Shown: one piece after another, positions 1 through 64,000 of the stretch
Numbering within the stretch: the first letter of the stretch is position 1
Layout: the number at the start of each line of letters is the position of its first letter
Assembly: GCA_026026165.1 (NCBI GenBank)
Contig: JAPEUD010000028.1
Span: 124,001 to 188,000 of the forward strand
Source of the DNA: Sarea resinae
Lineage: Eukaryota
DNA length: 64,000 nucleotides
Direction: 5' to 3'
Made by a program: the position numbers and the translations under genes
The notes under the pieces: generated by a model
The model's database searches: none
What the model saw: the letters and a program-made list of their open reading frames with translations, nothing else
What the model was told of the DNA's origin: nothing

Positions 1-1018
1 GCTGCGCGTAGATGTCGCCGCACGTCTTGATGCCGATGGCGTCGAGTTCGCGCTCGAACACGCGGCCGATGCCGTTGACTTTGCGCGTCGGCAGCTCTCG
101 CATAAAGGCCATGATGTCGGCGCGCGTCGACGGCACGCGGTACTGGCCGTTTGGCTTGTTCTTGTTGGAGGCGATCTTGGCGAGTTTGGCATTGGCCGCG
201 ATGCCAGCGGAAATCGTAATCTTGGTCTTCTCGGACACTTCGGCGCGCAGTTGCTGCACCGCGGACTCCGGGTCCAGATCGTCGTGCTCTTGCAGGTACT
301 TTGTAATATTGAGGTAGGCCTCGTCGATACTGGCGCTCTCGAAGCGCGGGTCGTAGTTGGCGAGGATGGCACGCACTTCCTGCGCCTTGGCCGTGTATTT
401 GTCAAAGTTGAGCGGGAGGCAGATCAGGTGCGGACAGAGCTTCATGGCGATGAATCCAGCCATGCCACTCCGGCAGCCGAATTTGCGCGCGTGGTAGTTG
501 CAGGTCGTGAGCACGCCCTTGCCCACGGCCATGGGGACATGCTTCAGTTCCGGCCGATCAAGCTCTTCTACCGCGGCGTAAAAGGCGTCGCAGTCGATGT
601 GGACGACGGTCTGCGAGAGGTCGCGCGAGAGCTCGAGTTGCGCGATGTAATCGTCGGCGCGGCGGAGGTCTGACTGGAGGTCGACGCTTTCCAGCTTGCG
701 CTTTCGCGCGAGGATGCTTTCGATCTTCTTCGTGAGGTTCTTATCCTTGACTTCTTCATTGTTGAAATACTTCGAGCCCTTGGACGCCTCGTAGATGGTT
801 TCCGAGACCTGTGCATCACCCCAGTAAGCATGGGAACAGAGGATAGCTGTTGGAAGACCAACCTTTCGCTGATCGACAGCATCTTGACCGGCCTTGGTCA
901 AAGAAGGGCCTAGCAGATGGTATTTGAGAGTATCGTGTTCCCCGACGCTGGCTGCTGCTGCCGCTGCTGCAATGACTTGGTCCGGAGCTGGCGACGGGGA
1001 CCCTTGAGCAACGGTCAT
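1..1018 (-). CDS. DNA polymerase kappa (Y-family, DinB/PolK); 5' part only, gene runs off the left edge
   Basis: ATG at 1018 gives MTVAQGSPSPAP...EHDTLKYHLLGPSLTKAGQDAVDQRK. A predicted intron at 809-862 (GTTGGT...CACAG) joins to VSETIYEASKGSKYF...IVHIDCDAFYAAVEELDRPELKHVPMAVG...TTCNYHARKFGCRSGMAGF...SIDEAYL...ISAGIAANAKLAKIASNKNKPNGQ, which are Y-family/Pol kappa motifs. Confidence 0.93.
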   Translation of the reverse strand, partial: MTVAQGSPSPAPDQVIAAAAAAASVGEHDTLKYHLLGPSLTKAGQDAVDQRKVGLPTAILCSHAYWGDAQVSETIYEASKGSKYFNNEEVKDKNLTKKIESILARKRKLESVDLQSDLRRADDYIAQLELSRDLSQTVVHIDCDAFYAAVEELDRPELKHVPMAVGKGVLTTCNYHARKFGCRSGMAGFIAMKLCPHLICLPLNFDKYTAKAQEVRAILANYDPRFESASIDEAYLNITKYLQEHDDLDPESAVQQLRAEVSEKTKITISAGIAANAKLAKIASNKNKPNGQYRVPSTRADIMAFMRELPTRKVNGIGRVFERELDAIGIKTCGDIYAQ

Positions 1019-1649
1019 GATAGTCGGCCTAAGGGAGCTGGGTCCGAGACAGGCATCTGCGCGACGGTGGCAAGACCGAGCGAAAGCTATATGACGGACC
1101 GGGACAGTCACACATTCGAGCTGCGTCGCCTTGATCTGTGAAGAAAGGAGTAAAGTAGGGCGTCAGTAGCAGCCCTACCACCCTACAGAGGTACCTATCT
1201 ACTCTACCGCAATTGATACGCGGGGAAGACTACTCGCGAAGCATGGCGATCTACTCCGTACGTAGTATCAGTCAATTCATTTGTAATGTATATGAACACT
1301 TCCATTGTTGTCTTAGAATAATTACTTGGATGATCTTGCAGGAAGACGACCACCCGACCCGCCAGATCCGCCGTATGAACATATCCTGCGCGTTCCCTAG
1401 CATTCCCGAGCATAACTCCTGGAGACCGTCAAAAACTCATGCCCCCTCCATCCAGACCCACGACCTGTACTTCCGTCAAGAGTCCGCCGTCCGCCGCCCG
1501 GAGCGTAGAAATGAAAGGATAAAGCCGCCCACGCGGCTCTAACAGAATACATAAAGGGACGCAGCTTACGAAACGGTGAAAAAGAAAGTTCCGTTGATTT
1601 GTTCAAGATCCCAGCCCACACGACCCCCGAACTCCCTGCCATCGTTTCC

Positions 1650-2449
1650 TCACATCACGATACACTGCTTGTTGCCCGTGGGTTGGCTCGGATTCTGCGA
1701 CTTTTCAATCTCCGCGATCATGAGCTCGAAAGCCCTCGTGACGTTTTCATTGTATCGGGCGCTCGCCTCGGTCCAGGCACATTTGAATTCCTCTGCGAGC
1801 CCGCGTCCGTCCTCGACGGTGACTTGTCTCTGCTCGGGCCGTAGATCGCTCTTGTTGCCGACGATGGTCAACGGTACCCACTCGGCGCCCTGCATTTGCA
1901 TTGCATATCAGCAATCGCCGCAAGCTGCCATTGCCGAGGCGATGTGACTCACAAGGTGATTTAAGATCTTGTCACGAATGACGCGGATCATCTCAAAAGA
2001 CTGCTTGGACGCGATCGAGTAGACTAGCACGTATCCGTGGATGCCGATGAAATGCTTGGAATTGAGAATGCTGTATTCATCCTATCGTTGCACGGCGTGC
2101 GCACTCGTCAGCAAATGGTCCTGCGCAGCCTCGAGCCATGCGCGATTGGCGAATCCAAGCATCACAAAAGGGTCGTCTCTCACCTGTCCAGCGGTATCGA
2201 TGATCTCCGTCGCGTAGTCTTGACCTTTGTATTTGATCACCTTGCTAAAGGTATTCTCGATGGTTGGATAGTAACTCTCGACAAAGTGCCCATCGACGAA
2301 TTGCACCGTGAGAGATGATTTGCCTGCATACGATGAACATCAGCAGGCTGTTCCTCGCAGTGCCTTTCCTAGGGTTGGGCGTGCGCGAACTGACCGACGG
2401 AGCGACTGCCCACGATGGCCATCTTGCGCTGTTTTGGAGGGGCCGGCAT
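1650..2449 (-). CDS. rhb1: Rheb small GTPase (multi-exon)
   Basis: MPAPPKQRKMAIVGSRSVG|KSSLTVQFVDGHFVESYYPTIENTF...DTAGQ|DEYSILNSKHFIGIHGY...IVGNKSDL...EASAR, ending in the CAAX box CIVM*. The Arg at the Ras G12-equivalent position (GSRSVGKS) is diagnostic of Rheb. Confidence 0.96.
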
Positions 2450-3287
2450 CTTGCGACGATGGCGTCTGAACTTCAGAGCTCCTGGCTTAGAGTGCCACGG
2501 TGGTTCCAAGGACGTGAGATATTATCTTTGGGAACGGTTGGTTGAGGCTATCAGGCGAAGAAGCAATTGATGGCTCTTACGCCACCAGTGCTCGTGGTGG
2601 AGAGGTAGAAGACGGGATGGAAATTAGTTGGAGGGGCTTGGAGCCTGGAGGGGAGGGGCAGGATGGAGCGGCGTTACGTTATGGACTGGACTGGACGCGA
2701 CCTAACACGCACTCTCACCTCACCACCATGGACCGGAACAATTAATCACAGTCAGTCACTCTCTCCCTGGAAGTCACGCACGAATGGCTATCTCAGGGGA
2801 AATATTACGCTATGGATACTACTTGAACATGCATCATTTGCATTTGGAACAGAGAGCAAAGCGCAGGCACGTCGCCAATGCTCCTCGGGACCTCGTGCTT
2901 CTGCTGCTCCACTTCCCGAAAACTTTACGGGGCGACACCGGAATCGGGTCCGAGGGCCCTGCCTCGCTAGACCAGATCTAGGAACATTTTTGATGGAATT
3001 CCTATGTACGCAGTAGGGCCTCTCGATCAACAAAGCAACGCGTTTCCACAAGTTCAAAGAATCTGTTCGAAGAAAAAGAATCTCCAAGGGTGATTAAGAG
3101 ATGGCCACGTAGAGAAAGAAAGTTGCTTTTGTTTATCCTGTCTAAATTCCATCGCCTTTTTACTCGCGAGAGAGGCTGATCTAAGAGAAAGACCTGTTCT
3201 TGATAGCTATGTTTTGCGCTTTTGTACGTATTAACGTGACAATGATCCACCCTGACATTTGAGAGAAATGAGTGATAGTAGATGTAT

Positions 3288-4736
3288 CTAGAAGAGAGAC
3301 AGGAGGGCGGACGCTCCCGACTCGCTGCTGACGTAAAGCACGTCGTGGCTGTCGGGAAAGCCGTTGAAGCGGGTCGCCGAGCACTTGGTGTAAGCTGTCG
3401 ATGATCAGCATCAAGTTCATCGTTAATCCCGAATGGAGATCAAACTTACCTCCCATGTCTTCGAAATAAAGCCAATCGCCAACATCCAGCACCTCAGGGA
3501 ACGTGCAGCTGGCAGCAATGCAATCGATTCCATCGCAGGTTGGACCCCAGACCGAGTAAGCAGTGGCGGGCTCCGCAGCAAAATCCGAAGCATTCCGACC
3601 ATGCAAGAAGCGTTGACCGCACTTGAGAATGCGCGGGACGGGCTGTTGGTGGTCAAACATGATGCTGGAAAAGTTGCCGTACACGCCATCGTTCATGTAA
3701 AGCATGTAAGACGATGCTCCAGTAGTTTGATCTGCAACCGTGCGACGGGCAATGACACTGCAGGCGAGCGTAAAGGCCGATGAGACGTAGTATCTACCGG
3801 GCTCCGCAATGACGCGGATGTGCGGAGGGAAGTAGTCATCCAATGCTTGCGAAAGAACACTGGCCATGGCCTCGAAGCCCTCGTTGCAGAAGCCGCCCCC
3901 GACATCGAGAGTCCGCATGTTGAAGCCCACATCAGCTGCCTGGTCGAAGACTTGTCTGGCGTCACGGACAGCTTTGACAAAGGAGTTCGGATCGGATGCC
4001 CCCGAGCCGACGTGGAAGCTGACACCCACAACGTTCAAGCCCAGTTCCTTGGCCAGTTCCAGGAGTTCTTGAGCCTGGTCCATTGAGGCTCCAAACTTCA
4101 AGCTGAGGCGGCACAAGCTGGAAGAATCATCGGTAAGGATGCGAAGGTAGAGCTCAGCATCGGGGAAAAGCTCCTTCGTCTTGTAAAGCTCGTCGGCATT
4201 GTCGAAAGTCATTTGCTTCACGCCCTCCTTTGCAGCATAACGAACATAGGACTTGGTCTTGCAGGGCTGAGCATAGATGATCCTGGACGGTTCAATTCCC
4301 ATCTTCAAGACTTGTTCAATTTCGCTCTTGGAGGCGCAGTCGAAGCCAGTGCCCAGTTCGGAGAGGAGCCGAATGACCTGAGGGTCTGGGTTGCATTTGA
4401 CGGCTGATCGATATTAGCGGAGTTTCGCTGCTACAAAGCAAGCTCCTTACCATAAAAAGGCCTCACTCGCTTGAGGTTCATCTTCCAGCGAAGGTGCTGT
4501 CGGTAGACCTCGCCCATATCAGCCACGAAGAAGGCGTCTTCTTCTCCGGCCGAGCAGACATCTTGATCGATCTTCTCCACACGTTCTTTCAAGGCCTCAC
4601 CAATCACTTGTTCCGGGGTGGGACTAGGGACTTCATACTGTTGGACAGTTACATTCGCTGTCTTGCTGATCGACAAAGCTCTATTGAACCTTATCGGGCA
4701 GTACGTTTCGGTGGTTGTGATGGCCGAAGGTGCCAT
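3288..4736 (-). CDS. spe1: Ornithine decarboxylase (3 exons)
   Basis: AFFVADMGEVYRQHLRWK...PFY|AVKCN (PLP lysine), GFDCAS, IIYAQPCK, GVSFHVGSG, LDVGGGF, IAEPGRYY, WGPTCDGID, EDMG|AYT...FNGF. Predicted introns at about 4405-4450 and 3395-3449; stop TAG at 3288-3290. Confidence 0.97.
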
Positions 4737-4789
4737 AACCTTGTGGTCAGGCGTTGAAGTTGAATTGAATAGAAACGGTGGAGACGGTG

Positions 4790-5026
4790 TTAGGGAGGAC
4801 GGGAACGATCCTGCCCGGGGCTGATCTGGGGACGAGACCTCCTCGACTCTTCCTCGGACGGAGGAAGAACCGCAGAGAACGTGCTATGCGGCAGCTGGGT
4901 GGGTTCGGGAGACAAAGGAAGTGGTGGAATCAAACTGAAAAGCAGATTCTCAACGTGGGACAGTGAGGACAGCAGTCGGAGGTGGAAGGTCGTTGAGGAT
5001 GTCTGGGTGTGGGCGAGTTGACTCAA
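4790..5026 (-). promoter_or_regulatory. Putative non-AUG upstream conserved coding region (uCC) in the ODC 5' leader
   Basis: AUG-less open frame (5092 to 4790) ending ...FSAVLPPSEEESRRSRPQISPGQDRSRPP-TAA about 55 nt before the ODC ATG. An in-frame TTG at 5026 has a strong context (TCCAAA-TTG-A). The architecture matches the uCCs reported for fungal ODC mRNAs. Confidence 0.7.
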
Positions 5027-5212
5027 TTTGGAGAGAAACTGGCGTGGTGGCCAATGGGGCCGTAGTGAGTTGGTTGCCTTTGAAGAGACCAAAGGCAGTC
5101 ACTGGGAGAATTGCTGTGAGCGGTCTAGATGAAGGTTCGACACGGTCAGCCTCTGCATCAGGGGGGCGGAGATGAAGATGAAGGGGGCGATTGGCGGGGT
5201 ACAAGTGAAAAT

Positions 5213-5218
5213 TTATAG
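5213..5218 (-). promoter_or_regulatory. TATA-like box upstream of the ODC leader
   Basis: TATAAA on the minus strand followed by a pyrimidine-rich tract, about 480 nt upstream of the ODC ATG. Consistent with a long 5' leader. Confidence 0.45.
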
Positions 5219-7657
5219 CGCCGGGAACTCGAGGATATACACACCGATCGAGGGCATGGACCAGAAGCAAGTGATCTCACACGAGAGCGGTATCAAGACC
5301 TCCGAGACTGCTGGGACTGGATGCTGAACGAGTGAAGAACGGAGACAATGGGAGACGGATCGAGGGGGATATGTAGGTCTGGAGAAGGGAGCTGGGGAAC
5401 AATTCAGAGTGTGACTGGCAATAATGGCGGCGAGGTCAAGCGATGACACAACCCGTGCAAGGTTGCAAACTGCAGGACGAAGTGACGGGTACGAGGCGAC
5501 GCTCGCGGTCGGCGACGCGACAGCAGCGAAAATCTCATCGGGAGAGGTCACGGGTACTTGTTGCGCACCCACACTCCCCACCGACGATGAGATTATTATT
5601 ACTCCGGAGTATCATCTCGTTCTCGTAAGGAGCCCCATCCCCATCCGCATCCACGGTGCAAAATGCCTCACTCCATCGCCCATCACCCCCGAGGGCCAAC
5701 CAGCAACGGCTCACTATCAAGCTCGCAGTCCTCTACTCCATCGTACTCTCACAGCAACAGCAACAGCAACAGCAAGTAGTGGCCATGACCCAACATGGAT
5801 CACTGGAGGATCACTGGAGGATCACGTAGCAAGTCGGCCGCTCCTCGACTTCCCAGCTGGCCGTCCGTCTATCAAGTCTTGACAGGTTTCAGCTCGCGGC
5901 GTCGTGGGAGCCAGACGGTGGGATTTGACCCCGTAGATCTGTGGCGGTGTGTCGGGGAGGGCGTCCCTGGGCGCGACAAGTAAACATGGCACTTTTGACA
6001 GCGTCGCGAAGTCAAAGCGATGCAGCTTCTGCTTTGATTGGTTTGTCTCTCTCTTTCTAGATGACATCGAGTTCATTCCCCGGTTTGCATACGCGGTCGG
6101 GGTTGGGGTTGGGTTGGGCAAGTGTCTACGCTGTACTCTATTCGATTCGTGTCTGTCTGATTGATTCGATTCGGCCTCGACGCCACCTGCACTCACCCAT
6201 GATGGCATGCGCAGCAGCACCTTCAGTGGTCGACGGCGGACTCGTCCCAGTCAGTGCCACCGCTGGAGGCCTGCGCAGTGCCCTTGTGGATGCAGTACTA
6301 CGTAGAAGTTGCTCTTGCTTTTTCTTCCTCTTCTCTTCTCTTCTCTTGGCCTTCGATTTCTTTTCTCGGTGGTCTTCTCTTCCGTGGCAAGGTGCATCGA
6401 GGGCATGGGTGCTGCATCGATGGCGCATACTACTGCGTATGTACTCCGTAGAGACTCAGCATGCAGGCGGCGGGCGTTGCAGCGCCCCTGTCGGTCACTG
6501 ACGACATCGGAGACTGCTCGGTCCCCATGCCTGTTGGGGCTGCAGGCGGTGAGCGAAAAAGCAAAGTCCACGTCGAGCCAACGGCCGAATGCCATGATGC
6601 TGCATGGTCGAGCCTGCAGCGGTGGTCCTTGGCCGTGCAGGGCGAGGGAGAGAGAGACGACGTTGTCCGTACTACTCCACGTCGAGAGGGGAGCACTCGC
6701 CGTCCGTCTGGAACGGGCGGGAACCAGCGGTTTGTATATCTACTACCTACATAGTGCCCCGACCGCCGTCGTCGACACGAGCAACACGAGCATCCCATTA
6801 TTATTCCATTCCATTGTCCATGCATCTGTCGACTGACTCTGGTCATCTGCACGACTCGTGGTCGTCTGCAAATATATTGCATATGGCGGCCACTCGACTT
6901 GTTCGCCGTTCGATGCAATCAATCAATCAATCTATCTATCTATCGACCTGACTCTCCTGATGTTCTCTTCTGACTGCTGCGGGTCGGAGCCGGAAGTCGT
7001 CTTATCCACCGTCCTGATGGCGATGCCTCGACTCGGTTGCCTCGGTCGCCTCGGTCGGCCATCTGTGGTCTCATGGTCGTCTGTTTGGAACATCCAAGAC
7101 CAGTGTCGAGAAACAAAAGCAAACAGGCAATGAATCCCTCATCTGTGCGATGCACTATTAGTTTCGAAACAATCGATCCATGTCAATATCATGATCATGA
7201 CCAAGTCCTATCCCCATGTGCTCTGGAGGACACCTCATCTGTACAGGCTATTCGAGATCGAGATTCGTAGTGCTGGGAGTGGTATTTGCTCCCTCTCCAG
7301 TCGGGGAATCAGGTGCAATCAACTGCCCCTATCATTATCGAGGTAGAACTCAATGGTGAAGATGATCACCAGCTTCTTGGAACAATATGATCCCCAGGAA
7401 CTGATTTGAAGTAGTGGTAAAAGACTGACCGTATTTCACGCCCACATCAGTATCGAGCCCCACGACTTGGCGATTCGAAAATCCCACGTTTCGCGACTCG
7501 CGACCGAACGTCCCTCGGTCCCCGCAACATCAACACCCTGACCATCTCCATCACCAAAATCTCATCTACCACCCAATTATTCCCCTTCCTCCAACATCAG
7601 CCATCCAATCCATCTCCGTGCCTCTGAGCTCACATATCGAGCACCACCGTAACTTCA

Positions 7658-8931
7658 ATGGCCGGCGTCAAGCGTGCGCGCAACGGCGACCAAGTCCCTG
7701 CAACCACCGGCACGATGTCTACGACCGGAGACTCGATGAAAGCCCCTCAAACATCCGCCTCTGCATCCTCCACATCGCCGTTCATGCCCATGTTCGAGCA
7801 CTTCCGCGCCGAGCTGGACGAGCACCACGACCGCCGCGAGCGCGTCATCAAAGCCTCGCGAGACGTCACGGCCGCGAGCAAGAAGATGATCTTTGCGATG
7901 CAGCGGTAAGGCCGTCTTCCAGTCTGCTCTCTGCAAACCCAACCCAGCAAGCCAAACCAAAACAAACCAATCTTTTACATCATTTCGCACCTGAGATCAA
8001 GGAAGTAAAAAGAAAGCCCCGCTAATGCCTATAACTCCGCCCCAGAGCCCGCACACTCTGCACACCCCTGCCGCCCGCCATCAGCTCCGCGCTTCTGCCG
8101 CACCAGAAAACCATCTCGCAATCGCTGCGCTCGATCGCGCCCGACCTGCGCGGCATCAACGCGTACCGCTACCAGCGGCAAGTCTCGGGCGGTCTGCAGG
8201 AGTACATCGAGGCCGTGACGTTCGAGCACTATCTCCGCACGGGCACGTTGCTGGAGTTCGAGACGGCTCGCGCCGGCGTGGTGGCTATCATGCATGATGG
8301 CGGCAGCGGCGGCGGCGGCGGCGGCGAGGGCGTGCCGCACCGTGAAGAGCAGCCCGAAGCCAAAGCCGATGGAGGGGAGAATATGGCAGATGCGGATATG
8401 ATTATGGATATGGATACAAAAGAAAATGCAGAGTTGGCGCCGACATTGCAGCCCGAGGCCGTGCTCACCGAGGCCGACTACCTGCTCGGCATCTTCGACC
8501 TCGTGGGCGAACTCATGCGCTTCGCCATCACGGCCATGGCCACCTCTGGCTCTTTGCCCTCGTCCTCCTCCTCCACCTCATCCACCATCACCACCACCAC
8601 CACCTCGCCGCCCTCTGCCTCCCCTCCCCTTCCCGCAACCAATCCCACCAATCCCACCAATACCGCCACCACCCACACGCACGACACCCGCACCATCCTC
8701 ACCGACCTCCACGCCCTCCGCACCCATTTCCTCGCGCTGGACTTCACCGCGTCGTCCTCGTCGCCGCTGTCGCGCGACGTCGACCGCAAAGCAGACGTCA
8801 TGCGCGCGTGCGTCGACAAGGTCGAGATGGGCGCGTATGGGCTCGTGGTCCGGGGGAGCGAGAGGCCCAAGGGCTGGATGCCGGATTATGAGGACGGTGG
8901 TGCTGGTGGTGCTGGTGGGGACGGGTATTAG
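7658..8931 (+). CDS. Translin-associated factor X (TRAX/TSNAX family)
   Basis: Exon 1: FMPMFEHFRAELDEHHDRRERVIKASRDVTAASKKMIFAMQR. Intron 7906-8045 (GTAAGG...GCTAAT...CAG). Exon 2: GLQEYIEAVTFEHYL, DYLLGIFDLVGELMRFAI, VDKVEMGAYGLVVRGSERPKGW. Confidence 0.92.
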
Positions 8932-8944
8932 GGTTTCGATTATG

Positions 8945-9900
8945 GTGGATGGATGGATGGATGGATGGATGGATTGATGCACGAATCGAATCGAATCGAA
9001 TGCGAGTCAACCATAGATGGACTAGTAGACACGAGGAGATAGATACCTAGCTAGATACCTAGCTAGATACCTACTTACCTACCTACCTACCTACCTACCT
9101 AGCTAGATAGCTAGATCAATCCAGAAACATCGAGACACCGAGACACCGAGATAAAGAAGCTATAAACATCAATCCCAAATCTGAATTTTTCATTATCTAT
9201 CTCTCTATCTCTCTATCTCTCTCTTACAGATCACACAAACCAAAAAGTCAAGATACGAAAATCTACTAGGCTATAATTAGATCAGAAGAGAGATAAAATA
9301 GAGTAGAGTAGGGTAAGAGAGAAGAGAAGAGAATAGCTTAGGCTACTGATTATCTACCTTACCTTGGGATATAGGAATATGTAGTATGTACTATATACTA
9401 GATAGTATAGTATGTTAGGGTAGGGTAGAGTAGAGTAGAGTAGAGTAGAGTAGAGTAGAGTAGAGTAGAGTAGAGTAGAGTAGAGTAGAGTAGAGTAGAG
9501 TAGGGTAGAGAGTATAGAGTAGTGTAGTGTATACTACTTTTCTCTAGAAGAGGCCTATATGATACTCTAATATTTAGTATAGAGAGGTATATAGATATCT
9601 AGAGAGAGAGAGTAAGAGAGTAAGAGAGGAAGAGAGTAAGAGAGAGAGAGCGAGAGCGAGGAGGGAGGTATCTTATGCTCTTTTTGAATGCAGTGTATGG
9701 CGTTTGCAAGCAAGCAAGCAAGCAAGGAATGAAGGAAGGTAGGTAGGGAGGTAGTTTTCTTATGCTAGGAGAGACGTAGGTATCTTATGCTATCTAAAGT
9801 TAGGCATTCCATTTCGTTCGTCTTGCTCGTTACGTTCGTTCGTTCGTTTGCTTGTTCGTCCGTTCGCTCGTTCGCTCGCTCACTCGTTCGTGCGTTCACA
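8945..9900. repeat. Microsatellite/AT-rich island 1: (GGAT)n, (TACC)n, (TAGAG)n about 15 copies at ~9426-9500, (GA)n, (GCAA)n, (CGTT)n
   Basis: Tandem repeats directly visible; no credible ORF; TpA-rich. Confidence 0.9.
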
Positions 9901-10152
9901 CACGATGTAGCCAGGGGAGCGAGCCGACGTGAGATATGCCATGCCATGCTATCATATCAGCAGTGCTAATCACCGAAACCCTCCCTTTTCGCCCGGCACC
10001 CCGCTATCTCCCCCATGCCCCATGCTCTTCACTTTTTCCTAGCCACCCCCGGGCTCTGTAAATCCTCCGTCAACATCCAGGGACTGCCCAACCCAGAAGA
10101 TCATACCCATTTACAGTACCAGGCGAGACCTCCCCAAAGATCCGAAGAGGCC

Positions 10153-12292
10153 TCAGACGACACCGCCGCCCGTTGCTCGGGACAGCTCGGCCACGTCGCG
10201 GTACCAGCTTGTCTTGATGGCCTGCGGGCGCAACTTCGGCTTCTGTCTCTTCCGCGGCTTCGGGGCTTGATGCGGGGATAGCGGCGTGCTGGTGGTTGTT
10301 GCTGGCGTTGTTGGTTGCGCGGGCGTCGGCGGTGTGGATTTTGTCGGGGTAGACGGTGGGGCCATGGATGAGGCCGTCGTTGTTGTAGTGATTGTTGTGG
10401 TAGCAGCAGGAAATTCGGAGCTGGGCCCGGTGGCTGGAGGCGGTGGTGTCGAGATGTCCACAGTTTCGGGGTTGTGAGATTGGTTGCATTCGTGGTCATG
10501 ATCAGTGCCATGGCATCGGTCCTCGGAGACGCTAGTGGGAACGGCGTAGGAGGCTTCCGGGCGCAGGTGGGAGAGGAGAGGTAGGAGGGATTCATTCCAG
10601 ATACCCGAGACGCTGTTGTTTTGGAGGTGAAAGTACGGGTTCAGTAGAGGATAGGGGGACTCTTTGGGAGCGATGTTAGCGCCATGTTCCCTGATGAATG
10701 TGGGGCGACTTTTGGGGAGAAACGACACCGAGATGTGGGACAGGTTGAAAGAGAAAAGACAAAAGCAAGATAATCAGGCCGGTGAGCGTGACCTACCTAA
10801 ATCGATAAACCGAATACGGAGGTAGTTCAGCTCGGTGAACGTCTCGAGAGACTCGACGCCGGCCGTGACGAGTGCCTCAAACGCTTGGATGAACGGCCAA
10901 TTCGCCATGCCCGTGCCATCGTTCCAGTCACCCTTGGCTCTACAACAATTCTTGACGATTATGTCGACGTATTTGAGCTTCGGGCAGAACAGCCCCTCGC
11001 TGTGCAATTGCTGCTTCTTCGCCACCCGACGGGCCCGCGCGAAGAAGCACGAGCACATGCGGCCAGTGTAAGTAAGAGCTTCGAGATGCGGGGCAACGGC
11101 GCCAAGGTTGAGACAGATGTGGGTGGAGGGGTAGACTTTTCGCCACATGGGTGGAGACGTAGCTTCTCTACTGAAGGAGGTCTCGAGGGAGATGTTGAGG
11201 TGGGTCAGGGTCGGCGGGAGTTTCGGCACGATTTGGGCCATTGCTGTCAAGTATGTAAGCTAGAGGCAGTGCAACTGGAAGAGTAAAACTTACTGAGGTA
11301 CGCTTGGCTCTTGGGTTTGGCATATCCAAAGTGCCACTCGCGGATATTTGGAAAGCTGGCAGCAAGCGTGTGAAAGTCGTGCTCTTCCCGCATTATGTTC
11401 CATGTGCCTTTGAAGACCACGGTCTGGATGTTTCGCAGTACTGGCAAGAGGTCCGGATGATACAGGGAAAACTTGTCATGGTACCGAATCATCGGTGGTT
11501 TCTTGCAATGACCGCCTTCGAGCGTGAGAATACGAGCGTTCGGAAAGAGACGATCGACATGCAAAAAAATCTCCTCGAGGGATGCATTTTGGGAAGCGAG
11601 TTGGTAGGTCTGACCGATCTCGTTGTTCTCGTGCACCGACGGCAACAGAGAGTTGATGATCGAGGTGGCTTGGGCGCGTGCCTGACTAGGATAGTTGGGA
11701 GGATGTGGTGCTCTAGACACTAGCTCGCCAGCGCGTTTCTCCCACACGGGAACCCATATCTCTACGTGACGGACATAGGATTGCAGATGAGGGTGGTCCA
11801 AGATCCACAGTCGACATTGACGGAGTTCTGATGTAGTTCCCTTGACCTTGACTGCACGATGTGAGCCCTACTTTTTGGAGGCTCGCTCTTTCATAGGCGT
11901 CACCACTCACCATGTCTGTACAGTCTCTCTTGGATCAGTTGTCTCCAGGTGGCCGACACGAGTGCCAGGTTCGACAGTTGCCTCCGTCTCGGATGCCGCA
12001 AGACATTACTCCAGCTTCTCAACGGCTGAGCTTCCTTTTCGGTCTTGGCAGAAGACGTAGAAGCCCGGACGCCGAAGAGATGATCGAGAATAGCTTCGTG
12101 TATCTCAACAGGCAGATCCGAGAACTGAGGACCAGAAGGCGACAATTGTGATCGGACCTTGTCCTCAGCAATCGGGGTGAGCAAAGACGTAGCCGACTGA
12201 CCACATGAGAGATGACAACCAGGAGCGGGAGCAGCAGCAGCCTTGGCGGGGCACGCGATCAGAGAGGTGGGAGTGGTGTTGCACGTCGTCAT
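10153..12292 (-). CDS. Fungal F-box-like/leucine-rich protein (about 4 exons)
   Basis: FSDLPVEIHEAILDHLFG (F-box-like), then LALVSATWRQLIQERLYRH|VKVKG...YVRHVEIWVPVW...ILTLEGGHCKKPPMI...KGTWNIMR...LEALTYTGRMC...LRIRFIDL. Introns at 11852-11910, about 11243-11293 and about 10.7-10.8 kb. The last exon boundary is uncertain. Confidence 0.75.
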
Positions 12293-13190
12293 GATGGGCG
12301 ACAGGGACAGAGCATGTGGCTGCCGACAGCCAGGCTCCAGCTCCTCGGACAACATGCTTGTGTGATGGTTGAAGAAGTGGAAAGACGACGAGAGAAGAGA
12401 CGAGGGAATGAGAAGAAGAGATCAACGATCAACGAGGAACGATTGATGATGATGAACGGTGCATGGCCTGGAGCGACTACTTGGCTCCGGTGTGGCGGAG
12501 ATGCACGATGCCGCAGTCAGGTCTGATAAGAAGAAGCAGCGTGGAGGGTTCCAATTTGCGGTGGAAACGCCTATCGATCAGACAATCCATCCGACGTGTC
12601 AGACAAGAGGAGAACAGTACAGATGGCGACAGGGAAAGACGCAAAGATGCACGAGATGCACGAGGTGCACGAGATGCACGAGAAGACACGCGTTGAGCCC
12701 CGATGCTCTCAAGAGCTTACGATCTACACCTGGAAGCGGAGGTCGACGAGGAAGACGTTGAGGACGAGGAGAAGACGAAGACGAGGACAAGAAGCACGCA
12801 TACACACACAGTACACGAATACACGAAATACACGGCGTGAAGGAGAACAGCCAATTCGATTGGGGACTGCAATGCGATGGACGAGAGCCCCTGGTCTCTC
12901 CACACATGCATGAGGGGTCTGTCTTGATCCACCAAATGCCTGTGGATTGGATCTGATCAATCTGCTCCGTCTCCATCAATCAATGCGAATCATGGATTCG
13001 ACGTGCAGCGAGAGCAGCAGGGCAGGAGGTACGCGCCGCGACTCGGCCATCCAGCCATCAACAATGGCCGGGGAAGTAGAACGATGTCCATGAGGGCCAT
13101 GCCGATCAAGCTGATAAGCAATGCCCGTCCCGATAGGCACGCATGAGGTACTCGCTACCTCGCCGACGGTGTGGGCACCACGGCGATCAC

Positions 13191-13214
13191 GGTACCGGTA
13201 CCGGTACCGGTACC
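13191..13214. repeat. (GGTACC)4 perfect 24-bp palindrome
   Basis: ggtaccggtaccggtaccggtacc read directly from the sequence. Confidence 0.9.
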
Positions 13215-13542
13215 CGTCCCTGCGGCCGTCCGTGTGTTGTGTTGTTGTCTGTTGTCTTCCGTGTCGTGATCAGTCTGATGTGTTCCCTCCATATGACATG
13301 TCGTGATGCGTTAGGGCTACCGGCCGTCAGCCCAGAGGGCTTGTGAGTACCCGAAGTACTCGAAGTAGTCGTAGTCACCTGGGGTGGTACTTGGCCGTCT
13401 CGCCCTACCTTCGCGTCGCAGCAGGTACCTGGACCTTACTTCGACGGAGGCAAGGTACTGCTTCGTACTGCTACGCACCTCGTACTATCTTTCCCTTGGA
13501 CCCTCGAACAGCAGCCCTGGGGCTCCTGTCCATGCCTCATGT

Positions 13543-13590
13543 TACTGCGTACTGCGTACTGCGTACTGCGTACTGCGTACTGCGTACTGC
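13543..13590. repeat. (TACTGCG)~7 heptamer tandem repeat
   Basis: Directly visible in the divergent intergenic region between the F-box-like and Ral2-like genes. Confidence 0.9.
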
Positions 13591-14114
13591 CTACTCCCTA
13601 CTCCTCCAATCCCCATCAGAAACGTCCGCCATGATTGATGAGAGCATGTAAGGTACTGGCCCGTACGGCCATGGTTGCACCAAAACGTTTTGAGATCCCC
13701 CCCCCACAGCGCCCTGCGCACAAAGAACGAGTTCCCATAACAAACTTCACTCAAACCCAAACCGACGACGTCGTCCCGCCTTGCCTCCCCAGCCCAGGGT
13801 GCGATCTGCATTCTTGCCCGGAGCTGTGAGATCTCCGCCGGGAATTATTCGAACTTCTTTTGTCTGCTCTGGTGTGCGCGACCTCTGAGGAATCTGCTCG
13901 GTACGCCTCCCGTCACACGGCAGATGGCACCCATGGAAATGTTCTGACAGGTAGCTAACCGCACCCTCGTTGCAGTCCGTCGACGTCGGTGGCCGAGGCG
14001 ACGAGAAGACTGGACCCCGTGTCTCACTGGGAGCCTTAAGAGACACTCCGGGCTCGACCAAGTCTCTACATTCTTGTGCGTCCCTGTTATCATGTCCCCT
14101 CTCATCCACATGCC

Positions 14115-17100
14115 ATGAAGAGACTGGCTCCCTTGACGGGCGATGGCCGTTGCGGTATGCCGTCAGAAAACGGACATAAGCTTACGATGAAACCTCTAGA
14201 CACGGCCGATTCGACCCTTTGCGCAGCCGCAAATCGAGAAGGTGCCTTCCTTTCGGCGCAAGGAAAGCACACGAATTCCTTTGAGACACCTTTCAAGCCA
14301 TTCCATCGACGCTTGCGTTTTCTCGAACATTTCCTATCAGCGCCGGTGGATGCGAGGCGTCGCCTGCCACTCCGACCAAGTATCCCCTCTGGCGAATTAT
14401 CAGCAGCGGAGGAACCCCTCAGCAATCGCCGGCCGAGGCATATTCCGATTGTGATACCACCAAGGCATGTTCCAATCATAATACCTCATTACGACGCCTG
14501 CCTGGTCAATAACAGTCACTGCCCAACCGCCTCACCAGACTCCGACACTGCACCTCCTCACATCAATCTCTTCTCAAGCGTCCGAGGAATAAGACTGGGC
14601 CCGCTTAAGCCTGGAGCTAGGCATGTTCCAATCATAATTCCTGACTTTGCTCAGCCGTTCAGTCTTCTCCGAAGTACCACTTCCGACGGCTCTAGAAGCT
14701 TCAGCGATTCGCCAGCTAACCCAAGTACCCCTGAAAACATGTCGAGACCTCCCACGAGTAGTGGTAGGACTAGCACGATGGACTCGGCTGCCTCGTCTCA
14801 GTCGTCGCATCTTTACTCGGGCGATTTTGAACCCTCATCGTCTGGATCCTACCTTGCTGATATTAAAAGCAATCAACCAAGTCCAAATCATCAGTCTCTA
14901 GATGAGTCTGGCATCGAAAGAGAGGCGCCTCGTCATCTAACCCGGACCGGAGGAGCGGGAACGCAACCCGCGGGATCATCTTCAATGGCGCCAACTTCTC
15001 AATATCCAAGGCCTGGAACCAGCGGGTCCTCGACCACCAACCTTTCGGGTTTAGTATGTAACGTCCATAGGACCACTGGGAGGGAGCCACCGTCATTAGT
15101 CGGAGCAAGTACCACCGTCCTGGGAGACAGCCTCTTCGTGTTTGGAGGTCGGACACTGTCGAGACGGAGGCCACCGATGACGGACGACCTGTACGAGCTT
15201 GATCTTATCCGGAGGCATTGGACCAAAGTAGATATGAGGGGTGATATCCCAGCAGCACGATATTTCCACAGCGTATGTGCGCTTGGAGATACGAAGCTGG
15301 TCTGCTATGGAGGCATGTCCCCCACCGACTCCCCTTCAGGAGCACAGCAGCAGGCAAATTCTTCAGACTCTCAGCCGCCCGTCGAAGTCATGTCTGACAT
15401 CCATATCTTCGACGTTCCGACTCGTACATGGACCCTCATCAAAGCGCCAGGAGCACCACAAGGTCGATATGCACATTGCGCTACCATTCTGCCATCCTCT
15501 GGTGTGTTTGCTTCCGCCAATGCTCCACATTCGGCCATACACCACAACCCGGCATCTTCCAATCCGAACTCGGGAACTCTGGGGGTATCGCTGGATGGGA
15601 CCGGAGGAGCAGAAATGGTTGTAGTCGGTGGACAAGACAGTGCAAATCACTACATTGAACAAATCAGTGTCTTCAATCTGCGAAGTCTCAAGTGGACGTC
15701 GACCAGCACACTTGGAAGGAGCTGTGGTGCGTACAGAAGTGTGGTTGCCCCTCTGACCGGTCTCGATCCATCGCAGATCGGCGGTGGTCGCAGAAGCGGT
15801 CGAAACGGCGAGACCCCGAGCGAGTCCAACTCGGGGGAAGGTGGAGCTTCGATGCTGGTCTACTCCAATTACAACTTCTTGGACGTCAAACTGGAGCTCC
15901 AGGTCCGACATCCGGATGGCTCTTTGACGGAAAAGCCAATGCATGGACACATTTCCCCACCTGGTCTCAGATTCCCCAACGGAGGGGTCATCGATGACCA
16001 TTTCGTCGTTAGTGGGACATACCTTACATCATCGAAGCAGGAATATGCATTATGGGCATTAGATTTGAGAAGCCTGACGTGGAGTCGAGTTGACTCTGGC
16101 GGAACCATTTTCAGTCAAGGAAGCTGGAACAGGGGCGTGCTTTGGAGCAGGAGAAACATGTTTGTCATTTTGGGTAATCGGAAAAGGAGTCTGGTTGAAG
16201 ATTACAATCACCGACGTATCAACTTTTCGAACATCTGTCTGGTGGAACTCGAAGCTTTCGGACTCTATGATAATCCGAGGAAATGCTCACCAATGTCCGG
16301 CTATATCTCTACGAGCTCCCCTGGAGCAGCACCCTCTCAACGGACTGGGATGGACTTGCATTCGGGGGGTCGAGCACTGTCCAAAGCCGCCGAAGAACTC
16401 GGACAACTTGCGCTAGGCCTTCGAGACATTTCGGACATGGATCTAGTGGCTCTGGGGGGTGAGCGTGTACCTGTCAGTTCACGCCTTCTGGGCCGGCGAT
16501 GGGGTCTCTACTTTGTCGAGTTATTGCGGGAGGAAGTCGCGTCTCAGGAATTCAACGAGACGGCGACTTTACGTCCCAACCAACCTCGGAACGTCTCCCG
16601 CAATTCTAGCATCACAATCACGCCAAGCGTAGGCACGAATTCGTCGGGCGGAACGACCCTACACGACAATGACAATATCAAGAACCTTCAATCTGCTCTC
16701 GACCTCTCGGAGCTCCAAAATCTCCCACCCTCCAAACGGCCTCGCGCCCTCTACCTCCCTCATACCCTGCCAACCATCCAATGCCTCGTCCACTACCTCT
16801 ACACCTCCTCGCTCCCCCCTCCTTCGTCTCCCCTCTGCACTCCCCAAATACTCTGCTCTCTCCTCCAGCTCGCGCGTCCCTACTGCATTGATGGCCTCCT
16901 CGAAGCCACTGTCGAGCATCTACATAAAGTCCTCGACGAGCGCAACGCTGCCGCCGTCTTTAACGCCGCTGCCATGGCTGCTGGCGGCGGCCGGAATCAA
17001 TCCTCTACGGCTGCGATTCTCCTCGCAACCGCTAACCTCTCATCGTCTCCACCGGCGCCATCTGCGAGAACCCAGCAAGATAGCGCTGTTGCTCTTGCTA

Positions 17101-17504
17101 GAAAAGCACAACGGAACCTACGTATCGATACCGGCATGGCGAATCATAAAGATCCTGCCGACAAGAACGGTACTGGCAGCGGCAGCGCCACCACGAGCGA
17201 CAACGATCATAGCGGGCTCTCTAGTGCTAGCAGCACTGGTGGATTCTTTGACGGAACTACAGATACCGAAGACGAGAATGGCAATCCTGCTGTTTCTTCC
17301 GGTAGAGCTGCTAGGCACCGAGAACGAGAGATATGGACCGGGCAGCTTAGCGCAGTTGTCGGATTACAGAAACGGGGTCTCAGGGGATTGATGGAGGGAC
17401 GGCGGATGCGTGAACGAGGACGGAGCCAAGGCGGCGGTGCTGCTGGTGCGGCTGCTGCTGCCAATGCCGCCGCAGTTGTTGAGAGAGTTGGCGGCGGTGC
17501 ATAG
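14115..17504 (+). CDS. Ral2/Mds3/Pmd1-like kelch-repeat protein with a BTB-like C-terminal region (single long exon)
   Basis: LSGLVCNVHRTTGREPPSLVGASTTVLGDSLFVFGG, RYFHS, GRYAHCA, YSNYNFLDVKLEL, PPGLRFP, GSWNRG, LYLPHT...LVHYLYT...LCSLLQLARPY. First in-frame ATG is at 14115; an alternative start is 14739. Confidence 0.85.
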   Translation: MKRLAPLTGDGRCGMPSENGHKLTMKPLDTADSTLCAAANREGAFLSAQGKHTNSFETPFKPFHRRLRFLEHFLSAPVDARRRLPLRPSIPSGELSAAEEPLSNRRPRHIPIVIPPRHVPIIIPHYDACLVNNSHCPTASPDSDTAPPHINLFSSVRGIRLGPLKPGARHVPIIIPDFAQPFSLLRSTTSDGSRSFSDSPANPSTPENMSRPPTSSGRTSTMDSAASSQSSHLYSGDFEPSSSGSYLADIKSNQPSPNHQSLDESGIEREAPRHLTRTGGAGTQPAGSSSMAPTSQYPRPGTSGSSTTNLSGLVCNVHRTTGREPPSLVGASTTVLGDSLFVFGGRTLSRRRPPMTDDLYELDLIRRHWTKVDMRGDIPAARYFHSVCALGDTKLVCYGGMSPTDSPSGAQQQANSSDSQPPVEVMSDIHIFDVPTRTWTLIKAPGAPQGRYAHCATILPSSGVFASANAPHSAIHHNPASSNPNSGTLGVSLDGTGGAEMVVVGGQDSANHYIEQISVFNLRSLKWTSTSTLGRSCGAYRSVVAPLTGLDPSQIGGGRRSGRNGETPSESNSGEGGASMLVYSNYNFLDVKLELQVRHPDGSLTEKPMHGHISPPGLRFPNGGVIDDHFVVSGTYLTSSKQEYALWALDLRSLTWSRVDSGGTIFSQGSWNRGVLWSRRNMFVILGNRKRSLVEDYNHRRINFSNICLVELEAFGLYDNPRKCSPMSGYISTSSPGAAPSQRTGMDLHSGGRALSKAAEELGQLALGLRDISDMDLVALGGERVPVSSRLLGRRWGLYFVELLREEVASQEFNETATLRPNQPRNVSRNSSITITPSVGTNSSGGTTLHDNDNIKNLQSALDLSELQNLPPSKRPRALYLPHTLPTIQCLVHYLYTSSLPPPSSPLCTPQILCSLLQLARPYCIDGLLEATVEHLHKVLDERNAAAVFNAAAMAAGGGRNQSSTAAILLATANLSSSPPAPSARTQQDSAVALARKAQRNLRIDTGMANHKDPADKNGTGSGSATTSDNDHSGLSSASSTGGFFDGTTDTEDENGNPAVSSGRAARHREREIWTGQLSAVVGLQKRGLRGLMEGRRMRERGRSQGGGAAGAAAAANAAAVVERVGGGA

Positions 17505-18180
17505 ACGTTTCTGTCAGGCATGTTGAGGGAGTCTATGCTTTCATCTTTCATCTCTTGCTCGAGGAGGATTTTTTCGGTCGGTGAAGATGGATATTATGTT
17601 TTATGAGGCTCCGAGGTTGTAGGGCCTAACTTCCTTGTCACTCTTGGATCTGATGGAATGCGGACCGAGGTGGTAGATACGGTTCGATATGTCTATACCT
17701 ATACCATTATTTATATAGAATTTAGCATCCTTTCATCGTGGGCCATGCTCTTCACTGATCCCGTGCCTACGTAGACGCACTTGAGTCTTGAGAGTCTGAG
17801 CTCGGGGTAAACTAGGTCTTTTGCTCTGACTTCCAAGGACACTATAGCCAGGACGTAAAAAATCGATGGATCCTATCATTGTAATTGCCCTTTAGCGATT
17901 GATACTACAACAGGTATGAGACATTGACAGTGACGTTGACCGCTTTACGTGTTCCTGGCCTAGACGGCGATCTGTCGAGTACTGCGCACTACGTATCCGC
18001 AAGCACCCCGTGGGCTACCTACTACTAGCCTCTCTTGGGCGGATGACAACGGACAGATTGATAACGCTCAACTGAACCGGACAGCGTTCTGATAAGAAAT
18101 GATGATGTTTTAAAGACCATCTCCTCTCACTCAAAGCTTTCTCTGGGCTCTAGTGATGGGGTCGCTCTGTCTGCAGCAAC

Positions 18181-19509
18181 ATGGTGCTTCCGGACTCCAC
18201 CTTTGCGTTTACGGTGCCTTCACTTCATGACGGGAGCCTGCTCGAGTGTCGCATATACCATCCGGTCGAGCTGGAAGCGAGAGAGCTCGAGTCGGAGCAG
18301 ATCTGGTCGAAGAGAGGCGCGCTTTTTGCTCACCCGTATGCGCCGCTCGGTGGATGCTATGACGATCCTGTTGTGGATGCCGTCGCGGGCGAGATCTTGC
18401 GGCAAGGATACGTCGTCGGGACTTTCAACTTCAGGTGAGTCACTTTCACATACTTGACTCTGAATTGCGACCTTGGACCGATTCACGCTGACTTTCGGTG
18501 CTCTAGAGGGGCTGGCCACTCGGAGGGAAAGACAAGCTGGACAGCGAAAGCTGAACTGGCCGACTACACATCGGTCGTCGGTTTTTTCCTCCACTACCTC
18601 CATAACCTTGATCCATCACTGTCGGCCTCTATAACGTCGCCGTCTTCAGAACCGTCTAGTCCGTCCATTCGACCTTCATCACCTGGTCTTTCGCATATAC
18701 CCATACCGCCTGCGAATGGCTGCACTGTTTTAATTCTTGGGGGCTACTCTTACGGTTCGCTGATCGCTTCAACCCTACCTCCGACTGAAGACATCGTCGC
18801 GCGTTTTGCGCAAGCTGCCCAAGATGGCGCCGAGGCAGATATCAAAGCCCGTGCGCAGAAATTGGCGCGATATTGGAACAGGATGACGCAAGTCGACGTG
18901 GCAATATCTCGAGGACGGACTTTGAAATCTCAGCATGTGCGCCATCATTCTACGGTCATACGAGGCGAGGACGGAGGCCGAAGGACACAGATGCCAAGTC
19001 GAGACGAAAGGAGAAGTGTAGAATCGATCCGGCGAAGCGTCGACTCGCTGCTACGAAGATCGTCCCCTCGATCCTGGCTGGCGAGCAGGGGCTCATCCGG
19101 GGAACCCGAGGCCGTGAGAGCGCGAACTGATATGCCCATACCGAGGACTGCCTATCTACTGATCTCGCCACTTCTACCGCCCGTCTCAAGCTTCATCACC
19201 TTCTTTTCGGACATTGGCCATCGTGCGCGTGAAAAGCTGCCTCTACTCGAGACAAGCGACGGCTTCGTGGATTCCATCGATCGCAAGGCCGACAGGTGTC
19301 CTACGTTGGCTGTCTACGGAGATAAAGATGTCTTCACGTCGCAGAAGAAACTGCGGAAGTGGGCTGAGCATCTTGTGGTCGTGACGGAGCAGCGGTTCTG
19401 TTTTCGGGAGGTGGCCGGCGCTGGACACTTTTGGCATGAGGAGGGCGTGGAGGAGATGATGAGGAAGGAAGTCGGGGCTTGGGCTGGCGGGCTTGTACAA
19501 GATCGGTGA
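18181..19509 (+). CDS. Alpha/beta-fold hydrolase
   Basis: AHPYAPLGGCYDDPVV...GTFNFR|GAGHSEGKTSWT (intron 18435-18506), nucleophile elbow GGYSYGS, YGDKDVF (Asp) and AGHFW (His). Confidence 0.85.
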
Positions 19510-20830
19510 TGCGGATCAGCAGGTGGCGATGGGCAGAGAGATCATCATCGCAGATGGATGGATGGCTTGGGTGAGATTACGGTACCTCCTCGCGGAGCAC
19601 AGCATGCCTCGCTATCCTAGGTACGAATACAGAGCCGCTGTCAGCGCCGCGCCACGTGCGGGAGCAGCGGAGACGGCTACCTCGCTTGAGGCTGAGATAT
19701 TGGGCGTCCTGGTGTGCGCGTGAGCCTAGCCACGGGGACATTGATTCTATGCTAGCAAAGGTCCGCGGAATGCGCTCCGAAAGAAGTCTTCGTAGGTACT
19801 TTGTACAGACACCCTGACGGACAGGGTGAGAGATGTACGAATCCGGCGAATGGAAATATTGCCGGTCGAGAGCTATATCAGATATCACATTTGGTCATGT
19901 GCTCCCCCAGAATGCCCCCAGAATGCCCCCAGAATGCAGCGCGGCCAGGGGGAGGGATGGCTTCGTGTGGGGAAGTCGGAGGTACATTCGCACTATGTAG
20001 TCTCTGCCAAAAATGGGCACGTCAGTCCAGCTGACAGCTGGAGGCCTGGCGGGTGGTCCGGCCGAGGTCAGGTCACACTCGGCACGAGGGCGAATACTAC
20101 GGATGAAGCCATCGAGGCATCGTTGCTGGATGATGTTGTGTCGTTCCTGACGGATGACGACGAATAGGGTCATATCCAAGTCGCCCACCTCGTCCATCGA
20201 TGGGGTCTTCTGATGGAGTTTACGTCGTCTGTCGTCTGTCGTCTGTCGTCTGTCGTCCGTTTCTTTATATTGGGCCATCGGGCTTCTCCATGTCTGACCA
20301 TTCCAGCGTGATGGCGGGGTTGATATGATATGATGTGATCGATATGATATGATAAGGCAGCTATATGTAGCGGGTACTTGGGTTCCGTCATGATCAAAGT
20401 CATTGCACGGCAGCACGCCTATTACGTGGCACTTACTCCGGAGGGTGCACCAAGTCCCGTCCACGTATTCGTACTGCGGATAAGGTACCACCAATGCCCT
20501 ACGCGGCAGATCGCCATCTCGCCATCTCGGCTGGTGAAAATCATGGCAAATCATGGGGAAAGGGTAGGGCCGGTCTTCCTTGGTTCCGCCCCCCGCGGAG
20601 CTCACGGTGGCTCTCCGTCATTGCTGTTCCATCCATCTTCTTATTCATGAGACCGCCAGCAACCGGCGGTGCCTTATTCATCGACCGTGGCCCATTACCG
20701 AGACGTCTTGTCACCCTCCCTCTCTCTCACGCTCGACACTGCGTGCACTATAAGAAAGATGTTGGCAATGTGCTGAAGACCGCCCACAACACCGCTCGTA
20801 TCGACGCTGCATGGCTTCCACATCCACACT

Positions 20831-23701
20831 ATGTTCTTTCTCCCGAATGCGCCCATCCCTTCGCGGCCGGGAGACCATTGGAAGGCAGATGGGAAGGCGG
20901 TGACGACGTCGAAACCACGGCTTCAGCAGGCTTGGAGCAATGGCGGCATCCTCTCGCCTCTGGTCCGTCTCGTGCAGGATCCTCTTGGGATGGCGACGTA
21001 CGTCCTGGGTGCACGACAAAGCGGGCCGACCGAGCAGGAAGCTGAGATGGCCCGGGTTGCCAATCGAAAGCGCATCTGCCATCACCGGCTGAAGAACGTA
21101 GGTTTCAGTCCCACGAGATTTGTAGATGACTTCCTGACTCTTCGTTCGCAAAGGCTACCACCTACGAGCAATGGCATGCCTCGGCTTCGGAGCTCGACTT
21201 CCTGGAGGAGAACGAGACGTGGAAATCCGAGTCGGACTCCGCTGACTTTGATGCGCCGTTGGTCGAAGCTCGACTGAAGCAGCTGGATGAGGCCCGTCTC
21301 AGCTGCGACGTCGGGCGCATGCTCTTCCTGATCCGCACGAGCCTCTCGCGCGGTCTGGGCGACATGGACCACGCCCGGCTCTATCAACACTCCTATACAG
21401 GCACGAAATACTTGATCGAGCGCTATATCAGCTCGGCGCTGGAGACTCTCGATACCATGCTGGACGTATCGGCGAAGATGGGCGACGAGGGACCGGATCC
21501 CCGGTATATCTTAGACCAGGTCCTCTCGGCCAGACAGGCATTTGGCCGGAGTGCGCTCTTGCTGTCGGGCGGCGCGACGTTTGGCATGTCGCATATCGGC
21601 GTGCTCAAGACTCTATGGGAGGCTCGTCTCCTGCCGCGGATCATCTCGGGCGCGTCGGCGGGCAGTATCGTGTGTGCGGTGCTGTGCACGCGCACGGATG
21701 AGGAGCTGCCCGAGATTCTGGATAACTTTTGCTACGGCGATCTGGCCGTGTTCGAGAAGGAGGGAGACGAGGACAGTCCGTTGAGGCGCATAGGCCGGTT
21801 CCTGAAGATTGGCGCCTTGATCGACATCTCGCATCTCACCCGGGTCATGCGCGATCTGCTGGGCGACATGACGTTTCAGGAGGGCTACAATCGCACGCGA
21901 CGGATATTGAACATTTGTGTTTCGAGTGCGAGCATCTACGAGCTCCCTCGCTTGTTGAACTATATCACGGCGCCGAACGTCATCATCTGGTCCGCTGTGT
22001 ATGTCTGACAGCTTCACCCCTTTTATTGCACTGATAACTGACTGTGCTACCTCCAGCGCGGCATCCTGCTCCGTCCCGTTCGTCTTTACCCCTGCGTCGT
22101 TACTGGCCAAAGACCCCAAAACCGGAGAAGCCATCCCGTGGAATCCGACACCGCAGCGCTACATTGACGGCTCCGTCGACAACGACCTCCCCATGACGCG
22201 GCTCGCGGAGATGTTCAACGTGAACCACTTTATCGTGTCGCAGGTCAACCCGCACGTGGTGCCGTTTCTGCTCCGAGACGACCAGCAGATCCTCTCGCCG
22301 GCCACCTCCTCCTCCTCCCCACCCTCAAAGCCCCCCTCGAAGCCGCCCTCGACAAGCTACATGCACACTCTGGCGGCGCTGGCCAAAAACGAAGCGCTGC
22401 ACCGCCTGCACCTGCTCGCCGAGCTCGGCATCCTGCCCAACGCCGTGACAAAGCTGCGCTCGGTGCTGTCGCAAAAGTACTCGGGCGACATCACGATCCT
22501 GCCGGCGATCCGGTACGCGGACTTCCCGCGCGCGCTCAAGAACCCGACGCCGGCGTTTATGCTGCAGGCCATGCGGTGCGGCGAGCGCGCCACCTGGTCG
22601 CAGCTCAGCCGCGTCCGCAATCACTGCGCCATCGAGCTCGCGCTGGACCGCGCCGTGCAGTGTCTCAGGGCCCGCGTCGTGTTTAGTGGTCCGGCTGCTC
22701 CTGCGCGCGTGCGTGGTGCCGCTGGCAGGCAGCTCAAGCTCAGTGCTAGTCTCGGCAGACTGCGGAATGGGGGTGGTGAGCAGGGAGAGGGAGACGCAGA
22801 CGGGGCGGTTGGAATCGGCCAGAATAACAACCGCAAGGACAACTTTTTCACCGACCTTAACGGCTCTTCTAAGAGACGCCGCCACCATCATTCTCATCCT
22901 CGTCCTCATCATCAACACGACCACGGGGCCCTCCTCAGACCAAGTGTCCCGAATGTCCCGAACGGACACTACCACGGCAACACCATCCCGTCTTCGTCGT
23001 CCTCCTTACCAACCCCGTCGTCGTTTCTATCAAACTATCTCACGGCTGCTCCTCTGGATGTGAACCACAAGAATAGCAATGATAATAGCAATCATACCAA
23101 CACCAACACATCCCTGGCGCACATGCACATGCGCATGCCCCCGCCGTCGTCGCCGCTCGAAAATCACCACCACCACCACCACTTCAACGTCAACCACAAC
23201 CACCACTACTTCAACGCCAACCAAAATCAAGTGCACAACAAACTCACGACGATCCGGCCGCTGAAACCGAAACACTCGTCGACCTCGACCTCGGCCTCGG
23301 CTTTGATAGGCGCTGGTGGCGTGGGCGCTGGCACGGGCGTTGGTGTAGGCGTGGGCGCGCCTAGCTCGACCTCTCCATCTCCATTCACGTCTACAAACGC
23401 AAACGCAACCGCAACCGCAAACACATCTACATCCCTACCCACAAACTCACCCACATCTACAGACACATCCACGAAAACACCCACATTCACAGACACAAAC
23501 ACAGACACGAACAGCGTCCAGCGTACGAAACCCCAACATATCGAAAGCCAGAGAGTTGATGATCACGAACAGAACGAAAAGAACGAAAAGAACGAAAAGA
23601 GCGACAGCGAAGCGCAAGGGGAAAGAGAACGAGGGGAAAGAGAAAGAGAAAGAGGGGAAGGAGAAAGAAAAGGAGAGGTCGAAGAGCCGTCGGACGTGTG
23701 A
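20831..23701 (+). CDS. Patatin-like triacylglycerol lipase (Tgl4/Tgl5-like)
   Basis: GRSALLLSGGATFG, GASAGS (catalytic Ser), YIDGSVDNDLP, FNVNHFIVSQVNPH, QKYSGDITILP. Introns at about 21098-21152 and 21998-22056. Long low-complexity C-terminal tail. Confidence 0.92.
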
Positions 23702-23759
23702 CTTGTGAGGGAGGCTGAGATCAAAAGGAGTGAGGCTAAGACTGAGGTTCAGGGGAAGG

Positions 23760-25320
23760 GGGGGGAAGGGGGGGAAGACTGACGTTGGTGCACAAGACAC
23801 GGCATCAACTATAACAACAACGATGACTATCACAACTATCACAACAATGACAACTATAACAATCTCAACAATCACAACAGTGTTAGCAGTAATATCAGTG
23901 ATATCAGTGACATCAGCAACGTCAGAGAAGTCAGCGACGTTCAGCAACGTCAGGGACATTCAGGGACGTTCAGAGAGGATAGCCAAGTCTATAGAGTAGG
24001 CACATAGTAAAGACAGTGACGATAGTGACGATAGTACAGTACTACAATACACTGTAATACACTATATAAAGAGAGATATCTAGACTAGTATCCTGTTTAC
24101 ACTATATAGCGTCTGTCTACATAGTACTATCTTATCACAAAGATTGTATATCTAAAAAACCCTAAAAGAATTACATAAGATAGAGAGAGAGAGAGATATA
24201 TATATATATATACAAACTAAACCTTAAAGATATATAATATACAAGCTCTACTAGCAAGCTCTACTACTACCTAGAAAGCATATATAAAAGTTTTATCTTA
24301 CAGATAAAAATAAAGTAAAGGAACTATAATACTTTATAAACGAGGTTTTTCTTATTATATACCTCCTATATACTTAGATGCCGAGATATATTACTTTATA
24401 GACTATAGTAGAAGAAAAAAAATCCGTCATCTATTATTTGTAAAGATATGAATTTAGCTAGTGTAGCTTTAATTTTATCTTCAATGAGCCTAGCTTGACT
24501 TAGCTTAACTTAGCTTTGTCTTAGCAGGTCTACGCAGGAGGTAAGGAGGTCCTAAGGTAGCGCTTCTCCTTATTCTTCTTCTTACACTTTACACTTTACA
24601 CTCGTTATTTCTTCCTTCTCTTTCTTTCTTCTTCTCTTCTTTCTTCTTCTTCTTCTTCCTCTTTCTTTTCTTTCTTTCTTTCTTCTTTTTCCTCTTTCCT
24701 CTCTTTTCTCTTTCTTTCTTCTTTATATCTAAGGTAAGTAGGTAGGTAGGTAGGTAGGCAGGTAGGTAGGTAGGTAGGCAGGTAGGTAGGCAGGTAGGTA
24801 GGTAGGTAGAGTCTTTTAGGGAAAAGATTAAAACTTAGTGTTACTACTAGTAGATAGGCTAGGGTATAAGAGACTAAAGGAGAGAGAATTAGAAGAGAGT
24901 AATGTAAAAGACTAGAGAAGAGAAGAGAGAAGAGAAGAGAGAAGAGAAGAGAAGAGAGAAGAGAAGAGAAGAGAGAAGAGAAGAGAAGAGAGAAGAGAAG
25001 AGAAGAGAGAAGAGAAGAGAGAAGAGAAGAGAAGAGGAGACAGGATTAGAAGAGAGTAGTATAGATTTGGGGAGGCTATACTAGACTAGACTAGACTAGA
25101 GGAGAGTAGACTAGGTGGTGTAGACTACATAGTGTAGATTTTGCACAGAGAGAGACAGAGAGAGAGAGAAAGAGAGAGAGAGCCTAAATGTTGATTTCTC
25201 TGTTTAGATACTATTCTCATCCTCATCCTCCTCCCCCTTCTTCTCCTTATCCTCCTTTTCTTCCCTCTCCTTCTTCTGCTGCTCCTCTCTCCTTTTCTGC
25301 TCCAGCCTAGTCAACTCTAG
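23760..25320. repeat. Microsatellite/AT-rich island 2: (ACA/ACT)n, (GA)n/(TA)n, polypyrimidine tract ~24605-24725, (GGTA/GGCA)n ~24740-24808, 12-bp (AGAAGAGAAGAG)n ~24915-25035, (CTAGA)n
   Basis: Directly visible; strongly TpA-enriched and CpA/TpG-poor by eye. Confidence 0.9.
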
Positions 25321-25331
25321 TCTGCTATACT

Positions 25332-27953
25332 CTAAAACGAAGTAAAGAGGCGGTCGCGGCGCGAGTTGCGAGCCCAGACGATCATCTAAAACCGCACCCG
25401 GCGGAGATGAGTAAGAGATCTTACAACTGCTCAGAAAGTACTCACCTTGCCCTGCCCGCCGTCGTCGACATGACGCACCGGATCCAGCTCGCCGCTGCAG
25501 TTGCCCAACTCAATCAGCCGCCCCGCAGACGTGCGGATCTCCAAGCATCGGAGCCCGCGAATGTCCCAAAACTCCTCCGAGGGCGGTGGCTCGTACCGGG
25601 CCGTGTAGCGGATCGAGATCATGTGCTCTCCGGGAGCAAAGTGCACGTGTTGGGAGCTGTCGCTGCCAACCTTGCCATTGCTCTTCCAGTCGTCAGCGCC
25701 GGCGACGTAATCCCCGAGGATGCGAGGCAGCGTCGTCGCCGACGCGGCGTAGTACCACTTCATGCCTAGAATCCTCCCCGACATGGGATTGAGGGCTAAG
25801 GAGATCGTCTTGACACCGGATACATATGCGGCCGAGAGGGAGAGACCATAGTAGTCGGGATCGATGCACCAGCCCGGACAAGGTATGGTGACTATGCGGG
25901 GTGCGTCGACGGCTTTGGATACAAACTGAGGCGGTGCTGACGACGAAGACCCAGGCTTCCTAGTGATGTAGCCCAGGGCTTGCAGACTGGTGAGGCCGTC
26001 ACTTGGATATTCCAGACCGCGCAGAATGCCGTAGAGGCCGACTATGCATGCATCCTGGAAATCCGCAGGGGCTGTGACGGCCTTTCGTAAGTGGTCGTTG
26101 GTAAAGACGAGTACGCGGTGCGCATTTGTACGTAGCTATGTCGTGCTTTAGCTTGAATTCCTCCAGAGGCGCGAGAAAGCTTGCCTCGACACGGATGACC
26201 CCTATTCTCGTACTTTGGATGTGTATACCCGTGATTGTCTCCCCGCTTGGGCCATCAAACACCTCGCATTGGCGCGTTCCATAACAGCAGCCTAAGCGCG
26301 TCGTTGATCCTGTACGGTGTACGAATTCGAGGCCAGTGAGGCCGTATTTCGGGTAAATGAAGAAGGCGTTGATTTGAACGAGGTCGCATGAGATCTCTTC
26401 CTCGGAATCGTGGCATTCGCAGATGCTGACGCGGTGAACGGGACCGAATTTCTCCTCTTCACGATCTAGCTGATCGAGGAAGAAAGACTCGTTCATCATG
26501 TAGCCATCGAGTGACGGCAAAGGGGAAGGTATCCACATCACCGGCCAATCGCGCACGGAGAGCTGAGTTGGCGGAAGAGGTGACATGTCGTGAGCCGCAG
26601 GCGGATTCCCAGGCAAACGACATTTCTTGATCTGGATGCCGGATAATTTGAAACCCTAAGATCGTGTAAGAAGCTACACAAGGTCAATACAAGCTATTGC
26701 TCACATCAAACTGGACAAGCAACTCGTCCCCTCGCGTGAACGGGATGCGGCCTGCACTTGTGTTTGGCTCGTCCTTGCGGCCTGCGAATACCTCGTGGCC
26801 CTGACCGTCGGAGAACCCTAGACCGACAAATCCATTCTCATACCCAGCGAGTAGAAGATGGTTGAAGGAGTCGCTCAAAGGGAGCTGATAATGCCATTCG
26901 CCATACTTGAAGCCAGCACCTTGATCATCTTCAAGTAAAAAACCAGTAATGAAAGATGACCGGCCAATGTTCATCAATGTCAGTCGGAGCGAAGGTGCCC
27001 GCAACGGCAAGGAAAACGAGCCGCTCCAGGGTACCTTCTCTCGAGGAGCAGTAGGACCATTCGCCCGGCCAAGCTCGGTCCTGGAAGAAAGGATCTCATC
27101 GAAGCGGCATGCTGATCGATAGATCCGGTCCAAGTTCCTCAAAGACTTCACGACAGGCCCCTCACCTCGACGCAGGATTTGCTTCAAGTGCCTGTATTGC
27201 ACCTCAGGGTCTTTGACGACGGATCCCTTTACGAAACGAAGCCAGGGAAGGTCCAAGGAGATCCGTTCTCTCCAAAAGGCTGGCGGCAGATCAACACGTG
27301 ACGCCGCAACACTTACACGTCTGAGAATCCCAATAGCTGGGGTGGGTAAGAAGTCGAGAATGCCTCGAATAACTTCTCCCGGCAATTTGAAGAGGTCGTC
27401 TTGGAAGCTTCTGCTGCTTTCGATCCGGCGGTCCTGAGGGACCCATTCCGTTTCGTATGCCGGCATGTCCTCCCAGGACGCGCCCATCGGATCGGCGTAA
27501 ACATAGGATCCAGAACGCGGGTTAGGAAGATGCCTGACGTGAGTGCCCCACAGCTCAGCGTGGTCCTCGACATCAGTCCCTTCGAATCGTACGTGCGTGG
27601 GTATCGACAACACAAAATCAAAGAGCGCAAGCGGCACCCCCTCAGTCACCGAGGTCAAGACTTGCATACAACATGCGTGATGACCAAGGGTAACGGAGCC
27701 GTCCTCCTGCAGTCCCGGAGGATATGGCAAGTCGTAGGGCAAGTCAGGGACAGTTTGTTCCACGTCTGCACCATTTCTTCGCGCTTTCGCCGCTCTTAGC
27801 TATTCAGAGACTTGAGAGCGGGCGGGTGGGCATCTGTTGCTTACCACTACACATGTATTCACACCAGGCGGGAAATCCAGAGGTTCGAGTCATGCGGATG
27901 CCGCAGAGATTACATGTCATCAGGTCCATCCCAACACGGACCGTATGGGACAT
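25332..27953 (-). CDS. F-box domain protein with repeated beta-rich (jacalin-like) C-terminal modules, multi-exon
   Basis: N-terminal CNLCG; GHHACCMQV; F-box-like DLFKLPGEVIRGILDFLP...LRRVS...FWRERISLDLPWL; repeated modules ITGFLL/GLTGLEF...RLG...FDGPSGETITGIH/IRGLRCLEIRTS..G. Both termini and several splice sites are uncertain. Confidence 0.6.
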
Positions 27954-28406
27954 TGGGAATGCGACCACTGCAGTGATCTTGAGCTCAATCAAAATGGGCG
28001 GAAGGCGAGGTAGCACGCCAGAGAAGGGTGTTTGTTCCTGAGACGACGAGCGTTCTCAAGATACAGAAACGTGGACCTGATCGTGGCGTTTCATGACGAT
28101 AGTGGCATCAACGTTCTCGGAGCATATGCCATGTAGGAGCATGTAGGGGCATGATCCAGAAATACATGCCTGGATGCACTGCCTCCCAGTGTTGCATCCC
28201 GCTCAAGGCAGCAAGACAAGCGGATTAGTAGGCTGTCAACTGATGCCATCACTCGGCTCGGTCTGTCGAGCTCGGCAAAGATAAGCAGTCCCCGATAGCA
28301 TTACAGCATCATCCGGTAGAGCAGCAACAGAGCTGCACCTGCACCTGCACCTCCAGCTCCCAGACCAGCCATATATCCACCTCCCTCGAGCGAGGCCGTA
28401 GCCAAC

Positions 28407-30007
28407 ATGGACGGGTCAGTCATGTACTTTTTCTGCATCATCACCCTCCCCATGAACTAGCCCACTAACATCTCATCATGTTCATCAGCTCCCTCTTCCG
28501 CCAGCCCTCGTACTCAAGCTACCTGCCTCGCTACGAACATGAACTGCCCTTGCTCAAGCCATCTCAGCAGCACCGAACCTCCCTCCCCACCTCTCCCAGC
28601 CGCGGCCTCTCCAAGAGCCTGGCCGTTCCGACCCCAGCGGCAGTCATGATGTCCCAAAGCTACAGCTCCCACCAGGATCCTTTGCTCGCTCTCGAGCGGA
28701 AAGAGAAGCAGCTGCAACAGGACCTCCAGACGCTTCTCGATGCCCAAGGCGAAGGTCTGATGGTCGGCCTGGCGGGCGGCCCGTCAGGCGACAGCACCAG
28801 GAGCACGTCCACAAGCCCTTCCTCGCGACATCGGTCTTCCTCCCGAACGACGACGCCCGTGCGGCAGCCCGTCCAAGGTCGCATATCTCTGCGCGCAGCC
28901 CGCCGAGGAATCCTCGACGCGATGAACGAGCTCGCAGCCGTCAAGGATGAGGAAAGCCACCACTACGACGAGACACACGCGCTGAGGCAAGAAGTGCTAG
29001 CGCAAGTTGCTGGATGGGAAAGGAAAAAGGATGGCCTGCAGCACGAGATAGAAGATATCGAGACCGGCACCGAGGGCAAAAGAGTGCAGTCCTTGAAACA
29101 AGAATCTCACAGCGTCCGCCTCGAGATCCGAGAGCTGGAGAACCGACTAGCGGAGATGCGAGCAAGAGACCGCGCCTTGACGGGCCAGATCGCCGAGCTC
29201 GAGAACTCGGTGCAGTCGAAACTTTCCTCGTACGAAAGCTCGCTGTCGATACTGGATTCGCAAGTCCAGTCCTTCCTGGCGCGTCCGCCCATTCAGCCAT
29301 TACCTCACCACAAAAAATCGACCTTTCTCTCCCTGCACCCGGCACGGCGCACGTTGGAGCTCGCCAAAGACCATTGGAAAGCCGAGCAGGATTTCCTAAC
29401 CACCAAGCGTGCAGAGGCCGAGACAGAGAGGGGCGCCCTCGAAGACGGCGCGGCAGTCTGGAACGAGGTCGCTACCGAGGTAACGGCATTTGAGAAGTCG
29501 TTGCGCGACGAGATGAGACGGATGGGATCTTCGAAGTCAAGAGATCAGAACAATAGCCAGGCAGGGCAGCCAGGGGAAGACGGCATCCATTCGCTTGTTC
29601 GCCAAATGGACGCCATCATCCCGCGGATAGAAAGCAAACTCGATCTCGCAGCAGACAAAGAGTGGAACCTCCTCGTGTGCTGCATCGGCGCGGAACTAGA
29701 AGCCTTCCGAGAAGGCCGAGACATCCTCGTGAACGCGCTCAAGACCTCGACCGGATCTGCTTCTGTCGACGATGGAACGCACAGTGATGGGAGTACTCCC
29801 CGAGGGGCCCAAGAGAGAGAGAGCGACGGGCTGAAACTCGTCGAGGACCATGTTGACGATGACACCGGCGATGCGCCGCCGAGTGAATTCCACCAGAGCC
29901 ATAGTCAAGGCGACAAGTCTGAATACGAAGACGACGATGAGCCCGACCCGGAGCTCCTGATCTCTCATCAAGATACCGGCGATGGCGACGCGGAGCCCCA
30001 TTTCTGA
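28407..30007 (+). CDS. atg28: Atg28-like coiled-coil autophagy/pexophagy protein
   Basis: ATG GAC GG|intron 28415-28488 (CTAAC branch) joins the ORF in frame. DPLLALERKEKQLQQDLQTLLDAQGEGL, ISLRAARRGI, ENSVQSKLSSY, WNLLVCCIGAELEAFREG, and C-terminal EPDPELL. Confidence 0.7.
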
Positions 30008-30417
30008 TCATCTGTCGAGCTGCTTCAACAACTCGTTTCGGCTACCTTGGTAGACCGTATGCTTATTTTGGTTTCGATCCGACGGACGAGTGGATCTCGC
30101 GTTGGGTCGCGGAGACTATATACCCTTTTGGCTTGAGTTTTACATTGGTGTTGCAGATGAGAGAGATGAGACGGCAAAGAGGAAGCAGGGAACATTTCAT
30201 AGGGCGTACACTGTAGCGCCGTATAATATAATCGGGATAATCTACAAGAATTCCTTATACCCATCCCTTATATCCCCTATACCCATTCCATCAACCCCAT
30301 GTAAAACACCCCTATTCCCAATCTCGTAGCAGCACATCTCCTAGACTTTTGGAACTAACCCTAAGGTACCTACCGTACTAGAGGTATGGATGTGAAAGGT
30401 CGAGGTGGCCTTACCTA

Positions 30418-30955
30418 GGCACCTCCATAGGTACGCTACGTAGGTACAGATTTTGGGAGCGCAGGTAGGAGGGTAGACGTTCGACGATAAATGCCAAAAA
30501 CTAAAAGACCTCCAGCTATTTCGTCCGCAGTTGCGGACCAACGGAGACGTTCGACGATAAATGCCAGATACTCGAAAAGCCCACGTCCGTGGTTGCGGGC
30601 AACTTGGCGCGGACCAAACAGAGACGTTCGACGATAAATGTCAGAAACTCGAGTTACGAAAAGCTTTCAGGTAAGGCACCTCCCTCTATACGCTATAGAT
30701 TTGGGAGCGCAGGTAGGAGGGTAGACGTTCGACGATATTGTGACTGAAACTTGAAAGGCCCTTTCGCCCGCAGTTGCGGACCAAATGAGACGTTCAACGA
30801 TAAACGTCAGAAACTCGAAAAGCCCACATCCGCAGTTGCGGACCAAATGAGACGTCCGACGATAATTGCCTGAAGCCCGAAAAGCCCGTCTTTGGTTGCG
30901 GACAACCTGGCGCGTACCGACAGAGACGTTCGACGATAATTGTCAGAAACTCAAA
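30418..30955. repeat. Degenerate tandem array of 7 units with core AGACGTTCGACGATAA and a GTCCGCAGTTGCGGAC hairpin
   Basis: Core starts at 30475, 30545, 30622, 30723, 30788, 30850 and 30924. A higher-order duplication begins at about 30418 and 30675. Confidence 0.9.
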
Positions 30956-31496
30956 GACGATTCCGTGCCGTGAAAGTTTGGGTATCAATAAGTAACGTAA
31001 GGTAATGCTCGACGCAGCCAACATCGAAGTACTAGGTAAGGTAGGATAGCCTCGACGATAATGCACGCGGCCGGCGGCGCTAATCATACTGCCTGTATAG
31101 CGATTCCAATAACGACCGCAACAACAATGGATGGGAATAGAATTGACCGCCACCTCTTAAAAAACGCTGCAACTCGGTGCCGTGTCTGGATGAATCACTC
31201 GGACGTAATGTACTCAAACAGGAAGCGTCGAAAAAGGCAAAGGAAAGAAAACGATGATAATGATGACTCGGAAATAGCTTTCCTCCAAACAGCCGGCCAG
31301 CCACCAACGCCCGCTTTTCACATCCAACAACAAATGCGCACTTGAACAGAGAGATGCTCGCTCGAGCTCTAGAACCCACAGAACAGTCGACTTTACCTCC
31401 ACTTTCATACTCCACGCTCGCCTGCCTGGACTTTTCGAATCTAATACCAAAGTTCCGCTTCGCAACCGTGTTCAGTAACGGATACAGTCACTTGAC

Positions 31497-33863
31497 TCAC
31501 ATCTTGACCCCCCAGATACCTCTCCCGCCGCTCACACCCAACCATTCGTCTCCGGTACTGTTCATAGAGCTATGACTCGCCCAGCTTATATTACTGACTT
31601 CGTAATCACATCGCCAACTTGCGGCAGGACCTCTCCCATTATCTGCGGCAGTCGTCGCAGCTGGTGCGCCGCCCGCTTGTTGACCTTGTCCATGGCCGCC
31701 ACCATTTATAGGAGCAGCAGGAGGGGGAGCAACAGTAGAATTAGAGGAGTTGAGAAGATCCCAAATGAGCACCAGTGAGTCGTCGGCGCCGGAGGCTAGG
31801 GTACCTCGGCGGGAAGGGGACCACTCAATGCAGTTGATCGAGGCAGCGTGGCCACGTAATTCGAGGAGCGCTTGGCCTGGTTGACGGACGTCGAGGATAC
31901 GAATAACGTTTGAGTCCTGGGAGAAGGTGGCGAGGAGGTGAGCGTCGTGGGGGGATGCTGTTGACCGATTTGGTTAGCTTGTGTAAACTATGTTGGCAGG
32001 ACGGAGATATCTACCAGCAAGTCGAAGTAATGGAGGGGCGTATGTCATTGTTTGATGGTTGCCCGGTGGTCCTGAGGTGTCGGGGCTCGTTACTACAGAA
32101 CAGTCAGTTTGCGTGCTTGGCATGGACATTCGGGTCCTGACCTTTATCAGTCTTTTCGGATGGCTCGTATATAATAGTACTATGTTCCAGACTTCTCAAG
32201 TCAAACATCCTGACGCTACCGTCGGCACCGCAACTGACAAAGACATCGACGCTATTCGCACAGAACCTGACATCAAACACCTCTTTGTCGTGTGCAATGA
32301 GTTGTGTTTTTGCTGTCAATGTAGGGATATCCCATATCGTGCAAGTCGTGTCGATACTCGACGTAATAATGAGACTGGGTGACAGAGTATTCCAGTCTAG
32401 GGAGGTCAACGGAGCGGTATGTTCGGGAGATTTGGAGTTGGAGAGAAGCGCCAGTGGGGTCAGCTTTTGTACGGGCTGATCTTTGCTGTTTGTCGACCGA
32501 GTGATTGAATTGCTTGTGTTTGAGGAGGGCGTTGTGGGTAATGACCACAGCCTAAGATGGTCACCAGATGTTGCTAGTAGATCTGTGCTCTGTTTCTGAG
32601 AGGACGGTGGTTCCCATAATATCCTCGTGACAGGATATGAATGCGTTGCTTCTGCCACCTTGTTGAATTCGATGCCAAAGTTAGGCCCTGGAACTGGAGA
32701 TGACTCTGACGGCGATTGAGGTTTAAGTTCGGTGTCAAGTATTTGTATCTACCAATGTCAGTGATTATACCAAATTTCCGTGCGCTTTGTGGATGTCTTA
32801 CAAAATTATGGCCGTCCTCTAGGTAACTACCTACAGCAATCTTTCCAGCACTGTTGTTACCGTTCAGTTGCTGCGCTGGCCATTTGCACCAATCAAATGC
32901 ATAAGTAGCCCAAGGCGCCATATAATTGCAATTAGTCGCTATAGGTTGCAGTGGCTCGTATGAGAATGGATTTGCGCTCGTCGGCTCCGACATTCCTGAA
33001 TCGGCCCGTGGCCTAATATCGGATAGGCCAAGTGGAGAATTTGAAGCACCGCCATGAGGTGTCCGTGGGTAATTGTATTTTTGCGACGGCGGCGAGGTGA
33101 ACTCGGGGGTATTTGAAAAGGGCGAATACTTTGGCTGCTCGATACCGGCAGGACTTGACCGCGAATGGCTGTGCAAATGGTTCATGGTAGTGGACCCTGA
33201 AGGCGAATTATATTGCTGACTGTTGCTCGAGAGTTGCGGTATTGTCGGCACGGCAGAAGGAGCAGTGTTGGTAGAAGACGGGACCGGTCTGTTAGGGTTG
33301 CCAGGTTGGAGAGCTCCAGGGAGACTGTTGCCAGAGGAAGTGTTGGAGAATTGAGAGTGCTGAGGAGTCGCCTGCTGGAGGTTGATCCCTGGCGCGCCAT
33401 TGCCAGGATACTCATCATGCGGCAGAGATGCTTGCAGGCGGCTAGCTTGGTGCGATGATTGGGGGGTATGAGGATCGATTGCGGTATTGGCTGATGGGAT
33501 ATGCAATTCGTCCGACTGTCGACCAATTGTGGGAGCTCTTCGTGGGGTGTGATAAGGCTGTGAGTATGCAGAAGTAAACGATTGCGAGTCTGATGGAGTA
33601 CTGAGAGCTCCTGGCCCTGGTAATCCCGAACCGACTGGTGGTGCGGTTGATCCCCCGCTGCCCGACCCCGACAACGTCGTCCCACTCAAGTAGGGATTCG
33701 TGGAAACGGTACTCGACGTGGCAGACCGAAGACTACCACTCGGAGCACCGATCGAGCCCAGTGCTTGTGTGGCTTGATAGATGCCACTGGCGGCACCAGG
33801 TTGGTTCTGAGGGGCATCCTGATAAGATCCCGACGGGGAATGATGATGACCATGGAAGGGCAT
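31497..33863 (-). CDS. DCAF7/WDR68/AN11-like WD40 protein (yeast Ypl247c family) with a long low-complexity N-terminus
   Basis: YPVTRILWEP, DLLATSGDHLRLW, APLTSLDWN, SSIDTTCTIWD, KTQLIAHDKEVFDVRF, GADGSVRMFDLRSLEHSTIIYE, ASGADDSLVLIWDL. At least 3 introns. Confidence 0.93.
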
Positions 33864-34537
33864 GATGGGGAGTAATGTACGATGCTGCCGCGCTTCGGCG
33901 AAGCTTCAACACGACGCAGACAGCTCCTCTGATTCCCTGGACGTGCTGGTGGTGGCGGCGGCGGTGGTGGTGATGATGATAATGGGGAAATGGGTTGAGC
34001 GATTGGGTTTCGGGATTGTGCTCCAGCTGTCTTGAGGCTTAGTCAGTCAAAGTTGAATAAGGTAGGTAGCCGGGCAGTCAGAAACAAGGTCAAAAACAAG
34101 GGACCGGACCACAACCAGTACGCACATACGGAGTAGCAGTACATAGCTTCAGGTACAGTATGGCTGGGAGTTGTTGGGCTGAGTGCCAGCAATTTGACGG
34201 GGCGCCCGACCTACTGCGTACCTGGTAAGGCAAGGTAGGTACCTCAGGTAAGGAGGGACCGGTGATGAATCGACGCGAAGCACCCGAAGGCATAGAGACG
34301 TAGTAGGTACTTCGTGTAAACACCTGTGATAGCGGGGCACCTGTTCTCAAGTTCTGAACAGTCAAATTGTCAATAGTAACAATACCGTTGTCTCTGCGAC
34401 GCCAACTGGAAGATTGCTAGAGTCTTCTTCTTATCTCGAGCTTCTTTTACTGGCATAGTCTTGATTCTCTTGTATGAGCCTGCCCAGACTTCCGTACGCC
34501 TGTCTCTCCTGTCTCTCCGATCCATCAGTCTTCTGCA

Positions 34538-35830
34538 ATGCAATCCGAAGTGTCTCCCCCGCCTCTTTCGCTTTTGCTCCTACCACCGCCGCCATCCCCA
34601 CCTTCTTTCCCAGCTCTAGAAGCAGCTTATGGTCCAACACTGCGTGTCGCTCTCTCGCGAGTAGCATCTGCCGTCGAGAAATCTTCACAAGCGGCGGTGC
34701 TGGAAATTGCTCTGCCGTGTCCACATCTTTTTCGTCAGCTCTACGCCCCTCGGGGTCGACTGTATCATCGGACACAAGAGTTGGTTGCCAGAATCTACAA
34801 ACTGATATGCATCATCTGTGCCAAAAATGCCATTGATGTTGATCAGATTGGTGGGGTCGATGCCCGAATTCTTATCCTTGCCCATGGCAGAGATCAGACA
34901 TTTAGTGATGACGGAGAGCGAATCTCGCCTCGAGAAGTGCTTCAAGGTCCGATCATCGACCTCCCTACTTTGGCCTTTTCTCGCCGACCATGGAAGAGAA
35001 TCTATGCTGCAGAGAGCGAGCAAGGCGAGAAAATTTTGAGAAGCTTTCTCAGCCTCACACGTCGCGTGCCCGGAAGAAAAGGCTTGGGTATGAGCGTTGA
35101 AAGAGTTCGTGGTGGCACAGGCATGGTGTCGCAAAGTGACCAACTGCCGACTGATGGCACGGAGAGTAGTAATGGCCATCAAAAGCATTTATCCGTAGCT
35201 GTTGGAGGAACCTTCGATCATCTACATGCGGGCCATAAACTTCTTCTGACTATGACTGCATTCATGTTGGAACCATCATTTAGCAGCGAAGGCGTAGGGC
35301 CGGAGAGAAGGGTTATTGTTGGCATCACTGGAGATGAGCTTCTCAAGAATAAGAAATTTGCTCAATACCTCGAAAGCTGGGAAGAGCGCAAAGCTGCAGC
35401 AACGGAGTTTTTGGCGTCAGTCATCGAGTTTTTACCATCTGAGGAGCAATCACCTCACGTCGAGCGTCTGTCTGGAGAGGGCCCCAACGGCAACGTTGTT
35501 AAGACGAGTTTAAGTCGAAATCTAGTTGTGGAGTGTGTGGAATTGTCCGATCCTTTCGGGCCCACCATCACAGATCCATCAATCTCAGCACTCGTTGTAT
35601 CTGGTGAGACTCGATCCGGAGGGAAAGCAATCAACGACAAAAGGGGAGGGAAAGGGTGGCAGGACTTAGAGGTCCTCGAGGTCGATGTGCTCGATGCTGA
35701 AGATGAGAGTACCGGCGCGGAGAGCGGCACAACATCATTTGCCGACAATTATCAATCGAAGATTAGCAGTACGGGCATCCGCCAAAGGATGAGCGAGAAA
35801 GGCGCTGCCATCACCGAGAATGGCCAATGA
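34538..35830 (+). CDS. cab4: Phosphopantetheine adenylyltransferase (Cab4-like, cytidylyltransferase family)
   Basis: VAVGGTFDHLHAGHKLLL (HxGH), VGITGDELLKNKK, LSDPFGPTITD, ALVVSGETRSGGKAIN.KR, KISSTGIR. Confidence 0.85.
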   Translation: MQSEVSPPPLSLLLLPPPPSPPSFPALEAAYGPTLRVALSRVASAVEKSSQAAVLEIALPCPHLFRQLYAPRGRLYHRTQELVARIYKLICIICAKNAIDVDQIGGVDARILILAHGRDQTFSDDGERISPREVLQGPIIDLPTLAFSRRPWKRIYAAESEQGEKILRSFLSLTRRVPGRKGLGMSVERVRGGTGMVSQSDQLPTDGTESSNGHQKHLSVAVGGTFDHLHAGHKLLLTMTAFMLEPSFSSEGVGPERRVIVGITGDELLKNKKFAQYLESWEERKAAATEFLASVIEFLPSEEQSPHVERLSGEGPNGNVVKTSLSRNLVVECVELSDPFGPTITDPSISALVVSGETRSGGKAINDKRGGKGWQDLEVLEVDVLDAEDESTGAESGTTSFADNYQSKISSTGIRQRMSEKGAAITENGQ

Positions 35831-37591
35831 GGACCTTCGAATGCTGCGAGAATCATCCTTTGAGCGTATTTTAATTCGAAGGAAATATCGGATCTTTAGA
35901 AAGATGACGAGAGTTGATCCAACGGGCAGTCGATGACTATTAGTGGCATACTTCACGACAGACTGGTTTCAGATGACCACGAAGCATTATATCAGCTCCA
36001 GGCCTGGCTCACAGTAGCGGGTTAAGAGTTTGTTGGCTCACTATCAGCTGTGGCGGGGTGATATTTGGGCAAGGCGATTACGCCAATACCAAATTCCAGG
36101 TCTCAGAAGAGGCCTAATCTGGACCGCAGTGCATTGTGTGCCTCGAAGAGGTCACAACATGCCAGAATCATCATGAGTGATGGGTCAGACAAACATCAGC
36201 GAAGGCTTAGATGAGCTCACATTGGAGAATGGTATATAGATTCTAATACTTCAAGTCTTAATACCATAGGATCAAATCAGCACACATCATGCAGTGAGAG
36301 TCTCCAGCCACCAGCTTGCGCAATGATCATTCCTAGAGGCTTGTCTACTCCGTGCACCGGACGCATTTATGGATGCTGATTGCTGACTGCTGACGCACGC
36401 ATAGCACTTGAGCTGAGGCTGTACTCGTTCAGCTGAGAGAAGATGACCAGATCCTTTGCCATCTGGAGTCGTGATTCACGAGATGGCCAGTCTGGCATCA
36501 ACGATCGGCGAATCCTCTATTCTCATGGGATTGGATGCGGATGCTTGCGGAGTCCGCTACTGAGGCGCAGCCTTTCCACGATACCGTAGGCAGTGCGTAG
36601 GGTACCTTAACTCGTACTTCGTCTTGCTTACTGCGCAGTAGGTAGAGATGTCCGAGTCTTGGTCGGTGAGAAGCCTCTCCGAGATCCGCAGATGGCTACC
36701 TTAGCGGAAGGTAACTCTAGGCGAGGGTGCCTTGAGGACTCGGCCCGAATCGCGGCTGTGTCTACCCTAGTGCATGGATGGATCCAATTCGAAGTCCAAT
36801 TGAAAGCATTAGAGTTCTCATTGGTGACGAGACGAGTGGAAAAGTGGCATCCATTGCCACTCCATCGTACTACGCGGTACCTTACTGCGCGGTAGACATG
36901 TCCAGGCGTGCATAACTCTCATAATTTCCATCATTCGCAGAGCGATCTCACCTCATCTCGAGCCTGTTGGCATCCTTTCGGACATAGGAGGAGATACGCT
37001 GGACATGGACGTAGGAAGAGGTAAGCAGGCAGTACGGGTAGATGTCGTAATCCTTACCCCTTGAGGAAATCCAGGTGCGATGAGATCAATCCGATGGACA
37101 TCGTGGACATGACCAATCGGGCTTCCAAAGGATTGAAAAGGTGGCCAGGATCTCCATCTTCATTTCCGCTGCATCCTTCTTCAATTTTTCCACCTTCAAC
37201 TGTGACTTCACCTGTACCGTCTACTTTGTTGGATTCCAGAGGAGTACTCTACTGACGGTAGTCATCTCTCTCGTCTTCCATTCAGATCGCCAGGAACACT
37301 GAATCACTTGGTACCTACGGTAAGGTACCTTACCACCCAACCTTTAGCGTGGGATAATACGTAAGGTACTGAGACACGGCATATCGTCGAGTGAGCGTCA
37401 TTCTTCCTTCCGGATCCGAACCGGAATAACAACTTCCCTCGCTTTTCCATCATTTCGCTTCTTCTATCTCTGGATAGCGCTCTCACCCGCACCACTCCTT
37501 TTGGCGGAGAGGGGTCTGTCATCGTGTCGAGAAGACTTTCTTCTTTCTAATTGTGCCTCTGCGGAATCTTCGCATATCATCATCCACCACG

Positions 37592-39659
37592 ATGAAGATT
37601 TCTTCGGCGGGGACGCTGCTCGCGTGCCTGCTCTATACTGCGACATGTGAGGGTATGCGCATTTGGGCATCTCGAGTTCGAGACGACCACTAACTCACCA
37701 TTCTCTAGGCTCAGTGCTTCTTCCTCGAGAAGCCGAAGCATCGTTAGAGATTGACGCTGCCATTGGGATGCATTTGATGAACCGTGCATTTCCAGACGCC
37801 CCTAACAATTACGTCCCTGAAGCTGCCAAATGCCCGTCGGATCGACCTACGATTCGAAGCGCTTCCTCCTTATCGCCCAATGAATCTTCCTGGTTGGAAT
37901 CGCGAAGGAACACTACGATCGGGCCGATGCGTGATCTATTGAACCGATTGAACATCACTGGTTTCGATGCGACGTCGTACCTTACCAACAATGCCAAGAA
38001 CGCATCAGCGCTCCCGAATTTGGGAATCGCATTCTCTGGAGGTGGCTATCGAGCTTTGATGAATGGAGCTGGTGCTTTGGCCGCTTTTGATGACCGAACC
38101 GCAAATTCTACCGCCTCGGGACATTTAGGAGGACTGCTGCAATCGACGACGTATGTGGCGGGTCTGTCTGGAGGAAGTTGGCTCGTTGGCTCCATCTTCA
38201 CCAATAATTTTACGACGGTCACGGATATCATCTTCAACAACAGCGGCTCGTTCTGGCAATTCGGAAACTCAATTTTCGAAGGCCCCGCCACGGGTGGTAT
38301 CCAGGTACTAAGCTCGGCCCAGTACTACGATCATATCTATGATGACGTTCAAGGCAAAGGCGATGCTGGATACAATACCACTATCACTGACTATTGGTGA
38401 GTTTTGACTTGTTAGCTGAGTGGAGAGTACTCTTCTGACAAATTTATAGGGGCCGCGCTCTGTCTTTTCAGCTCGTCAATGCAACCGACGGAGGAGTCGC
38501 ATATACGTTCTCCTCAATCGCGGACGATCCGCAATTCAGTTCTGGCAGCATTCCTATGCCGATCATAGTCGCCGATGAGAGGGCTCCCGGAGAGACCATC
38601 GTATCCAGCAACTCTTCAGTCTACGAGTTCAACCCATGGGAATTCGGCACGTTTGATCCCACCGCGTTTGGTTTTGTGCCCACTCGATATCTTGGCTCGA
38701 ACTTCTCGGGCGGCGTCTTGCCCTCGAATGAGCAGTGCGTACGGGGCTTTGATAATGCTGGCTACGTGATGGGAACATCTTCAACATTGTTCAACCAATT
38801 CCTTCTCCAGATCAACTCGACCAGCATTCCGTCGACGCTCAAAAATGCATTGACTTCAGTGCTTCAAAAGGTTGGTAAGAGTGAGGACGACATTGCCGAC
38901 TATTCGCCCAACCCATTCTATCATTACAACAACAAGACCAATCCAAACGCCATCAGCAAGTCGCTGACCTTGGTCGATGGCGGTGAAGATCTTCAAAACA
39001 TTCCGCTTCACCCTCTGCTTCAACCGGTACGACACGTGGACGTCATTTTCGCCATCGACAGCTCTGCTGATACGGACACGTATTGGCCTAATGGCACAGC
39101 GCTCGTTGCAACCTATCAGCGTACTAGTAATGAGTCTGGCATCGAGAATGGCACATCATTCCCATATGTGCCAGATCAAAATACGTTTGTCAATCTCGGT
39201 CTGAACCGTCGGCCAACTTTCTTCGGTTGCAATTCTAGCAATACTTCCAGCATGACGCCCTTGGTTGTATATATACCAAATGCGCCGTACGTTTACAATT
39301 CCAACGTCTCTACCTTCGACCCATCATACAACAACACTCAGCGAAATGCCATCATTGAAAACGGATATGACGTTGCCACTATGGGCAACGGCTCTGTGGA
39401 TTCTCAGTGGCCTACTTGCGTGGGCTGTGCTATCCTTAGCAGAAGCCTAGAGAGGACCGGCACTACAATCCCTAGTGTTTGCCAGCAGTGCTTCACTAAA
39501 TATTGCTGGAACGGTACCGTCAATAGTACCGTCCCTTCCCTATATGAGCCGACAACAACGTTGGGAGCTCTGAAAGTGAGCGGTGGAAAAAGGGCGGTGT
39601 CATCGCCAAGCAGCTGGGCCTTGTTGAGCACAGCTGTTGCCGCGCTGGCTTTTGCATGA
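37592..39659 (+). CDS. plb1: Lysophospholipase/phospholipase B, secreted and probably GPI-anchored
   Basis: Signal peptide [19 protein letters not shown]. Introns at 37653-37708 and about 38397-38449. [18 protein letters not shown] (catalytic Ser), [12 protein letters not shown], many NxS/T sites and a hydrophobic C-terminus. Confidence 0.93.
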
Positions 39660-40531
39660 GCGACTCTGGAAACCGGAGCCCTGATTTGAATATAGGGAGG
39701 GTGTCCTGATTCTGATGTTCGAGTAATTTGCTAATGCATTGCGAGCTTCGCTCCCGTAAAAGGCGCCTGGTTGTTAGTGTTCTTGACGTTGCGCACGACT
39801 CATCTTATTCTTTATATAATTAGTAGTAGAGCGTACAAATTTCAAACTGATGTCAAGATAGATAAGCTAGAGGATTGACCGGATACATTGACAAGATTGA
39901 AACAATGACCCAGCATAAGTAAGTCTAGATTGTGAATAGCATGAATCTGATTTCTTGGAAAAGACATGCTAAGTCTCAAGTTAAGGGGCAAAGTCATTAG
40001 CATGGCACGAGGCTATGACTGGCCATCAGTGACAGTTGTCCTGGCTTGTCATCTGTGCACGGATCAATTGATGTACTCTTAGAAGTAAGGCTGATTCGCG
40101 TATATCAAGTTGTTGATCTAAATACGATGCGATGCGATGCGATGCGATGTGAGCGTGTACTGCGCAGTAATGTAGTAGAGTACTCCGCTATCGTATCCGG
40201 GGATGTTTGGCTGGGTTCGCATCGATTGTTGCCCCGTCGACGGACGCGACCTACTTGTTTGGCTGACACCCGAACTGCCCGTTCCCTTCCCTTGCTTCTC
40301 TACTTCTCTACATCACCGACCTTGCCCTATCCATCCATCCATCCGTCCACCCATCTATCAAAATAGAACATCATCTGCCATCGATCAGCTCGATGCGTTA
40401 ACTTTCTTGCAAGACGTCGAGGATTATTGTTGTTAGATTGTGAGTTCGGGCCAAATAGTACTGGTGAGTCTCAGAGATCGAATCAAAACATGATGGGCAC
40501 TAAACGATCACAGGTGAAAGGTATCGTCAAG

Positions 40532-43224
40532 ATGCCAGTCTCGACACGCGCCCGAGCGGCCGAGAAGACGGACAATGCCGTCAAATCAACAAAGATAATC
40601 ACGCCAGCCGCGAAGGCCACACGAATCACGAAGCGCAAGACCCGCTCTGACGACGACGATAAACCTAGTTCAGCTACGACGAACAAAGGAGAAGAATCAC
40701 AGCCAGCAAAGGCGACGCGTGGGAGGCCGAGAAAGACCACAACAACGACCAAGACCGAGCCACCAGTGGAACCGAAAACGAAAAGAGTCACTGTCAGCAA
40801 AGCCGAGCCAGTCACTGGGCCGAGAAAAAGAGTTACAAGGGACAAATCCGAACCCAAAATCGACGCAAAGAGCAGAGTCGATAACGCGACCATTGTCGTA
40901 CAGCCCTCGAAGCCCACCCGAGGCCGCCCAAAGAAGGTCACTGTAGCGACGGAAAACACTCAGCCTGAGGTTGAAGAGCCGACCTCGCCGCCTCCGGCTG
41001 CTACGCGTCGTCGCGCAACAAGTATCAACGATGACTGTCAAACAATGGGCAGACCCACCGTTGTGAAGAAGAAGGTCACTTTCGACGAGGATAGGAATAA
41101 GGAGAATCGGGATCCCAAGACATCCAGATTGCCAGCCGCTAAAGAGAAGCCCGCTTCAACCGGTCTACGGGCGAAGCCTGTTCGCAAGCCGACCTCTAAA
41201 GCTGCTACCACGAAGACAGCGACGAAGCGTGGCAAGAAGGCGGAAGAAGCTCCAAAGGACCTCCCTCTGTCGCCGAAGAAGGATAAACAGGTTGCGACTG
41301 GAAATGCTGCAAGCTCAGATGAGGACGAGCTATGCGGGCCCAAAACACCGATGAGGTTCGCCTCTTCACTCATGGCCAGCCCGGCAAAACGACCACCCAC
41401 GTCTCCCATGAAACCATTCCTCAACACGCCTGCTCGCCGGCAAGTAAGCCCGGTCAAGAGCCTTGCACCCAAGTCACCGTTTGAAAAACTCTTCGCGGAC
41501 CAATTGACCCTAGCCTCCTCTAATGAAGAGGGTTCACGGGTCCCATTCCCAGCCTTTATTGACGAAGAGGTACCTGCGACAATCAATCAAGCGGTAGAGA
41601 ATCCAAGAGCTCCCTCTCCAACGCTCGTTTCTGGAGAGGCATCTACAACGGAGAGCCAAACAACGGAGAATCCACAAACCCCCTTTCCAGACTTTGTTGA
41701 CGAAGAGGCATCTCCAACGAAGAATGAGACGGAGAGTCCACGAGTCCCATTTTCACCCTTGGTTCGCGACGAAGCATCTCCGACCGACAACCAAATGGAA
41801 AAGACTCCGTTGATCCCTTTCTCACCCCTCGTTCGCGCAGAGGAACCCACTCCTGGAAACCGAAGTGTAAACCAATCCGTGAAAGGCTCGCCAGAGGAGA
41901 TCAACTTTTTCGAGAATGAGATGCTTTTACGTGACATGGACGATTTTGTGATCATGGAGGACGAAGACGTCGTTATGACGGACGCAGAATATCCGGTTCC
42001 TGCCACCTACACACCAGAGAAGCCCTTGTTCCGCTCTCCCCGTACCATCCATACAGTCTCAAAGGTACCCCTCAAGCCAGCGGCCGATGAGGAGTCACCG
42101 AGCCGTCTACCACGTCCGAGACGCAGCAGTTCTTGGTCTCAACCTCGATCGTCTCAAAAATTCAACCAAGCTCCTTTTTCTCCTACGAAAACTCCTCGCC
42201 CCGGTCCAGAGGGCGAGATTCTCAAAGGGGCCGTCATCCACGTGGATGTCCACACGAACGAGGGCGCAGACGCGAGTCAAATATTCGTGGACCTGCTTAC
42301 GCAGATGGGTGCCAAGTGCGTGAAGCATTGGACCTGGGACGGCAAAAGTGTGACTGCTACTTTGCCTGCCGACGACAGTCCGCAGAAGTCCTTTGCTTCT
42401 TCTTCGACTGAACAGCGTTCAAGGAGACGGAGCTCGAGAGTTGGAGTCACGCATGTGGTGTTCAAAGACGGTGGCAGCAGAACGATAGAGCGAGTAAGAG
42501 CCAGCCAAGGGGCCGTCGTATGTGTCGGTGTCGCATGGGTGTTAGAGTGAGTATCCCTCCAGAGCTATCAATTTCCCTACCATCATCACTAACCTCGAGT
42601 CAACGAATCAGTTGTGAGCGCTATAACAGATGGGTTGACGAGTCATCATATGGAATTGACACATCTATCACTCCTCGTGGGGGCCATCGCCGCCGAAAAT
42701 CTATGGAACCCCGGGCGCTCTCAAACGTCAATGGCAATGTCGTCCCTTCCGATTCGAGTGCCGCACGCCGTGCATCGGGAGAGATGTCGCCAACCAAGGA
42801 GTTTCTTGATCTCGGCAGTTCTCCCATCCGTGGAGCCAACGATGATGCGTTAGCGATCGCGGAGCACGACTCCCAGACCCAAATTGAAGACGCCGAGGCC
42901 GCAGGCGAAAGACGACGCTACTCATCCAATTGCTCGCCACATCAGTCAGGTGGTCCGTCCCCTACAGCGCCAACTTTCCTATCAACACCTCCCCGTCTGC
43001 AATACCAGGGCCCACCGATCACGCCGACGCCCTTTTTTCCAAACAAGATCGTGCAGCAGACGTGCCCGCCAAAGCAGGAGAACAGGCCGTTGTTCGGTGC
43101 TGACGTGGGGCTGCAGGAGGAGGCCACTCGGATGGGCATGACGCAGCGATTGTTGGCAGCCCGGCGGAAGAGTCTGGCATGGGCGCCGAAAGTGGCGAGC
43201 CCGCTCTCCAAGCAGTGGCTATAG
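40532..43224 (+). CDS. BRCT-domain protein (fungal microcephalin-like BRCT) with a basic disordered N-terminus
   Basis: ILKGAVIHVDVHTNEGADASQIFVDLLTQMGAKCVKHW...VGVTHVVFKDG...CVGVAWVLD|CER (intron 42547-42611)...PRGGHRRRKSMEP...ARRKSLAWAPKVASPL. Probable 5'UTR intron at 40464-40513. Confidence 0.8.
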
Positions 43225-43649
43225 ACGTGGCGTGGAAAAGGGCAAGGTGGAATTGTGTATCGTTTGGTCGTGTGTGAGTGCGTGCCTTGTGCATACATTA
43301 TTATTTGGCGCTCTCTGTTTTCGTTTTCGTTTCCGCTCTCGGGGAGTAGGAGGGATTGGTATCGTGGGGACGGTGTTTTTTGTTCCTTGGGGTTGTGCTT
43401 GGCTTGGATGGGCGCGCATATGGATGGGGATTGGCCATTGTTTTCATGTTCCGAACTGGAGTCGAGTCCTTCGTTTAGAGAGAGTTCTGCACTTGCTTCT
43501 CCTTCTTTCTTTCTTTCTTCTTCACCTCGTCTTCCTTGCCTTGCTCCCTCCCGCTCGCGCTGAGGCCCTTGGGGTCGAGTCCCCCTTGACGGGGGTGATT
43601 CCCCTGGGGCTGACTCGCGCGGACGGGTGGGCGGGTAGGCGGGCGGGCA

Positions 43650-45294
43650 TTAGGTAGGATAGAGGATGTAGGATGTAGGATATACGACTTTGTCTTGAAT
43701 GAGGTTTAGTGGCTTTGTATTGTTCTGATGGAAGTGCGAAAGTGATTGTTTGCTTCTCCTCGTGGAGTAGGTAGGTAGGTAGGTAGGTAGGTAGGTGGAT
43801 CGGTGGGTTGGGATCGCGATCGGGGTAGGCTTGGGGAGTCGGGCTTTGGTGTCTTTTCCTTTGCCGTCTCTTTCTCTGTTTGTTGGTTTGTTGGTTTGTT
43901 GGTGTTTTTCTTTTTATGGTGATGGATGGATGGATGGATGGATGGATGGATGGATGGATGGATGGATGGAGGGGATTGAGATGAGTGGGATAGGATAGGA
44001 TAGGATAGGTTGGATAGAGTGGCATTTATACATCTATCTATCCATCCGTTTATTCGTCCATTTATTTATTCGTGCACTCACTTACTCACTCACTCACTCA
44101 CTTATGAACTGGCTCATTTATTCGTTCATCCCAGAGGAGCATTTGTGCTCTCTCTAGGGATAACTATATATATGTATATTAGACACGAGTAAGAAGATGT
44201 CTGTAAACCTACTGCATACAAGCATGCATGCAGGCAGGTTTACAGATAGTATGCATGCTTGTATGTAAATAAGTATGTAGATAAGTATGTAAATAGTCTG
44301 AAGTCGGTGGGTTTAGATTTGGATATATTTATAGGAGCAGGAGGAGCTGCTGCTACATCTACCCTTGAGATGACGTTGCAAGATGTGAGGTTTGTAGATG
44401 TGTATAGGAGGGATGGAGAGAGGGAGAGGGAAAGAATAGGAAGTGAGAGAGAAGAGAGGGAGAGAGAAGAGAGGGAGAGAGGGAGAGGGAGAGGGAATAT
44501 CAAGGCTGTTGTTATCTCTCGCTGACAACGACGACAAAGACGACGACGACGACGACGACGACAACAACAACAACAAAGACGTTTTCCTCTCCTTTACGTC
44601 CGTCCCCCTCCAAAAAAAACGAGAGAGAGAAGAAACACGCAAGACAAGCCTCAATCCACAAGAGCCGAACACACACACACATCAACACACATGCCTTTAA
44701 GAAAGATGCGCAGAAAAAGATAAGATAGAAAGGCAAGGAATAGAGGACAGTAAGGTCTAGTTAATACCTTACCTTGCCTTACCTTACCTATAGGCAACCC
44801 CTGGTTTTCCTACGTGTGTGTGCGCCAAGAAAGAAAAGAGGGACTACTACTATTTCTACTACTTCTACGACGACGACGACGACGACTTAGCTTATCTAGG
44901 CGATGCCTGTTTGCCTGTTTGCCTGTTTGTCTATCTAAGGTAGGTAGAGTGTAGTGTAGTGTGGTGTAGTGTCGTTTAGTGTCGTTTAGTGTAGTCTAGT
45001 GTAGTCTAGTGTTTCGTCCTGAAGAAGTGGTAGAATAAGAAGAGGAGTAGGAAGAAAATTAGAAATCAACTAGTAAATAAAGCCGTAAAACACAAGTAAA
45101 GCTACAAAAGCCAAACAGAAAAACTCTGGGAACAAACAAAGCCAAAAAGTAAGTATCATATAGATCCCTCTCTTCTCTTTAGAGCTCTCTGCTTTCATGA
45201 CCTCTATCTCTGTTCTCTCTTCTCCTCTTTGTATCACAATGTTTATATTAGGTTAGGAGAAGGAGAGAGAGAGTAAAGAAGAAAAAGAGAGATA

Positions 45295-45331
<37 letters not shown>

Positions 45332-45450
45332 CTATCAAAGTAGATGAATCCCACTCTTTTCACCTGGAAAAATTATAAACATTTTTCTTTCCTACCTTCC
45401 TTTCTTTCCTACCTTCTCTCCCCTACCTTACTCAACTACTGAGTCACTAT
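43650..45450. repeat. Microsatellite/AT-rich island 3: (GGTA)n, (GGAT)n, (GGATA)n, (CACT)n, (GAC)n(AAC)n, (GTAGT)n, (GA)n
   Basis: Tandem repeats directly visible between the convergent BRCT and MFS genes. Confidence 0.9.
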
Positions 45451-45594
45451 CTTCTCATTCCTGTTGGTTCAGATAATTTGACACATCTAGACCTGATTCA
45501 CCGCGGGTCGAGTACCTATTCACACAAGCCCGGATACCTACTTTAGCTACTGACGGCGCCACCCTTCCGACACATTCTGCTACAGTGACTTATC

Positions 45595-47670
45595 TCATCC
45601 CTCCTCGTCGTTCCCCTCGCGCGCCTCCAACACCCCACCACCCTCCCTCACAAACCCAGAAGCAATCCACCCCACCACTGCGGCCCCTGCCAGACCCCAC
45701 CAGACGCCTCCTACCACGCCCCTGTCCAGCCCGACCCCGAAGAGCCATCCACCAATCAACGGGCCCAGCATGCGAGCTCCGCTGCTGGCGCTCTGACCGA
45801 CCCCGTGCACCGTCCCCAGCACCGACGGGTGCGGCGCGCAGTTGTTGAGGAGGATGATGTTCGAGGGCAGCGCAAAGGTGCGGCCGAGAACTTGGACGAG
45901 GACGACGCACGAGAGCGCGATCCAGACGAGCGGACCCGAGGCGGGATGTGGGGAGGGAGAAGAGGACGGGATCAGGGATAGATACGGCGCCAGCGTGTAC
46001 GCGATGGGGAAGCAGAGGAGAGATAGTCGATAGGACCTCAACGTGCCCAGGTAGGATTGAAGTGGCGGATATAGCGTCAGCTGGAGTGTTATCCCCAGGA
46101 GGCCGAGGATGGCCATTGCAGTGCCGACTAGCGGCGGTGGCAAGGCCAAGCCGCCTGTGAAGTGAAACGGAAGATGGGGAGGATGGGCGCTGGTATACTG
46201 AGCGCTGGGACGGGGCGTGGAGAGGAAGATGTACCAAAGGTTGTTAAAGGTGCCGACGTGGAAGGCGAGGATGGTATGTGAGAGCAGCGTTGTTAGGACG
46301 CCGCGGGTAAGGATAGTGGAGAAGGGAAGCTTGCGTTTGGCTCGTGAAGATAATAAAGGCTTGGCCGTGGGCGGGCCAGAGGAAGACATGCGCGTATCTG
46401 GGCTTTCGTAGCCGGCGGATGTGGTAGAGGGGCGGGCAGCCAGATCAATACTATCCTCTTCGTCTGTGGCTGCGACGACGGTATAGGAATGCGATGATGA
46501 ATGGGCAATTGGATCCCGGATCTGTCGAAACTTGTTTGCGAGGAACCTTCCGACTCGAAGACCATAATCGCGTCGATGGCGGACGTTCTCAAGTGTCTGG
46601 GGAGATCAGTAAGCTCTACAGGAAGAAAAGGGGGATCGCCTTCATACTTCTTCTAGACCCAAGAAGACCCCCACCGCTGCAGTAAAGAGGAAGCATGCGC
46701 TTAGTAGATTTGGTAAGGCATAAGGCCATTTCTTCATCCACCAGACGCCGTCTTTACCGCCATAGACGGATCCCGCTCCAAATATCTTTGGATAGCTGCC
46801 TACGGGATCTGCTAATAAGCCCCCTAAGACCGGGCCGATGATCACGCCGATGTTGAAGCACATGGGCAGTAGGAGAAACGCACGCGACTGAAATCTATAA
46901 AAAGTCAGAGAATGAGGTTTGCTCAGGTGGAGATCAGGGGGCTACCTTTTCTCCTTGATAATCTCCGCAATCATTGTCCGCATTACCCCGACATTGCCAT
47001 TCAACGCGCCCCCGAGAATACGAAATGCAACCGCCTGGGCAAATGAGCGCGAAAAGCCAAAGCCCACGCAGGACATGCACGTCCCCAGTAATCCGACCAA
47101 CAGTACTTTCTTGCGGCCACTCCAATCGGCATCTGCTACTCGTCCCCACAGGATAGCCGTCACGAACTGGGCGGCGGCAAAACTTCCCTGCAACATACCC
47201 GCCTGCTTGGCAATGCTGCTATCTGGTAATGTTGGATCAAACGATTTGAGCTGGTAGAACATGTACGCTTGCAGCGATGTTTGCGTCAAGGGCTCTGAAA
47301 GACGGGCCATGGTGAGGATAGCCAATTGATCTCTCCGTGGAAGACTCCGCCATGTGACAGCCTCTTCCTTGGGCGGCACCGTCTCTGGCTGTTCGTCTTC
47401 TTCGATAAGAGGTAAATTCCCATTGGGGCTCTGAGAGGGTATCAAATCGAGCTCGTCTGAGACTTTGTCATCTTCAATTCCCTCTTCTTCGTCCCCATGT
47501 TCGTCCAGGGCTCGAACATCATGGCTCTTTCGTTCTCGCAGTCCCGCATCGCTCACAGTCTGACCCGCTTCCCCGTCAGTCTGTAGAGACGAGGGAGCCG
47601 TCGACGGCGTGGACGAGAGGACAGACACGCCACGATCGCGGTCGATATTCAAGTCTCCGTCTCGGCTCAT
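45595..47670 (-). CDS. Major facilitator superfamily transporter (yeast Ycr023c-like)
   Basis: VTWRSLPRRDQLAILTMARLSEPL, WGRVADADWSGRKKVLLVGL (MFS motif A), GALNGNVGVMRTMIAEI, FNIGVIIGPVLGGLLADP, WPYALPNL, LGTVHGVGQS...ARMLGP. Two predicted introns. Confidence 0.9.
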
Positions 47671-48435
47671 CAACGTCGGACAGGTTGACAATGTGACGGC
47701 TGTCAGTTGCCGTAGCCGACCATTTGACAGCTGATGGAGATGATCCAAACCCCGCGAGAACCAGGACCTGCCGGAGAAATGAAATGAGACGGTCAATTGG
47801 AGAAAAGCTGTAGGCAATCACGCGATAAAAGAGATCTAAAATGATGCCACGACCAATATAAAAGGTCAATCGGACAAGAGAAGCGGTCAGCGCGTCAAAG
47901 AGCGTGACAACGCACCGCCATCTCCCACCTCCCATCTCCTATCGTCATGGACGAGATCTTTAGCCCCGCTCGCTTTTATCGATGTCGCTTATCGCCGCCT
48001 ACCCAGATGACATTATGCTGCATGCCTGCATCGGATCAAATATGCTGATCTCTATGCCTCCCTGACACCCTTGACAGGTTTTCGATACCCCCGAGATATC
48101 ATGTATCTGACTTTTGACGAATTTTCACTTACAGGGCACGTCAATTTCCTAATGCAAATGAAAATGACCTCGATCATGAGTATTTCACTTTTCATTTCTT
48201 AATTTGATTCTATTTGTGCTGCATTCATGGCATGACGCATTCAACATGAGATTATCCGTTGTGAAAGAAAACCGCAACATTACCCTTCGACCGCACACGG
48301 CTGCCCGAACTTTTCTTTGGCGGCATGGCCGACCACGATTGTCTTCTCGTCTCCGCAAACCTGGCTGATCCGCCGTAAGAAAAAGTGTTCGAAAGCCGTC
48401 TATTCCTGATCCTTATTCGCCAGAGAAGTTCACAT

Positions 48436-50462
48436 TTACGCATCCGGGTGCAGACCAAGGTTCTCCTCCGCAGGGACAATACGGAGCGTGTTGGTGTGTC
48501 CCATTCCACCTCTCCATCCCTGGACAGTAACGACGGTGTCACCTTCAGAGAGAACACCGAGGTCGATAGCCTGCTTGATACCCCACTTGAGACGACGATC
48601 AACATCCTCTTGCCAGTCGGCAACCCTGAAGTCGGGCTTTTGCTCGGGGAAGTAGAATGGATAGACGCCACGGTACAGATGAGAGTACTATCAAGATGTT
48701 ATTATATGAACAAGCATAATGCAATCACCTAAACTTACGCGTGCGGCCTTGGCGTTCCTAGTGACCATGAGAACGGGGCAAACGGGACGATATTTCGAGA
48801 TCAGACGGGCCGTGTTTCCACTGATTGAATTAGCAACAGCCTTCTGATGGGTGTAATCGGCTTACCTCGTCGTCAAGACAAGAATGGCGCTGGCATTCTG
48901 CTCCAGGCTGGCGCTGACGGCAGCCATGGCGCAAGTCTCAGTCGTTTCAGTGGGACGTTTGACCAGACTCCTCAGCTCATCGAAGTGGTTGACATATGGA
49001 ATAGCAACTTCGGCCAACAAGCATGTCTCGTGCATCATCAAGACCGCCTCCTTGGGGTAGTTGCCCTTGGCAGTCTCTCCAGAAAGCATGACGCAGTCGG
49101 CACCGTCCAGCACGGCGTTACCAACATCGCTGACTTCGGCACGGGTTGGACGAGGGTTGTACGTCATCGACTCCAGCATCTGAGTGGCGCAGATGGCGGG
49201 CTTACCCGCGAGGTTGCACTTGGAGATCATCATCTTCTGGGCGATGAAGACCTGGGAAGGCGGAATCTCAATGCCCAGGTCACCACGAGCGACCATGACT
49301 CCGTCAGTCTCCTTCAAGATCTCGTCAAAGTTGTTGACACCCTGTTGGTTCTCAATCTTGGAGATGATCTGGATTTCCTTGCCGTCCTCGCCCAAGACTT
49401 CACGGATGGCGCGGACATCGCTACCACGACGGATGAACGAAGCGAAGACCATGTCGACACCGTTCTTTACACCAAACCGAAGATCGGCCTTGTCCTTTTC
49501 GGAAAGAGCTGGCAGATCCACATCGGTCTTGGGGAGATTGACACCCTTCTTCGAGGAGATCTTTCCGTTGTTGATGCACCTCACGCGAACGGTCTTGTCA
49601 TCAACGACCTCCAGAACCTCGAAAGCGAGCACACCGTCATCCACGTAGATGGTACGGCCTTTCTCAATGACCTTGGTGATGTTCTTATAGTCGACGTACC
49701 TGTACATTCAATTAGCTTCTTGGCTTACTGAAATTTCCCCACTCGACTATTTGAAGTCACTGAAGAGAAGGTCTTACATGTTCTTGTCGTCGCAGGCGGT
49801 TGCATATTTATCATCAGTGGTGATGTTCATGATGGTACCCTCGCTGATCGGAATGTCAACATCGCCGGCAGTGTTTCCGGTCCTAATCTCGGGTCCTTTC
49901 TATTATTTCCACACAAGTCAGTCACAGAATAAACAATTTTGTCGCGGACTTGTCAATACGGACCGTGTCAAGGGCAATGGCCAGGGGACGTCCATGCTGT
50001 TGACGCTCGGCTTCCTTGGCGTTATCGATGACAGATTGGTGGTACTAGGAATGATTGTTAACTTCAGTTCATACAAAAAGCCCCACTAGATGCAGGTACG
50101 CATGGAATGTTCAAATACCTCATACGAGCCGTGAGAGAAGTTCATGCGAACGACGTTAAGACCAGCTGCAATCACGGATCAGTGACCAATTCTTTGGGGG
50201 ACCTGTGAACAATGGTAGTACCTCTTCGGAGCATGTTGATCTTCTCAACAGAGTTCGTCTTGGGGCCTACGAGCGCAGATTAGCCATGGGCCTCGTCCTT
50301 GAGCAGTGCGAGCATCGGATTCAACGGAAGGGGTCGCAGCTTACCAATGGTGCAAATGATAGAGGTCCGGCGATAGACCTTGGCCGGGTGGTACTCAGTG
50401 TTGAGCTGCGAGAGCCACTCATACCGAGTGCGGTTTCCCAAGTGATCCAGAGCGTTGGCCAT
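48436..50462 (-). CDS. pkiA: Pyruvate kinase (many short exons)
   Basis: [15 protein letters not shown]...[13 protein letters not shown]...[14 protein letters not shown]...YVDDG...KGVNLP...ISKIEN...[14 protein letters not shown]...ATQMLESM...[10 protein letters not shown]...MLSGETAKG. Ends [15 protein letters not shown] (TAA at 48436-48438). Confidence 0.98.
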
Positions 50463-52652
50463 GATGATGTCTGGTTGAAGGTGTTATGGGATGTATGATG
50501 AAAGGAGGATTGCAATTGAGACGCAGGATATGTCGGTCAGGGTGAGTTACAGTGATGCGAGGTGGAAGGTTTGAAGGAGGACGAAGGGACAGGAAGAGAT
50601 GAGGTTGAAGTAGGGTGGTGGAGGAGTGAAGGACGAGCTGGATGGCTAGGGTAGGTTGGGTTTCCAAAGTATCAGACAGCTGACACTGACGATACCACAC
50701 CACTCGAGTCGTGCGTGGGATGAGGTGACTGCTGCTCTAAGAAAATTGCTCTGGTGGGTTTCAATAACGATAATACTACTACGGCAAGTACTTCACACAG
50801 CGAGTTGTGCGTGAGGTGCGAGCAGTGATGCGTGATATGAGAGAGATATCCGCTCGTTTCCTGTCCGATTCAAGCTCTGCCTCGTAAATACCTCAAGATA
50901 GCGGAAAAGCAATGGCCAGGGAGAGAAACGCCGTGGGCGAGGACAACGATACGACAGCGACCAGCCCCTGGTAGCGCCAAGTAGTCGCTGCATCCCGTGC
51001 TATCTCGGTACCAGAGGGATACACATGGTAAGATGCTACTGGAACTGGCAACATGTAGCGTCGCACACACAACGGGGGGGGAAGTACTTGCAGTCAGGGC
51101 CTGCGGTCGCTCAACTCACTTCACGTTACGTTACCACGTCTCGTACCCGGCAAGTCGCCTCACCTTGGCTGATGCATTGGCAGCTTTTAGGTACTTGGCT
51201 GCTCGTGGCCGGAGCCACTGATGCGCGCCGAGGGGGCCACGATATGCGTGGAAAAGGACACCCCGACCTTGATTGGCTCAGCAATGCATTGGACGGCCCT
51301 TCTCTCTTCCACCCGTCGTTCCATCGTCGCTGATCCTGGTTCAGATCGCGATGGCGGCCGCTGTTTGCCCACGGCCAACTGATGAGGAGCATTCGAATGC
51401 TTCAACCTCGCTTCCCCCTCCAATCAGAAGCCATGTTTGTTGGGCGTCCAGCAGAAGGCATTCATACGTAATGCTCTATTAATATCGAGCCTTGGAGAGA
51501 ATCGGATAAGATCATGCATCGTTTTCCTTTGTCGAATCTCTAGAGATTGATAACTTTATTCAAAGATTGCATCTACTCAGAGTACATAGTAAGGCCAAGA
51601 CTTATGATGCCCTTTGAAGCCTTCGCATGTCGCATGTCGTAGGTCAGGGTCGACATAGAATCGTGGTGATTGGAACACCCTCCTCCGATAAGACTGTCAC
51701 TAGCCACCACGAGTAGAGACTGGACTTTGAGATATGAGCAAAGGCTCTAGTTGCCAATCCAGACCCCTAATCCCTGATAGAGCCACAGGTGAAATCTAGA
51801 TAAATTCCGACCCTGCCAAAACCTATTTCTTTTCTCATTCTGATCTTCGCCCGCCGAGCCACCGCTTCTGTCCTGTCAGCCTTCTCCGAGCTCCGCGGAC
51901 GGCAAAACAATTCCGCGGGGTCGCCAAGGGAGTGTCTAGTGATTGCTGGGAGAGCACAAGATTTTTATCCCACTGAGAGTCAAGGAACTCTTTGTCTCAT
52001 GAATCCATTATTGTCGAGCCCCGCTTGGGATCTGATATTCTCTCCAGCTGTTGCTAGGTGGGGTATCTCATTCCCCAACAACTAAGGTGAATCCTAGAAC
52101 CTCAAATGAAAGTACTACAAGCAATGCAAATTTCGAACCAACTTGAGAGAAATAGAAAATCTCCTTATATTCCCCGCTACTTGCCTTGATCAATGTAAAC
52201 AAAAGTTTGGCCGTAGTAACTCTTGGAGTCTACTCGAAACATATTAGGGAACAAAACGTCAAAGCACAGACTTGAATATAAGTAACTCCCATCAAAGGTA
52301 AACGACTAACTCTATTTGCACCGGCTGAATTCTGTGATAGAAAGAGTACATTTAGAACATGAATACATGGTTCGGATTACTATCCACTGCTGGATCTTGT
52401 TTGGGTTGAATTATACAAGCGACCGAAGTTCATCGCCGGAGCAGCGGCTGACTAAGACAACGTGCCGCCTGATGGCCCCGTGATCGACGAGCGCAGGCGA
52501 CCAGACATCAACGAACGCTCATCGACTAACAGCAGATCCCAAACGCCTCCGACCTCTCTGCTCCATCAAAACAGCGCCGACCTACCACTGAGCATATGCT
52601 TAGATCCCTCTTCAAGTCCAAACCACTGCCGTCAGGAGAACAGCAGTTCAAC

Positions 52653-53197
52653 ATGGTGGTGAGTGTCTCCATGCACTTTACCCGCATCGCCTTCGTTGGG
52701 GGCGCGCGCGACGGGACGGACCTAATCAGCACAGCTACTAACCCTCTGGCTCCTCAAAAAGCTCGGTCGAATCACCCACTATGCATTTGATGCTGTACTA
52801 TGTAAGAGATCCCTTGACCCTAACTCGAGTGCGGCGCTCTGCAATCATGACGGCTGACACCTCGTCAGTCTCCGCATTTCTTGCCGGCGTCAAGCGTTCG
52901 ACCGGCCTCACGTATGCCTCCCCCTCTCGGTTTCTTTCTCTTTGCTCCGTTGTATCCCCACGTGCGATGAGCAGCGTGATTCCATTCCCACAGTTTTCCC
53001 CCCTCGATTAGAGGAGAGACAAGACTGACAATCCCCGCCCCCACCGGGACCATAGCCCCAGCGTCAAAACCGAAACCGTAACAGAGAGCAAGGAGGTCAA
53101 GAAGTGGGTCGACAACTATCTGGGCATGGGCGAGTGGATCATGGATCAGAGCATCGCCATAATGGGATCCAGTGCCTGGTTCGAGCGGAAGCGCTGA
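52653..53197 (+). CDS. Small DUF1748-family protein (76 aa, 4 exons; absent from the ORF track)
   Basis: Exons 52653-52658, 52762-52801, 52869-52911 and 53056-53197 have canonical GT...AG sites and CTAAC/CTGAC branches. They give MVLGRITHYAFDAVLFSAFLAGVKRSTGLTPSVKTETVTESKEVKKWVDNYLGMGEWIMDQSIAIMGSSAWFERKR*. Confidence 0.85.
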
Positions 53198-53663
53198 GGT
53201 AGTCCCATCTTCTGAATATGAGGCGTGCTTCCGTTGTTGGTGAAGGCGAAGCTGGGTTTGCAGCTGCGGCGGGAGAGGAGATCACGGGCGAGAGGACTAC
53301 GAAATGAGGGCTGGACTTGCCGACTATATATATCCTTCGATTTTTGTTTCTGTCATGGCTGCCCAGATCAGATGGGTGGAAATGGGGCACGGCGTTCCTT
53401 TGGGATTCCTATTCGTCACTTGCGTATAAGATAAAGCCGACATTACATGTATTGAACATATGCAGTGCTTCATCGCAGACTGAATGTGGTTGCGTCGTTA
53501 TGTCGAATATTTTGCTCGAGAATGGCACGGACACCTGCAGCAGTGAGACCTTTTCGCTATAGCCCAATTCCTCCAGCCCATATTCTACCTACCTATACAT
53601 ACATTTTGAAACACTATCATCGCATTGACTGTCATTGCGGCCTCGCCAAAAGAACAATCGGAA

Positions 53664-54463
53664 TCACACGCCCGTACTTCCCACAACACCTACTTTCCCC
53701 AACCGTTGTACCACCCCAGGCTTCAACCCAAGCCTCCTCTCGATCTCTCCGGGCTGCACACCCTTCCCATCCCGCAGGTTCAAGGCTTGCTGCAGAGTCA
53801 CCACGTCCAGAAATTCCCTGCCGGCATGTCCCCTGCGGCCTGCCTCGAGGAACTCGCGCTCTGCAGCCTGTGCGAGGTCGTCGCGCGCTTTGAGGAGAGT
53901 GATGGCGGGGTTGGTCGCCGGGTCAGGGAATACGGAGGTCGGAGATGATGCGGGTTGGTTGTTGGAATGAGAGTAGGGCGTGGCGGTGGACGAGGGCGAG
54001 AATGTCGGGTTCGGTTGGACGGCGCCGAGGGAGCGGAGGGACTTGAGGAAGGACCGGTGGTCAGGTTGGTTGCTTGAATGATAAAGCAGAAAAGTGGAGG
54101 AGATGAGAAGTGTAGACTTACGGCGGCGAAGTCGGGATCGGCGGCGTCTAGATTTATGGCTGGAGCCCGTGATCGAAGGCGTCAGTAAAGGTCTAAGCTG
54201 CAGACATGGAGAGAAAATAAGGTCTGGGAGCAAACAGTAAGACAAGACAACGCACCTTCGTTCCTCTCGCCACTCGCTCTAGCCTGAGGTCTCACTGTAG
54301 GTCCGGGGGCTTCTCGTCCGCCTGGAGGCGCGGCCGTCTCGGGCGCATTGCTGCCGTGCTGGGGATTGTTGGAGCGGGAGACTCCCGCGGCTGGTCGGGC
54401 AGGGAATTTCCTGCTCGCGGCGCCTGCTGCTGAGCGAGCTGTTTTGGACCCAGAAGCACCCAT
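53664..54463 (-). CDS. Conserved fungal protein with a predicted N-myristoylation signal and a C-terminal helix-turn-helix (3 exons)
   Basis: MGASGSK start; spliced AINLDAADPDFAA|SLRSLGAVQPNPTFS; C-terminal GREFLDVVTLQQALNLRD...EIERRLGLKPGVVQRLG. Confidence 0.75.
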
Positions 54464-55586
54464 TGTGTATCAGGATGTATTGAGGAGACGGCGAGTATCA
54501 GGAGTTGGAAATGACCGGTCTCTTGCTTTTATTGAGATGGCACTCGAGCGGGAGTGGGAGTGAATGAGGTCAATGTCTGGGTTAGCGGCGGCATCCAAGT
54601 ACCTCGTCGACAGGTCTCTACTCTGCAGGATCCGGCTGCGTGCTACTTGAGAGAAGTAACTTATCTTATCTCTGCTGATCTTGGGATATCCCTCGGCCCT
54701 AGATCTTTTCCTCTCTTCCCCGTCCATCGTGAGACTGAGGTTGTCTTGAGTGCTTGAAGATGAACGCTTCGAGTAGCCACCAGACGCTCATTCCCCCGCT
54801 GTTTCTAGACAGTATGTGTCTGTCTAGATACAGATCTTCAATTCGATGATCAATCAAATGAAGAGATCTGGTGCTACTTATTTCGTTTCATTGCTTGTCC
54901 CGCTAGCAGATAGAAGGCTACCTCCCTTACCTACCTACCTAAGGGTACAGTTCTTTTCAGAAGTCGGAGATATAGGTACTATGATTACCATCATCGACCT
55001 TATCACTGCTGCAACTAAGAAGTCGGAAGTTCACAACTCTACCTATCTCAAGTCCACTTGATCTACCCTCTACATCAGACACTTGTGCCACTAGACTCCC
55101 CCAAAATAGACTGAAGCATGGCACCTCGATCAAGGGACAGCAAAGACGCATGCTGTATTGTTGAACTGGAGATGGTCGAGGCACTCAAGCTTCGTCTAAT
55201 TGGACCCTGACGATAAGGCGACGATGGCGTATCGATACACGCACAGACCATGTTCTATTGCCCCGCCGGCCACCTCGCGCGTTGCAGAAGCCATCACTGT
55301 CTCCTTTTGAGACAACAAGAAGGGGATTCAGACGGGTGACAGGATTCTGCCCAGCACGACTTGTAGTCCACGATCGAGCAGCCGGGTCAACGATCATACG
55401 GAGGAAAACGAGTCGACAAGTCTGAACGCCAAGACGTCGACCTCCAGAAACTTACGCCGGTCCTTGCCTCTGTGTACCTTTCCTGCATAAAGGCCTCCAT
55501 CATTGAACATACAAAGGGCAATTGCCAGATACACAACTTCTCTGCAACGACCCCTAAGCCTCCTCACTCGTCCATCTACTACCACG

Positions 55587-56464
55587 ATGCCGCCCTCGAC
55601 CATCGACGCCAGCCTGCCGGCTCCAATCCGGCCCTTTTTCCCTGCCGACGACGCCACGACTTCCGAGTCCCCGGCGACCAAAACTATCATCTCGACGCTC
55701 GGGCTCCAAGAACATATCGAAGGCGGATACTTTGTCGAGACGGACCGCGATTCCTGGCGGATTCCGAATCCGTTCCTCCCGGCCTCGTCCTCCTCTACAA
55801 CCGACTCCACCCGCAACGCCAGCACCACCATCTACTACTTCCTGACGCCCACGTCACCGCAGGGCGCCTTTCACCGCAACAAAGGCCGCACGGTCCATAC
55901 GCTGCATAGTGGGCGAGGCCGCTACGTGCTGATCCACGCGGACGAGGTCTCGGACGGCATCGACGCAGAGGGGACCGAGAAGTGGAAGGGCAAAGCGAGG
56001 GTCGAGACGTTTATCGTCGGCCACGATGTCAGCAAGGGCGAACGCCTCCAGTGGATCGTCGATGGCGGCAAGTATAAGGCGTCGTTCTTGTTGCCGGATG
56101 AGGACGACGACGGCACGGACGCCACGACGAGCAAGGGTCTCTTGATCAGCGAGGTGAGATTTTCTTTTGCTTGCCCGTTTCTGTGTTTAGTCGCCTTGTG
56201 GCAGTATCTCTTTTTTCCTTTCGCTTCCCTTTCCCAAATACTCCACCCACGGACAGTCGGGACGAATCCGCACAGCTCTAGTCTTTCACCCTTGCATTAC
56301 TACCCTACTCAACAACCCACCTACTCACTCACACTCACACATATACATAGACCGTGGTCCCAGGCTTCGAATTCACGGACCACGACTTCATGCCGGCCGC
56401 TCGTCTGCACGACCTCGTGTCTCCGGCCCAGGCCGAGGAACTCCTCTGGTTGATCAGGAAGTGA
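55587..56464 (+). CDS. Cupin DUF985 (Cupin_5; yeast Yml079w/Cff1-like)
   Basis: LGLQEHIEGGYFVETDR, STTIYYFLTP...GAFHRN, HTLHSGRGRY, GERLQWIVDGGKYKAS, GLLISE|TVVPGFEFTDHDF (intron 56153-56350). Confidence 0.88.
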
Positions 56465-56479
56465 GTCTGTTGAGAGGGG

Positions 56480-57550
56480 TGTTTAGATACTTGATGGGAG
56501 GGAGGGAGAGACCCAAGGAGAGAGAATACAGGGAGAGAGAGAAAGGGAGAGAAAGCAAAAGAACAAAAGGAATTCCAAAACCATCTTCACGTATTTTGAG
56601 AAAGGGATAGCGGGAAAAGATAGGCCTAGCTAATTCATCTATCCATCTATCCGTCTTTCTAGTATCTTTCCATCCGTTGCGTTCAATCAACCAATGACTT
56701 GATCATCCATCCATTCATCCACTTATCCATCCACGTATCATCCATCCACCTAATATCCATCTATCCAATCACCCGATCACCCACCCAATCGCCCACCCAC
56801 TCAATCACTCAATCACCCACTCAATTACCCACCCGTGCCTCTCAAAACCGCCCGGCCATGCCATGCCTTTCCACACTTCTACACTTCCCTACTTCTACAC
56901 TCTGTTCTAGTTCTACTTCTAATTCCGTGTTCCGTGTTCCTGTCCCTGTCCCTGTTCCGGAGTTTTCCTGACATGGACTCTGTATGTATGTATGTATGTA
57001 CGACAACAGGGGGCAGGGGGGCAATCGATGAAATGAAATGAATGACTGAGTTGTTTGGGTGATTTGTTCCTTTGGCTGGTTGGTCTGTTGAAATGTTTGT
57101 TGGTTTGTTCGTTGGTTTGTTGGGTTTGTTTGGTTGGTAGAGATGAAGGTGGAGATGGAGATGGAGATGCGATTTCGATGAGTATGTATGTGTATAATTT
57201 ATGTATGTGTATAACTTATGTATGTGTATGTGTGTGTGCGTGCGTGCGTGCGTGAGAGAGAGAGAGAGAGAGAGAGAAAAGGAAACAGAAGGCCAACATA
57301 CGTGACGAAAGCCTACCTTTATTTACTCTTTTCAAATTTTCTATCTTCATTTTCCATTTCCTGTATCTTACTTTTGGCTCCTGCTGTCTTCTCCTTTTCT
57401 TTTCCTTTCCTTCCTGTCCCGTTCTGTTAATACAAGACAAGTCTGTACAGTTCAAAGAATCCAACTTAATTCTTTTTAATCGATTCGATTCCAAACATCA
57501 TGGCTCCGTTCCCAATAGGATTTTTGATCCAACCAACCAACTAAACAGGC
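56480..57550. repeat. Microsatellite-rich island 4: (CATC)n, (CCCA/CTCA)n, (TATG)n, (TTGG/TTTG)n, (GT)n(GA)n
   Basis: Directly visible between the convergent DUF985 and JIP5 genes. Confidence 0.85.
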
Positions 57551-57617
57551 CAAAGGGTAGACATGAAGACAGAAACACGAGAGAGAAGGAGAGAACGGCA
57601 CGATTCTCCTGCGCCTC

Positions 57618-59091
57618 CTAATCCATGCCCTTGAACGCCGCGGTGACGTGCTTGCCCGAGTCGCGATCCTTGCCCTTGGACCGCTTGCGCTTCTTGCGTC
57701 TCTTGCGCCCAATGGTCTCGTCCGCGCTGCTGTCGCCGTCGCTGTCCTTGTCACCATCGTCATCGTCACTGTCGCCGGCCTTTCCTCTCTTGTCCCCCGT
57801 ACCACCGACGCCAACACCATTCTCCTCCACCTCCTCCTCTTCGTCGTCATCCTCCTGATCCTCAACCTTCTCGTGCCATACCTTGACGACCATGCCACCT
57901 CCACTGATCAGCCGCCCGGCAGCATCGACCCCCAAGCCGACCACACCCTCGACCTCATCGTGCTGGACCTCGCCAATGACTCTATTCTGTCCCAAGCGCA
58001 CAAAGCTCACACGGCCATCGCCCAGTCCGACGGCCACGATCTTTCCACCAGGCCCGACATCTTCCGGAAGCAGCGCCAACGTATCCAGACTCTCGCCGCC
58101 GCCGGGGCTCCGATCAACAATGATGCGCTCGTCCTGGTCGTCCCACACGCCGCGCTCCCACAGCGTCAGCACGCCGCCGGCGCCGCCCACGAGCACCTTC
58201 TCGCCCTTGCTCCGGCCGGGCCGGGCCGGGAGCCCGCCGACGAACACGGAGCTCAGGAGTTCTTCTTCTTGGTCTTCGCTGCGCACGAGCACGCCGCGGC
58301 GCAGGTCCGTCACCGCGAGCGTCGTGCCGCCCGTCGTCACCCACTGCTTGCTGTATCCGCTCGTGCTGGCTTCGGTTGGCCGTAGCGGAGTCAGGCTGGA
58401 GATGTAGTCGTCGTGCGGACGATGCGATTGCTGTGGTTTGGCCGAGAGGATGTTGGTGCGGAGGTCGTAGAGATGGAGGGCGGAAGAGTCGGTGGCGAGG
58501 AGCAGCGTCTGTGGAGAGAGAGCGTGAAGAAGGCAAGGCGTGTCGAGCGCGTTTGCGTCACTGTACGATTGAGTCAATCAGGCAAAGCTTCCCGGAGGAC
58601 GGCATCGAGCATGAGGACGTACCTGTCTTGGGGAATGGCTATCTTCGAGATCACTTTCCCGGTAGAGGACGAAGCCACCTTGACCAAGCCATCCGTGCCG
58701 GCGGAGAACAGGGCTATTTCACGAATCAGCATCAGCTTCAATCAGTGAATTATTCGTCCCTCGGCGCGTGGGATCCAAAAGACTTCTGCTCTGCCGCGCA
58801 ACAGCAACAGCAACAGCAACAACAGCTCGAGCCACAAGCAATCCACTCACCCTCCCCATCGACCCCAAAGGTCAGACACCGACAACTCCCCTTATGTCTC
58901 CTGGTCCGCCATCCATCTCCTACCAGCCCAAACCCATTCTCGGCCTTCTCCCCACTGTCCCCAGTACCAGGCAAGCGAAACGTCTGGACGTGGCCTGCGG
59001 ACAGTCCGACGGCGAGGACCGACTCGGTGGGATGGACCGCCTGCGCAAAGAGGTCCGAGGTCAGTGGGAGGGTGCACACCGTGTCGAACAT
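57618..59091 (-). CDS. jip5: WD40 protein Jip5/WDR55 (ribosome biogenesis)
   Basis: [21 protein letters not shown]...[15 protein letters not shown]...SAGTDGLVK...[16 protein letters not shown]...PHDDYISSL...[33 protein letters not shown], with an acidic/basic tail ending AFKGMD*. Two predicted introns. Confidence 0.9.
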
Positions 59092-59656
59092 GGCAATTGG
59101 CGTGGCGGCTGCGTCGATGGGTGGATCGACTTTGGGGTTTTGGGAATTGTTTTGGTTCGGGAGCTTGACTTGTTCGTGACGGCTTATTCCGTGGTTATGA
59201 GATTTCCGATAGGGCTGATCGATACGAGGCACAGGGGTCCACTCCTGCGTAGATCGCCTTTACTGGAAGAAGCAGAAGAAGCAGAAGAAGCAGAAGAAGC
59301 AGAAAAAGCAGCCTCCTTCGTCTTTGACACCGGGTCTACTCTGCATAGCATACCAAGTATAATTTCAGCTGATTGCCGACGAGATCGTCCTGCTCCTGTC
59401 CAGATTCAGTGCTAGAGAGATCAACTCGGTCATAAAATCTACATATAGGAGATCTAGACTACAAGAGAACGAATCCAAAAAACAGTAGATAAACAACGAT
59501 TCGCAAGATAGCCTTCCTATAAGTAAAAGTATCCAGATGGCCAAGCACGCTATGGCCGATGTCGATGAGCTACTCGAAATCCGTAGACGGATCATACGCT
59601 GCCGACGGATCATTGGCATCCCCGCGCCTTTTTCGTCTCGTCCTTGGCTGTGCACG

Positions 59657-62600
59657 CTATCCAGCAGCGAGAGCAGCTTTGAGTCTCCTGCCTTCCTCCA
59701 CCGAAACAGAAACAAGATTGTTGACAGTAGTGCCGCATCTCCGGGCATGGTTTCTCTTCCGCTGCGCGTTTCCATCTGAATTAGTGATGCCCCTACGGCC
59801 GCCTCGGATGGAAAAACTTACTTCTCGGCCCAGATTATGCACATTAGTCCAGCAGACTGGGCAATGGTCACGGCTATTGTCTGCCGGTAGCTCGGTCCCA
59901 TGTGAAGGATTTGCCGTTACCACATTCTGGGGGCCAGGCGCCGCGGTTGAAGTACCTGTGGCATTAGTCTGCTGAGGGGCCTTCTGCTTCGACTGTGTTT
60001 TGGATGTTTTCACTTTCTTCGCGGGACGTTCAGGTTCTGCTTCTTCGTTGACCTCGGTGGATGGCAGGCTACCACTGGATAGACTGGCTACTTCGAACAG
60101 GCTCTGATTCTCAGAACTCGCGCTTGAAGAAGCCGTGGCACCAGTCCAATCATCAGCCTTTCGCTTACCATGTGCCCTTCCTCCTGTCACACTTTCCTCA
60201 GGCACGCCCTCTGAAGGCTCGCTACTTTCAACAGTGGTTCGGTGAGTTTCAGGCGAGACCGATGTATTGATCGTGCTCTGGGAACTTGGCACCGTCGTCG
60301 AAGCAAAGGAGGGCGTCGAGATGAAGCTTCGGAGCTCTGATGACGCGGCTGAGTCAGAAGATATCGTGATCGTGGTGTGGGGAGTCTGCACGCTGGGCGT
60401 GGAAGAAGACACGGATATCACTTTCCTCGGGGGCGGCATAGCGGGCGAGGAAGAAGAAACCGGGATGGCATTCCTCGGAGACGGGTTAGCAGGCGAGGAA
60501 GAGATCACAATTGCATTCCCGGGCGAGCCTCCACGCCCCCGGATTTGCTGACGCCTCTTCCCAGCAGCCGCAATATATTCCTCGACGGAACCCCCGTCCG
60601 ACACGGAGTCCCCCTCCGACCCTTCCTCCGACCCTTCCTCCGATTCTTCTGGATCGAAGCCAGGGGGCAGTTCTTCGGGGTCAAGTATATCAAGAGGAGC
60701 TTGTGGAAGAGCCATTCGCCCGACGACCAGACCATGCTGCGCCCCATTCGGAATTCCCTTGGCTTCAGGAGCGCCTTCCAGATGAGATCGGAAGTGTTCG
60801 AGGATATCCTATGGCGAAAGTTAGCACTCCAGATGATCGAAGCTCTTCTTGGTCACTCACCTCCTGCTTGTCATCTATCTTGGACCACACCTTGCTGCAC
60901 AGGGGGCAAGCATTGAGTGCGTTATCAATGTGGTCCTGATAATGTCTTGCTACCTAGGACCTAATCAGTGGATTTTCCAAGACCTTAAAAAGGATTGGCA
61001 ACGAACATCATCTTTATCGTAGGGGAAAACTTTATAGCAGAGACGACAGAAGGACTCCCGACGGAGGATTTCGTTCTCCAGAAGCTTTGCCCGATTCTGG
61101 AGCTTGTCCAATTCGGCAATGGTAGTCACGCGCGGGAAGATGGAAGGCATATCGGGACCTCCACCAACCTCCTCGCCAATGTTCTCCCTGTATGTGGGCA
61201 CGCCGATACGCTTCTTCTTATCTGAATTGCGGGATCGGTAATACTCCTCTAGCTGCTTTCGGACTTTTTCTGAAAGTGGATGTAAGTTATCACGTTTTAG
61301 AGAAAAGCGGAAATACACACCTTCAGCGGTCTTGTTTTCGGCGGCAACGCCCCGAGTGGTTCTCAGATGCACAGACTCATTCTGGTTTCCAGGCGTCGAG
61401 ATGCTCCCATCCCCAGACGTCAAGGCGCTCTGACTCCTCAAAGTCGAGGACCTTAGACTCCTGTTTGTCGGGGTACTCCGATTTCCAGATGTCCATGATC
61501 TGGAACGTTGATTCAAAGGCCAAGATTTTATTATCAAATTACGTACGTAATCAAAGCCACTGAGTGGAATCTGAATGATAAGGTCAGCAAGAAGGTCGAA
61601 AACAACTCTCTGGAACCAAATCCTTACATAGTTAACGGGATAAACCACTATATCACCATCAATCTTGAGATGGCTGTCGACGAAAAGTTTATCGGGCATA
61701 TCATAATGGAAATTTAGAAGCTTCCCAGTACGTACGATTTGGGCCTTGAATGACCCAGTTTCTTTGACATAAGGCTCTTCCAACAGATCAAAAACGGTCT
61801 CCCACAAAAGATCCTTGAGATGAACATCTGCGGCATCCCAGACCCTGTAACTCGTGGGAATGGTTTCTTTGCCGCTGTGTATCTTGATTTTCTTCATCTG
61901 TAACAGGCTATCAGCTCGACTCGGCCACCTAGAACGAATACCTACGTAGTGCTTTTGAACAACTGGGTTTGTGCCCGACCGAGAGAGCACAGCCGATTCA
62001 ATGGCCTTGAGCTGAAGGTCGAGATCACCGGATGCGAGAAGAAGATATGGTCGGCGGCTTATGAAATCGTCGAGGGTTGGCCAAATCCGCATTTTCCAAG
62101 GCGGTCTCCGTAAATCTAGCAGCTTACGAGATTCTTCGAGGAACCTTTTGGCTATTACTGGACCCAACAAGGTTTTTTCACGGTCTCCATCAACGTCAAT
62201 AATGCTGATGTTTGATGGGATTGGCTTTTCGCTACTGGAAGCGGGTTGTGGTGGAACACGTACGGTCCCGGATGGTTGCGAATCGTTCGCCTCAACTGAA
62301 GCAGACTTCTGGACCTTGGAACAGCCCCTTGTCAATTTACTTGTAGATTTATTGCTGAGATTGGCTCACTTACCTTTGGATCGTTCTTGACACAGTAAAA
62401 GTATAACTCGACAGGAGTATTTCCTCTCTTGTTCGTAAGGCTTTCCAACCGGGTCAACAGTTCATCGAACTCTTTCGAGGGAAGCTTGCTCATGAGAAGC
62501 TCCTTGACAACGTCCAAGGTGAACTTGATGGATTTCCTATCAGGAAATTGGATTGCAAAAGTCGAACTAGGAAGGGACCGCGGAAACAGGAATTGGGCTA

Positions 62601-63214
62601 CATCAAGAAGCAGCCAGAACCCTCTCAGGTGTGGTTTATCTCTTCGGTAGAAGCCCGACTGGGAGAGGCAATAGCCTATTTGGTTGTTCGAAAACTTGAT
62701 CCAAGTCCCGTCGACGTTAGACCTGTCTTCGATCTGACAAATCCTGTACTTCACGTTAGGCAGTTTCAAGAGCGGCTGAATTCTCTTCTTGAACAAGGCC
62801 TCTCCAGACTTGGGTGACTGCAAAAGGCGGAGCTGTAGAACAAACGCCATATTGTCTTTCTCGCCCGTTGGCATAACGCCAAGGTAAAGACTCCCAGTAC
62901 CGGGGTATGCCGATGAGATCCGACCGCCAACCTCACGAGAAACACGCTCGAAGGTGGCGTACGAGAGATCCGAAAGATAAAGCCCGCCGAGTGCACCATC
63001 GATGAATGGTCTAGCGTTCACCGTGACTGACTTGACTGGGGAGAGTCAGCAGCTTTTCTCCGAGCAATGAGATCATGGGCCACTCGCTTTTGAGGGTGCC
63101 TCTGAGCATATTGAAGAGCCCCTGAGGGAGATCTCGCTTCCGGCTTGGAAGTCCGAATATTTGGGCTTCCGGGGAATCTAGGCGGTATGATCGTCGGGCG
63201 CTGGACAGGATCAC
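59657..63214 (-). CDS. Large uncharacterised multi-exon protein with three C-terminal zinc-finger-like motifs; 5' end unresolved and may extend further right
   Basis: Consecutive long minus-strand ORFs (62332-63021, 60965-62335, 59657-60715) can be joined by 50-60 nt introns with branch sites. Splicing yields CRLC...HYQDH, CPLC...HFRSH and CPVC...HARRC. Confidence 0.6.
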
Positions 63215-64000
63215 AGGTTATTCTTATCGGGAAGCTTCCTCTCACTCCAAGGAACTGGCCGAAGACGTGGCTTATGGGACTGTTTCTGGTGAACAGGCAC
63301 AGATTTAATGTAGTAGTTGAACAAGCCGATATGCACCGAGATGGTTTGAAATATCTTTCGGTCAAACCGAAAGATGAAAAGACTATATTCTCAAAGAATA
63401 CGAAGCTCAGACAGCAGTATCAAATCGAGCGCAAATTCAGGAGAGTGGTCGAAGCTGGGTCAAGACAGATCCTCCTCATATAGTCATTGAAATCCATAGC
63501 ATCAAAGAAAAAGCCTTGCGCCTGATCGTCGCAAGGCTATTGAAGATTTGAGACAGAGCAGCTGATTGGGGGGTCGAGGCTACCGAGCAAGGCTCTGGCC
63601 CCGCAGCAACAAAAAGAGGATATTGCAAAACAAAGCCGTCAGTCATATTGAGGGCTCGAAGGAGCCTCGCATCGGGTTCCTAGCTCGCTGTCCCGAGGAT
63701 GGTGGGTGCATCTGTCTGCCACTCAATGCAAGTAGAGCCAGGCCAAGCAATGGGCTCAAATAGTCTCCTGTCTAGTGCAAGACGGATGAGCAGAAGGGAT
63801 TTTCAAAGAGGAGGAATCCGTCAAAGGAAAGAGGAGAGAGGACGAGAAAGAGACCTTCCGCCGACCAAGACATGAGGTGGCCGTATCCGTCAGTGCTTGA
63901 CTCGACGCCATCACGATACTATGCTTTGTCCCAGGTCTGCCCCACCTCAGACATGGCTGTTCGCGGGTCGATTGAGGTCGACGACGAACGAGCATCTGGA

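Follow-up and report, generated by a model that had tools for sequence, protein, structure and literature searches.

A predicted non-AUG upstream coding region, with a putative overlapping ACG-started frame, in the ODC leader of Sarea resinae

Does the AUG-less frame that precedes the ODC gene of Sarea resinae represent a translated regulatory element of the kind known as a polyamine-sensing upstream coding region (uCC), and if so, where would its translation begin and which of its codons are under selection? The window analyzed here is the whole 64,000-nucleotide stretch of contig JAPEUD010000028.1 (positions 124,001 to 188,000; GenBank assembly GCA_026026165.1), and all coordinates below are window positions. 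On the minus strand, the frame at 5098–4793 runs for 102 codons from stop to stop, contains zero ATG codons, and terminates with ...RSRPP followed by TAA at 4792–4790; the spacing from this stop to the ODC ATG at 4736 is 53 nt. This reading of the window sequence confirms the original prediction of an AUG-less frame ending Pro-Pro-stop within the ODC leader. Length by itself would not set the open frame apart from chance, as nearby noncoding DNA contains stop-to-stop frames of 162–176 codons; conservation, and not open-frame length, is the decisive evidence for the uCC frame. Examples of chance frames in the neighboring noncoding DNA lie at 6251–6739 and 6306–6836.

The gene downstream of the leader is identified as ODC by its Pfam domains: the exon that follows the intron matches Orn_Arg_deC_N (1.1e-76) and Orn_DAP_Arg_deC (8.1e-28). 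The splice from 4451 to 4403 is joined by one 151-nt RNA contig with 0 mismatches. RNA support derives from a single run, in which 0.07 of the sampled words were present; its coverage extends to the exons of ODC and to 37 conserved nucleotides at 4861–4897, but not to the rest of the leader. The 3′ boundary of ODC exon 2 was inferred from the GTAAGT at 3449 alone. Coordinates of the gene and of the observed and predicted leader features are collected in Table 1.

Table 1. Observed and predicted features of the ODC leader and gene, in window coordinates
Feature	Position	Strand	Description or basis
ATG-free leader	4737..5155	minus	No frame contains ATG over the 422 nt preceding the ODC ATG
Candidate hairpin 1, GCCTTTG / 7-nt loop / CAAAGGC	5076..5096	minus	12 nt before the ACG; 75.9% paired
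Putative uORF1, −1-frame ORF	4950..5063	minus	ACG 5063–5061, A at −3, G at +4; 37 codons; TGA 4952–4950
Candidate hairpin 2, GGCC / 5-nt loop / GGCC	5049..5061	minus	Begins at the G of the ACG; 85% paired
uCC proper (uORF2)	4790..5026	minus	Predicted start TTG 5026–5024, 78 sense codons, TAA 4792–4790
Pro-Pro-Pro CCA CCT CCG	4977..4985	minus	ACG-frame codons 27–29; 35/45 distinct leaders
Conserved C-terminal peptide block QLPH...PP	4793..4897	minus	Last 35 codons of the uCC; alignment, pN/pS
15-nt block CAGCTGCCGCATAG(C/G)	4883..4897	minus	Wobble positions fixed too; last base C in the window; codon counts, pS
Possible hairpin inside the uCC, CTTCCTC / 5-nt loop / GAGGAAG	4849..4867	minus	Weak support
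Pro-Pro-stop CCT CCC TAA	4790..4798	minus	Presumed termination stall site; P-P in 45/45 distinct sequences
ODC exon 1	4451..4736	minus	ATG at 4736–4734; 70 loci encode relatives at 44–69% identity
ODC intron 1	4404..4450	minus	47 nt, GT..AG; spliced RNA contig
ODC exon 2	3450..4403	minus	Pfam PF02784 1.1e-76, PF00278 8.1e-28

To avoid circularity, relatives were fetched using ODC exon 1 only, which yielded 70 metagenome loci at 44–69% identity. A homologous uCC frame was recovered in 63 of these 70 loci (tblastn with the uCC peptide, E ≤ 0.01; best approximately 1e-16), and most of the seven loci lacking a uCC match contained no upstream DNA. Together with the window, the 63 loci represent 45 distinct uCC sequences; counts reported here are of distinct sequences irrespective of kinship, with the number of lineages estimated by eye at approximately 17. 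None of the 45 sequences contains an in-frame ATG, and all of them end in [R/K/E]-P-P directly before the stop. That stop is TAA in 44/45, is followed by C in 32/45, and lies 39–207 nt upstream of the ODC ATG. From start to end of the uCC, 38 distinct sequences (3032 codons) contain 0 stops in the uCC frame as compared with 90 and 120 in the other two frames, and gap lengths are divisible by three in 27 of 28 close pairs. The leaders are also depleted in ATG overall: the ATG-free stretch before the ODC AUG, counted in all three frames, spans 278–947 nt (median 450) in 38/38 measurable leaders, where the ATG density of the flanks predicts about 53 nt. Querying 1.84 billion protein representatives with the uCC peptide (phmmer) returned 10 matches, 9 of which represent this element, with the ending QLPH...[R/K]PP; the peptide had no match in Pfam, and a word-indexed protein search gave seven candidates, none of which scored.

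Peptide-level conservation in orthologous leaders, which the original prediction had anticipated, is present and is concentrated toward the C-terminus. The leaders share the block QLPH[R/K]..(V)LPL.EE.SRR...G...[F/Y][K/R]PP-stop, and across 15 pairs the last 7 codons have a pN/pS of 0.33 (pS 0.56) in the uCC frame versus 3.13 and 1.18 in the other frames; for the last 12 codons of the same number of pairs, the corresponding values are 0.44 versus 1.56 and 1.11. All four synonymous codons are in use at both terminal Pro positions, and the basic residue before them switches among AAG, AAA, CGN, and AGR. Across the entire uCC, pN/pS is just 0.67 versus 1.09 and 0.74 in the other frames, a weak coding test that was replaced by tests on separate segments; the middle of the uCC peptide appears nearly unconstrained. 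Within the C-terminal block, the QLPH[R/K] and VLPL..EE.SRR stretches have fixed wobble positions as well, and some of the apparent peptide conservation would therefore reflect constraint at the nucleotide level.

The TTG at 5026–5024, which had been proposed as the start, is found in the window as described, in the context CCAAA-TTG-A and 78 codons before the stop, and comparison among leaders supports its role. In the corresponding column of 38 aligned distinct sequences, 33 carry a near-cognate codon (TTG 17, ATC 12, ATT 2, CTG 2), every one of them preceded by A at −3 within a yCAAr context. Co-variation of its first and third letters keeps the codon exactly one step from ATG in every case, and neither ATG itself nor TTC or CTC is ever observed. 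Start-to-stop distance is 75–78 codons in 24 of the 33 near-cognate sequences. A scan of 130 offsets across 24 indel-free leaders identified just two at which a near-cognate codon with a purine at −3 occurs in 24/24: the TTG 5026 column and an ACG located 37 nt upstream. Stops in the uCC frame occur within the 12 codons upstream of the start in 16/33 sequences, often 3–6 codons away, and in none of 35 within the 17 codons downstream. Evolutionary bracketing of this kind supports TTG 5026 as the predicted uCC start. The start column lacks a near-cognate codon in the remaining 5/38 aligned sequences; two of these (L013 and L015) have a TTG 76 codons before the stop, but with T at −3.

Measured from the conserved start, the uCC of the window would be 78 codons long, as compared with 102 codons between stops, and the upstream part is stop-closed in 16/33 relatives. 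The 100-codon extent given in the original prediction is correct as a count over 4790–5092 from the in-frame TTG at 5092; the extent itself is incidental. TTG 5092 was rejected as a uCC start, being in frame and open in just 2 of the 18 relatives that carry its motif.

The second invariant offset belongs to a putative ORF in the −1 frame (uORF1) that overlaps the uCC proper (uORF2). Its ACG is invariant in 25/25 aligned leaders, with A (22) or G (3) at −3 and G at +4 in 24, and it lies 37, 34, or 31 nt upstream of the uCC start in 31/33 leaders, always in the −1 frame. The ACG frame encodes the conserved peptide ..R.H.DI(L)ND(L)PPP (..DILNDL-PPP over 29 codons), in which the prolines fall 72–81 nt after the ACG and are followed by a variable, unconserved tail of 0–33 codons to the stop. 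This ACG/PPP module was found in 35/45 distinct leaders; four loci were too short, and six assessed leaders (L018, L021, L034, L040, L054, and L061) are without it, so that the module is not universal. From ACG+36 to +87, variability by phase is 0.281, 0.261, and 0.505; the highest value belongs to the wobble position of the ACG frame. Values of pN/pS in the overlap are 0.20 for the ACG frame, 1.44 for the uCC frame, and 2.93 for the third frame. Each Pro of the PPP uses all four codons among the 24 indel-free leaders, and the uCC frame reads these as H, R, L, or P.

The uCC-frame peptide from TTG 5026 to approximately 4977, part of the originally proposed product, is not conserved as such; since the overlap is selected in the ACG frame, the 'TQTSSTTFHLR' part of the uCC-frame peptide is not what is conserved. 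The first ~17 codons after the TTG appear, from these comparisons, to be selected in the −1 frame and not in the uCC frame. We consider it quite probable that the element is the uCC of a Pezizomycotina-type ODC mRNA, a regulatory frame that is translated despite lacking AUG, and that it comprises two overlapping uORFs in series, not one frameshifted product.

The absence of the ACG/PPP module from some leaders bears on a different and rather unlikely reading, in which the conserved core would comprise the C-terminal ~36–45 codons, with initiation either diffuse or at some other near-cognate codon, for example the conserved CTG at ~4975 that follows the PPP. The six leaders without the module do keep the C-terminal block, three of them (L018, L034, and L040) in open frames of just 64–72 codons, and selection on the uCC-frame peptide is detected in the C-terminal part only. 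A CTG or GTG is likewise present at offset +88 in 19/24 leaders; however, a purine at −3 accompanies 0/19 of these near-cognates. A C-terminal core is also at odds with three properties of the +37 offset: the uCC frame is held open from that point against expectation, the boundary of uCC-frame stops falls just upstream of it, and letters 1 and 3 of its codon co-vary, remaining always one step from ATG.

Two overlapping uORFs are probably the correct arrangement of the ACG and uCC frames, and are favored over a single frameshifted product, to which we assign a low probability. Such a product would start at ACG 5063, proceed in the −1 frame through DILNDLPPP, shift by +1 after a polyproline stall, and end at the PP-stop, in an antizyme-like and polyamine-sensitive manner. 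Antizyme is likewise part of a polyamine autoregulatory circuit with two frames in +1 relation, and its polyamine-stimulated +1 frameshifting is established (PMC5009743). In the fungal leaders, the ACG is invariant and its context is better than that of the TTG/ATC codon; the shift needed to enter the uCC frame from that of the ACG is exactly +1 in 31/33; and the first ~17 uCC-frame codons, with their pN/pS of 1.44, lack peptide selection. In three leaders (L025, L026, and L029), the stop of the ACG frame immediately follows the PPP, resembling a shift site at a stop codon. However, whereas the shift site of antizymes is conserved and lies at the stop of ORF1 (UCC_UGA in most; PMC5009743), none is conserved here: the ACG-frame stop occurs anywhere from 0 to 33 codons past the PPP, and the tail is unconserved. 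A frameshift would also leave three observations unexplained. At +37, 24/24 leaders retain a near-cognate codon whose −3 base is A. In 35/35 leaders, no stop interrupts the uCC frame between that codon and the PPP, as compared with 12–17 expected; synonymous shuffles of the ACG-frame peptide predict 16.9/35 open frames with ODC codon usage, or 11.8/35 with uniform usage. Finally, the Leu before Asn in the ACG frame is encoded by CTC or CTT only (25/25), and the four Leu codons that would place TGA or TAA in the uCC frame, used in 0/25 leaders at this position, are found in 13/20 at the next Leu.

Beyond the two overlapping frames, the leader contains signs of constraint at the nucleotide level. 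In the 15-nt block CAGCTGCCGCATAG(C/G), the individual codons are strongly fixed (CAG in 39/45, CTG in 41/45, CCG in 42/45, and CAT in 45/45), and 15 pairs contain 0 synonymous differences at 55 synonymous sites, as compared with a pS of 0.56 that these pairs have over their last 7 codons. Codon bias cannot account for these fixed wobble positions, nor does either peptide explain the constraint. The block places an invariant TAG in the ACG frame. No conserved long-range pairing partner was recovered for it, the best RNAduplex sites being scattered among 40 leaders.

Three small hairpins predicted in the leader receive partial support. Hairpins 1 and 2, which flank the ACG, are together 79.5% paired versus 26–51% when the partner is slid, and their covariation score was reached by 0/500 shuffles; these structures, as well as the third, were deduced from the sequence of the window itself and are favored by that choice. 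Hairpin 1, in which 5 of the 7 pairs vary on both sides, is present in both the MFE and centroid folds; for hairpin 2, 13 sequences have U-A and six have C-G as the innermost pair. For the possible hairpin inside the uCC, which both the MFE and the centroid fold of the window leader likewise contain, 92.5% of cells are paired versus 56–75% with the partner slid; column shuffles give 91.3%, and column composition would therefore explain most of the pairing of this 9-bp register. Folding of the window leader as compared with shuffles gives z = −2.15. RNAalifold recovered a 5-bp stem in the C-terminal block (−1.16 kcal/mol), and a search of 4600–5400 on both strands with Rfam covariance models returned 0 matches at E ≤ 1.

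That the region is untranslated, its conservation reflecting RNA structure or a DNA/RNA binding site and its open frame a by-product, is highly improbable: the 15-nt block with its zero synonymous change and CAGCTG palindrome, the partly supported hairpins, and a leader that folds better than its shuffles would fit such a reading, but wobble-phase variability and low pN/pS in two specific frames, interchange among the Pro, Arg, and Lys codon families, 0 stops in the uCC frame versus 90 and 120 in the others, indels in threes, almost nothing from RNAalifold in the C-terminal block, and the lack of an Rfam match all argue against it.

The uCC with its overlapping ACG frame can be compared with elements already described. 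The original assignment to the known ODC uCC agrees with the account of Pezizomycotina leaders in the discoverers' review (PMC2811004), and the window element appears to add one new example to the ODC uCCs that Ivanov and colleagues described, a kind already known. Per that review, Pezizomycotina ODC leaders carry uCCs of ~100 codons that are mostly non-AUG, with putative AUU, UUG, or ACG starts and two adjacent prolines near the C-terminus (PMC2811004). The window element is alike in its position in an ODC leader, its lack of AUG, its near-cognate codon in good context, its C-terminal Pro-Pro, and the concentration of conservation near the C-terminus; it appears to differ in length, its predicted start lying 78 codons before the stop and the part beyond that start being open in some species only. 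In Neurospora crassa, the leader region containing the uCC represses ODC ~30-fold, of which ~3-fold is translational and partly relieved by polyamine depletion; at the time of this 2009 review, the role of the uCC in polyamine control of ODC in filamentous fungi had not been directly interrogated (PMC2811004). Animal and fungal uCCs, which the original prediction had described together, are probably of independent origin (PMC2811004). The section of the review on these leaders makes no mention of an overlapping −1-frame ACG/PPP ORF or a wobble-invariant 15-mer. Neither these two features nor the 78-codon start is described in the literature covered, in which the 2008 primary work is represented by the review.

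For mechanism, the leader can be compared with the uCC of vertebrate antizyme inhibitor 1 (AZIN1) mRNA, where an eIF5A-dependent stall at PPW and the resulting queuing raise initiation at a weak start (PMC9082881). Both are non-AUG uORFs with a proline-rich C-terminus; for AZIN1 this stalls ribosomes at high polyamines (PMC9082881, PMC2811004), and here the likeness is one of sequence. AZIN1 has an AUU start and PPW-stop (PMC9082881), a combination absent here: the window has TTG (ATC in relatives) and RPP-TAA, and the relatives end [R/K/E]PP. The fungal frame further differs in its length of 75–78 codons in most relatives. AZIN1 also has conventional AUG uORFs beside its uCC, whereas the fungal leader is AUG-free and its second ORF is non-AUG and overlapping.

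The mechanism proposed for the fungal leader is extrapolated from review summaries of the AZIN1 uCC and of leader experiments in N. crassa. Most scanning 40S subunits would pass both weak starts, and ODC would be made. At high polyamines, eIF5A would be unable to relieve polyproline or Pro-Pro-stop stalls, and ribosomes would then stall at the PPP of uORF1 and at the PP-stop of uORF2. The stalled ribosomes would block scanning, queuing would raise initiation at the weak starts, and ODC synthesis would fall. The PPP lies 44 and 81 nt from the two starts, distances that do not fit cleanly to a 30-nt ribosome queue register.

We regard it as an even prospect that the fungal ODC leader is a two-frame, two-sensor device, consisting of a short ACG ORF in strong context with PPP, a long ORF with a weak TTG/ATC start and Pro-Pro-stop, and a 15-nt wobble-invariant element. 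In that case, two serial stall sites and the choice between overlapping non-AUG starts would both respond to polyamine and eIF5A status; and, should this arrangement also be absent from the 2008 paper, it would change how a textbook polyamine-sensing element is understood to be built across Pezizomycotina. The comparison among leaders shows selection on the upstream third of the presumed uCC peptide to act in another frame, one that carries PPP, the classic eIF5A-dependent motif. Standard annotation would leave the leader blank, in the place where the main translational control of the first polyamine-synthesis enzyme is predicted to reside. The window instance is ordinary for its family, and its value lies in the comparison behind it: the start, the PPP frame, and the 15-nt element offer precise mutants for polyamine control of ODC in filamentous fungi.

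A proline-containing uORF of another fungal gene provides a further comparison. Vindu and colleagues reportedly described, in 2021, a uORF of the Saccharomyces cerevisiae polyamine transporter HOL1 with a conserved C-terminal Pro-containing motif beside its stop, which is said to stall termination in an eIF5A- and polyamine-dependent manner. That uORF is reportedly AUG-started and very short, and thus differs from the ODC uCC in its start and length as well as in the gene it precedes.

The overlap itself can be compared with the tiny and small uORFs of plant AdoMetDC, in which the leader of a polyamine-pathway gene likewise contains two uORFs overlapping in different frames, and the choice between uORF starts sets the number of ribosomes on the inhibitory peptide (PMC2811004). 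The plant uORFs have AUG starts, overlap minimally, and are much shorter; in the fungal leader, both predicted starts are non-AUG, the overlap extends over ~25 codons (77 nt), and polyproline is present in both frames.

Among 41-45 distinct relatives, a 15-nt block within the uCC (the AUG-less frame of the ODC leader that ends in Pro-Pro-stop) is invariant at its wobble positions as well; the block includes the palindrome CAGCTG and, read in the -1 frame, gives a TAG that does not vary. This constraint is accounted for by neither the uCC peptide nor the -1-frame peptide. A search of the relatives' leaders for a conserved pairing partner of the block found none. Two RNA contigs from a wood-decay metatranscriptome match solely 4861-4897 (minus strand), with 3-4 mismatches, and depart from the window sequence outside it; this conserved block appears to be present in transcripts of relatives.

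Sequence features upstream of the ODC coding region (window coordinates)
Feature	Position	Strand	Remark
TATAAA	5217-5212	-	sequence
Hairpin GCCTTTG/CAAAGGC	5076-5096	-	small; 5' of the invariant ACG
Hairpin GGCC/GGCC	5049-5061	-	small; starts at the last base of the invariant ACG
15-nt block CAGCTGCCGCATAG(C/G)	4883-4897	-	within uCC; wobble positions also fixed
Potential pairing CTTCCTC with GAGGAAG	4849-4867	-	arms complementary

The arms of the potential pairing within the uCC encode the LP.. and ..EE of its conserved peptide, and pairing is retained despite different sequence in relatives (CCCTCC/GGAGGG in L013; CTCTCCC/GGGAGAG in L025); this retention is mostly attributable to composition.

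The ACG/PPP module, an overlapping -1-frame ORF that begins at an invariant ACG and contains Pro-Pro-Pro, is absent from six relatives that keep the C-terminal uCC block (L018, L021, L034, L040, L054, and L061); some lineages have therefore either lost the module or never acquired it. Of these six, L018, L034, and L040 show a shorter open frame, of 64-72 codons. In L025, L026, and L029, the -1-frame ORF stops right after the three prolines (PPP-TAA), so that a polyproline-stop terminates both uORFs. The hairpins beside the ACG show some compensatory changes among relatives, such as GCCTTCG/CGAGGC in L019.

The closest upstream ATG (5158-5156, minus strand) opens a potential 19-codon AUG uORF, and would be a candidate uORF start if it lies within the transcript; the stop of this frame, TGA at 5101-5099, also bounds the uCC frame.
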